The notes under the pieces are model-generated. The model saw only the letters and a program-made list of their open reading frames with translations, did no database searches and was not told the origin of the DNA. DNA of 62,161 bases, counting the filler, from Basidiobolus ranarum (taxonomy: Eukaryota): NCBI GenBank assembly GCA_040143965.1. It is 2 parts of 2 records of this genome, joined end to end, with 100 filler letters (N's around TTAATTAATTAA, not from the genome) between each part and the next. Parts side by side here need not be neighbours in the genome. Positions count along the whole stretch, not along the records: positions 1 to 31,068 come from JASJQH010000092.1; 1 more part is not named here. The stretch is one strand, 5' to 3'. The position numbers and the translations under genes are program-made. Positions 1-62,161 of the stretch are shown here, piece after piece (position 1 is the first letter of the stretch; every line of letters starts with the position of its first letter).

Positions 1-1054
1 GGTGGCGCAAAGTCAAAGTCTCTTGCTTCAGAAGAGGAGTTTCAGTATGTGGAGAAGTTGGGAAGAGAAGAGTTGAAGGCCGGTGTTGGCAGATGTGTGC
101 TAATTGATTCTGGACGTCGCGATTCGCTGTACTGTACGCACGAAGAAGGTACTGCTGAAAACAAAATGGTTTACCGATATACAAGCAACCAAAAAGCAAA
201 TCAAACAAAATACAGAAAATTCAAGAAGCTAAGAGAGAACTTTTTCAAGACAGACCTGTCATCACAGCTGAGCGATCCCTATCACATTTGAAAACTGCTA
301 ACAAAGACAAGTTTGCCGAGTATCTTCAAGAAAAAGCCAAAGTCGCTCCAGTCATGAGAGCATATTACTCAAATGAAGATCACCCTGCAGGAGAAGACCG
401 GCATACCAGCAATTTGTTACCTTCTAGAAAAATGAAGCTCTCAAGTTACACTAACCAACTACAATCAGACAAACTGCTTGCCAAGAATCTTCGAGAAAAG
501 TTTGGGAATGATACAATATTAATACTTGGTGACTGGTCTGCTGGAAATGAAAAGTATCATGAACCCAATGGAGGCGTTGGAATGAGGAAAATGTTAGCCA
601 AAGAAGGCTTCCAGCTATACCTCCTTGACGAGTTTAAAACTTCAAGTCTGTGTCCTACTTGCCAGAATGTTAAACTGGAAAAGTTCAAAAAGTCCGAAAT
701 CCTAGACCATACAAAAGAGAAAAGTATCCTATTGTATATCGTCACGGCCTTTTAAGGTAAATGCTCTTTATATGCAAGTAAAAAATTCAAACCTAATTTA
801 TGTTCAGGTGCAAAAACCAGCAGTGTTTAAAGGTTGTGGCCAATACTACTGAAGATTCTTCTTTTCGTCTTTGGAATCGTGACCTGGCTGTTACTTTGAA
901 CTTTAGACATATCCTTTTTAACTTGCGCTCAAATGGGGAAAGATCAGAACGTTTTTGCACATCGAAGGAACCTCTCTCCACCGGGTATAAAAGAAAGGGC
1001 ATTTCGTCAGCTAGCAGCAGTCGACCAACTCAAAAAGCAAATAATCCTGTGTGA
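1..1054 (+). mobile_element. Fanzor1 (eukaryotic TnpB/IS200-IS605-derived RuvC nuclease), 3' part, degenerate (frameshifted); 5' part lies outside the window
   Basis: Ordered Fanzor motifs across three ORFs: RuvC-I 'VLIDSGRRDSLYC' (consensus IDPGRRDLLYC), 'LILGDWS', RuvC-II plus zinc ribbon 'LLDEFKTSSLCPTC', 'NPRPY...HGLLR|CKNQQC' (joined by GT-AG intron 757-807), RuvC-III 'WNRDLAVTLNF'. Frameshifts near 241-270 and in the A-run at ~687-691. Confidence 0.9.
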
Positions 1055-1534
1055 TTATCGCTACACTAAACATTTGATACAGAGTAAGTTTCTTTTGCCA
1101 TGTGTCTGAGCTTATCTCCAATTTATTTTATGAAAATGTATAACTAATATAGATGGCTTATCAACAATAAATTACCATCACAGCGATAGAATACTCGAAA
1201 TTGCAAATACGAAGTGGTTACGGTACAGAATACAATTTCACTATAAGCGATTGTAAGCGCTAGACTAATGACGTTTCCCTAGAAGGAAAAGCTAAGATAC
1301 AAACAATATTTACAACTAAGGTCAATGGGCCATATAATCGGGTGGGATGGATGCTAAAAAGGGCTAGGGGTAGGGCTATGAACCGATGTAAGAACTGATA
1401 AATAAGTACTATACACGTATTGACATATAACTCTATATATATCTCATTACATTTGTGGATGTCTTTTCAAAATCTTATTCATAGTTTGGGTTACATTAGA
1501 GGGTAACCGTAGCTATAACTATTTCATTTGTGAC

Positions 1535-2761
1535 TTACATGGAATTTAACCAAGGATGTTTCTTAATTGTCTCTACGTCCAAGCGCTTCTTCGGGTTACT
1601 CTGAAGTATAGACCTAAGCAAATCCTTGGCCTCTTGCGAGATGGGTCTATCTTGAGGTAAACGATAATCAGCATTCGCTATTCTGTAGAAAAAGCTACGC
1701 CTTGATTGGCTTCCATCCATTGAGAACGGCAAAAATCCGACCAGCATTGTGTATAGAATCACCCCCAGTGACCACACATCGGCTTTGAATCCATTCGAAG
1801 GTTGGCCAAGGATTACTTCGGGTGCTGTATACTCTTCTGAACCGCAACGTGTAGTTAAGATAGAGTTATCACTGACGAACTCAGCCAGTCCCAAGTCGGT
1901 AATCTTGACAGAAATATTCCCATCCGATGATTCTTGTATTAATACATTCTCCAGTTTAAGATCCCGATGACAAATCCGTTTAGAATGAAGATATTCGACA
2001 GCTAATATCGATACAAGTTAAATGAGATTCTGAAGAATTTGCTTTCAAGCAACTTACCTTCTACCAACTGTCTGAATATCTTTTTGATTTTACTCTCACA
2101 AAATTCATTAGGATTATTGACCACATAGTCAAATAAATCTCCATCTTGCACAAACTCCAACACCAATACAAAATGAGTCTCCGTTTCAAATGATTCCAAA
2201 AATGCTACCACATTTGGATGCTCAAGTGCCTAAATACAGTTAAACATTAGAAGACGATCTTACTAAATTGGAGGATAGCCGTGGATTCTTTACCTTTAAC
2301 GTTTGAATTTCTCGTGATATAAGGTTTTTAATCGATTGATCACAATTCAATTCGACCATTTTCAAGGCAACCAAACCACCATACTTCCTAGTATCCTCAG
2401 CGAGAAACACTTTGGAAAAAGAACCAGAGCCTAAGGGCCTTAACACATTGTAAGCACCAACAGTGAAGAGCACACTTACGGTTACCGGTGTACAGATTGG
2501 CGTTAATAAAGTATGTTCCATCCCTTTGGGCAATGACGTGAGGCAAGTTAAATGTGAAGTGGAAGGCAGGTTTTCTAGTGGTCCAGTAGTTTCAGGTGAT
2601 ACTGAAACAGCTGGAGTTATAGCTAAACCTAAAGCAGAAGGAAGCCTAGATACAGAACCTGAGGAGTTGTTGTTTCTTTTATCCCAGTGCGCTTTATTCA
2701 TTACAGGCCCTGGGATCTCCTCAACTAAGGTAGTATCACATTTCTTTTGAAGTTCAGTCAT
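1535..2761 (-). CDS. Ser/Thr protein kinase, CAMK group (Prr1/Nnk1-like); 3 exons, about 2761-2294, 2229-2058, 2001-1535
   Basis: GSGSFSKV, VALK, HRDLKLEN, DLG (in place of DFG), TRCGSEEYTAPE, DVWSLGVILY; GT-AG introns. Start codon uncertain. Confidence 0.88.
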
Positions 2762-4556
2762 ACTAGAGTAGAGCTCGGGGGGCAATACCTTTGAGCAGAG
2801 CTACAAAAGATACCACTTTCAGGTAAAGTACGTAGTTGGTGGAGGAGTAACGATAGAAAAATAGCACCTCAAGGGATAAAGGAACGTCGGTTGGACTAAG
2901 TAAACTACGAAACGTAGCTTTGACCAACCCAGGAAAAACCCCAGTTACAAGTTAGGAAGATGTAGGTGATAACTAAAGAATGCAGAAAAATACAAAGTGC
3001 ACACACCAAATAATAAACGAACAATCAAGTGAACGTCTTGAGGGAAAGAGCCTTTGTCAATATAAAGGATAATCAGCGAATGAATGCGAGTGAATGCCAA
3101 TCTAGCGCCCCTTTTCTACGATGATTTCCACCCCTCAAATCACATTTGAATCGAAAATAGGATGAATATGGAATCAGAATGTATCATTTCAGTCAAGCAA
3201 ATCACTCATCAGATGGTGGTTACTAGCGGTCACATTTCCATGTATCCACAGTGTATCCGAATATTACAGGGAAAGTGAGGATTTAAAAGGCACATATATT
3301 CAACAAACAGCAGGGCCCAATGTAACTAGCCAAACAACCCCGTTAATGCTCTCCATCCTGACAATGGTCTCATATTACGTGACTGGTTGTTGCAACGATG
3401 GATGATTGGGTTAGACAAAGGCTAATCCGCGCAAGCACGGGCATATCCAATTAGTATTAAAATAAGCAAGGTTTAGGAAGCAGAAACCGACCCAATTACA
3501 CAAGACTGTAATCTGTTTAATTCGTTTGATTGATGAGTGTGGGTGATGCTACGTGCTTTGGCGTATCATCGCTGCAGGTGCAGTTACAGGCGCAGGCGAT
3601 AATTAGATACACCTCTATTGATGTTCATCCCTTCACACTACTACTTCATGCCGCTAAAGATGTTTCTGACACAACAATGCTAGTTTCATCCATGCAACCC
3701 ACAGAATCTGCCATCCAATCCGAATCAGTACTACGGATACAGTTTGAAACTGGCTTTGGCCCGGATTTATCCGCCATGCTATTCACTTCCCATGAAGCCA
3801 ACATCACATGAAGCAGCTAAATCTGGCAGAGAGTTTTCCCTTTTTGTAATGATGTTTACCATCTCGAGATCTCAAGTTTGAGCCTGATATGGGCCTGATA
3901 CTACTCCGATTTGTTCACCTTTCTCATCACACTGTGTACAATCCCATATACGGCTAAATACCAGGAGAAACCGTATCTCAGTTAGGAGCCTTGCATAATT
4001 GTAGAGTGTGCTCGATGCTGTAGAGTAAAAATATTGCTTCTTACGAAATATCAACAACAAATTTGTAATTACTACCAAAGCGTGCAGGGCGTTCATAGGA
4101 ACAGCAATGCGGTAACATCACATCTCAGCTGTTATTTTCTAACACATGACAACCGTAGTGGGACGATTTTAATCCAGTGTCGAGAAATATTGAGTAGTGT
4201 GCTATTCAGTCGTTTAAGAGTAGTATTTATTTAATAATGAACTTCTTTTTTACATTTAAACATTCTAAAGCTCAGGTCTAGTTCTGGTTTGAGTTGGTGA
4301 TGGTGTTGAATTGAAATCGATGGTCTTCATCTTCGAAAACAGTACATTGCATTTTCAAGAGGATAACTATGTACTATCGCACTAACTACTGGCGGAGTAA
4401 GAAGACTATATGAGTATTGTGCTCAGGTCAACTCTTCGAGTTTAACATAATTCTATATCGAGTAGAGGCCTTGAAATAATCCATAGAACAGAGTAAGGAT
4501 ATACGTGTGAAGAAAATCGAAAGCAGAGTGAGGGAACGGTATCTTTTGTGACAATT

Positions 4557-5174
4557 TTAAAGAAGCGCCGAGGCGAGGCACTGATTGACTACTTCAAGGA
4601 GATGGGAATTCTCCAAAGCTGCTGCTACTCTTTCTTTATCATTTAGCTGCTTGTTAACTAAGAGGACAAAGTCAGTTAAATTGCACAATTATCGCTTGGA
4701 AAAAAAGTGGTTTTGGTAAAATTTACCTGCAACTTCGCTTTGATGTGTTCCCTCTCGGACTGCGATGTCAATCTTAAAACGCTCGGGTAGGGAACGAAGT
4801 AATCTCACTCTAATGCATAAACCAATCAAGGTTGCCATAGAGCAATGTGGAATAGTAGGTGTGAACTCTACTAGGACCGTGTTACCAACATCGTCGATAT
4901 GTACATGATCTGGTTGAACGACATTTAATTGCTCTAAAGTCAGCGGATGTTCAGGATCGTTGATATTTCTGATCAATTCTGAGGAGAAAATTGGGAATTA
5001 GAAAGAAGATTTGACGCAACGTGTGAAGTTAAGAATTAAATTACCAAATATTTCCTGTTGATCAAATGGATCAGCAACCAACTCGTCTTCTTCTTCAGAA
5101 CGATAGACTCGCTCTATTTGAACTTTTGGAGTATGAATCACTGGGTTAGCGTTGATGAGATTAGGTCCTGGCAT
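4557..5174 (-). CDS. CIA2: Cytosolic Fe-S assembly component CIA2/MIP18 (FAM96) family; 3 exons
   Basis: 'INANP', '[19 protein letters not shown]', '[22 protein letters not shown]', '[17 protein letters not shown]'. Confidence 0.95.
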
Positions 5175-5544
5175 GGCGTATATCAAAGGTGATGTTTGAC
5201 CAAGTTGAAAGAGTTCGAGAATTAAATGGAGAAGCTGCGCCTTTTCAGATAATTTTTTTACGAGTTAGAATCAAGTTAATTCGAGTAATAGATACCATAT
5301 AGATACCATAAAAGTAACTGATTACAAATGGTCAATTGATGTTATCCCCATAGTTTTGTAGATATTCTAGTAATAAAAGCATACTTAATGAATGGGTTTA
5401 ACTATCGTTTATTTTAAGTCGATCATTAATCTCTGGCCCTTATTAGGAGATCTTCACTTTCCTTTATTAGCCGTAAGTTGTTCAATCTGGTTGGTTAATA
5501 AACTTGACTATCAGCAATAAAGACAAATCTATATCTAGATGCAG

Positions 5545-6153
5545 CTACGAAGTAGTGTTGGAAATCTTTCGAAGCCCTGTCGCGGCGCGTTCGTAAATGG
5601 TGTGAAAGACATCATGCATAGCAGTTGGTTTATCTGTGAAGAAACTAGCCACCCATGTTACTTTAGTGCGTCTTGATCCTATGGAGGATAGTGTAATATC
5701 GGTCTGCTCATCAGCTATACTTCCTGGAAATGGACTAAGCTTTATAGCTGAAGGTGGATAGTTTAGGATGCGGTACGAAAGTTGATGTGTTTTTGGATTA
5801 ACCAGGACCAGTTTCTCGTAGACATGCTTGTCAGCAAAGCTTACATCGCGAATGCTACCTGCGGGGGTACCTTTCTCATACTGGAGTAAGCAAGTTCCGT
5901 TGATACTTTTTTCAGGTGAAGAAAATGGCTTTGAGACCAAGCAAGAACTTTCCATACTAGAGTCCAATAATCGAATCGCATCAAAATAAGTGAATCGAGG
6001 CCACAATTTCTCTATAGGCTCATTAAATACTGCGCTGTAAGTCAAAGAAATGCGTGAGATTCCTTTCGGTGCCTTCCGTTCTGTATCCAATCCAGACACA
6101 CCTATGGATAAGTGTGCCCAAGAAAGCAGAAAAAAGTAGAATTGGTGATGCAT
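5545..6153 (-). CDS. Secreted SRPBCC/START-fold (polyketide cyclase/MxaD-like) protein, paralog A
   Basis: Hydrophobic N-terminal signal; 'PIEKLW...F', 'GSIRDVSF...VYEKLV...LSYRI', C-terminal helix 'IYERAATGL' typical of SRPBCC; intronless; clearly similar to 7028-7666. Confidence 0.75.
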   Translation of the reverse strand: MHHQFYFFLLSWAHLSIGVSGLDTERKAPKGISRISLTYSAVFNEPIEKLWPRFTYFDAIRLLDSSMESSCLVSKPFSSPEKSINGTCLLQYEKGTPAGSIRDVSFADKHVYEKLVLVNPKTHQLSYRILNYPPSAIKLSPFPGSIADEQTDITLSSIGSRRTKVTWVASFFTDKPTAMHDVFHTIYERAATGLRKISNTTS

Positions 6154-6269
6154 ATTTAGGAATTATTCACCTTAACCTACGGCTTATATGATGAAATTCA
6201 TAGGGATCTTATGGCTTGACATTCATTACTGTTATTACGCAGGGATATGTTCACTATGGGGATTTCACT

Positions 6270-6700
6270 GCTGTGGACTTTAGATATTTTCAATTTCCAC
6301 AATGCCTTGTCCTGCATGAGAGTATACACTATGCGTCGTACATTTCTACAGGATTGCCGGTATGAAGATCAGCAAACCAGATTATTCTAGTGCTGTCGAA
6401 TATAATCCAACATTTGTGAATCGACAATCTAGGAGATGGAATACAGGATATATCACTTGTTGATAAGATATTCTATGAGTTCAAAACAACCAATCATTCG
6501 TAAACATGCTCATCCCAAATAGTGAGTATGTTTGATTAAGCATTCACTTGTAGCACTATTTTAACCCTCGTGTGGTTTGAGACTAAACAGGAGTAGAAGA
6601 TACTTTCCCATTCCGAGATGATATCGAGTTAAGAGAATAAGGTGCAAACGACGAGCATAGAATTTCGCGTTATGGCTTATTTAAACCGACTGGAATACTT
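6270..6700 (-). pseudogene. Decayed copy of the SRPBCC paralog B gene
   Basis: Collinear DNA similarity to ~7060-7580, e.g. 'ccttgtcctgcatgagagtatacactatgcgtcgtacatttctac' vs 'ccttgtcctgcacgtgtgtatatactgaggaatgcgtcgtacatttctac'; many indels and no ORF. Confidence 0.8.
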
Positions 6701-7027
6701 GACAAGAAGCCAATTCACTAAAGAGTTATCCTCTAGAAGCTTGAAGCGGAATTGTGCCCAGTACTATCCCCTTCACGAGTGTCTTTGAAGGATTGCCGGA
6801 AAAAGAAGAACGAGATCAATTAATTGTGACATTGTACTTTATTCTTCCACTCATTAATATTGATAACACAAGCTAATTGTGGCATTACGATGAAATATAT
6901 GGCTTAATGCTAATTACTGCTATTACGCAGGGATGCTATTGATTTACTATCAATGAGCTTAACTTACCATTTATATATTGAAGTTAATAAATGAATATGT
7001 TGTGATGTTGATTGAATATCGATGTGT

Positions 7028-7666
7028 TTACTGTAAAAACTCGACCGCGTTAATGTTATTGGCTTTCAACATTGTCACTGTCTCACTAATACCTTGTCCT
7101 GCACGTGTGTATATACTGAGGAATGCGTCGTACATTTCTACGGGTTTGTCGGTAAGGAGATCAGTAAACCAGACTGCTCTAGTACGGTCTAATCCTATTG
7201 AATATAATCTAACATCTGTGACCTTGTGGACCAACAACCCGGGAAATGGACTGAGTTGTAGCTTAGATGTAGGATATACTTCTTGTTGGTAAGATATTCG
7301 GTACTCTTGTGGATTTGAAACTATCAATCGTTCGTAAACTTGCTTATCCCTAACCGACAAATTTCGTATACTACCGATAGGAGTATTTCCTTCGTATTTG
7401 ATGGAGCATTCACCTGTGGCGCTCTTGTAAGGCTTGTCAAATGGCTTTGCAACTAGGCAGGAGCTAATGAGACTTTTCTCCCATTTCGAGATGGAATCGA
7501 ACCGAGAGAAGAAAGTCCATATAACGTCTATAGGTGCATCGAATTCTGCGCTATGGCTTACCTGAATTGGATGGAAAGAGGGTGAAGGACTCGATTTGGC
7601 CACTGCCACCCTAATAGTCGCCAGTATAATAGTAACCAGGATAGATAAACGTAAAGGCCACTTCAT
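7028..7666 (-). CDS. Secreted SRPBCC/START-fold protein, paralog B
   Basis: Signal peptide MKWPLRLSILVTIILATIRVAVA; 'EFDAPIDVIWTFFSRFDSISKW', 'GSIRNLSV...VYERL'; intronless. Confidence 0.78.
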   Translation of the reverse strand: MKWPLRLSILVTIILATIRVAVAKSSPSPSFHPIQVSHSAEFDAPIDVIWTFFSRFDSISKWEKSLISSCLVAKPFDKPYKSATGECSIKYEGNTPIGSIRNLSVRDKQVYERLIVSNPQEYRISYQQEVYPTSKLQLSPFPGLLVHKVTDVRLYSIGLDRTRAVWFTDLLTDKPVEMYDAFLSIYTRAGQGISETVTMLKANNINAVEFLQ

Positions 7667-7936
7667 TTTGCTTTCTCATCTTTGCACATGTGTTGAGTGT
7701 CTTATAAAGAGTTACCCTCTAGTAGCTAAAAGCAGAGTTATGCCTAGTAATTTCCCCCCTTCGTTGTACCATGAGTGTCTTTGATGGAGTCCAAGAAAAA
7801 GATTTATATACATGGGGATTCTCGCGTCGATCACTCCATCAGACATGCTTAACATAGATGATATGCATTATGCACGATATATTACCGCAAATAATATAGA
7901 TAAGAATCAGTAGCATTTATTTTTGCGAGTTAAAAT

Positions 7937-8764
7937 TTATGACAGAATTAACAAATTGTACAATAGGCCACCTGTAATACCACCTGCATATGGTGCTACT
8001 ACTGGGACCCAGAAATAATAATCATGAGCGGAAAACACTTCCCAGCCCCAACCATATAATGCAGTAAATAAACGAGGAGCAAAATCACGAGCAGGATTCA
8101 ATGCATATCCAGTCATCCAACCCAGACAGATTCCAATAGCAGTTAGATGCAATCCGATGGCTAAGGCAACGTATCCCTTACCCTGGTTATTGCGTTCGTC
8201 AGTAATAGCGAAGATCCCCAAAGTTAATGCAGCCGTTCCAACAAACTCGGCGAAAAACGCTGAGCCAATGGTATTAAACGGTTGTGGGAACGTCGCAAAA
8301 ATCCCTGCTGATGCTAACGAAAACTTATCACCTCCCATTACATTTAGTGCAGGATTGTATATAAAGTAAACCACCACAGCTGCCAAAAATGCTCCAGCGA
8401 ACTGAGCAATGATGTAACTCAATACACGGGTCCATGAAAACTTACGAAGGTAAGCCATAGTCACTGTGACTGCTGGATTAAGATGTCCACCAGAAACACC
8501 ACCCGAGACATAGATGCCGGCAGTTAGACCCAAGCCCCATCCTAGATTGTTACTCAGGTAGGCACTTTCACTGGCATATGTATTGAATGTGTTTTGCGCA
8601 TTTACACCCAACCCAAAGAGGACCAAGACGAATGTCCCGAGGAATTCAGCCAACGCTGGTTTATGCTCTGTCTTAAAACTTTCCCATTTGGTGAACACTC
8701 GGGAACCATGACCACCTAAGAGGGCGTCCTGTTCGGTAGGTTGTCCTGCTTCAACTTCAGACAT
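7937..8764 (-). CDS. Aquaglyceroporin (MIP family, GlpF/AQP3 type)
   Basis: 'SGGHLNPAVT' and 'GYALNPARD' (Asp after the second NPA marks glycerol channels); six TM segments; intronless. Confidence 0.95.
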   Translation of the reverse strand: MSEVEAGQPTEQDALLGGHGSRVFTKWESFKTEHKPALAEFLGTFVLVLFGLGVNAQNTFNTYASESAYLSNNLGWGLGLTAGIYVSGGVSGGHLNPAVTVTMAYLRKFSWTRVLSYIIAQFAGAFLAAVVVYFIYNPALNVMGGDKFSLASAGIFATFPQPFNTIGSAFFAEFVGTAALTLGIFAITDERNNQGKGYVALAIGLHLTAIGICLGWMTGYALNPARDFAPRLFTALYGWGWEVFSAHDYYFWVPVVAPYAGGITGGLLYNLLILS

Positions 8765-9394
8765 AGTTTCTAACTGTGAGGATATCTAGAGAATATGGTA
8801 GAGTGGAGGATTGATACCGACCTTTCCACCTACGCAACACCTTTATATACTTGTAAAGGCCAACTTGAGTATCATTAATACATACAAATCCTATATTGTA
8901 TTCTGCATTCAGTTTTATTAATCTATTTACAGTTCTAACCCCTAAATACGTATTGATTAGAGTAGTCAGTAATTTCGAGACGAGACCATCCCAACATTAC
9001 AAAAGAAACAAGTTCTCACCTGTTATCCCTGAAATAGAAATATAACACTAATGAGAAATATCAACTGAATCGGAACCAACCAAAAAGGTAAAGGATAGTG
9101 GTGGCAGATTGCCGAGTATTGGTCAAAGTAATCAGGGGAGTTTAGAAAAAGAACGGAAGCGGCCATTGATTCTTGCCAATGGTCATAGGGTACAAATATT
9201 AGGAGTAAATAAACAAGCTCGCCCTAAATTGATCTTCATAAACAGGTATTTGTTACCGGCACCTCTTTAATGCGAATAGTTAAACTATCGTTAATGAGAG
9301 TGGTGTTAGGAGTCACAGTCATTAATGAGAATAGTAAACGTACGGTGACAGAGTATCAGATTGATATGAATTTTATTAACTAAAGGGATAAACA

Positions 9395-10687
9395 TTAATC
9401 ATAATCATCACGTACATCCTCAATTCGACGTTCTAACTCTTTGGCTTCACTCACTAGATTTTGATATTGGTTTATGTTCAAATCGTTGTTGACGTAAAGC
9501 CTCATTTGTCTTTGAGACACGGCATAATGCGCCAATGCTTCATAGGTGTACTCTCGCTTGGTGATCAGGAAGTATAAGTAGCCGACAATACCCATTCCGA
9601 TACTAGTAAAGTACGCAACTGGCTCCATGACTAACATAGGAAGACTTTAGTATTGAATGGCTATAGAAATGGAGAGAGAGGAGTTTAAACATACCATCCC
9701 ATCCGTAATCCCACCAGGTTAAGCGCGCCTAAGAATTCAGATGAGTATAGATAAAAAAGATGGATGATTTCAAAGGTAGTATACCATTATGCCGACGTAT
9801 GTGACTAGACCAGTAAAACTTCCTGTAGCGAGTATCAATGAAGCAGTTTGTGCTTGCTTATCCAATTTCTTCTTCAACTTGGACATAGGTTCAATTCTGG
9901 ATAACAAATAATTATGATGTCTGACTAGACCAGCTGCTCTTTCTGGGATAGGAATTAGGAAACCATTTTAACCAAGTGAAATCAAGATAAGATGATTACC
10001 TTCAAAAGTTGGGATTTTGACAAAGATCTTTTCGTTATCTACTAAAACAATAAAACCTTTAGCTTCTCCGCGAGTAGCGGTTCGTATTAAGTCATCCACT
10101 TGGAATTTGCTCGTCCAGTCATCTCCAACCTTCAATCCATGCAACGCCTCATGGATGGAAACTTTCCCAATGTCGGGATATTCTTCCTTAATCTGCTGGC
10201 TTATAGTAGATATAGGTAGAGTAAAGCCTAGTAGCATAGAAGCAGGTTGGGGCGCTTTGGAATCGGGAACTGGAATAGGCAAAAAAAATCTAGGGTTTCC
10301 ACTATAAGTGTCAAAGTCGAGGTAACCTAATAAATGACAAGAGGAAATAAGTAATCAGAAGAGAAAGTACTCCGTCTATTTACTTCACATACCCATTGCC
10401 ACCTGACCACCTTCCGCATCAGTAATAAATTCCGTACTATCACGCTCTTCTGGCTTTAAGTTACTTGTCTGGGTGACAAATTTTTGACTTCCAGTATTGA
10501 ACCAAACTTTTGTAATTTTATTTACTTTATAAGCGGCCTTAAAAGCGGATTCCCGTCGAGAAAGAGCTCCAAATACTCCCCGAGTTTGAAAAGTAGGAAG
10601 TAGAGTAAGATGACGCGCTTGACGTAACCAACCACGAGTTAAATTAGAAGCATTTTTTGAAGTGAAATTTAGAAGCCCCGCTTGCAT
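9395..10687 (-). CDS. MCU: Mitochondrial calcium uniporter (multi-exon)
   Basis: Arg-rich presequence; spliced 'ARLTWWDYGWD|VMEPVAYF' (WDxMEP/DIME filter) between two TM helices; 'REYTYE' and a C-terminal coiled coil. Confidence 0.9.
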
Positions 10688-11518
10688 TTTATTCTCAAGC
10701 GTCTTTCTCTACAGATGAGGATTTGGAAGAGTGCTAACTGTTATGGTAGCTTTTATCCTTTGATTAAAAGGGAATTTTTGTTGATTAAGAAATGATCAAT
10801 ACTGCATATGACTGGTAAGCAATTTCAATCACTAGCTAGCTATAAAACACTCATGTCACACGACTTTGGAGTAACATTAAATTTATCTTTGAGGGTTAGG
10901 ATGAGGGCAGCATGAGGGCAGGTTGAAAATAAGGATTAGAACGAGACGAGTAAAGATAAATCACACTTTGATCACCAATAAGCTTAAATGCACCATTCAG
11001 TGTAGAGCTCAAATTAGTATTTCAGTTGATCACATCAGGGATACCGAGATTATAAGAAATCAAAACGAGATGCTGAGATTGAAAGAAATCCATCGAAAAT
11101 ACTATTGCTCTATCGACATTTGCATAAGCGTTAACTCGCATTGCAACAATTAGTGACTTAACTTTGTGACTTCATTCAGGGAAGAAAAATCTAGGAGAAC
11201 CAGTGAATTCCATGACTTCCATGATTTCCAAGACTTAGATGAATTGTTCATTGGATATTGCCAGACGAACCAGATTCGCCCATTGAAGTTTATTGGATAT
11301 AATCTCGCATATAGATGTAAGCCTCAAGGCGGATGTCCGATAATATAGCAATTAAATAGGATGTTTAAATTAATTCACACAATCTCCTTTAATGGCTGGT
11401 AACAGATTTTGTGTAATGTAAAAAAGAAATTTTTTTCCCCTAATACATAACGGAGCTTCTTGTGTCCTAGGCTACCTCTACTTTCTGCTTTGACCTAGCT
11501 CTTGGACTTTCTATCAAC

Positions 11519-12130
11519 ATGACCACCCCCGTGAAGACCCATATCAGCTACAACCAAATCCACTCCTCCATCAAGGCTTCCGTTCCTGAGATTTTGAAGT
11601 TCGACCCTGAACTTATTGTTGCCATTGGTGGTGGCGGTTTTATTCCTGCTCGTATTTTGCGTACTTTCTTGAAGCAGCCCAACAAGAAAAACATTCACAT
11701 TCAAGCCATTGGTCTTTCTTTGTATGAGGAGATTGAGGAATTAACTAACACCGAAGGTGAAACTGAGCCTCAAGTTCAGAAGACCCAATGGTTGGACTTC
11801 CAAGGAGCTGCCTGCCCCCTTCTTGCAGGTCGTCGTATTCTGATTGTTGATGAAGTTGATGATACTCGTCAAACCTTAAGCTTTGCTGTTAGAGAATTAA
11901 TGAAAGATATCGAGCAACAAAAGTTGGATCATCCCGAGCTTAATGATAAAGAGACCAAGATTGGTATCTTTGTTATTCACAACAAATTGAAGCCCAAGAA
12001 ACGCGATCTTCCCGAGTACATTATGAATGATTCCTACTTCGCTGCTGAGAATGTTGAAGATAAATGGATTGTTTATCCTTGGGATGCTCTTGATATTGAA
12101 GAACATACTCGTTTGAGTATCGTCAACTAA
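11519..12130 (+). CDS. XPT1: Xanthine/hypoxanthine phosphoribosyltransferase (XPT1/HPT1 family)
   Basis: 'AIGGGGFIPARILRTFL', PRPP loop 'ILIVDEVDDTRQTL', 'WIVYPW'. Confidence 0.92.
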   Translation: MTTPVKTHISYNQIHSSIKASVPEILKFDPELIVAIGGGGFIPARILRTFLKQPNKKNIHIQAIGLSLYEEIEELTNTEGETEPQVQKTQWLDFQGAACPLLAGRRILIVDEVDDTRQTLSFAVRELMKDIEQQKLDHPELNDKETKIGIFVIHNKLKPKKRDLPEYIMNDSYFAAENVEDKWIVYPWDALDIEEHTRLSIVN

Positions 12131-12396
12131 TCTCGCTCCTTACATAGAACTTATCTCGAGTCACTTAATTAATATCACTTTTATGTAGAAAAGTTTTGTT
12201 CCATTCTTTAGACAACATTCGCTGTTGAAATATAATAAATCGTCCTTTTTACGATAATACCTAATTGGTGAAGAAGTGATGCATATTATAAAGTGTTTAT
12301 TTATATAAGTGGAATATCTAGGCCAAGGTTATTTACAAACATGGTAAGAATGCGATTATGTTAAGGATTTTGGACTGGGAAGTGGCGATGAATGGT

Positions 12397-13975
12397 CTAA
12401 ACCACGCTATTTTCTAAATGACCTTTAACGGCAGCACCAACTCCAACTCGATCAATCAAAAATGTATCATGACCATAGAGCGAGTCCAGTTCATAATATG
12501 TTACAGACTTATTACCACCAGCCCGGATAGCGTCGGCGATCTCTTTCTGCTGCCATGATGGGAACAGGATGTCGGATTGGACCCCAAGCACCAAAATGGG
12601 CATATTTATACGACTCATACCTCTGATTAGATCCGCTTTCTCAGCATCAAGATTAACGTCATCACTCTCAAAGTCCGATTCATCTGCTTGTCTGGAGCTA
12701 GTAAGGCAGAAGCCTGCACCCTCTACTAGTTCACTTTCAGCGAGCACCGACTTCATATTTACCGTATTAATTTCCCGTTTTTCTTGCAATTTCCTGACTG
12801 CCGAGGCTGACATATCGAACATATCCATCGCTTTGGAGATATACAGCAACGAATTGGCATCATATTGAAGGCAGAATTTCTCTCCTTGATGATCCAAATA
12901 GGTTTCGATTAGAAAGTCTGGACATAACGAGGGGACTTGATCTTCTTGAAATCTTTTCCTAGCGAATCTTTGCTCCCATTCTGGTCCAGATCGGTATGTG
13001 ATGGTAGCGATCTGTCTTGCCAATTTCATTCCAATGTGTGGTGGAATTCCATCGTAATAAAACCCACGGTTCCAATTGGGATCGGACATAAGCACTTGTC
13101 GTTGAGTATGTCTTAATGCAATGGAATAGGGGTGTGATCTAGCGCAACCAGAGATACTGATCACACGAGATACACGTTCAGGATAAAGCGAGGCAGCAGC
13201 AATTGATTGCATTCCACCCATACTAGCACCAACACTTGCGTACAATTTATCAATTCCAAGGTGATCTAGAAGATTAAATTGCGCACGGATCATATCGAAT
13301 ATAGTGAGTATCGGAAAACGAGTAGCATAACGTTCATCAGTATTAGGATCAATGGAACTAGGTCCACTTGAACCGTAACAACCACCGATAACGTTGGTAC
13401 AAATGACGAAGAAATTGTTGGTATCAATAGCAAGTCCCGGACCTAAAGTCAAACTCAGTTAAATCTCTATTCGACTTTAACAAAAATCAACTTCTCTTTA
13501 ACCTACCTATAAAGTCTTCCCACCAACCAGGGTTAGTATTATCCGCGTGACTTTTGGCATGACTACTGGCAGAGAGACCGGTATGTAATAAAATCACATT
13601 ATCTTTTTTCTCATTTAAATTTCCCCAAGTTTCGTAGGCAAGGTCGTATTCAGGTAATACTCCTCCGTGATCACATAAAAAGGGTCTAGTGTGTTTGTAT
13701 GTTTTATAACCGGTTAAAACTTTCTGATAAGCAGGTTCAGGTCCCTTATCAAGTAAGGAACGTGTACGATTTTCCAAACGTTCTAGACAAGGAAATGAAG
13801 GCATTTCGAGTTCAGGTTTACCACTTTTAATGGTAGTAGAAGCTTGAAATTGGTGTCTTGAGGCGTAGTGTAATGAGGCAGTGGGAACGAGATTATTGAC
13901 CTGTGTCAAACGCCCATTGAGAAAAGGTTTGCGAACTGTTCGCTTAATATTACCAAGGAAAGAACGAGAAAACAT
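12397..13975 (-). CDS. cys2: MetX-fold serine O-acetyl/succinyltransferase (Cys2/CysA type), mitochondrial; 2 exons
   Basis: Presequence; '[11 protein letters not shown]' (Cys2/CysA type rather than Met2 HALTG), nucleophile 'GASMGG', 'SDILFP', 'GHDTFL'; intron ~13443-13505. Confidence 0.85.
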
Positions 13976-14865
13976 TTGTAATTAGTGTATAGAAGAAATT
14001 TTAAGTAAAGAAATGTAAGTTCAATGGAAATATCAACGCGGTGAAAGTGGATGTGATTCAAGTGAGCTATATATTTCACCAGATTTTATGATTATTAATG
14101 GTGTAGTGGTGAACACAGTCCGAGATTACTCAACATGTCGTGCTCAACAAGATCTTAGATGACACCAAAAAAAAGGCGATATTAGCCTCACAACCTATCA
14201 CAGACGGAGAAATAGGAAAAGCACACTAAACAAATACCCGAAAATCAACTTATAAAGGTGCACAAACATTGATGCTAACCATTCGAAGAGGTAAAATCAA
14301 CTTCGCAATGATGAACTTCAATGGCGACATAGGAGTCTTCGATCATTGGTCGATTGGAATCTAATCACTGTGCTGATTTTTAATGTAAAACTTGGTTAAC
14401 TTCGGCTATGTTGATGTCATAGGTCGGTTCGGCTCTGCTGCTGAAAGCTGCCGCAACATCTGAAGGGCTTAATGTTCCTGCGGATCCGATGTCTAAGCAT
14501 AATATTAAATATGGCATGCACATGGCTTAGTGAATTAACGACTAAATTAGTTTATTACGTGATATAAACTAGAATGTAAAAATGAAGGTATAACGGATCT
14601 ATGAGTGATAGGTTGAAATAAAGATACGTTACATATTATAGCTTAAAAATGGTAGTGAGAAATATAGTATATTCTGGAATAAATAAAGTTCTACGGAGTA
14701 TAGTTGAGCGCTTAAGTGTACCACTGGAGTCATTTGACATATCTGATGAACCAAGAGAGCCTCACTACTTCGGGCAAAGGAGGAGCTGGTATATCAGTAT
14801 TCAATGTAAGTGTAATAAAATATAAGAGTACAAAGTAATAGTTGGGCCAATTTCTTTTTTGTAAA

Positions 14866-15626
<761 letters not shown>

Positions 15627-16489
15627 AGTGAAGTTTGAGAATAAAGAATAGTAATAACAAAGAAAGTTCTATGAGGAACTGTGCAAGTGGCAGGTGAAAA
15701 GGGTATTTCAGTTATACTCAAATAAACAGCAAGATCGGAGAAAAGTCAGGAATTAATACAGTAAGAGTGGAAAAGATATAATCAAGGCAGCAGTCGGAAC
15801 TTAGGGGTTGCACCCATCAGCATTCATGTAATGGAGTTGTACAAGCATAATGGAGAGTGTTTTCGTTCATGGGTATAATACTAGCCTATTTCCAAATTTG
15901 GAAAGACAAATATACTGTTGAAATGATTATTATAATTTTAAGTTAAGTGAGCATGACTCTGATAGGCAAAGTTTGGTTAATGATTAAAGAAAACGATGGC
16001 AGTTGGGCTAGTGTAGGAACAAAAAAAACTAGGGATGAGTTTGTGAAATATCCGTTTGTGTAATATCCTTGGGGAGCACATCCTAATATTAGCCAATCAT
16101 ACCCGTCTTTTTCAAATCCAATAGATCTCAATTGGGTAGTCCTCCTTATATAGTCCTCTCCTCTCTCCTCACAGTAAATTGTGTATTGCGCCACAAGGTG
16201 GTGAGCATTTATTCAGACACTATGCAAAATATGGCTATTCTGCTTAATTCAACACGTTAGTCCAGATTCGATGCTTAGGAATGGTGCTTATTTTGCAAAT
16301 GAGGATTAGCATGAGCTGTTTGCTTTTATAAGACCATTCAAAACATCAGATATTATGGAATGCTGTTGCAATTGTTTTGATTGGTTCATGTGAAATTCAC
16401 AATACGAGAATTCAAACGTGATGCTACTAAGTACTCTGTTTTCAAGCCCTACTCTAACAGCAATTTAAAACGCGGTGTCGTGAAATAAT

Positions 16490-19091
16490 ATGGCGAAGCA
16501 AGGAAGGAATATATTTCTAAAAAATGGAAAACCCATGACCTTTTACGTACCTGCTGGTGTAAAGAAGGGCGAACTATCCGACTTAATCACGGTGAAGTAT
16601 TGTTTTACACGTCGCCGGTCATCCCTTCACGCGTCAAATAATTAACTGAAGTTGGGGTTTTTTAGAGACACGGCGGAAAAGTTGTAAGAGATGATAAAGC
16701 TGCTGATGTTGTTTTATGGGAGAAGACTTTCCATAATGATGGTGGAAACAGAATATCTAAAAAATTCGTTTACGATTCTGTTGAAAGTGGTAAACTTCAA
16801 GATAATTTGGTTTACGTAATCAAGAAAACTCCCAAAAAACCAAAAACTCCAAAAAAAGGGTGCGTAATGTTTTTTGTTAGTCTTACTACTTCCTTACCGA
16901 ACACCTATCCTAATATTTCCTTATTAGACGCACTGGCTTCACTGCTACCGATGATCGTGTTCTTCTAGATCTCGTATCCAAAAACCCTGAGTCTGCTCGA
17001 GGAAACAAAATATACAAAGAACTTGAAGTTCAGGTAGTGTTATATCCAATCAAAGTCTAATATTTCTCCCAGTCTTTATGAAAATTAACGTAGTGAAATT
17101 TGTTTAAGAATCGTAGACATACTTGGCAATCTTGGAGAGATAGATACGTTAAAGTTTTGGCACCAAATCAAAGAAAATCTATGGGACCTTCCGAGAGTAG
17201 CAACAGCCTTGATAAGCCTGGATTCAAAAAACGCAGGCTATCCAAGCCTGAATCTAACTCAGATTCTGATAACGATCAACCGTTGACCCAAGCGATGGAG
17301 TATCAGGATGTTGATGGAGACGAAGGAGAGGAAGAAGAAGAAGAAGAGGATGCCGATGAGATGGAGGAAGAAGAAGATGTGGATGAGAGTGTTTCCGACA
17401 ATGAGAACGAAATTTCAACCCAGGATATATCATCCTACATAAAATCTGAAAACGATTCCGATACAAACAGGCCTCGCGGACCTCTTGAGACACAGGGCAT
17501 TCCTGTCGTGAAGGTGACAATGACAGAGAGTTTTATTATTGACGATTCAGATGAGGATAACACGGATAAGGTTTTATATGAAGAGGTAACGGAGAATACA
17601 TATAGTTTAGACGCTGAAATGGAGGCGATTGATGACCCTACTACCAGTAAGGAAAAAAGTGGAAAGCTCTCCACAGAGGAAAATGAACTACCAATGGCGA
17701 GTGATGGACACAATAAACGATCAACATCACAAATAATTCTCGAAAGAGTAGAGTATTCTCAAGGGGAATCAATTCAGACTTACGATTCTTACGAGGAAAT
17801 CACTCAACAAACTCAAGAAGACATGGATGAAGAGTTCGAGTCTCAAGATTATTCGAGTTTACCGTAAGTATTTATACCCGGACTTTTTTATTATATGTTT
17901 CTCAATTTCCTTTCTTTATTTAGAACCTCGGAGCCCAATGTTACACACAAAAACTCTGCTAAAGAGCAAGAAAAGGAGTCGAATCTTGAGAAGGAAATCC
18001 AAGCAGAAGAGGATGTAGTGATGGCTTCTCAAGAAGAGGAACACGATGCAGATATGGAATCACAGGACATTCAGCCCCTCACTCAAAGGTTTGATGACAC
18101 TATTGATGAGTCAATGGAGGATCTTTCACAAGATTTTCCATCACCGCCACATGAATCTGAAGAGGAGGAGGAAGAAGGTTTCGCCGATGATAGGCTTACT
18201 CAACTCGAACAAGCACAACAAGAATCAGACTTTACTGGTAACGAAGCAAGAGATCCAAAGGAAGTCGATGAGGATGTTCAAGAGAGTAAGCAGTCTCGGC
18301 GGGAATCTGTGACAAAAGAAGCTACCCCCAAATCTGACGAGCTCAAACCATCTAGTTTGACTGCTAGTAAAGTCAATCTTGACGAACATCAACTGTTGCG
18401 AGCTGCCTCCACACCAATCACTAGAGCCAGAAGTCACACACCTACCTCCAACCAACAAAATACAATGAGTAAGACCACTAGAGCTAGAAGTAATACTCCT
18501 GCCGTTTCAAGTCGACGAGATCGATTGAGTACGATGGACAAGTCAAGAAGTAAACCTCCAACTCTTCCACATCAGCAAAACTCATCGAATAGGGTCCCTA
18601 GAGACCAAACTGAAACTCCCGCCATTCCTCATCAGGATGATACGATGGGTAATATCAATGAGACACCAATTTAATATTTATGAAGCAGTCACTAACATCT
18701 ATGATATTCACTTTAGTCGATAATCAAGACGATACCTTTGACACCTACAAAACCGTTTATTTGAGAATGATCAAAGGACTCTGTATTACAACCAAATCCA
18801 CTCCTGAAGAAGTGATTCAGGCGATTAAATTGACCTCTGGCAACTTTGTTGATGCGGAGAAAATCCTCATCTACGGACAGAATAGTAAGGGGCTTTTAGC
18901 AAATGAAAAATTTAATGTCCATAATTAACACCACATTAGAATGTAGGGATATTTGCTGGACTGCTGCCGAGGATCAAATACTGCTCGATGGTGATAATGG
19001 CGATGTCATTCAAGAATTATTGGACAGAAAAGGTCACGAGCGTACTCATTTGAGAAATCAATTCTTGAACTTCTATTCGGAATCTTTATAG
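16490..19091 (+). CDS. rap1: Rap1-like telomere protein (BRCT - Myb - long acidic linker - RCT); multi-exon
   Basis: N-terminal BRCT-like 'IFLKNGKPMTFYV...HGGKVV'; Rap1 Myb 'RTGFTATDDRVLL...RGNKIYKELE...RHTWQSWRDRYVK'; C-terminal 'TSGN...CWTAAEDQILL...KG...RNQFL'. Confidence 0.85.
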
Positions 19092-19193
19092 TAGTGACTT
19101 GGTTTTGTTCACTTGTGTTTATATATTTTTATTGCTTACAATCACTGCACCACTTGTATCAGATCCTAGAAAGCTTAAATTAAATGATGAAAA

Positions 19194-19286
19194 ATGATTA
19201 TGGAATATACGAATTAAGGGTTGTTACGGAATATGGTTATGGAATATACGAATTAAAGGTTGTTACGGAATATGATTATGAAATAT
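19194..19286. repeat. 39-bp tandem repeat, about 2.4 copies
   Basis: Unit atgattatggaatatacgaattaagggttgttacggaat repeated with 2 mismatches, followed by a partial copy. Confidence 0.85.
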
Positions 19287-19493
19287 TTCAAAAGTTTATG
19301 ACTGTATATACATGCTTTTGGGTACACAAAGTAAGGGGGAGTGGAAGAAGTGATGATGAAGAAGAATTCATCAACTGGGTTGGTCATCAACTCGCTTTTG
19401 ATGAAAATGGTGATAGCAATTAAGGGTGCTGAGTGCGTTTACATATATATACATATATTATGATCAAAGTGCCAATCATTCAATTCACCACTC

Positions 19494-20696
19494 TTAATGC
19501 GGAGATGGGCTTATGCTAATCTCATTGAGAGAATTTAATTTCTCTCTTACCAAAGTCCTCTTCACCAGTTTATACACCAAATGAGAGAACCAAGACGTAC
19601 TCGCGTTAGTCTCAGTTGTCTGCGCTATTTTGGCCCCGCTCTCTGAAGTGAAACCCGGTGAGTTGGTTGCTGTTTCATGGGAGGACACGTTCGACAATAG
19701 TGAAGTAATGGAGCTTTTTCTACATTGCACCTTCGGTGGGAGGTGTTGTGCTTGCTCGTAGTCGTAATAGTACTTCTTTACCAAAAATTTCTGGAAATGA
19801 ATACTCGCCTCTTCGACTGTCGGATCATATGCAAACACTATAGTAGTCAAAGTGCCTTGTAAAGCGGTCCCGATAGCTGATATGAGATACACTGAATATG
19901 TAGTTTCTTTTCTAATGGTCAAGATCAAGGCACTGACCATGACAAAGCTCTGGGAAATTATAGGGATGATCGGGTACCAGCACGTACGGTAGATTGTTTG
20001 CTTGATTAGATCGGTCGAGTGAGGTTGTGGAAAAGGGTTACACTCTAAACGATTTCTTGAAAAGGCTGCTTCGATATCTTCCTGAATTTCGGATTTTTGC
20101 TTTCGTAAATAGCGAACAATAAGCAATATGGATATAATTGAATAAAGAACACCCAATACCACCCACATGTAGTAGAAGAACCATTGCCAAAGAAAATTTG
20201 TGTATTTACCATCATCCCTGAACCAGCAGATATCTTTATGCGCGGTACGTCCAAATAAATTGGTACTTACCGGGGCAATTGAGAGTAATAGAGGAGAAAT
20301 AGTTGCAACCAGAAGGTAGTGAAGTTCAGTTATGGAGGCGTTCTTGGTGCTTTTCACAACCGCCAATTGAATATTAATCACAACCGCAAGTCGAAGGAAT
20401 ACGGATACCAAAGTGAAGTAGATCAACCCCCAAACGGAGAAGCTACACAGAAAAGTGTCGGAGGCCAAAGTGTAGCTTACTATTTGAAATACCGAATACA
20501 TAGTGTCCATAATGGCGATGTAGGCTAGCAATCGTATTGACACCTGGTTTGTTTGTCCTCTAGCATAGGGACGGAGTATGAATAATACGAGAATTGCAAA
20601 GAGACTGCATAGAAGTGAGACTACATTGATGCTAACGTTGACAGTTAAGAGCAATTCTATCTGTTCCTTACGTAGTGGAGGTATAGATTCCTCCAT
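19494..20696 (-). CDS. cAMP-receptor-like (CAR/Git3-type) 7-TM GPCR
   Basis: Seven hydrophobic segments; 'RLLAYIAIMD', 'C' at the start of TM3, ECL2 'CWF', 'WYPII', TM7 'QG...F..DP'; intronless. Confidence 0.8.
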   Translation of the reverse strand: MEESIPPLRKEQIELLLTVNVSINVVSLLCSLFAILVLFILRPYARGQTNQVSIRLLAYIAIMDTMYSVFQIVSYTLASDTFLCSFSVWGLIYFTLVSVFLRLAVVINIQLAVVKSTKNASITELHYLLVATISPLLLSIAPVSTNLFGRTAHKDICWFRDDGKYTNFLWQWFFYYMWVVLGVLYSIISILLIVRYLRKQKSEIQEDIEAAFSRNRLECNPFPQPHSTDLIKQTIYRTCWYPIIPIISQSFVMVSALILTIRKETTYSVYLISAIGTALQGTLTTIVFAYDPTVEEASIHFQKFLVKKYYYDYEQAQHLPPKVQCRKSSITSLLSNVSSHETATNSPGFTSESGAKIAQTTETNASTSWFSHLVYKLVKRTLVREKLNSLNEISISPSPH

Positions 20697-21185
20697 GAAC
20701 GCCTATTAGATTAGCAAGGCAAAAGCAGTGACCACGTTGTATGTATACAAATACTCCGATGGAGGCAAGGGATGGGATAAACAATGTACAAAAGACGAAA
20801 TCAAAGAGAAGGTCAACTTATCAAAGGTTCGTGAGGCATTAAAAAGATCCAAAACTCAAAGATTGCTAAGGAGAAAGGAAAGCGAGCTGATTATATAGTA
20901 AATAATGGAGTTAATCCCAAGTGAAAGTCGTAAAGATTGCTTTTGATTTCATGACTATTTCCATTTTTGTCAAGGCCAGGTTTTGTAAGGATATGGTTAT
21001 ACTCCTGACTGACACGATGAGGTTTCATTAGTGCCAGTAATTACTTTACTAGCCTTCAAATAACTCTAAACAATCGATCAAGCCTTATCATCTGCTGCGA
21101 GTAGTCGAAACCTGGCAACGCTCACTCATCATTGTCTGACTAATGAATGAAGCGGAGTGTTTTCACCTTCATACACGCCAGACGC

Positions 21186-21252
21186 TATATGCCATACATT
21201 ATACAGAACCTTCATATATGCCATACACTTTATAGAACCTTCTTATATATGT
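21186..21252. repeat. Imperfect ~30-bp tandem duplication
   Basis: 'atatgccatacattatacagaaccttc' then 'atatgccatacacttatagaaccttc'. Confidence 0.6.
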
Positions 21253-22130
21253 GTTCCAGTTCAGTAATCTTGTTTCTACTTGAACATGTTGCGGAGAAGT
21301 TGAATTTGGAACATGTGATCTTGCTATTACAAGTCAATATCGCTTTGGTATGTTATCAGTAGCTTGTGAGATGAACAGCCAGTGTAATGCCTAATTTGAC
21401 TAGTACTAGTAGGATCACATGTTCCAGATCGATATGGTTCTGAACCCACACACAATATTGTGTTCGTCAGAAGTAGAGATGTAAAAAAGTGCGTACATAG
21501 TGGAACAAGAGCTTTAATGTCCATTGATTGTACATAGTAGAACCAGAGCCTGTTTGATTTGGGAATGGCTAATTGCTTTGAGACATTGATTCCATATCAT
21601 GTCGTAGTTCTTGCTCCGATGGATCAAGATGATGGCGAGCGAGTGAAGATGCTACCATTCTCGGCCAAAACGATTTAATCTAAGCAATATTTAAGTGAGC
21701 TACGGACATCTATCAATTTACGTGAGGTAATGTTAGACTTTATAGCTTTAAGCGTCTAACTCAGCCCAAAATATGAATCAATCCTATATTTCTTTCTAAC
21801 TGTTCTGGAGGAGTTCAAGGAGAGAAGTCTCATCAGATCACCATCTCTTAGATCACCATTTCTAGCATCTGAATGCAATTTATACGGGTTTCATTTGCCG
21901 TTGTTGTCACTCTATAGTCTGCACTAATCATATTGACTTTTTTGATGATTGTGCTTCTTCGATGTCTCATGGTTGGAGGGCACTAAGAGATGTAAATAAA
22001 CTGACGAATGAAAGTGATTTATGATGAATGAATGCTGACTTGAAGCTACCAGTGTATATATTTAGGATTTCTTTATTACAGCTTGTTTGTTCACAACAAG
22101 TTAGCTCACAAACAAATGATTAAAAATGTT

Positions 22131-24659
22131 CTATTGGCCCTTTTGCTCTTTGGCTTTCTTTTCTTTTTTAGGTGCCTTGGTCTTCTTGGGCTGACTGTCA
22201 TCAGCCTTAGAGGCCATGCTTGTAGCCTTACCATCAGGAATACGGATCACCTTCAAAATTGAATCGTGAGAAGCAGCCTGATCAACGATATAGTATCCCT
22301 TGCGCTCCAATTGGATAATATCCCCAACCTTAAGTTCAGCGAGGTTGGCACTTCCCACAGCTAAAGATTTGAATTCAGTTACGGGTGTGACAACGTCCTT
22401 GATTTCGTCGTCCTCTTCGAGCTTCTTCTTGGTGATCAAATAATCATAATCCAATAATTCAACATCCACCAATTTACCAAACTCTTCTTGACCTTCGGCA
22501 GCCAACCAGGTGAGCTTCTTCTTGGTCTTCTTGAAATCTCCTTCCAAATGGAGTTCCATGGAGAGAGATTCGACTGGCTTACCCTCTTCAGTTTTGAAGT
22601 CCTTGGAGACGATAGCATTTCCCCAGTCCATCAAAGTGACCTCTTCACCAGCTTCAAGGGACTTGGCATCTTCCTGCTCGATGTAAATGGTGGCAGCGAA
22701 GACGGTCTTCTTGTTACCTACCTCGGGGTTCTTTTTATGCTTGGGCATTTCCTTGACATAAGGCTTCTCGGGGGCGCCGACAATGGTAACCTTGCACAAG
22801 TTGTCTTTAATGAGAGCAGTGTGACGAGGTGCGACGGGATCGATAACCTTCTTGTTCAAAGCCCACAATTTGTCCCATTCAAGCATGAGAACATTTTGGG
22901 AGGCACCTTGCATTAAGATATATTGTTTCAAGGCTTCAATGGTCATACCACGACGACGAATACCACGAACAGTAGGGAAACGAGGATCATCCCAACCAGT
23001 GACCAAACCTTGGTCAACAAACCATTGGAGCTTACGCTTAGAAAGCAAAGTGTAAACAAAGTTCATACGAGAGAAATCCCAGATGTGAACCTTTCTAACA
23101 CCAGTGGATTCAAGCATCCATTCGTATTGAGGGTTACGATCACGATACTCATTAGTTCTGAGAGCATGAGTAACACCTTCAAGAGAATCAACAATGGGGC
23201 AAGCAAAATCGTAGGTAGGATAAACCTTCCATTTATCTCCGACAAGATGGTGAGGAAGTAAGTTACAACGATAAATGACAGGATCACGAAGTGCCTTGTT
23301 CTTGTTATCGACTGAAATCTTGGCACGTAAGCAATTGGTTTGACCAAATTCAGTAGCTTTGGTCATTTCCTCGAAACGACGAAGATTCTCTTCAACAGAG
23401 TTGTCACGGTTCTTGGAGGCAACGCCGTGCATACGTTGATCACGCATAGTGGCTTGGTCGGTATCATCAGCATAGGCAAGACCCTTCTTGATGAGCTGGA
23501 GAGCATGTTCATAGAGTTGATCAAAGTAATCTGAAGTGTGGGTAACGTTATCGGAGTCAACACCAATCAATTTCAAATCTTCTTTGATACTGTTCTCGTA
23601 TTCAACCTTTTCCTTAGAGGGATTGGTGTCATCGAAACGAACAATCATCTTGCCCTTGTAGGTTTCAGCAAAATATTGATTCAACAGAGCAGCTTTAGCG
23701 TGACCGATATGAAGATAACCACTGGGCTCGGGAGGGAATCTGGTAACAACCTCACCAATCTTAGCACCCTTAAGATCAATGTCAAAGGATCCTTGATCTT
23801 TACGTTCCTGATATATAAATAACGCGATTAGATGCTTTGATGCACGCTAGATGGTGATCATATATAATGTTACCTTGACAGACTCAACTGATTGTTGAAG
23901 AGCAACAAAAGCTTCCTTAACACAATCAAGAGAGGCGATGAATTGGAACCAACGAAGCAAATGGACACCGACATCTTGGTTGGTCTTAAGGTGGCGATTG
24001 AAAACGGCATTAGCTATTAATAAGTTAAGTAAATACCAGAGTAGAATATGAATATGCGTTTAATACTTGAAAACATACCCTTCAAAGCACCAAAGATGGC
24101 AAAATCGGCAACAGACAATTTATAACCAGCAAAGAAACTACGTAAAGTCAAATAGTGATTTAATTCGCTGGTGATAGCGTTCAAAGACTTGAAGTCAGAA
24201 GCATAAATAGCTTGTGCTTGGGCAAGGGCTTTTTCAACCTAATAGCGGAAATCTTCAGGTCAGTAATTTAAAAGCAATCAGGATAGCAAGGAAACAATAC
24301 TAACATCAGCGGTAAATTCGCCCAAAGTGTCGGCGAATTTGGTAGACAATTGCTTGTAAAGGTCATCACCGACAAATGTCTCGCTATTCAATTCATACTC
24401 AAGAGTCAGTTTATTGAAGAGAGCAAAAATTTTAGATCAGTTAACAAACCTGCCAATAATAAGTTGGGCATTAGAGCCATCTTTTAAAGTAGCAACATCC
24501 TCGAATTTAGCCTCAACAGATTGACTTTTAAGGTAATAAGCCAAAGTAAGAGGAGCTAAAAAAACCTATTTTAGTATTGAAATAATAATGCTCCACAATT
24601 AACGCTTACTAACCGTATGCCAAAGGGCTAGCTTTATGAGCAATCACGATGGAAGCCAT
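22131..24659 (-). CDS. GUS1: Cytoplasmic glutamyl-tRNA synthetase (GST-like N-domain in short exons)
   Basis: 'VTRFPPEPSGYLHIGHAK' (HIGH), 'RFDDTNP', 'LSKRKL', 'GWDDPRFPTVRG', 'QLERKGYY'. Confidence 0.96.
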
Positions 24660-25270
24660 CTTGCGTGTAACGGTTAAGTGAGCATTGGAAACTATCTTAA
24701 GTCTATAGATAAATTCGGGTAAAACAACATTGATTTTTTTTCTTTTTCTTACACCTTATTCGTCAATTTTGGCTATAGTTGATCTTGCGCTAGTATGCTA
24801 AAAGAGGGATTTTTTATGGAATTTATTCACTGTAGGCCAGGTAAGGCTTTTAGTCTATGCAGCTGCTCCTTTCATGATAGCTAAATACGCAGTTATCTTT
24901 ATCGAACACTGCAACTTTATTCTATAAAACGTATGTTCATAGACAAGTGTTCCAAAACCCACCAATATCATGGTGATCTACATCAATATGTGATATATAT
25001 ATTATGCCATCAATCTAGCCTCTACTATAGTCGATCTAGATGATGACGTACCTTGGTTTTATGACTAAACTAAGCTATGTCTGTCCAATTACCAGGTGCA
25101 AGATTCTGTCTTGTAAATATGTGTAAGGTGTGCAGGGTGTATATACAAAATACATACCAATATCAAGTACAGTAAGGCCCAGCCTTTGATTCAGTTTATT
25201 TTGCTATTTTCAATCAAAAAAGTACTCTAGCATAAACCACAAAATGTAATCTGCTTTTAGCATGTATTTT

Positions 25271-26233
25271 CTAATCTCCTCCACCTTTCTTACTTTTCTT
25301 ACCCCCACTACAACCAGTAATATTTTTGGTGGGATCTTCATTTCCAGAAATATTAGTTGTGTATGCTTTCAGACGTATAGGCGGGTTTAAGTCAAAGTTT
25401 CCCGTCTTCAAGATATCCATGAGATCACTTGTTCTATCAGCTGAGGCTGGCCATACTTTATCTTTGGTACAGCAGAGTACTATCCAGCGAGCTTTTATGA
25501 AGTCTTCAAGATATTGAGCTTCTGTCCGACCATTTGGGGCTCCAACCAGATTCAAGATAGTGAGCAGACTGACACCATCGTCTTCCTCCCACCCATGCTG
25601 AACTGCAGTATCATACATAATGGCTCTTCCAAGATTAGTTCGGACTCCCGCTGCATCACCTAGTTGAAGTCCCGGAATAAGATACAATTGATCAGCAACT
25701 TTATCTTGTACTGCTCTAAACTCTGGATCGGAGCAACTAACTTTAGACCAAGCCTCCATAAAGCCTCCAAGCTTATTAGTATTATCCCGGCCATTGGTAT
25801 CCCAATCTAGCTTACTGATGCGAGTCAGCTCAGGTATAAACTTGGCCAGCTCAGAGCCAGGCTTAAGTTTATCATATGCGACAATCACGGCCAACGCATC
25901 ATTTGTTCCGGTGGTGAAACCGACCAGACCACAAGTAAACCCACGACCATCACCAAGTTTTTCGCAAGTGGCATAACCGAAGGTGGTTGATCCGTATTCA
26001 AATACATTAGTTATCAATTTAGCCATGAGTTTAGGTTTAGGTTCCAAGTCTATTATGGGTAGTTGTTTAATTCTCTTCTCATAATTTCGATTGTTCTGCG
26101 GGTATTTACGAAGAAACTGACAATGTGGACCAGTTATTGCGTATTGACTCTTGCAGTAAGTGAATTTCTCCCCCACTGTATTTGTGATGAATAACATTAA
26201 GGTTGCTACTCCTATCGTAACGCACAAATACAT
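25271..26233 (-). CDS. Secreted GH46 chitosanase
   Basis: Signal peptide; GH46 signature 'NVFEYGST...LGDGRGFTCGLVGFTTGT' (catalytic Glu/Asp), 'FRAVQD', 'YDTAVQHG', 'YL..FI.AR'; intronless. Confidence 0.9.
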   Translation of the reverse strand: MYLCVTIGVATLMLFITNTVGEKFTYCKSQYAITGPHCQFLRKYPQNNRNYEKRIKQLPIIDLEPKPKLMAKLITNVFEYGSTTFGYATCEKLGDGRGFTCGLVGFTTGTNDALAVIVAYDKLKPGSELAKFIPELTRISKLDWDTNGRDNTNKLGGFMEAWSKVSCSDPEFRAVQDKVADQLYLIPGLQLGDAAGVRTNLGRAIMYDTAVQHGWEEDDGVSLLTILNLVGAPNGRTEAQYLEDFIKARWIVLCCTKDKVWPASADRTSDLMDILKTGNFDLNPPIRLKAYTTNISGNEDPTKNITGCSGGKKSKKGGGD

Positions 26234-26986
26234 TTTCTTGACAAAGAAGCAAACGGAATGGAATGCGAGTCGAATTGAACAGAATTGGACTGTCAACTTT
26301 TGCTACTTGGTTGTATTAAATACTTACCCAGTTCAAGCAATGGTTGACAGAACAAGGTCATTAAGATCAGAGGAAGAGATTGGACAAGAAATTCCAATTT
26401 ACTTCACTAACTCTCCCTATTTTCTTGACGAATCTTTGCTCTTTCCTGACTACAGACTCATTCTCTATACGGTACCCCATCCACGGAAAAATTAAGATGT
26501 GAATCTGAGGGGTGTGATGACATCGCTTAAGACCAAAGTTGCTACCGTTCTTAATGAAATGTCTTTTCAAAGGGACTGAACATTCATATAAAAAGCAGGG
26601 AACGGAGCTGAAACCGGTTCATTTTACATCTGGGTTGGAGCAGTAACCCAATATTGCGGTTCAAATGAGTAGTTCAAGAGCAAATAGTAGTAAAAGTCAT
26701 GTCAAATGGGGGATTCAACTGGGAGTTTATAACCGCATCACCAACAATCACCAACCAACCATTCTGTCAGATCTGCAACAAACCAACTATTCTGTCAGAT
26801 CATGGCAATGATTTTATTAACTAATTTGGTCATAAAAGTAAGGACTGTAAATTCCTAAAATGGGAATCATTTGTTGTTTTTGTTTTTTAAGGAGCTAGTT
26901 ATATCCACAAATCAAGTGAAATATTTACTTGAAGACTGTCATTTGGAATCCATATCTCCCTTTAGCTATAACTAAGCAATAACTCG

Positions 26987-28560
26987 ATGTACCACCAACC
27001 CTCGCTAGTGTCTAAAGTAGAAGTACAACAACCAACCATGTCTGAAATCTCCTATTACTCACCTACAACCTTATCTTATCAAACCGACTCTCAACTATCC
27101 TCCGAGGAAATGGAAGTCGAGTATATGCCAAGTTTAGAAGACTTTGATGGTTCTGAACAGTATCCACCTTCAGACGAAGAAGGGAGCCATAACTCTAGCG
27201 AAGAATATGAAATTGAAGAAGATGAAGTACTAAGGCAGGAAGAAATAATATCATATACATTGTTCAGTGAGCGTGAAGAATCCTTCAACCATACGCCCGT
27301 CTCGATTACTAGAAAATACTTTGACACACCAAAACGTTCACTGTCCTCTACCCCAACACCTTGTTTCAGTACTCAATTTATGCAGTATTCTAACTCAAGG
27401 ATACCTAGCAATATGCAAGCTCCATCTAGTTTAAAACCAACCTCACTTACATCCAATAGAGCAACGGACCTTCATGATTCAGAATTATCTCTTGATATTG
27501 TGAAAGGTAACTACAGTAGTAGACGTCAATCTGACACCTCCCTAACAGATGAAATCTATCTATCGGACACTCAAGAGAGAATTCATGATGAGCCAAAGTT
27601 TAGTGAAAGAGATATCACGAATCTGAAGATGAATCTTGTGATGGATGCAGATGCGGAAGTTGAAGAATGTCGTATTCAAGTTGAACAAGCATTAAAAGAG
27701 CGTAAAGAAATGGAACAGGATGTTTCTCTAGCGGAGGCAGAAACCAATTCTTTACGTGTAAAACTTGAATCTTTACGGAACAACCATCCAAGAATGGCTA
27801 CTTCTAATATAGAGTTAAGGAAGAAGTTGATCTATTTACGAAACGAATTAAACCGACGGGATACTGAACTCGAATGGTACATGACAGAAAAAGAGAAATA
27901 CACTAATACTCGTCAGAAGTTAGACATCTCTTTAAAAGCTGAATCAGAACATGTGGAAGCAATTCAAGAACAGATGAAGAATGATAACGAAAAGTTCATG
28001 GCTGAGATATCCATGTGTGGAATGGAAGAGAAATCTCTACGAAAATCGATTGACGGGTCTAGGCTTGAAGCTGAAAGAGCTAGATCGCTTTTTGGTGAAT
28101 TAAAAACAAGATATGATGAACTCAAACGAATTATGGAAAATACTAGAAAGGTTTGCCATGCTATTTAATGGATTCTTTGTTTCAACGTAATAATTCGAAT
28201 GCCCTTATGAATTAGAAAGAAAGTACTCTGATAAAGGCTGTCAAGGAACTTCAAAAAGATGTGATATCTACAGAAGAAGAAGTAGAGCTATACCGAGAAC
28301 AGCAAAACCAGCTAAATGACAGGTAAAAGCACTTCTCTATAACTTGTGCCACATTAATGATGCTAGCTGACATTATAAAATCCAGTGTTGATATGCGTGT
28401 GGCGGAAGAACGCTCTAAATACGAAAGCGATGTCATGGAGTACAAGGCTCGACTCCAATCTACTAAAGAAGAAGCCCTAACCATGAGGGAAAGATTTAAC
28501 TCCATGATTAGCCAACTCAATATTGTAATCGAAAGTGAAGAAAATGAATTTGGGATGTAA
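26987..28560 (+). CDS. Hypothetical protein: acidic/Ser-rich N-half plus C-terminal coiled coil (3 exons)
   Basis: 393-aa ORF continuing through GT-AG introns near 28151 and 28323; heptad E/K/L pattern. Confidence 0.7.
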
Positions 28561-28782
28561 AGGATATGAATCACATTTTCGGTTATAATATATTCGACTT
28601 GGACATACATTCTCTGCTACAATTATTCATTCATTAAATATTTATTTCTTCTGGCATTTGACTCATTCACGCTGAATCTACACAAGCTTACATTCATGTG
28701 ACTATATGTTCAATGAAGGTTAGAGTAGACCTACAACTTTCTGGTTTTACAAAAATCGCAAGCACGAAGCCCAAGTTAATCA

Positions 28783-30273
28783 CTATCTACGCTTAGGGAA
28801 AATGCGAATGAACAAGAACATGAATATGAAAGTTAAGCAGACCAGTGCTACCACACCCCAAGTTATCCAGGTTGTCTTCGAAGAGCGTTTTGTAAATTGG
28901 GTCAAGCGGCCACTTTCTTTCTTCAATCGATCAAGATTCCCAGTTAATGCACCGTGTGCATCATCCAAAACCTATTCCCATTGCAATTACATTAAACACT
29001 AGATATAGGCAACGATGCTTATCATAAACGATGTACCTTTTCGTCACGTTTAAGAATGTCTCCAAAAGACATGGAGTTGTTCTTCAAGATTTCAGCCATT
29101 CGAACCAGATCATTTGTCAATTCCTCTTGTGCATGTCGATGATGCTCTAACAATGTCTCGGCGCTCTCGACTGGGTCTTCTTCACGATTGGGCCCTCTAA
29201 TATGTGATTTTTTAGTGGATTGAAATACTATCGGACATACATTGGTGGACTATTATCATTACCTTCGCTGTCTTACTCCTGAATTTGAATCGAATAAATC
29301 TAGTATTTTCAGAATAAAAGATAAACAACATCATTTCCATTAATAAGTGCAAATAAAGTCACGAAGAATTGAATAAAGATACCTGAACGTCTTTCTTCCA
29401 ATGTTCTACTTTCTCCATCCTGAATCTCACGTCTATCGGGTAACTAGAAATATTTTTGATTAACATAATAAATGGGGAACTTTAGATTTTAAAGTTACTT
29501 ACTTCCAATAATTCATTTTTCATTTCCCGCTCAGCCATTCGAGCGATTTTTCTCTCTACTCCATTCTCTAAATTTCTGGCATGTTGGGATTCATGTGGTT
29601 GTTTTGATAAACGTATTTGTGAAAGACCCTTCTCAACTGGAGATATCTACAAGTTGATATAAAGTTTAAGATATGAATAAAGTATTGTCTATTATAAGGT
29701 TATAAATACCAGCTTATTTTCGTCCACAATATTGCTTAATATTGTAATTTTGCGTGAATATTCATTGATTGTTGAGATGGAGGTTTTACTGAGAAATGAA
29801 AATGAATATTTAATGCACCACAATACCATAAATATAATTGCACGCTTACTTGTCCTTTCGTACTTCTTCCAAGAGTTGATTTAGGTAAGTTAAATTCTAA
29901 TGGAATTCAGGGATTTTCAGTAAAACGTACGTAATTCAAGGTTAAGAATTAAGAAAATGGTGATCGCACTATTCAACAACATAAGAAAGTACACTAAAGC
30001 AATCCATTGGGAGTCACAATCAAGTACATTGACCAAATAAACTAGTCGGTAGTATATGAAAAAGCGAAATCAATAGAAGATTTACTGATAATTCCGAAAT
30101 CTTTACAAAGATGTCCAAAGATCGTTACTTACCGCTACGAGTTTACTTTTGATTTCAGTGTTGGACAACTCTTTCATGTTGGTAAGCTGTAATTGCGTTT
30201 CACATTTGTTTAATAATCTGCGTAGATTAACCTCAGAGTTTGGTTTTAAAGAATATGCTCTATCTTCTGTCAT
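28783..30273 (-). CDS. USE1: ER SNARE Use1 (multi-exon)
   Basis: N-terminal 'SEVNLRRLLNKCE'; SNARE motif 'HHRHAQEELTNDLVRMAEILKNNSMSFGDILKRDEK'; C-terminal TM '...FIRIFPK'. Confidence 0.88.
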
Positions 30274-30686
30274 GTTGATGTTGACAAGGTAAACTGTCGA
30301 AAAAGTGTGGCGAAGTGTTCGTAAATGCAGGTATGTTAAACAAGGAACGTAAGTAAATATTGATTCGATTTAAATTTTCATATGCTATTAAAATAACTTG
30401 TCAAAATTTATTGACGACTAGAAGATAAAAATCCAGTCACAATGTCGTATTCATTGCAATAAACACCCTAAATCATATAATGTTGATAGATTACAGTTTA
30501 TTTTTGACTGTCCATTTTTGTAGGAGATGCACAGATATCTCATAAATATTTACTAAAGAATGAATAGTACATGGCGGGCAATATTATTAACAGAGCATTA
30601 ATATAACCTAGTGAACAAGAGTGAAATGCCTGAGTGAAGATGAAATGGGGATGAGGCTATAGGCAATAGGATGCCAATGACTGTGA

Positions 30687-31068
30687 CTAGTACACTTCAA
30701 CCGTTACTTTTTCATTGTTACGACCTTGTCGAAGAAGGCTAATAGCACCAATAGCACGAACGACAGTACGAACTTTCTCAGTGTTTATGGCAACACGAGT
30801 AAGAAGTTCCTTTTGCACCTTACGTTCAGCAAGTTTTCTACGACGAGCAGAAGTTGGCCACAATCTAGCAGTAAGTTCAAACGACCAGATACGGAACATG
30901 AATACTTTGACAAAATCGAGAACAATGAAGTATCCAAGCGAAATTCCGATGATAGCAAAGCCCCAACCCCAACCGATAGCATGAGTAAGACCTGGTACAC
31001 CAAAGACTGAGATCAACATAGCGAACACTTGAGTACCAAGAATGGCGATGGTGAAAGTCCATGATGGA
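30687..31068 (-). CDS. PMA1: Plasma-membrane H+-ATPase (P3A), 3' end only; truncated by the gap
   Basis: 'PSWTFTIAILGTQVFAMLISVFG...IGWGWG...YFIVLDFVK' matches the last two TM helices of P3A ATPases. Confidence 0.8.
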
Positions 31069-31168
31069 NNNNNNNNNNNNNNNNNNNNNNNNNNNNNNNN
31101 NNNNNNNNNNNNTTAATTAATTAANNNNNNNNNNNNNNNNNNNNNNNNNNNNNNNNNNNNNNNNNNNN
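31069..31168. other. Artificial assembly spacer (44 N + TTAATTAATTAA + 44 N)
   Basis: Six-frame-stop linker centred in exactly 100 bp. Confidence 0.95.
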
Positions 31169-32057
31169 CTTTATAGGAAGGTTTCCCATAGCCTATTAAA
31201 GCATTTTCTTCATTCTTTTGGTTGAGTCCTGATTTGCATAAATCTTCATCCAGAAGTCTGCCAAATACATAATTTAAGGTCAAATTTTCAGTTCTTGATT
31301 CTAGAGCCATTACTAGGCTCTGAAACTTGTGTGGCAGGCTATTCAGGACTGTAACTATGATATCTTGATCAGTGGTAGGTACTCCAATGCATTCCATTTC
31401 ATCCACTAAAATAGTGACTCTATTAATTAGTGATTTAATGTCTTCTCCTGGCTTCATCTTTAAGTTAAAGAATTGTCTTCTTAGAAACATCTTGTTGGCA
31501 GCAGAACTTGTTTGGTAGGTGTCTTCCAAGGCTTTCCATACCTTCTTGGCAGTTTTAGCTCTTGAACATTGAATTAGCAATTTGTCTTTAACATTAAGAC
31601 AAATTGTGTTAAAGGCACTTTGTTCTTTTTTAACCTGTAGTAGAGCTTTGGTTTCAGATAGTTTTGCATTGTTATCTTCTCCTACAACAGTGTCCCAAAG
31701 TCAATTTTCTTGCAGCAGCATTTTCATTGTAATTTTCCAAACTTGATAATTGGTTCCATCCAATTTTTCAGAAGAGGGAAAAGTTCCATAAATTTGAGAA
31801 GTAGACATTACAGAGAGTGCAAGCTTGGGGCTCATAACCTGTTAAAGTGGGTGGAAGCCTGTTGCAAGTAGTTTAGAGAATTAGAGAAATTGGTGGTTTA
31901 CACTTTTTGATTTATTGAGTAGAAAGATGATATCTATAGTTTTGTCAAGAGGTAAAAAAACTAACATGTAGAATGTGTTCCTAATACTTTAAAAAGCATA
32001 GCCTAAACAGTTATAGAGTCAGATATAGCTTAGTATTTGGCTATTCCATATTTCACA
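31169..32057 (-). mobile_element. Ty1/copia LTR retrotransposon, 5' end: LTR (~31840-32057), PBS (31828-31839), gag (31808 to the gap) with an in-frame stop
   Basis: Gag 'EKLDGTNYQVWK..M..LL...LW', 'KTAKKVWKALE', UBN2-type 'LRRQFFNLKM', 'VLNSLP..FQSLV.ALE'; PBS GGTTATGAGCCC right after the LTR end ...TTTAACA; LTR start TGTGAAA is a near inverted repeat of the end; TGA at 31701-31703. Confidence 0.9.
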
Positions 32058-32954
32058 AAAGCATCACCTCAAGAGCAATTTACTTGGAAGCTTGGAGATA
32101 TATAGATTTTTCAAACGCGTCCTAGGAGCCCCAAACTTTGCACACATGTTCCTGAGACCTTCCTTACCATATTCTACACGCTTTTTTGCTTACATTTTGA
32201 CAAAACTATATATGTCAACTTTCCGCTCAATAAATTAATAAGTAGAAACCACCAATTTTTCTAGTTCTCCAAACTACCTCCAAGAAACTCCCAAAATACC
32301 TCAACAACTTCTAATATTTCAGCTTGGCAAATACAAGCTTAAGTATATAAAATAATAGATTTTTGTCTTTACAGAAGCTAAAACAGTACAATTCTTTCAG
32401 AGTATATGCATTAACTTAGGATTGCGGAATCGTAACAAATTCAAAGTTAATGAATATATTGTTATGATTGATAGTTATGGTTTTACTGTTGACACGTATA
32501 TTGTTATTATTTTTACATGTGTAGCAGTTCTTCTAAATCTAATCTTATCCTATGTCAGGCTTAGTCTGCTAAATATATTTCCATGTATCAACCGTTCTCT
32601 TACTAATGGTGATTTATAAGCAGCCTCAACGCAGCCTTAAATTCTACACGTATACTTGGATCAATGCAAACCAATGTAGTAGTATGCTACAATATTACTA
32701 ATAGAGTGATGCCTGAAAAGAAATCTAAATTGCTTTGTTAATCAAAAATAGAGTTTATGGTACTAGTTGGGTAACGATATCCCAAAAAGTGAATAGAAGT
32801 GAAAATCAAAACTACCTTAACAAGCAAGAGATATGTAATAGCAATCCCAAGTAAAATCGATTCCCACTCACGTGATAGATTAATTTGTTCGATGTCTGCG
32901 GAATTGTACAAAGTATAGAAGGAGTTGTTACCTCAGAGTGAAAATTTCTATATC

Positions 32955-34486
32955 ATGCAGGCCCTCCGTTTAACTCAGAATTTAGGACCGTTACGTTCAC
33001 CTTTTGCGAAAGGATGTTCGAAAACCCTGAAAAATTTTAGAAATATTTCAGTCAAGTCCGCCGTAAATAGAAGCTCCAAAGCTGAGATTACTGAGCTAAA
33101 GAATGGAATTCGAGTTGCAACTGAAAATACACCCGGACATTTCTCAGCTGTCGGTGTTTATGTAGATGCCGGTTCACGCTATGAGAACGAGGAAACTCGA
33201 GGTGTAAGTCACATATTGGATCGGATTGCTTTCAAGGTTAGCAGATTTTTCAAAAGTTTAATACCTCGATGTGAGTAGCTTCTTAATTCCTCTTTTTATA
33301 GAGTACTACTGGTAAAAGTACGGAAGAAATCACTTCTGAACTAGAAGCTTTGGGAGGGAATGTTATGTGCTCCAGTTCACGTGAATGTATGATGTATCAA
33401 GCCTCAATCTTTAATCAAGATCTCGAACGTGTTGTATCCTTGTTTGCCGATGTAGTCCAGAACCCTGCCATTAATCCTGCAGAACTTGATGAACAACGCC
33501 AGTCGACATTTTATGAAATCTCGGATATCTGGTCTAAACCTGAAGCTATTTTACCTGAATTACTTCACATGACTGCATACAAAAACAACACTTTAGGTAA
33601 TCCTTTACTTTGCCCTGAAGCAAATCTTACCTCCATTACACCCGAAATCGTGAAGAAGTACTTAAAGCAATGGTATACCCCTGAGCGTATTGTTATTGCT
33701 GCTGCTGGTGCCCCTCATGATGAAGTTTGTCGTTTGGCAGAAAAATACTTTGGAAATATGGAGAAGAGAGAAGCTGAGGCTCCTTCTAAGCTTTCAAACT
33801 TATTCAGCAAGAAATCACCTGCTAATGAGAAAGCAAAATACACTGGAGGCACTCTCATGCGCGAGAATCCCGATTTACCATTCACCAATGTTTACCTTGG
33901 TTTTGAGGGAGTGTCTATCCACGATCCTGATGTCTACCCCTTGGCCACCCTCCAGATTCTTATGGGAGGAGGTAGCTCTTTCTCTGCCGGTGGACCCGGT
34001 AAAGGAATGTATTCACGATTCTACACGAACATCCTAAACCAGCACTATTGGGTTGAGTCTTGCCAGTCCTTTAATCACTGCTACACTGACTCCGGACTCT
34101 TTGGGGTTGCCGCCTCATGCCGTCCAGAATACAATCAGCATTTGATCTACTTTGTTGGACAAGAGCTTGATCTTATCACTCGCACAGGACGCGGTGGTAT
34201 TACAGAAGTTGAGCTTAACAGAGCCAAAAATCAACTTAAGAGCAGTTTGTTGATGAACCTCGAAAGTCGTATGATCCAGCTGGAGGACCTTGGACGCCAA
34301 GTACAAATCCGAGGTAGTAAAGTTGAAGCAGAGGAGATGTGTGATCTTATCGATCAAGTTACACTTGCTGATCTATGCCGCGTTGCTAACAGAGTCTTGA
34401 AAGATGGAAAAGGAGACATCACCTTTGTCGCAGAAGGAAATCTCACTGGACTGAACGATTATAAGAAACTTCTCAAGTTACCCTGA
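32955..34486 (+). CDS. MAS2: Mitochondrial processing peptidase alpha subunit (2 exons)
   Basis: 'NGIRVATE', 'DAGSRYE', 'SHILDRIAFK', glycine loop 'GGGSSFSAGGPGKGMYSR', 'LMNLESR'; intron ~33237-33301. Confidence 0.95.
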
Positions 34487-35160
34487 GCATCAACCAAATT
34501 AATGCATTGTATTTAGACTCATCTATCATCCAACCCTAAACAATAAAGCCCTCTTTCCATCTTACCACCTTCTAGAAAATACTATTAACCAATTCTTACT
34601 AATACACCGTTGCTCGATACGCGATAATTTGCTCAAAACTTTCCCATGGTTATGGCTATAGTTGATATTTTGTATGATGGTAGTAACCTAACCCTTGCCT
34701 CGTGATGACGTTAAGGTGATGAATTTAGGCTTAGATCACATGGTACGGATCTCACAGATGCAAAGATTTTCCCAATTCAATGTCTAAAAGCCGAATGAGA
34801 TATTGAATTCTCCGATATTTGTTTTTGTAAATCCAATCTAGTAATTATGCTGCAATATTTTCAAAACCACTAATTTAATAAGCATTTTAATCCCCATCAA
34901 TTCAAATTATCTATTTCTTACTACGGTTATCCGATTCTTCCACCAATTCGATATTTATATTCCTCTGACGTTTGCTCTACTTCTTCAAGCAACCTGGATT
35001 AGTACGAGTTTTTATTCAAGGTTGAGTTGATAGCCCACCACTTTTACCTTCTAAGCCATACTTCAATTCTATAGAAGGTAGAGGGTTATAGATAAAATAA
35101 CAACAGAACAACAAGTTACTCTACTCACTCTCTTACGAGGTCGTTTTAGAGTTCTTCTTT

Positions 35161-38100
35161 ATGACTACCGTGGCTAAAGGCTTCACGGCCATTTTTGAGG
35201 GTTTCTCAACTTTGGGCTTGAGGCGGGCCATACCCAAAGCAAACCCAAGCTTAATCTTGCGCCAGATCTCCACTAATGCTCGCCCCTTAACTCGTAGATT
35301 ACCTGACCCATCAGGCGTCAATACGACTGGACTGGTTTCTTGTCTCCCGAATACTTCGTTTGCTCTGGCCAGGCCCTCATTTCAAACCAATAGTTTGAAT
35401 TCTTTCACGCATATGCAAACTCAAAGCTTCTTCACTAGAGCCGCTGTTTTGAAAGCTAAAAAGTCTTCTGAAAAAGGTGAAGCTGGTGATAAAAAAACTA
35501 AACAAGACTCTTCCAACGGAGAAAGTGGTCCCAAGAATAACGACGGTAATAATGGCAACGGAAAAACTAACAACAACGGTAATAACAATAATGGTAAAGG
35601 TGATAACGGCAACAATGGCAATGGCAAAAGTGATAACGGTAACACTGGCAATGGTAAAGGTGGTAACGGAAACAACGGTGAAGACGGTAAAGGCAAAAAT
35701 CCCTTTGAAGCAATTCGTAAGGTCATAGATATTGCGGAAAATACCCTTCAAAAACCCTCCATCCCTGAAAATTACCCACAAGTTTTGGCATTACCTATCA
35801 CACGACGCCCACTATTTCCCGGTTTCTATAAGGCTGTTTCTATTAAGGACCCCAATGTTACCAATGCTATTCGTGAACTCATGAAACGTAATCAACCGTA
35901 TGTCGGAGCTTTTCTACTAAAGGATGATAACAAAGATGTTGACATAGTGAACGATATTTCTGAGATTCATAAAGTCGGTGTATTTGCTCAAATTACTAGT
36001 ATTTATCCTACAAATGGGCAAGATGGTGATTCTCTTACTGCCGTACTCTATCCACACAGACGTATCCGGGTAACCGAGCTCATACCTCCTAAAGCGGCTG
36101 ATGCTAGTATTCCTGCTATTGCAACAATTACCGAAGAAAATGGTGAAAAAGAGAACGATAGTACCTTGAAGACCGAACATTCCGATGCCCAATCTGAAAA
36201 CACTTTGAATGAGGCAGGTACCAAGGGTGAACTCGGGTCATTGGATACTGAGACTACCGACAATGGGGAGTTTTATGCCACCGCTTTCTTACGTGATCAT
36301 TCCGTCTCTTTAGCTAATGTTGACACTCTACATGATGAACCTTATAGCAAGAATAACCAGGTTGTTCGTGCTATCACCTCCGAAATTGTTGCCGTTTTCC
36401 AAGAACTTGCCACTCTCAATCCACTTTTCCGTGATCATATTGTGAACTTTTCCATGTCTCAAAACCCAGGAAACCTATTCGATGATCCAGCCAAAATCTC
36501 GGATTTTGCCGCGGCCGTCTCTGGCGGAGAATCTGATGAATTACAAAGTGTACTCGAATGTCTAACGGTTGAAGAACGTCTTCAAAAATCTTTGGAGGTT
36601 TTAAAGAAGGAGCTGATTAATGCACAACTTCAAAACAAAATTAGCAAGGAAGTCGATTCTAAAATTGCAAAGCGTCAACGTGAATACTATTTAATGGAAC
36701 AATTGAAAGGAATCAAAAAGGAACTTGGCATGGATTCTGATGGCAAGGACAAATTGGTTGAAAAGTTCAAAGAACGTGCATCCAAGTTATTAATGCCTGA
36801 AGCGGTCACTAAAGTTGTTGAAGAGGAATTGAACAAATTGGCCCATCTGGAACCTGCAGCCTCGGAATTTAACGTTACCAGAAACTATCTTGATTGGCTT
36901 ACATTAATTCCTTGGGGATTAAGAACCAGAGAAAATTATAACATCGAAAATGCTATGAAGGTTTTGGACGAAGATCACTACGGATTAAAGGATGTAAAAG
37001 AACGAATTCTGGAATTTATTGCTGTTGGCAAGCTTCGTGGCACCGTTGAGGGAAAGATCATTTGTCTTGCTGGACCACCAGGTGTAGGTAAAACTTCCAT
37101 CGGTAAGTCCATTGCCCGTGCGCTGAATCGTGAATTCTATCGATTCAGTGTAGGCGGATTGACCGATGTTGCCGAAGTTAAAGGACATAGACGTACGTAT
37201 GTAGGAGCAATGCCCGGAAAAGTTATTCAAGCTTTGAAAAAGGTTCAGACAGAAAATCCCTTGATTTTAATCGATGAAGTAGACAAGATCGGACGCGGAC
37301 ATCAGGGTGACCCATCTTCAGCCCTTCTAGAATTGTTAGACCCAGAGCAAAACTCATCTTTCTTGGATCATTATATGGATATACCGGTGGATCTTTCACG
37401 AGTATTATTTGTCTGCACGGCAAATGTTTTAGATACTATTCCCGGACCACTTCTTGATCGTATGGAAGTTATTCAACTGTCGGGCTATGTTGCAGATGAA
37501 AAGGTTGCTATCGCCGAGAAATACCTTGCTCCTAATGCCAAAGAAACCTCTGGCTTGGTTGATGCTCAAGTCAATTTGGACCCTACATGTATCGAAACAC
37601 TAATTCGCTCGTATTGCCGTGAAAGTGGCGTACGTAATCTTAAGAAGCATATTGAGAAAATCTACCGTAAAGCAGCTTTGAAGATCGTCAAAGAAATCGA
37701 TGAAAAGCATCCCGAATTGCAATCCACTCCTGAAGATGATAAAGCTGAAGCCGAAGATGGTGACAAGAGCCTGACGAAAGAAAAGCGCAAGCCTATGAAT
37801 GTGCCAAAGGATATTAAAATTGATATTACTTCCCAAAACTTGAAGGAATTTGTCGGACCTGCTGTGTTTACCAGTGATCGTTTGTATGATACTACACCTC
37901 CCGGTGTGGTTATGGGTTTGGCTTGGACTAGCATGGGTAAGTTATATTCCGTTTGTTTATCACCTCCTCAAATTAGTACTTAATTCCTTTGTATAGGTGG
38001 ATCTTCTCTTTATATTGAATCTGTTATCGACTCGGCTCTCACTGAGGATAGTAAGCCACACTTCTCCAGAACTGGACAATTGGGTGATGTGATGAAGGAG

Positions 38101-38565
38101 TCTTCTTCGATTGCTTACACTTACGCTAAGAGCTTGGTTGCTCGTCGATTTGAATCCAACAAGTTCTTTGAAAAAGCCTCGATCCATCTTCATGTACCCG
38201 AAGGAGCTACCCCTAAAGATGGACCATCCGCTGGTGTTACCATGGCTACAGCACTTCTCTCTCTCGCATTGAACAAGCCAATCTTACCTACAGTTGCTAT
38301 GACAGGTGAATTAACACTTACCGGGAAAGTATTGAAGATCGGCGGGTTGAAAGAAAAGACCATCGCTGCTAAACGAAGTGGCGTAACAAGAATTATTTTC
38401 CCCAAGGCCAATTTACCTGACTGGGAAGAGTTACCAGAGAATATTCGTGAGGGTATCGAAGGATATCCTGTTGATTGGTATGAAGAAATACCAACTCTGG
38501 TTGGTTTAGTTTCTGAGGAAGAATGGACAGGTACAAAATACCGCCGCCCTGATGTTGGACGCTGA
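35161..38565 (+). CDS. PIM1: Mitochondrial Lon protease (2 exons)
   Basis: '[10 protein letters not shown]', Walker A 'GPPGVGKTS', Walker B 'ILIDEVD', 'PKDGPSAG' (Ser) and 'GGLKEK' (Lys dyad); intron ~37938-37997. Confidence 0.97.
35535..35700 (+). repeat. Coding low-complexity Asn/Gly repeat within the Lon N-terminus
   Basis: [48 protein letters not shown]; ~10-aa unit ending NGK. Confidence 0.85.
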
Positions 38566-39054
38566 TTGGACTTTATCTGGTTGAACCTCCTTCACTATTC
38601 CAATTTCATATATATATAAGCATCAATTTTCAAGCGTGCATCTTTGCTTTCTCAATTTCTTTATTTTATCTTTACTTTCATTTCACAAAGTACATTCCCC
38701 ATTATTTAATAAAATCTTTATTTACAATCACGTGACCAAGTCCATCTGGATTTAGTGGTTAGAAATTTAGTAAAATTCGAGGTAAATGATGTCAGTTTCC
38801 CGCAAGAACAAGCGTAATTAATTCTCACTAGAGCCGATTCGAGATTTCTATCGTAGATGGCGCCATATAAAAGAACATTGAGCAAATGGATTCGACTTCG
38901 ACATGAGCCACTTATTGCGTGTTATTGAGTTAAAAATAATGATTATACGAGTGAAACCGTTGTTATTGCTACATTGCTGATATCAGATAGAGAATGTATA
39001 AATATACCCGATAGCCTGAAATGAACTTCATTATCAACATTGGACTATTACAAT

Positions 39055-40166
39055 ATGACTACCCAGGGACATTCAGCCACCTCAGTTACTACCGCTAATA
39101 GCGGACTTGCCATTAAGGGCGAGTATATCCAAGGATTCAATGCTCATGCCGACCATAAGAACCTATTGGATGCTGTTACCAAACGAACCGACTTGACTCC
39201 ATCAATTGGAACAGAGTTGGAAGGTGTTCAACTTGCCGAGTTAACGGACTCGCAACTAGAGGACCTTCTTTCTCTTGCTGCCGAGCGCGGTGTAGTATTC
39301 TTTAGAGATCAAAATCTCAACCAGGAAGATTCTCTAAAGCTTGGGAGTAAACTAGGTAAGAATTTCAGGATTTTATTGAGAAGTGTCGCTATGGTCGATC
39401 AATATCTCATTTCAATTACACATTAGGCCCTCTTCATGTACACCCATTTATATCTTCACCTGATGGCAAGCCACAACTGTTGATCCCTGACGCTACAGGT
39501 AGACGTCAGGCTTATGATGAGACCATTAATCGTAATGGCGGCTGGCATACGGACATTTCGTTTGAAGAAACACCGGCCTCTATCTCGATTTTGCAACTTA
39601 AAAAGGTTCCTCCTACTGGTGGGGACACACTCTGGTCAAACGCATATGCATTATATGACAAACTATCTCCAGAGTTTCAAAAATTCTTGGAAAAGCTTAC
39701 GGGTATCCACAGCGGAGAGGGATTTATTAAACTATCTGAATTGAGTGGTCGGCCGCTAGTTAGACCAGTTCCTACTAACACTGAACATCCAGTGATTCGC
39801 ACCAATCCTATAACCAAGCAAAAGGCTTTATTCGTCAACCCAACGTTTACCAAGTCTATTAAAGAGCTGAATCCCACTGAGTCCGATCTGGTTCTTAAAC
39901 TCCTATTCAATCATGTAACCAACAACCATGATGCCCAGGTTCGCTTTTCTTGGACCCCAAATTCCGTGGCTGTATGGGATAATCGCAGTACCCAACACAT
40001 TGCCACTCCTGATTATTATCCTTATGAGAGATATGGTGAGCGCGTGACTGTTTTGGGTGAGAAACCATACTTCGATCCAGAAAGTACAACCGAGGCTGAG
40101 GTAAATGCACCTAAAATTGCTGCTCTTCTAAAGCAGTTGGAACTTGAGCAATCACAAGTAGCATAA
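39055..40166 (+). CDS. TauD/TfdA-family Fe(II)/2-oxoglutarate dioxygenase (sulfonate/taurine type); 2 exons
   Basis: 'LTPSIGTE', 'AERGVVFFRDQ', 'WHTDISF' (HxD), 'GGDTLW', 'HPVIRTNP', 'WDNRSTQH'. Confidence 0.93.
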
Positions 40167-40403
40167 ATTTCTCTTATAACGATGTTAAGCATGAAAGTCT
40201 TGAAATAAACCATATGTTAAGAATGAAATTATCCCATTGACATGCATACATTTTAAAGCTCAATTCTTTGGACAGTCAGATAATAATCCATTGGTAATTG
40301 CTAAATATGGATTCTGGATTTTTACACTAGAAATCTAGGATGTTTATTTAGATTTCGAAGTGATAATATGCGCTTATAGAAGGTTATCATTGCAACAGTC
40401 AGA

Positions 40404-43212
40404 ATGGACTTTGAGAAATTAGTAGATCGTTACCGAGACAAGTTAAATAGTCAACTTAAACGCAGAGCAGCACATCAACCTCAGAAGAATCATGTCGACA
40501 TTATTCCTTGGTAAATAAACTAGACTGTCTTTTAACTGAGAAAAAGGATTAAAGGATACGTTATTATAGGACTTGGGTTGCCGGAAAACTTACCTCTTTA
40601 CTATACGAGTACCCTTCGGGTCTTACAGATGCCATCGTTTGTTCAGAACTGGAATTGCAAGTAAATGGTTTTTATTTTGATAAAAGAACCACTCATTTTC
40701 GAGTAAATAACCGCTCTAGTACCATAGTGGGAAGAAAGTAGCGTAGAATTTAAACGAGGTGTATCTAAGAGTACGCGAATAATTCTCAAGTATTCTCGTA
40801 AACTTTCAACTTCTAAAGCAATTCATATTTAGAATTTGGAACGATTGATTCCATGTTGGAAGCGACAATGTCAGTGGATAATATCTTTGAAGTTGAGATC
40901 AAAAGTGTACGTACATTACCTGGAACACGAACCTATATCCTTTATTTTATGATACAGACGATATTGAACTCCCTGGCTCCATAACTTGTCATAATCTTCC
41001 ATAACTCTATCTTTCACGTGTGATAACTCTAGTCGACCAAAAAAGTCCACATCATTTAGATATGTATTTACATCAAAAATTCTACTTTTTAACGAATGAG
41101 GACTACAAGGGGCTTTTCAGTCAAGTAATTTCTTACAACACATTGTCTCACTATAGTATTGGTGGTAACTAGTTCTTATATCTTCTTTCACATTATTCCA
41201 ACTAGGTCCAACGACAAATACGAATTACTGGGATTCGATTGCTCGAAAATGCCAGTCGGTTTCCTCGTTTGTTGCCCACGGAGATGATGATATTCATGCT
41301 GTCAACTGAAAACCTGTATGACAGAAGATTCATCAAGGAAGAGCTTGAAGTGGATAAACTTGAGGACGTAAACAAACCAGCCATAACACAAGGAAGAGAT
41401 TACAAATTTTGGGTCAAGGTTAGTTGGTTTATTGATTAGCTACTTCCAATGATGTACCATTAATCATCTATTTTAGATCGTTCACATCGGTTCTGAACAG
41501 GCGGGTGGTATACCAGGACGATTAAAGAAGTTGAAGATCTTTGTCAATGATATGTCCACTAACGAAAATGCGGTGTTTTTACTGTGGGATGAACAAATTG
41601 CCATGAGAGATTTGTTTAAAAAGGTTATATGAACCTACTTGATTTCAAACTGAACTTCTTATTGCTAACCCTTTGAACATTATTGATTTTAGGGAGATTA
41701 CTTGGGTCTCCATAGGCCTTACATCAACAGTAATTCAGCGTACAACGATGATATGCTAATTCTTGAATATGGAACTGGCACAGTATTGTTTTGTTTGCCT
41801 TCAGACTTTTCTCAAGTAATTATATCTTTCCTTGGTTTTTCCTATTTCTATAGCTAACAACTGTTTCTTTCAGGAAGTAGTTTCCAGCTCTATGCCAAGC
41901 CAAAGTGGTTTCAGTCAGACAACAGTCCCACGGGATGATTTTGTACGTCAACGGTACTTATTTAACTCGAATATTTGATGAATTAACTCAGTAACTTTCC
42001 ATAGGGTCTTTTGGATTACAAATATTATCCAGAAAGAATACATATACACGACTTGAAGCCAAAAATGATTAATATCACATTGTTTGGTAGAATTGTTGCA
42101 ATGTCACAAAATGTAAGAATGTGACATTATATTCTCAGATGTGGTTTTGTGCTCTAGCCCATGTTTAATATATTCGAATTCGACGTAGATTCCTGTAGAA
42201 AAAAATGGGGTGATGATGGATCGCTTTGCTGTGAGAATCATTGATATCACTGGTAAACTATACACTATAATGAACTCATTCAGAAGTCACTTAATCAGAG
42301 TACTGAAATAACTTCTTAAGGCACCTGTGATATCACGCTTTGGGAGAAGATCGGCCACGAAGCAGCTCCTTTCCGGGTTGGTCATTATGTGCTTCTAGAA
42401 GGATTGAGTACTTCAGAGAGAAAGGAGAACGGGCAATGCTTTGTCAATGGGAGTGAGATACTGGGGTGCCAAGTAAAAAATGGTTAGTCGCGCCAACGAA
42501 ATCTCTTCTATATTATGTGATATTAAGCCTTATCCGCCTATTTAGTAAGTACACTGAAGGGGATTCTGGCTTCACCATCATTGCGTGAAATGATCCCTTT
42601 GAAGAGGGCGCTAGAGTATGATAACTTCTATTGTCGTAGCGTGATCGTTGGCTGGGAGCCTGGTGAATCGAAAGGAATTAGCTCCAAACAAGGGATACCG
42701 AACTTGATACTTTTAACTCGTATAGGTCTTTGCATTCGTATTGAGAGATAATCACAAACTTAAAGTACTACTCTTTTTCATAGATAACGCTTGCAAAAGA
42801 ACTGTCGTAGAGAAATCCGATTGGTTTTATTGTGAACACTGTAAAATCAGTATCAAAGATGACTCTGGTCTTGAGCCAATCTACAATATTACCTGGCATC
42901 TGGACGATGGTACGGAGTCTTTGAGCGTCCGGGGGTTGTGGAATGCAAACTTGGACATACTAGGTTTACCTGCTCAGGAATTTATGTTCGCTCCTAACGA
43001 GGAGGCGGAGTTAGTTTTGCAGCGAGCAATTGGGAAGGAAATATGGGCGATGGTTTGTCAAGTGGTAAGATTCACGACTGGTTTATGTAACTCTTGAGCA
43101 TAGTTCGAATCGCTAACTTTACTTCTAGAATCCTGAAGAATATATCCTTGGCGCTGCTCTATCACCCTGTTGTCCGATTGGGGAAGTGATGGAGCTTTTA
43201 GAGTCGCAATAG
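40404..43212 (+). CDS. Cdc24-type (S. pombe cdc24/plant homologs) multi-OB-fold ssDNA-binding protein; many short exons
   Basis: Spliced motifs 'PW|TWVAGKL...YPSGLTDAIVCSEL', 'RLLPTE', 'FLLWDEQI', 'LEYGTGT', 'LDYKYYPERIYIHDLKPKMINITLFG', 'DITLWE', and an RPA70C-like 'YCEHC...LDDGTESL' tail. Confidence 0.7.
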
Positions 43213-43538
43213 AATACTAGCTCATTGTGGTTGTGAAATCCTACTCAACACGATTATATTGACACTATGTTTCCAACAGTGCTATAAGCCTAAATAAGAG
43301 GAATAGACACATATCCTCTATATGATTAATATATATTTTTTGATCAGGGTAACCCTAACACTCAACGCTCATTAAGCAATAAAATGTTGCACAAATCCAT
43401 ATCAAGATCAGAGTAACCATTTCGATTCTGCGTATAATGTAAGGGCTTTTAATGAGATCAGATTTTGGCGGTATTATCTCGTACTTCGATTTGGTCACAA
43501 TATAGAAACGAGTAAGTGTGCACAAGTACATAAAATGA

Positions 43539-43560
43539 GTGTGTGTGTGTGTGTGTGTGT
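43539..43560. repeat. (GT)11 microsatellite
   Basis: Seen directly. Confidence 0.95.
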
Positions 43561-43657
43561 ATCGATATTTAATATAACTAATGATGGCCATCTTGCAGGA
43601 TATGTAATGTACGAGGGTAATAGAGAGTCACAAACTTGTCAAATAATGAACAAAGGT

Positions 43658-44542
43658 TTACAATTTTGCCCGGATCAGACCGGTAGGCGCGGTTTCAACT
43701 TGAACTGGATTGGAGATACGTCCGATTTTTTCAATTTCAACTTCACAGACATCACCTTCCTTCAACCAAACAGCAGGTTTGCGGGTACCCCCAACCCCTT
43801 GTGGGGTGCCAGTAAGAATAACCTCACCAGGTTGCAGAGTGGTACCTTGAGAGAGAAAGCTAACCAATTGGGCAACTGTGAAAATCATATCAGAAGTGGA
43901 GCTATCTTGCATGATCTGACCGTTCAAACGAGTTGAGAGTTTTAGCACTTGAGGATCAGGTATCAATGATCTATGTACAATGCAGGGCCCCATTGGCGAG
44001 TATGTGTCGAATCCTTTAGAGAAACACCATTGCCCAGAACCTAATGCAGGGCTTTGCCATTTACGTGAACTAACATCGTTACAAACAGTATATCCGAGAA
44101 CGTAGTCAAGGGCTTGTTGAGGAGTCACATCGCGACAAGCTTTGCCGATCACAACGGCAAGTTCTACTTCATAATCAGCCTCTTGGTTGCTAGCAACATG
44201 AGGGACAATGATTGGTTCTTCGGGGTGTTGAAGAGTACTAGAAGGTTTGAGGAAAACAATGGGATACTTAGGGATTGGGCTGTTGAATTCTTTGGCGTGC
44301 GCACTATAATTCAGACCAATTCCACGGAAAATGGGTACCTCTTCAAGAGGAGCAAGCAACTTTTGTACAGTCAGTTCACGGTCAGTCACTTTAGCAGTGC
44401 CACTGAATGGACAACCAGTAATCACTTTGGCCTTCAAACCCACAACAACCTTGGGCCACTCTTCATTTGTCAGAATTGGCTCCCCTTTATAAATCTCCCC
44501 ATCCTCACGAGCGATAAAGCGAATGATACGATTCCAAGACAT
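43658..44542 (-). CDS. Fumarylacetoacetate-hydrolase (FAHD) family protein
   Basis: 'IGLNYSAHAKE', 'FLKP', 'DYEVELAVVIGK', 'NDVSSR', 'KGFDT..PMGP', 'ILTGTP.GVG'; C-terminal AKL is a PTS1 signal. Confidence 0.93.
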   Translation of the reverse strand: MSWNRIIRFIAREDGEIYKGEPILTNEEWPKVVVGLKAKVITGCPFSGTAKVTDRELTVQKLLAPLEEVPIFRGIGLNYSAHAKEFNSPIPKYPIVFLKPSSTLQHPEEPIIVPHVASNQEADYEVELAVVIGKACRDVTPQQALDYVLGYTVCNDVSSRKWQSPALGSGQWCFSKGFDTYSPMGPCIVHRSLIPDPQVLKLSTRLNGQIMQDSSTSDMIFTVAQLVSFLSQGTTLQPGEVILTGTPQGVGGTRKPAVWLKEGDVCEVEIEKIGRISNPVQVETAPTGLIRAKL

Positions 44543-45336
44543 GCAGTAAGAAAGAATATTATCTACGAGCACAATGATGGAAGTAGCTAGCTCAATGTCT
44601 GAATTTATAATCAAAAATTTGCATCTAAAACTCTCTTTGCAATCTTCAGATCTCGTATACTTTGACGGGTATCATAAATTCTGGTACATCAGATTTCGAT
44701 AGTTTTCAATCTTCTCGTTAATTTACCTCATGACCAGCCACAAAATTCTTGAATAATTGCGTCCAAGACTGTATCGGATTGGAAGATACATCCATGTGTT
44801 ACGAGAGTTCCAATGATAAGCCACAAGAAATCAACGGGTGCGGTAAGAGATCGGAAGATGCCGGATAACTTGAAGCAAGAGCAAAGATAGTCTGCTCTTC
44901 GTTCAGCAACGCGACTTGCTACCCTTGTCTTCTCTGCCCACACGGAACCCTAACTAATCTTGATTGTGTGTGAGAAAGCATTGATATCTGTCGCATCTAC
45001 AGCAGCTTACTTACGATCGTATTAATTTCTAAACATCCCAAGTTACCCAGTATTTAAGCAGATCATGTGATCCTAATCATTACCTTTAGTCTAAGTGATT
45101 TGCCTCACTCACCTTAATAAACAACACTATTTGACATCCTACTTCTCAGAACACGAATCAAGTTTGGATTCACGAATTGGTACATGCGCGATGTAGTAAT
45201 AAGAAATGTGAAGTAACCGATGCGGATATGGATACAGACATGGATACGAGTAAATTGACGGTAATCAAACTAGCTGTCACCGAGAAGCTAACCAAAGTTA
45301 TGCAGGTCAGATGACTCTATCGAAATGGATTGCGAG

Positions 45337-45398
45337 TAGGAAGAGGGTAGGGGAACATATAAACTAGGAAGAGGGTAGGGGAACATATAAACTAGGAA
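45337..45398. repeat. Perfect 28-bp tandem duplication
   Basis: taggaagagggtaggggaacatataaac x2 + taggaa; an 11-bp repeat (cattcactaca) follows at ~45432-45462. Confidence 0.85.
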
Positions 45399-46104
45399 TC
45401 CATGGATGCTTCGTGATGTATCAATAAAAGCCATTCACTACACATTCACTACACATTCACTATAGCACTGCATCGTTTTATTGTCTTTTGGTACAACCCT
45501 AATTGTAAGCGTCACTTAATAATTGGCTCATTATTATATCAGAAGGTGGCACAATAAGACATTTGTCGATTGCCAGATTAATTGGATTGATTTTCTGAAT
45601 AGACTCTCTGTTTCTTATTATATTGCGAATTGTGATGATTAATGTGCGCTTCAAATACCCTTCAAATATGATATGGTGTGAAACATTCGGAATAACAAAT
45701 TCTAGCCAATTTTGTTGCTCTGTTCCTTTTTTAGCATTTACTCCAGATATATGTATTTTCTTTTATCTGGTGGAACTTCTTCTTAGTAACTCTCCTTAAC
45801 TTGGATATTTTCACTTCTGTAGGGGGACTGTTGTTTCCTTTATCTCTTCCACTTCCCCACTTGAACATTTAAAATACTGTTTCAACTAGCCTGTTCGCTC
45901 GGGTTTAGGGTATTTTATTCATCTAGGTGGTAGATTCTCGGTTTTTTCTGAGTTATTTTGTTTCTGTATAATCGTGAAATCGAAAACCTCCTTCCATTCT
46001 TTCTCACCAAATATTTACCTCTTAACAGAGCTGTACCATATAATTTACAAGTAGCCGCGAGGATATTCCCATTTTCTTGGCTCTGGTATAAAACTACCTA
46101 TAAT

Positions 46105-49077
46105 ATGAAAGCCAATTGTTCGGAGATATCCTGGGACAATAATATCAACCATGCGGAAGCTTGTGATATTCTGACTGAAGCTGGTGAAGAATACTTATGT
46201 ACCTCACCTAAATCTACCATTAGTTTGAATGATTCTGAAGCAGATACTTTGATTGCTGCTGAAGTGGAGAAGATTTTTCTTGACTTATTTCAAAGCGATC
46301 TATCCCTGTTTACTGATAATAATGAACTCAAATTTGGTCACTTGGTCACTGAACCGACTGGTCGATCCGATTATTTTGATACTGACTTTCTCACTCGAAA
46401 TCATGAAACTCAGGAAACAGTAGATGAAAAAAGTGAAGAGCAAAAAAGTAATTCTAGGTATTCTTTGAGAGGCTTTCAATTGTTTAAAACAATCAAGAAT
46501 GCCACCCCATCTCTTTCACGTTCTGACTCGACCAACTCTAAGGCCGTTGAAGATACTCTCTCAAATCAGGTGCAAGAGGAACCTGAGCAACTTGTTCAGG
46601 ACCACTTAGATGATGACACTTCCAGCAGACAAAACTCTGTCTGTAAGGGGAAGGGAGAGAAGCAGGACGAAATACCGGATGACTCTAAAGAAGAGGGTAT
46701 TACGATATTTAAATCGTTTCGAAAGCGTTCAAATACGCTTAATTCAAATTTCAAAAGTGCCAATTCCAATCGAGTTGAAAAAACTTCTAGTTCTCCTGGT
46801 AGAAATTTGAATCGCTTCAATTCATTAACCTCCATGTCCACCAAGACTTCGTTGAGTGGTACTCTTCAACCTGAGGCTACTTCCGTATCATTCTCTTCAC
46901 CACAAAAAGCAGCAGAGCCAAGCCGTTCTTTATCTACTAAAAGCAGAAAATCTTTTGCAAGCTTTCGCTCGTTTACTACTTTCACAAGTGATGAAAAGTT
47001 GTCGCGAAGCTCTACTCAAAAAAGCCAGTTTTCTACCAATTCGATGAGCTCCTGGTCTTCGGTTTCTACCAAGCAGGATAAAAGTAAAAGTATGGAGATG
47101 ATAAGAAGTAGTGTATTCGTTCCTTTGGATATCCCAAAAAATCTTGGTGATTTTTCTGCTTCATCCATATTGAATGAGCTTGGAATTGACGATAAAGAAG
47201 TAAAACGTTCTCAAAGTTTGAACAGTCCATTGAAAACTGCTGAGACACGTTTCCTAAGAAAGAACTCATCATCCATAGACCTTCCTTTGGTGAGTGATTG
47301 GGATAAAAAGGGAGGTTTCAAAGTGCCTCTCCCAACCACGGTATGTTTGTAAATGCTAATGCAGCTTTGGTATAGCGTTAGCAATTAATAATTTTGTTTG
47401 AACTCTTAATGTTATAGCGAAGAGAGTTTGTATCCTCTAGACAATTGGTTAGTTGAATCTTTTATATACGCCGGACAATGATAGCAGGCTAATCATGTGA
47501 ACGATTTTAATAGAGCCAGTCCCTTCGGCCAAGTTGCAATGAAGCGCGCTACTTTGTCGCTGAAGAGATTTTTAATACGGAGATTAGCTATCTGGAAAAC
47601 CTTGAGATCATCCTTAATGTATGCTTGATTCGCCCTTGATTAACTCTTTTTGCTACGTCAATACTTAATCATTTCGACTTCGGCTTTCATGTAGACCTTT
47701 ATGATTCCGATTCAAGACATGGCAAGGACATCCGACCCAATTGTCCGCCCTCATGATACCAAAATAATTTTCCAAGGCATTGAACCCCTGTACAAACTTA
47801 GCCAGGAGCTATGTTATGAGTTGAAGCATAAGATCGAGAATTGGAGTCAAGATTCACGTATTGGATGTCTATTTTTGAAACACAAAAAGTCATGGGACAT
47901 TTATCCCAGGTTTGTCGATAACTACTCGTTTGCTCGAGAAGCCATTCAAAGGGCCGAGGGAACTACTTCATTCGGGGAATTTATAAAGGTATATGGATAT
48001 TCCAAGAAACGCATGTATAAGCCTAGATACTCACTCATTGATGCTCTTTAGAACGTTGCCAAGAACGATACCAAGCGTCAAACGCTGAAAGAGTTTCTGA
48101 TTATTCCTATCCAACGTGTAACTAGATACACACTGCTACTGAAAGGTACTCCTGCTGCTTCCATAATATATCCCTCTTTCATCGCGAGCATGTTCTAACC
48201 AATCTACCAGATCTTCAAAAACAAACACGAGAAGACCATCCAGATTACCCTGAAGTTACCCAAGCTTTGAAATTCATGAAGGATCTCGCCGTCCAGGTAA
48301 ATGAGGTGAAGCAGAAAGAAGAGGAGAGAACTCAGTTGTTTGCAATATTCAATAGCATTCGAAATTGTCCGGTATGAATATCCATATGTTTATGTTGGGC
48401 CAGGTTCGAGATATTAATGATGATCTTTAGCCTACGATGATCAACTCCAAACGAAGATTCATGTTGGAGACAGATCTTACAGAAACCCGGACGAATCGAA
48501 AGCTACACCTTGTTCTATATTCTGATTATCTAATGTTAGCAACACCTGGCAAAGGCCGGCAAACAAAGGCGGGAGAGAAATGGGCTTTTCTTAGATTGAT
48601 CGATTTACGTCACATCATTCTGTTCAATGTACCTGACACCAAAGGTATGTCCTTATTTTGAGCTCCTCTCAAGTGGCAAAGCCATGTGATGGCTAATAAG
48701 TGTTTCTCTTGACTTTAGATGCGAATAATCTTACGGTGATATTTGTCTCCAATCCTATCCCCACTGCTGAACCTGACTGCGTTGAGCCGATAGGATCCCA
48801 ATCATGTTTGCCACCCAATCCAACCTATGTTTCTCAAAGTTCACCTCCACCTTCTCCACGTAGTTCCTCTCGCACTTCCTTCGTAGAATCCCGGAAGAGA
48901 TCATTTTCCAAGAAGCAAATACCCAATCAATACGTTTTCCAACACCCCGATCGCAAATCCAAGGTAGAATTTTTGATTGCACTTGAAAACGAACTGTCGA
49001 ATATTCGCAAGAGGTTAGGTGGACAACCTCGGAATTTTATTCAAACGTTCAATCATCTTCCATTGGATACATTCTAA
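46105..49077 (+). CDS. Dbl-family RhoGEF (Ser-rich N-terminus, DH-PH); multi-exon
   Basis: 'AEEIFNTEISYLENL', 'IIFQGIEPL', 'IGCLFL', 'LKEFLIIPIQRVTRYTLLLK', 'HPDY', 'QVNE'; PH 'LVLYSDYLMLA'. Confidence 0.9.
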
Positions 49078-49771
49078 ACAATGGCACCTCTACTCCATTT
49101 CTCTATTCATTTATTATTGGCATTTTTTACAATTTTGAGCCCCCACTACGACCCTTTCGAATGTAAATTTGTTAGTATAGACCTCATCAAGTTTCTTCTA
49201 CAGTGCCTACATCCACATAATCTCACCCCCTCCTTATTCTAAATATTGACATGTAAACTTTCCCTGATCCCCTAAAAATACGACGACTGTAAAAAAGTGC
49301 TTTATTCACTCCACCACCCCACCCCCTCGTTTTAATGGAATTTATAAAAGATCCTTACAAGAGGATTTCGTATCACTCAGAATCACTAGTAAATCGAATA
49401 CTACATGTTAATTTAAGAGTGAAGATTTCTTGTTGATCGCCATAATGGCTATTGCAGGAGTCCATCCCCGAATATTGTTTTGAGATACATATTGTACCCC
49501 AGGAAGGTCGAGATAAGCAGAGTTGTGCACGAACCATCGGTCCTTCATTGCAATCCCGTTATATGGGATTCTTTCATAAACTAGTTCAACTTACTTAAAT
49601 CCTGATGAAAGGTGATTAAAGTTATACCACTCTGATGAGAAGCGATTAACTCTAGATCATTTAATTAATCAAAATTCACTGGGATCATCAAAGATATCAA
49701 TTAACATGATCACAAATGATATCAGTTGTAAAAGTACATAAATACCCAAGTAAGTATTGAATTTATATTCA

Positions 49772-52337
49772 ATGGAGGAGAAAATCTTTACCCCACTTAT
49801 AGCTAGACCAGGTGTATGTAAAATTGGGAAGGTGGTCAAGATCGAGACAAATCACTGCCAATTTAGTTCACAAAGACCTATGGACATATATCATTATGAT
49901 TTATCCATCTTTCCAGAGATTAAGAATCCAACCGTGAATAGAACATTGTTTGAAGAAATTAAACGAAGGTATAAAGATACCTTATTTGGTAGATACACTC
50001 TGGTTTATGATTCTGGTAAGAATGTCTATTCAAATGGTCTTTTACCTTTTGGGGAGGCAACTAGCGTGGAGGTAACTCGCTTAAAATTCCATCCCAGAGT
50101 CCCATTGTTAACAAGTATTCAAGGAACAATTGGAGGCTACCTCAGTCAAGCCGGGTACTACCTATACGATCAAGTTAGTTAGAGTGGCCAAGATTCCAGT
50201 TCAAGCTCTTTTGGACTTTTTAAACGGTCGTTCGGGCCAGACATCGGCTAGTTTATCTTTTATCACCGCTATGGATGTACTCTTGAGGTATTATACTTCC
50301 ATGGATTATTTTATCTGGGGAAATTCCATTTTCAGACCAGGTAAGAGCCACTCTTTAGGTGGTGGATTGGAGGCTTGGCGTGGTATATATCAATCGGTTA
50401 AACCAACTAGAGGTAAGCTATTACTGAACATCAATTCCACCGCAACCGCCTTTTACACCCCTGGCCCGCTACTGGATAGCATCGTAAATGTGTTGGGACG
50501 TCGAAACCCACGAGAATTAAGGTCAGGATTCACTGGTGAAGAAAGATCACATCTATTAAAGTTCTTCAAAGGAGTGACCATTAAAACCACTCATCGAGGG
50601 GCCAAGAATTTCAAGTACAAATTCGAGGGATTCTCGGAGAAAGGCGCGGATCAGACGTTCTTTCCTTCGAAAGATAGCGAATTGGACATTGGTGTTTCAA
50701 CTTACTTCCATCAGACCTATAATATGAGACTGAATCATCCAACACTTCCATGTGTACTGGTCAAAAAGGGACAGGTTTGCTTACCGATCGAGGTTTGTGA
50801 AATTATCCCAGGTCACCGTTATAATGCGGCTAGATTAACCGAAGAGCATATCAGCAACATGATCAAATTTTCAGCCATGAGTCCCTCAAATCGAATCAAC
50901 GTAATCAACGACGGAATACGTACGTTAATCAACACCAACGGAAGTAACTTGGAAAAGTTCGGAGTGAGAGTAGACAATCGTATGATGAGAATCGAATCTA
51001 GAATCTTGGATCCACCAACATTACAATTCCATGAGAGTACTCCGAATCTTACTCCCGGTACAGGCATTTGGAATATGAATAATAAAAGACTTCATCGTAC
51101 AGTTCCACTGAAGGTTTGGTCCGTGGTGAGCTTTGCTTCTCGTGCCGAGCAGCACATCAAACCTTTCCTGTACGAGTTGATTGATACCGGAAGGCACATG
51201 GGTATGGCAGTGGAGATGGATACCCCTCCAATTCTCCAGGCATCACGCGACGAGACTATCGAAGAAATACTAAAGAAAGCCTGGTACAGAGCGCACCATC
51301 AATCCGAAGATATTCCCCAGATCATACTCTGCATTCTGCCGGTGCGTGACCCTAGATTGTATTCCGAAATCAAGCAGGTAAGTGAGACCTCAATTGGGGT
51401 AATCACGCAATGTGTAGTTGCTCGAAATGCATTGAACCCAGGTCGTGGTTATAAAATGTTTCTGTCTAATTTGTGGTTAAAGATCAATACAAAATTGGGA
51501 GGGATAAATGTTCGGCTTAGTCAGCAGTCTAATATCACTCCAAAAATGACAACCGATGTTCCTATGATCGTGGGTATCGATCTCTCTCATCCTAGCCCAT
51601 TTGATAAACTTTCCCCTACCACAGCGGCGGTTGTAGTCTCCATCGATTCAAGTTTCGCACGCTATGTTACTTCGTTTAGAGCACAAGAGGCAAGAAAAGA
51701 AACAGTAGCCGATATGGGATCCATGATGAAAGAGCTACTGCTGTTGTACAAACAACAATGCGGAAAATACCCCGAACAAATAATCATCTATAGAGATGGG
51801 ATTTCCGAAGGACAGTTCGAAGAGGTAAAGCTTCGTGAAATCCGACCAATTTACGAGTTATTCGAAAAAGAAAAGCAACCCTTGAAAGTGACATATATAG
51901 TAGCCAGAAAACGTCACCATACCTTATTCTTTCCTACCGAAAGAGCATTCACCGATAACTCAGGGAACTGCAAGCCAGGGACTCTAGTTGACACCACCAT
52001 AACCCACCCAAGTGAGTTCGACTTTTATCTACAATCTCACGCTGGAATACAAGGCACCTCTAGACCTTGCCATTATTACGTTATATATGACGATAATAAA
52101 TTTACCGCCGAGGAGTTACAAACGTTGACATTCAAACTTTGTTTCATTTATTGCCGTTCAACTCGTTCCACTTCAATCCCTGCCCCACAATACTACGCTC
52201 ACTTGGCCGCAGGACGCGCACAGCTTCACTTCCGAAGTGGTTCCTGGAACGACCCGCGCAGTGAGGATGGCCAAGGAACCCAAGAAACTTACAGAGGAGT
52301 CAAGCACGAATTGAAGACCCATATGTTTTACGTTTGA
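49772..52337 (+). CDS. ago: Argonaute (eukaryotic AGO clade), ~837 aa; exons 49772-50071 and 50124-52337
   Basis: N 'ARPG...GK...ETNH', 'YHYD', 'VYDSGKNVYS'; L1 'LGGGLEAWRGIYQSVKP'; PAZ 'LPIEVCEIIPG'; MID 'YSEIK','TQC','LKINTKLGG'; PIWI 'GIDLSH','RKE','YRDG','QSH..IQGTSRPCHY','YAHLAA'. Confidence 0.97.
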
Positions 52338-52667
52338 TATGAAGTCACAGTGACTCGCTAAATTCACTCAAAAATGCAACAGTGATGTACAAATCAAATG
52401 AAATGAATTAATCAATATTTGCGATTAGCAAGATGACTTTTAGCGAAGAGATAGATAAATAAATGAAAAAAGATGGGATAAATTGTATCTAGTTAGTCAA
52501 TTTCAACACCAAATATATACCTAGGCTTTAAGAACCCCTTTTTTTTCAACAAGTAGGATAACTTAGTTGTTAACAAACTGTATATACAAAGCAGTTTACA
52601 TTTACTTGGCTTTTCGTGTAGGTCTATCAGTTTTCCTTTGAAGTATAGACGACATTTGTTTGCTCAG

Positions 52668-54293
52668 ATGTCAACCGAGAGAAAGCGGGTACACCAATAC
52701 CAACCGGAAGCGCGTAAAGAGCGTCGTCTTTCATATAAAGACAACGAGTTCCCCATCTTCCCAATCGAACGTTTCAATGACAAGCCAGCCCAGTTTCGTC
52801 AACCAGTCGAAATAGGTTCCTTCAGTTATGATAGTGAAAGAAACACGCGAATGGACGATTCTGAACTGGTTCGAGTTTTTTATTTTACTAAGGACTTTAG
52901 TTACTCCCATACGAATATTTTTCAGTTATACGTGTGTCAAAGAAGAAAGATGTCCTTTAAAGCCAGAACAGTGCCTTGATTACTGACTACAACTATTTGG
53001 AATATTATGTAGAAATATTATTATCCTCCTGAGTTGAATTCTAGTTTGTCCGAAAATTACGAAAAATATATTGAAAGAGACCAGAGTGTCCCCGAACATA
53101 TCGACGCTTTACTTGAGTGCTTAACTCACGTAAAAGAAACCAAAAAAATCCCTGGAATGACGGAGGCCGACTTTGTAAGATAGTACATATAGGCTTATTC
53201 AATTGCTTCACTTAATCATCATTAATCATATCAAAGGTTTGCTATCGTGGAATTATGACCAAAATATTTTGCACTCCCTATTCAAGAAGAGACCCTTGGG
53301 AATTGGGTGCGACTCTCTACAAGGTATCTCCGCAAACTAAAGATTACCGATTGAATTGCCGTTATTGATGATGCATTGTTAGGGGACGATTTACATCGAG
53401 GAGCACGAGACTGAACATAAAATACAGAATCGTAGTGGTATGACCTCTAGACATCATCTGATGTCATACTGGGGGTACCGTTTCGAGTCTTTATGCACCA
53501 TTCCTAAGCCACCTAGTGAGGTACAAGGAAAAGAAGATCCAGTGCTTGGGGACAGGAAGAAAGACATAGTAAATACTAACATTCAGTATTGCTCGGTAGT
53601 TCGCACCAAAATTGAAAACAAATCCATCATCATGGGTGCGGAGGTGGATTGCATCACTGGTATCTATCATTCGCGTTAATCAGCTCGAGATCCCATTATT
53701 TATGATGTTCTACAATAGAGAAGAAGTCTAAAGATCCATTGAGGCAATATATCGAACTCAAAACCACGAAGCAATTCACTAGAGAAAGGGACCAACATAG
53801 CTTTGAGAAGTAAGTTGTATTCCTTTCCTGTTCACCTCCTCTGGCAATCACTAATGTTTCCATGTGCACGTGCGTGTTAGGTTTAAGTTGATCAAATTCT
53901 GGGCACAATCCTTTCTACCTGGCATCCCGAGAGTTGTAGTAGGTTTTCGAGATGATGATGGGTACTTGAAATCCGTTCAAACACTAAACACCCTGGAGAT
54001 TCCCCGAATGGTCCGTGGTAAAAATCTCTGGGTAAGAGTCACCTTTATCATATTAAGATGGAGTATTTTGTTCACCGATTTTCCTTTCTCTTGCTCTTTT
54101 TTCTTAATAGGATGCCAACGTTTGTATTAACTTTGCCAATTCCTTCTTGGATTGGTTGAAGAAACAAGTTACCGTAGACAACCCCAAAGCTACCTACACC
54201 ATACAATTTAAAGAGCCCTTTAAGGCCATAGAGATCGTGTACTCAGGAGAAAAGAACAGCTTCTTGACTGAGGATTTCTTAAGGAAATCATGA
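52668..54293 (+). CDS. RAI1: Rai1/DXO decapping/deNADding exoribonuclease (multi-exon)
   Basis: '[12 protein letters not shown]', '[11 protein letters not shown]', '[11 protein letters not shown]', 'GAEVDC', 'YIELKT', '[12 protein letters not shown]...GFRDD'. Confidence 0.93.
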
Positions 54294-54385
54294 TGTTTAG
54301 TTTAGATTTACAATAAGTTATATTGAGTGAATTGTAAATATTGTACCCTCTTGAGGTATTTACATATAAAGAAGGGGGTTTCTAC

Positions 54386-56206
54386 TTATTCCTGTTTAGA
54401 TTTCACTGCTTTTATCCAATCCACCATTAAACATCCCAGATACTGTATCACTTCATCAGCCGCATAAACGATGCTTTCTTTCCAACTAACAATGATCGGT
54501 TGGATCTCATGGTAGCCTTCTTTAGCGAGATGGATGATTCTCTCAATACACTCGGATATAGTATGCAATGACTTGACTACATACTCAACAAATGTTGGCC
54601 ATAGATATGCTCGTCCCCATTGAAGAGCGATGTGCATTCCCTTTCCAACATTCTTTCCCGCGTCTAAGCTCAACGAGAACAGATATTGGTAGAGCTCCCG
54701 AATCCTTGAAAAAAGCGGTTTGGATGAGCTGATTAGAGATTGAAGATTCGACGATACGATGGTAATACTACTCTTAACAAGGTAAGGTAAAACTGATCGG
54801 GTGACTTGTTTGATTTTTCGACAGGTCAAGAAAGTTAGTGAAATCATCTGTTTCCAGCTATGAACAATCCCCTTTTGAACCGGAATCCAGAGTTGAATCC
54901 CTCCAGTTTTCGTGTATTTTAGAGAACTCCGAAAGGAATGGCGTGCAACCCGGTGTAATCGCAAGGCGGTGGTAATGGTGTAGGAGTGTACTTGAGTAAT
55001 GAAATTATAGACTCGCTTTAAAGTTTTACAATAAAAGTACTTGGATGCGTGATAGGCTTGGCTTAAGATGGAATACGTTTTATCATATAATATCCTCAAT
55101 CCATTGGTCATGAACATTCGTGACTTCGGAAGGGCCACTCTCCAAATCCACAGCATGGCTACTTTAAGCGAACGATATGAAACTTTCCAAATACTCAAAG
55201 TTAACGTGATAGAATGCTTCCGAAAAGTGGTTAAGAAATCATGATAGAAGCCACGAATCCGTTGGCCAGTGGGTAAGATATGCTTTTGTACACATCTATC
55301 CCAGACAGGTACGACTTTGGGAACAAGTTGGAAACAGTGGTCAAAAATTCTCTGGGTGAGTGTCTTTAAGTTACGTACGATGATAATTACTGTGGGCTTA
55401 ATAAAAGCTTGAATGATTACTCCCATCTTGCGTGTATAATAACAGAGATCTCTAATATCCGAGAAGAAGTCAAATGCAAGTACTTGAAAGTATTGAAATA
55501 TACGTTTTCCCAAGGACGAACCTCTCGAGGTAACCCAACAGATACTATCGAAACAAAATACTCTACACGCTTGCAAAAGCGGACCTGTGAAGGAACTTGG
55601 AGCTGCGAATATGAGGGAGTGAAAAAAGTCCCATATAGTGTGGATACTACCATGAAGATAGTTGAGCACTTTACGAAATAATCCAAAGGAGAAGCGGGAG
55701 ATTAAATTCGACATCGGTACGACATGTTTAAAAAACACCTCGAGACAGTAATCCAGATAAACGGTGCTAGGAGTGATGACATATCGTTCCCAACGTCGAG
55801 GAATTGTTTGTTTAACAATTTCCGGTAAATGAGATAAATAGTTTATGTACCAAGAGAATAATGAAGGGATCTTCACTAAGGTCCAAAGAAATCCATCGAT
55901 GGAATAAAAAATACTGATCCGGAACAAAGCCCAGAATAGTCTAATGAGAAGAAATGCGAAGGCAAGGGGTACAAAAGGTAGTAGTAGAAAGTTATTTTTA
56001 CTTGTCTTGACTGGTTCCAAAGTTGGAAAATCTTTTTTATTCAAATTCCCCTTCTCCTTCTCGAGTTTCCAGTTAGGAGTGTAATCCTTGACGACATATA
56101 AAAAACACCCCAAGAAGAGTAGAGCAGCTCCTATAATCTTTGGTGACAAAAAGAGTCTAGAGAGGGTTTCTGTCATTCGGACATCCTTGTAAAAAGCCCG
56201 AGCCAT
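54386..56206 (-). CDS. Hypothetical basic, amphipathic-helical membrane protein (~606 aa, intronless)
   Basis: Long uninterrupted ORF with N-terminal hydrophobic segments; no recognised domain. Confidence 0.65.
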   Translation of the reverse strand: MARAFYKDVRMTETLSRLFLSPKIIGAALLFLGCFLYVVKDYTPNWKLEKEKGNLNKKDFPTLEPVKTSKNNFLLLPFVPLAFAFLLIRLFWALFRISIFYSIDGFLWTLVKIPSLFSWYINYLSHLPEIVKQTIPRRWERYVITPSTVYLDYCLEVFFKHVVPMSNLISRFSFGLFRKVLNYLHGSIHTIWDFFHSLIFAAPSSFTGPLLQACRVFCFDSICWVTSRGSSLGKRIFQYFQVLAFDFFSDIRDLCYYTRKMGVIIQAFIKPTVIIIVRNLKTLTQRIFDHCFQLVPKVVPVWDRCVQKHILPTGQRIRGFYHDFLTTFRKHSITLTLSIWKVSYRSLKVAMLWIWRVALPKSRMFMTNGLRILYDKTYSILSQAYHASKYFYCKTLKRVYNFITQVHSYTITTALRLHRVARHSFRSSLKYTKTGGIQLWIPVQKGIVHSWKQMISLTFLTCRKIKQVTRSVLPYLVKSSITIVSSNLQSLISSSKPLFSRIRELYQYLFSLSLDAGKNVGKGMHIALQWGRAYLWPTFVEYVVKSLHTISECIERIIHLAKEGYHEIQPIIVSWKESIVYAADEVIQYLGCLMVDWIKAVKSKQE

Positions 56207-56407
56207 CAGGAAACTTATAACATGATAAACTGTATTTAATGTACTTGGCAAAGGATGTGCAAAGCTAAATGAGGATTTTGACCCTGACAATCCTAACAGG
56301 ATGATCACTGATTAAATTCCTGAATCCTGATTGGAGCATCGCTATGAGAGCTATATATGTGTGTAAATGCGGCGACCACGGAGAGATATGCGTCTTTACA
56401 TAAAACT

Positions 56408-56683
56408 ATGATGGCACTAAGGAGCTCCCGTACACTTCAATTTTCCCTTCGTATCCTTTGTCAAGAACAAACTAAACACCAGAGCCCTAGGTTGGGTAAT
56501 GCGACTAGGGAGCCTGACTTGCGTAACATCAAATACGAATTATACAGGATAGACACGCACGGTGTAGAGTACGTTATGAAGTACTTTGACTCGATAACGG
56601 AGGCCCAAGCAGAGGCTGAGAGATACTCCGAACTAGGTCATAAACAAGGTTACTTTGTTCGTGAAAAACTCAAAAGTTATTAA
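56408..56683 (+). CDS. Small protein with a bacterial-type 'GHKQ' domain and a putative mitochondrial presequence
   Basis: 'YELYRIDTHGVEYVM..F.S..EA..EAERY...GHKQGYFV' resembles small actinobacterial/proteobacterial proteins (RQDDNGNxY...GHKQxYWV); N-terminus MMALRSSRTLQFSLR is Arg/Ser-rich with no acidic residues. Confidence 0.65.
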   Translation: MMALRSSRTLQFSLRILCQEQTKHQSPRLGNATREPDLRNIKYELYRIDTHGVEYVMKYFDSITEAQAEAERYSELGHKQGYFVREKLKSY

Positions 56684-57254
56684 AGAGCATATATGCTATT
56701 GAATCCTATGTATGCTCCTTACTTATGTATCACATGACATGGGGAAATTCCATATTTAATCAATCTAGGCGAATACTTTACCGATCGGATTAGCTCAGAC
56801 CGATGTCAGCAAGCACAAATCAAGTTCTGGGAATTTTGAGTGGTCACGGTTGCACTACTATCGCTCTATCCTTGATTGATATAAATGGAACTCTTTGGGG
56901 ATGGCAGTGTAGGGCTCAGTATCAGGTACACACATAATTGATATTGGTGCTTATATGGATTCCCCTTGTTTGTGTTAGAATGTTATAATATTCCAACGTT
57001 GGAGCTATAATTACCGATCCTGTTCGAAACTGTCTATTCTGGGCCAACTTAGGTACAACCAATTACAAAACCTGACCATATCAAGATAACAACCCCGGAG
57101 AATTGTTCGAATTTCCGTATTCAACCATATTAAATTCTAGGTGTTTGTTGATTTTTCATGGTGATTCTTTTTGCGTATTTTTTAGTACTTATGAAGTTAT
57201 AAAATCTCTCATCTGTCAGCGAACCTACACCTTTTATTTTGTCTTTTACTAATC

Positions 57255-58747
57255 ATGTATGGAAGTATCTCCGAATATCCATATGATCCTCTTGGACTCC
57301 AAGGTGTACGGGACAAATTGGAATTGTTGAAGAACACAGGTTCGAAACAAGTTCGACAGTACTATGAGAATCTGGTAATTAATACAAACCACATCCACTG
57401 TCTGCTACATCTTTGACTCATATGACACCCCATTAACCTTGTTATGTTTTCGTTCTATGTCAGGGTGAGATGTTAGACCGATTCTCTGATGTTGACATGA
57501 TTCTTGCCCATCATGGTCCTTTTGATACCAATAGTTTGGGTACTGACGAAGTTAGAGAAGATACACCTTTGAAATTGATCAGAAATCAACGGAAAACATC
57601 CGAACACACCATTCGTCTAGCCATCAACATCAGTTTCTTCTTTAATCTTGTCTTATTCATCGTGAAAGTTTACACTGCTATCGCTTCCGGAAGTTTAGTA
57701 GTCATAGCTTCAACTATTGGTTAGTGCTTTATTCAACTCAGATGAAAATTCATGACATTCAATTCTAACTATTCTCTATGCGAAGATTCGTTCATGGATT
57801 TGTTATCAGGAGCCATCATCTTTTACACTGCCACTGTTATTCGTCACGTCAATTACTATCATTATCCTATCGGAAAGGTACCCTCATTCACAATCATGTT
57901 TCTATTGCTCCTCTGTATATTCATGGTTTTGATTATCTGTGTGTAGTCTCGTATGGAGCCCTTGGGAATTATTATCTTTTCTGCTGTCATGATCACCTGT
58001 TTTTTCCAGGTTATGGTTACATCGTTTGAGAATTTGCTAGACCCAAACGCGCCTGAATTATTGATTATGAGTCCATTGACCATAATGCTGTTGTTTAGTA
58101 ACATTGTGGTCAAATTCTTGCTATGGATTTGGTGTCGCACAATGACATCTAGCAGTGTCCAAGCACTTGCCCAAGATCACATGAACGATGTCGTCTTCAA
58201 CGTGTTCTCTACCGTCTTTCCTATTGTTGGTTAGTTGCTTCTCTTTCCTGGTTTTGAGTGGAACTTGTTATTCATAAGTGGTTATTTAGCGACCTCATTA
58301 AGTTGTTATTGGATCGATCCGTTCGGTGCCATCCTTCTTTCAATTTATATCATTGTTGATTGGATCCGAACTTGTACCGGTATGTCCTATTCATTTAGTT
58401 GCGTTGTTCGGACACTAACATTTACTCTGCTGTGACCTCTAGAAAACCTTCGCAGAATGTCTGGAGCATCTGCCTCTGCCGAAGATATTCAGCAGTTTAC
58501 TTATTTGACCTATAGGTATAGTAGCAGAATTCAAGAAGTTGATACAGTTCGTGCCTACTATGTTGGCGATAGACTGTTCACTGAGATTGATATCGTCCTT
58601 CCACCTGATTGTCCGCTATCCGAGGCGCACGATATTGGTGAAGGTCTCCAAAATGCCTTAGAGAAGATGGATATAGTGGAACGCGCGTTTGTTCATCTTG
58701 ACTACAATTCAGACCACAAGATTGAACATCGCCACGCTTTGTTATAA
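57255..58747 (+). CDS. Cation diffusion facilitator, Mn-CDF/MTP type (multi-exon)
   Basis: 'SGSLVVIASTI|DSFMDLLSG', 'YPIGK|SRMEPLGII', 'AQDHMNDV', 'WIDPFGA', 'AHDIGEGLQ...VERAFVHLDY...EH'. Confidence 0.92.
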
Positions 58748-59103
58748 ATCAGATTCATCGCTTGTTCGAACCACTTTTGTACAGCCCCAAACCCTTTCTA
58801 ATAGAATCTCTTGGTCTAGACTGACCTCAAATTGATGCATCATTATTTGCTATCCAAAAAGGCATTAATTCCACATATTTTGATGAAATAAATTACTGAT
58901 GCATTCCATGATCCCAGTTCGGTTGAAATTTTGTTGAAATGGGTATATCGGATTGGTTAAGGCATTGGTAATATGGCATATCTACAAAGAGTGCCTAAGT
59001 GGCTAATCAACATATCTTTCACCATGAAAAATGTAAGGGTTATGGATTTATTACTAGAAAATAGCCGCTAGCAACTTTCCATACTTTAAGCATCATCTAG
59101 GCC

Positions 59104-60053
59104 ATGGACTTTGACAAACTAAATCAAGCTTTGAATGTTGCTTCAACTCCATACTCCGGTGAGTACTCACAGGTATACCCTTAGTTACTAGTGTTCTCAC
59201 TAAACTTAATTTCTACCAAGGTCACCGAATTGGAGCTCGCGACGCCGCACATACTCTCGAATTTTACGTAGATTTTACAGTTAGTTTTTTTGAAATGAAT
59301 GTAAATTCGTTCTGGTGTGCATCAAACTAAACATCTATCTTTAAAGTGTCCTTTTTCTCGTCGAATTTTCAACACACTTACGAAGGTCGGCATGTAGCAG
59401 ATACCTCACCATCAACATGAACTAATGGTTTGTAATGTAATAGGAAGTCATCCCTAACATTCGAGCCAAGTTTGGAGACAGCGTTCAGTTTATTCTACGT
59501 CACCAAGTTCAACCTTGGCATCCTCAGAGTACACTTTTACACGAGGTGATATTCGTATAAAAATAGTTATAATGGAATAGTAGATATTAACCATCGTACT
59601 TGATTTATAGGCATCTTTGGCAGCTGAGAAGGTAGACCCTAAGAAATTCCTAGCTTATGCAGAAAAATTATTCGATGTTCAAAGAGAGTAAATCCACCTT
59701 TATTAGTTCATCTTTTTTACTTTCAATTATACTCACTTTTCACTCACTTCAGTTACTTTGATGAAGCTTGTCATAATCAAAGTCGTACACAAATGTATCA
59801 ATCTCTGGCAGATCATGCTGCTTTCATCGGTATAAATCGAGAAGAATTCTTGGCATACCTTTCCATTCCAAATACCGAGCCTCGTAACAAAGGAAACAAA
59901 ATCCATGAGGATTTAAAATATCACATAAAATTAGCTAGACAAAATGGAATCCATGTTTCGCCAACTGTCTTATTTGATGGTATAATTGACTCTACTGTAT
60001 CTAGTTCTTGGGGATTAAATGAATGGAGAAATTGGTTCCAAACCAAGTTATAA
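59104..60053 (+). CDS. Thioredoxin/DsbA-like fold protein (multi-exon)
   Basis: 'GHRIG...HTLEFYVDFT|CPFS', 'RHQVQPWHPQSTLLHE', 'KLARQNGIHVSPTVLFDG...SSSW...W'. Confidence 0.85.
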
Positions 60054-60315
60054 ATTAAAATTATTTATGTGGCTCTTTGTTAGTCCGTCATCGATAGTAC
60101 TTCACCTGAATTTGTTATGGATCTATTATTGGATGTCTAGTGTTAGTGTTCTGCTGTTATCATGGTAGACTGTATATTATTTCAGCCAGCTTGAAAGTTT
60201 GCAAGATTAACCGACTAAACGTTACTTCCAGTTGTACGTATATAAGCCCATGTTACACCTTACTTGTTGCTTATCCATTTCTTGATATTTCAACATTGAC
60301 TGCTACTTACACATT

Positions 60316-61116
60316 ATGCCAACTGTACTCAGTGTTTTTGCCGCTTCTTGCATTGTATTCCAAACAGTATTAGCTGCTCCAGTTCATAACCTACCAGGTT
60401 TTGCAAATGCAGTAGCACAAACTACTTACAAAGACAGATCTTGTGGACAACAAACTGGGCCTTGCGATATACAACCCCGATATCAGGCAACTCCTCAAGT
60501 GAGAGAGTACAGTTATGCCCAACCACAAGCAATGCCAGTGTATCAACAGAGTGAAGAACAGCCAGCAGACGAGGAGTCTACTCCTGATCAAGGCCAAATG
60601 GATCAGACTCCAGCTGAAGATACTCAAGGTGCAGAGCAGCCAGCTGCTGATGAGCCCACTCCTGATCAAGGCCAAATGGAGCAGGCTCCAGCTGAAGATG
60701 ATCAAAGTTCAGAACAGCCAACAGAAGATGAATCCTCTCCCGATCAAGGTCAAATGGAACAGGCTCCCGCTGAAGATGAACAATCTCAGTCTGAGGACCA
60801 AACTCAAGAAGCTCCCTCCTATACCACTACTCCTGCTTCATGGAATGTTGACTTGAGTCAACTCCAGCCCAAACAAGCGCTACTTGATGAAGTGAAAGGC
60901 CACGCATCCCAAGGTAGTCAAGCACTGTCCGATGCGAACCAGTTTGACCAAGCCCAACTAGTTGACCAAACTGTGTACCAACCATCTCAGCCACCTCAAC
61001 CCCAGATCATCATTCCCCAGTGGCCAATGCACCGACCCAGAAAAGCCTACAAGAAGTACAAGAAATTTGCTCACCGTTCTTTCAAGATCAGATATTTCAG
61101 CGGTAACAGACACTAA
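60316..61116 (+). CDS. Secreted Gln/Glu/Asp-rich repeat protein, copy 1
   Basis: Signal peptide, Cys pair, three 26-aa repeats, basic C-terminal tail. Confidence 0.8.
   Translation: MPTVLSVFAASCIVFQTVLAAPVHNLPGFANAVAQTTYKDRSCGQQTGPCDIQPRYQATPQVREYSYAQPQAMPVYQQSEEQPADEESTPDQGQMDQTPAEDTQGAEQPAADEPTPDQGQMEQAPAEDDQSSEQPTEDESSPDQGQMEQAPAEDEQSQSEDQTQEAPSYTTTPASWNVDLSQLQPKQALLDEVKGHASQGSQALSDANQFDQAQLVDQTVYQPSQPPQPQIIIPQWPMHRPRKAYKKYKKFAHRSFKIRYFSGNRH
60559..60792 (+). repeat. 78-bp coding tandem repeat x3
   Basis: QPADEESTPDQGQMDQTPAEDTQGAE / QPAADEPTPDQGQMEQAPAEDDQSSE / QPTEDESSPDQGQMEQAPAEDEQSQS. Confidence 0.9.
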
Positions 61117-61814
61117 ACCTTCGTCCTTTTCACTCACTATTCTCATAACGGCTTGCAATTATGCATATAAACTTGAATCTTCAATAAAGTGTTCCCAATA
61201 ATAACACTAACAAGCCATGTTAAAATATCGATGGCGTTAAACTAACTAGGAAGTGATGGACTAGAAAATAGCAGTTACCACGTTCAGGGTAGGTGATCAT
61301 GCTTGACAAATGCTACTATAAAAGGGAAAAATTCTTCGTTATTATTGCTACTTCCAAAGTACGTAGTACAACCCCTCGGAGTATAATCTTTACCACATGA
61401 AGAGTACAAATTGCTACTAGTTATAGTAGTTATACTCGTACAAGTAGATAGAGCATTTTTTCATATGGCTATGTATTCAATGAAAATAAACTGATGATTG
61501 GGTGAGCAACAATTCTTAAAGCTGCAAATATATGCTGATAAAAAAGTCAGCCATAATTTTTATTTTAACATGCCTGTTCTGACAGACCAATTGAATAACC
61601 AATACATACCTTGAGCCGTTTGGTAAATACAATCCATTTTAATAGTCTACTTGATAGCGTATTATGCGCCTATTAGAAAAAGTTTCTTTGGTAGATTATT
61701 TAAGCACTTCAGATAGCACTTGTTGGTTTGGTATTACTTGTATAAAAGTGCTTAGTCCCCGTTAGTCGATATTTATTCTGTTCTTAGCTTATCAACAATA
61801 ACCATTCAGTAAGC

Positions 61815-62161
61815 ATGCAAACTATTCTACTCACTTTGGTTTCATCCTGCGTCGTGATTCAAGGAGCATTGGCCGTTCCAGTTCATAACCTACCAGGTTT
61901 TGCAAATGCAGTAGCACAAACTACTTACAAAGATAGATCTTGTGGACAGCAGACTGGGACTTGCGATATACAACCACAATATCAGGCGACTCCTCAAGTG
62001 AGAGAGTACAGTTATGCCCAACCACAAGCAATGTCAGTGTATGAACAGAATGAAGAACAGCCAGCAGACGAGGAGTCTACTCTTGATCAAGGCCAAATGA
62101 AACAGGCTCCAGCTGAAGATGATCAAAGTTCAGAACAACCAACAGAGGATGAGTCCACTCC
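61815..62161 (+). CDS. Secreted repeat protein, copy 2 (runs off the window end)
   Basis: MQTILLTLVSSCVVIQGALAVPVHNLPGFANAVAQTTYKDRSCGQQTG...; near-identical DNA to the region from ~60378 onward. Confidence 0.85.
   Translation, partial: MQTILLTLVSSCVVIQGALAVPVHNLPGFANAVAQTTYKDRSCGQQTGTCDIQPQYQATPQVREYSYAQPQAMSVYEQNEEQPADEESTLDQGQMKQAPAEDDQSSEQPTEDEST

Follow-up and report, generated by a model that had tools for sequence, protein, structure and literature searches.

Fanzor1 proteins are the eukaryotic relatives of TnpB and Cas12, and compact variants of such enzymes are wanted as genome editors. Among solved structures, the best match to the copy described here is PpFz1 of Parasitella (PDB 9cf0-9cf3; Xu et al. 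2024, PMC11423790), an enzyme for which RNA-guided cutting has been shown (PMC11423790). In PpFz1 and in the family to which this copy belongs, RuvC-I, GxWS, the glutamate of LxDEFxTSS, the CxxC...CxxxxC zinc ribbon and WNRD follow one another in the same order. PpFz1 differs in having a cyclophilin-binding FRI insertion of about 107 residues, as described for the Parasitella enzyme (PMC11423790), which the family lacks. It also reads DPG at RuvC-I, whereas the copy studied here reads DSG, is broken, and has no recognisable guide-RNA region.

Another example of a solved Fanzor1 is SpuFz1 of Spizellomyces punctatus (PDB 8gkh; Saito et al. 2023, PMC10432273), where RNA-guided cutting has likewise been shown (PMC10432273), and where mutants at D606 have been assayed according to a figure legend in the Parasitella study (PMC11423790). 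In this system the catalytic layout is the same and GDWS is identical, with the RD of SpuFz1 aligning with the aspartate of the NRD of the family. SpuFz1 is more distant from the present copy than PpFz1 is (E 5.2e-11), and it also differs from the present system at the element ends, where a relative of the copy on contig L001 bears 135-nt repeats and the copy itself is left with no detectable right end.

Fanzor1 families named ROr, MCi and PBl have been described in Mucorales (Bao and Jurka 2013, PMC3627910), and these are of the same clade as the present copy. The element on contig L001 is non-autonomous, consisting of terminal inverted repeats (TIRs) and a Fanzor gene only, which is like some of the families in that description (PMC3627910). 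While the hosts of ROr, MCi and PBl are given there as Mucorales (PMC3627910), the host of the present copy is Basidiobolus-like. The bacterial TnpB proteins of IS200/IS605 and IS607 share with this family the RuvC-zinc ribbon core and the RNA-guided logic, as opposed to which the present copy has the alternative glutamate of Fanzor type, a criterion taken from Yoon et al. (PMC10711439), a spliceosomal intron and a eukaryotic host.

Gene structure of the locus

The window, by which is meant the whole stretch of DNA that was analysed (62,161 nucleotides, filler included), holds only about half of the gene because its start falls inside the gene. Positions 1-1054 of the plus strand read as the rear ~334 residues of a Fanzor1 nuclease, distributed over three reading frames and one intron. 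From stop to stop, the open reading frames (ORFs) run over 1..291 (frame 1), 159..755 (frame 3) and 797..1054 (frame 2), and the motifs occur along the window in the order IDSG, GDWS, LDEF, CPTC, CKNQQC, NRD, stop. The features are as follows:

1..255, plus strand: coding segment A in frame 1, its 5' side cut by the start of the window; holds RuvC-I
103-114, plus strand: RuvC-I IDSG, catalytic Asp codon at 106-108
241..257, plus strand: first frame shift, from frame 1 to frame 3; the B. ranarum protein P0154 puts the missing base at 256-257
258..689, plus strand: coding segment B in frame 3; holds GDWS, RuvC-II LDEF and CPTC
528-539, plus strand: GDWS, in segment B
624-635, plus strand: RuvC-II LDEF, Glu codon at 630-632, six residues ahead of the first Cys
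651-662, plus strand: first half of the zinc ribbon, CPTC, in segment B
684..691, plus strand: second frame shift, from frame 3 to frame 2, one base missing in TTC-A5, exact base ambiguous
692..756, plus strand: coding segment C in frame 2, closing exon 1 (VRNPRPY...HGLL), a piece of 22 residues
757..807, plus strand: spliceosomal intron of 51 nt, GTAAAT..TTCAG, phase 2, at a site common to contigs L001 and L003
808..1054, plus strand: exon 2 in frame 2, with CKNQQC, RuvC-III NRD, a basic C-terminal tail and the stop
809-826, plus strand: second half of the zinc ribbon, CKNQQC, in exon 2
875-883, plus strand: RuvC-III NRD, Asp codon at 881-883
1052-1054, plus strand: stop codon, in exon 2

These coordinates agree with the sequence-only reading, where it was stated that all motifs come in order once two frameshifts and one intron are accounted for, and that the three catalytic acidic residues are kept while RuvC-I reads DSG.

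The intron at 757-807 has GT..AG ends, its 51 nt are a multiple of three, and the junction that it makes between HGLLR and CKNQQC is common to the window copy and to contigs L001 and L003. On a more distant contig, L002, the gene is free of introns and its protein, of 684 residues, is intact. Relative to the 544-residue R. delemar model P0001, the window opens at about residue 205; this model is short at its N terminus, and contig L001 lengthens the gene to about 700 residues, so that whole related proteins have from 684 to about 700 residues. The N-terminal half of Fanzor1, where the REC and WED domains belong, is carried by the relatives on L001 and L002, and for the window copy it lies outside the window.

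Assignment to Fanzor1

When the coding pieces were compared with solved proteins, the first was matched to residues 870-937 of 9cf0 (E 1.4e-11), the second, with 149 in-frame residues, to 928-985 and 1092-1185 (E 3.9e-33), the 22-residue frame-2 piece to 1186-1206 (E 0.1 by itself) and the last exon to 1204-1255 (E 1.4e-6), where 9cf0 is an MBP fusion of Parasitella parasitica Fanzor1 and the residue numbers follow the fusion. That four pieces should fall on a single solved chain in the right order is far beyond what chance would give. The Spizellomyces punctatus Fanzor1 chain 8gkh was matched by the first piece (E 5.7e-5) and the second (E 5.2e-11). It had been proposed that a Fanzor1 locus is hidden across three short ORFs, and that its repaired protein could be checked against Fanzor/TnpB profiles; the collinear matches to 9cf0 and 8gkh bear the proposal out. 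In the search with the last exon, WD40 proteins stood above 9cf0, and these were set aside as many repeats of one 17-residue chance match.

A profile built from six full-length relatives finds 9cf0 at E 7.3e-151 and 8gkh at E 2.5e-62, with no other PDB sequence at E<=0.001. The family is large, with 1181 representative clusters at E<=1e-3, of which 250 reach <=1e-10 and 10 reach <=1e-30. Profile positions 331-340 span residues 986-1093 of 9cf0, where about 107 residues are skipped, and this gap corresponds to the FRI insertion. Family libraries alone would have overlooked the locus: Pfam on the three ORFs yielded nothing beyond a match below threshold, to Cas12f1-like_TNB (PF07282), with E 0.013 and 16.1 bits where the cut-off is 26.3, a search of the same ORFs against NCBIfam matched no model, and Pfam on four full-length relatives gave no family at E<=0.01.

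Two fingerprints of Fanzor proteins have been described, namely a RuvC-I that is "near exclusively DPG" and a glutamate that precedes the first CxxC by six residues (Yoon et al., PMC10711439). The second is present in the window copy as E-FKTSSL-CPTC, which aligns with LIDEFRTSS in 9cf0 and LLDEYKTSS in 8gkh. At RuvC-I, MDPGRRD in 9cf0 and IDPNKRD in 8gkh place their D opposite the Asp encoded at 106-108, and the DPG fingerprint is absent from the window copy, which reads DSG. Since DPG is found in the B. ranarum proteins P0154 and P0155 and in most Rhizopus relatives, the Ser arose in the window copy; DSG is also found in an R. delemar fragment, P0133. A more general Fanzor/TnpB motif, D-X(125,275)-[TS][TS]-X-X-C4 zinc finger-X(5,50)-RD (Bao and Jurka 2013, PMC3627910), is satisfied in order and spacing, the Asp and TS being about 177 residues apart, with CPTC...CKNQQC after them and RD a further 17 residues on, as counted by hand from piece lengths and motif positions. 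By these sequence features the locus is a member of Fanzor1, and within it the copy is assigned to a Rhizopus-type branch that lacks FRI, the insertion by which the Parasitella enzyme binds cyclophilin.

Frame shifts and decay

The position of the first frame shift is given by B. ranarum P0154, the closest relative, with which segment A aligns through nt 255: this protein follows frame 1 as far as KTD (nt 255) and picks up frame 3 from 258, which places the missing base at 256-257. A T5 run at 241-245 had been taken as the site and was dropped, and this run instead has one extra codon relative to the relatives. With the shift moved by P0154 outside the T5 run, the proposal that both shifts are homopolymer errors was rejected as well. 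At the second shift, L001 has A6 where the window has A5, and the B. ranarum protein P0147 stays in one frame, so that each shift site has an uninterrupted B. ranarum counterpart, P0154 at the first and P0147 at the second.

Besides the two shifts, there is no in-frame stop over about 1 kb. At columns invariant in 10 Mucorales-type relatives, the window copy departs at 14 of 100, and at 7 of those 14 the B. ranarum copies retain the conserved residue; when the relatives were left out one at a time, 1-8 of 78-105 columns differed, a comparison that favours relatives with close sisters in the set. Decay had been called recent in the sequence-only reading, and the lack of in-frame stops speaks for this, while the number of otherwise invariant positions that have been altered speaks against it.

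Elsewhere in the window, reading frames are undisturbed. The rest of the window contains 16 ORFs of at least 250 aa (20,868 nt), in which 68 homopolymer runs of at least 5 bases are accompanied by zero shifts, and 6 of the 10 longest ORFs hold full-length Pfam domains (Lon, Argonaute, GluRS, M16 peptidase, alpha/beta hydrolase, GH46). For GluRS, the match to the ortholog extends over residues 16-715 of 738, and the one interruption between frames is a GT..AG intron.

The locus is very probably a real pseudogene. The contrary explanation, in which the gene is intact in the organism and both shifts are errors of assembly or sequencing, could draw on the absence of any further stop, on the position of the second shift at TTC-A5, which is a typical error site, and on a dN/dS of 0.26 against L001, which indicates that most of the divergence arose under selection. 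It is nevertheless an unlikely explanation, as the first shift lies outside any long homopolymer, conserved positions have been altered (including the change from DPG to DSG), similarity to the tail of the element is gone after 1089, and all three B. ranarum relatives are likewise broken. Assembly error in particular is made unlikely by the state of the other genes in the window, which are intact, with GluRS and the shift-free runs of the long ORFs as the measure of this.

Element ends and the guide-RNA region

On contig L001 the TIRs are 135 nt long (1721-1855 and 4446-4580) and 89% complementary, and L001 and L003 share one sequence up to a few bases from the TIR end, beyond which they diverge. 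From the TIRs and this boundary, the L001 element is taken to be 2.86 kb long, with a single Fanzor1 gene and no transposase. No clear target duplication was found around L001, and no 9-bp duplication was seen there.

When the window is compared with L001 in 40-nt windows, identity is 70-95% almost throughout the coding sequence and the intron, with about 0.6 at two indel sites, and after 1089 it falls to 35-57%, which is background. Two stretches past the stop codon are of interest:

1055..1089, plus strand: last stretch homologous to the Rhizopus-like element, ending in GTAAGT (50 nt, 74%, E 2.7e-5)
1117..1135, plus strand: possible, weak remnant of a right TIR (17/19 bases against the L001 TIR, E 0.075; also E 0.2)

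The second of these is the best match of the window to the L001 TIR and is not significant alone. A local alignment of 1055-1600 with the L001 tail scored 48 against a shuffle mean of 47, and a search of Rfam gave only a chance lncRNA match (E 0.78). The fold of 1030-1160 was no better than that of shuffles (z -0.54), and the fold of the L001 tail had a z of -2.58, for which no relation to the window sequence was established. Pairing of the post-stop motif with a sequence further downstream, as in a stem, gave 66 matches where chance predicts 60.

A conserved element past the stop, acting as the start of a guide RNA or as an intron in the 3' UTR, was considered and rejected, with conservation there (26/32) no higher than in the intron (45/51) or in coding DNA (81%). 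The 35 nt past the stop simply mark the point where homology ends. Because similarity to the related element ends 35 nt past the stop, a right end or guide-RNA scaffold is unrecognisable in the window copy, and these parts would either have been lost or be represented by a different, unrecognised one.

Relatives of the copy and its host

The closest full-length proteins, among 12 matches from 860 candidates, are hypothetical proteins of R. delemar and R. arrhizus (60-64% BLASTP identity), followed by R. microsporus (56%) and Helicostylum (51%); the protein of contig L001 is 92% identical to R. delemar P0001. Among shorter proteins there were 23 matches from 69 candidates, three of them fragments from B. 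ranarum, and the nearest relatives overall are B. ranarum fragments with 82.5% and 79.1% identity to the window copy. All three of the Basidiobolus relatives found read as broken. In P0147 the RuvC-II Glu is replaced by Gln and a zinc cysteine by Phe, and the NRD stretch is absent, while P0155 has an internal deletion and P0154 is truncated. No Fanzor relative from B. meristosporus was present among the matches of this search, which relies on shared words.

The GluRS encoded by the ORF at 22134-23846 on the minus strand shows 93% identity to that of B. meristosporus and 70-72% to those of seven Mucorales. The host thus looks like Basidiobolus, as judged by one housekeeping gene together with the B. 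ranarum relatives. For comparison, the GluRS of R. arrhizus shares 81-86% identity with that of most other Mucorales, as against 74% with Phycomyces and just 72% with the window.

Evidence for a probable horizontal transfer

A careful maximum-likelihood tree of Fanzor proteins was built from 34 rows and 330 of 690 columns. In this tree the sister group of the Basidiobolus clade (100/96) is R. delemar/arrhizus/stolonifer (87/79); the two are joined with Phycomyces at 95/91, and all of these lie inside a clade (98/91) whose named members are otherwise all Mucorales, with Coemansia and Syncephalis outside. Forcing the 17 Mucorales rows together against the 9 others (Basidiobolus, Coemansia, Syncephalis) cost 33.66 lnL and was rejected with p-AU 0.003, the constrained group having been chosen with knowledge of this tree. 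The tree, the identities and dN/dS were obtained with the original placement of the first shift (pieces 1-240 and 243-689), in which 5 codons are misread, and the effect of this should be negligible.

Identities between Fanzor proteins show the same affinity. The window copy is 69.3% identical to the R. delemar copy, which is itself 63.1% identical to that of R. microsporus, 58.6% to Cokeromyces, 57.0% to Helicostylum and 53.3% to Phycomyces. At the level of DNA, the window and L001 were compared over 325 codons, with 80.6% nucleotide identity, a third-position identity of 0.73, pS 0.40, dS 0.58 (bootstrap 0.44-0.77) and dN/dS 0.26. Deep Fanzor pairs are saturated by this measure (pS 0.81 for window-L002 and 0.86 for L001-L002). 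Host genes would be expected to be saturated at synonymous sites too, given the 28% amino-acid divergence of GluRS. Outside the coding sequence, 45 of 51 aligned bases are identical between the intron of the window and the 59-nt intron of L001, as are 26 of 32 aligned bases in the first 35 nt past the stop. Composition gives no foreign signal (GC 41.2% against a mean of 42.6%; GC3 0.37 against 0.38).

Non-coding DNA this similar cannot have lasted since the phyla split, and a Fanzor transposon probably moved horizontally between Mucorales and Basidiobolus. The alternative is vertical descent from the ancestor that Basidiobolus and Mucorales had in common, or an old paralogy sorted differently among lineages, with no horizontal step at all. 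The placement of Basidiobolus among the early fungi is debated, which leaves some room for such a history, and neither GC nor GC3 is anomalous. Mucorales also carry several Fanzor1 families, 4 in Rhizopus oryzae and 10 in Mucor circinelloides according to Table 1 of Bao and Jurka (PMC3627910), so topology alone could reflect old paralogs. Descent of this kind is nonetheless improbable when set against a dS and third-position identity short of the saturation seen in deep Fanzor pairs, the similarity of intron and 3' flank to those of L001, an R. delemar copy that is nearer to the window copy than to the R. microsporus copy, and the rejection of a Mucorales-only clade in the AU test. Contamination by Mucorales DNA, or a chimeric join at the contig end, would fit the position of the locus at the very edge of the window and the origin of its closest full-length relatives in Rhizopus. 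It would however leave the DNA just 81% identical to the Rhizopus-like copy, with B. ranarum fragments as nearest relatives in a clade of 100/96 with the window copy and with GC and GC3 in line with host genes, and it is regarded as very improbable.

Proposed mechanism and significance

Taken together, the locus is likely to be the rear half of a dead Rhizopus-type Fanzor1 copy, whose element would have been horizontally transferred to or from the Basidiobolus lineage and then decayed. An intact member of the family would, by homology with the solved relatives, be an omega-RNA-guided RuvC endonuclease, which would bind RNA from the right end of the transposon through RuvC, TNB and WED surfaces, recognise a guide-matching DNA site beside a short TAM, and cut it with the Asp-Glu-Asp site. 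The window copy would no longer function in this way, since it has two frame shifts, DSG in place of DPG, other changes at conserved positions, and no right end or scaffold after 1089.

Horizontal transposon transfer is the most likely route by which the element entered or left the Basidiobolus lineage, within which it would have spread and afterwards decayed. It is reasonably probable that a Rhizopus-type, intron-bearing Fanzor1 transposon crossed fungal phyla long after their split and multiplied in Basidiobolus, where less decayed or intact copies without FRI may survive.

It had been suggested that the locus could give a new programmable nuclease. This was overstated, as the copy is closely related to the Fanzor1 of Parasitella, which has been solved and assayed (PMC11423790), and Fanzor1 has been known in Mucorales since 2013 (PMC3627910). 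No usable enzyme is added by half of a broken gene whose guide RNA is unrecognisable, and the value of the locus is evolutionary. It places a Fanzor1 family in Basidiobolus, for which a literature search found no paper combining 'Fanzor' and 'Basidiobolus'. Horizontal spread of Fanzor has so far mostly been argued for viruses and for steps from prokaryotes to eukaryotes in the accounts of Yoon et al. (PMC10711439) and of Bao and Jurka (PMC3627910), and the present locus supports horizontal spread of these elements among eukaryotes, as a measurable case (dS ~0.58, intron 45/51) of an RNA-guided-nuclease transposon common to Mucorales and a distant fungal lineage.

Surroundings of the locus

No second copy or related repeat was found in the window, either with tblastn using 12 relatives or with blastn of positions 1-1600, and the short repeats in 1-1700 look like chance. 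Adjoining the locus on the minus strand is a kinase gene (1535-2800, with its stop at 1535-1537), which, as judged by eye, reads through two GT..AG introns.

Fanzor1 relatives of the window's copy

Among the relatives of the dead transposon copy in the window, an intact Fanzor1 open reading frame of 684 residues without an intron lies on the metagenome contig L002 (1078-3129, +), and it shares 42% identity with the Rhizopus delemar Fanzor1 protein P0001. This protein retains a DPN-type RuvC-I, DEY..TS, the CPDC/CTNQNC cysteine motif and NRD, and is a natural candidate enzyme, more promising than the copy in the window. The gene on the Rhizopus-like contig L001, otherwise intact, has a frame change near its N terminus (2417-2440), where a T run separates INVDFF from KEVFLSL; this copy may likewise be broken, or mis-assembled. 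Upstream of the Fanzor element on L001 are further open frames at 1-906 (+) and 1318-1729 (-) that by eye resemble tyrosine-recombinase-type and retroelement-type proteins, which suggests that this stretch is a transposon-rich region.

The DSG found at RuvC-I of the window's copy, in place of the usual DPG, is also present in the R. delemar fragment P0133, so within the family proline has given way to serine at this site on at least two occasions.

Other genes in the window

A 343-amino-acid open reading frame at 25274-26302 (-) has a glycosyl hydrolase family 46 (GH46, chitosanase) domain (E 4.1e-45), with a full-length match covering positions 2-210 of the 210-position profile. GH46 is found chiefly in bacteria and viruses, and this may therefore be a bacterial-type gene within a fungal genome. 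At 60286-61113 (+) and 61788-62159 (+), two neighbouring open reading frames have very similar signal-peptide-like N termini with the motif PVHNLPGFA in common; the pair probably consists of paralogs in tandem that encode a secreted protein.

The ordinary host genes include the following:

22134-24556 (-), glutamyl-tRNA synthetase
35101-38562 (+), Lon protease
50112-52334 (+), Argonaute, Piwi domain E 3.4e-90

Argonaute, a protein of RNA silencing, is 49 kb from the dead Fanzor1 copy along the joined window, where the two are on separate records and no link is implied. Two runs of 44 Ns each (31069-31112 and 31125-31168), which fall in minus-strand open reading frames, are both within the joining filler.
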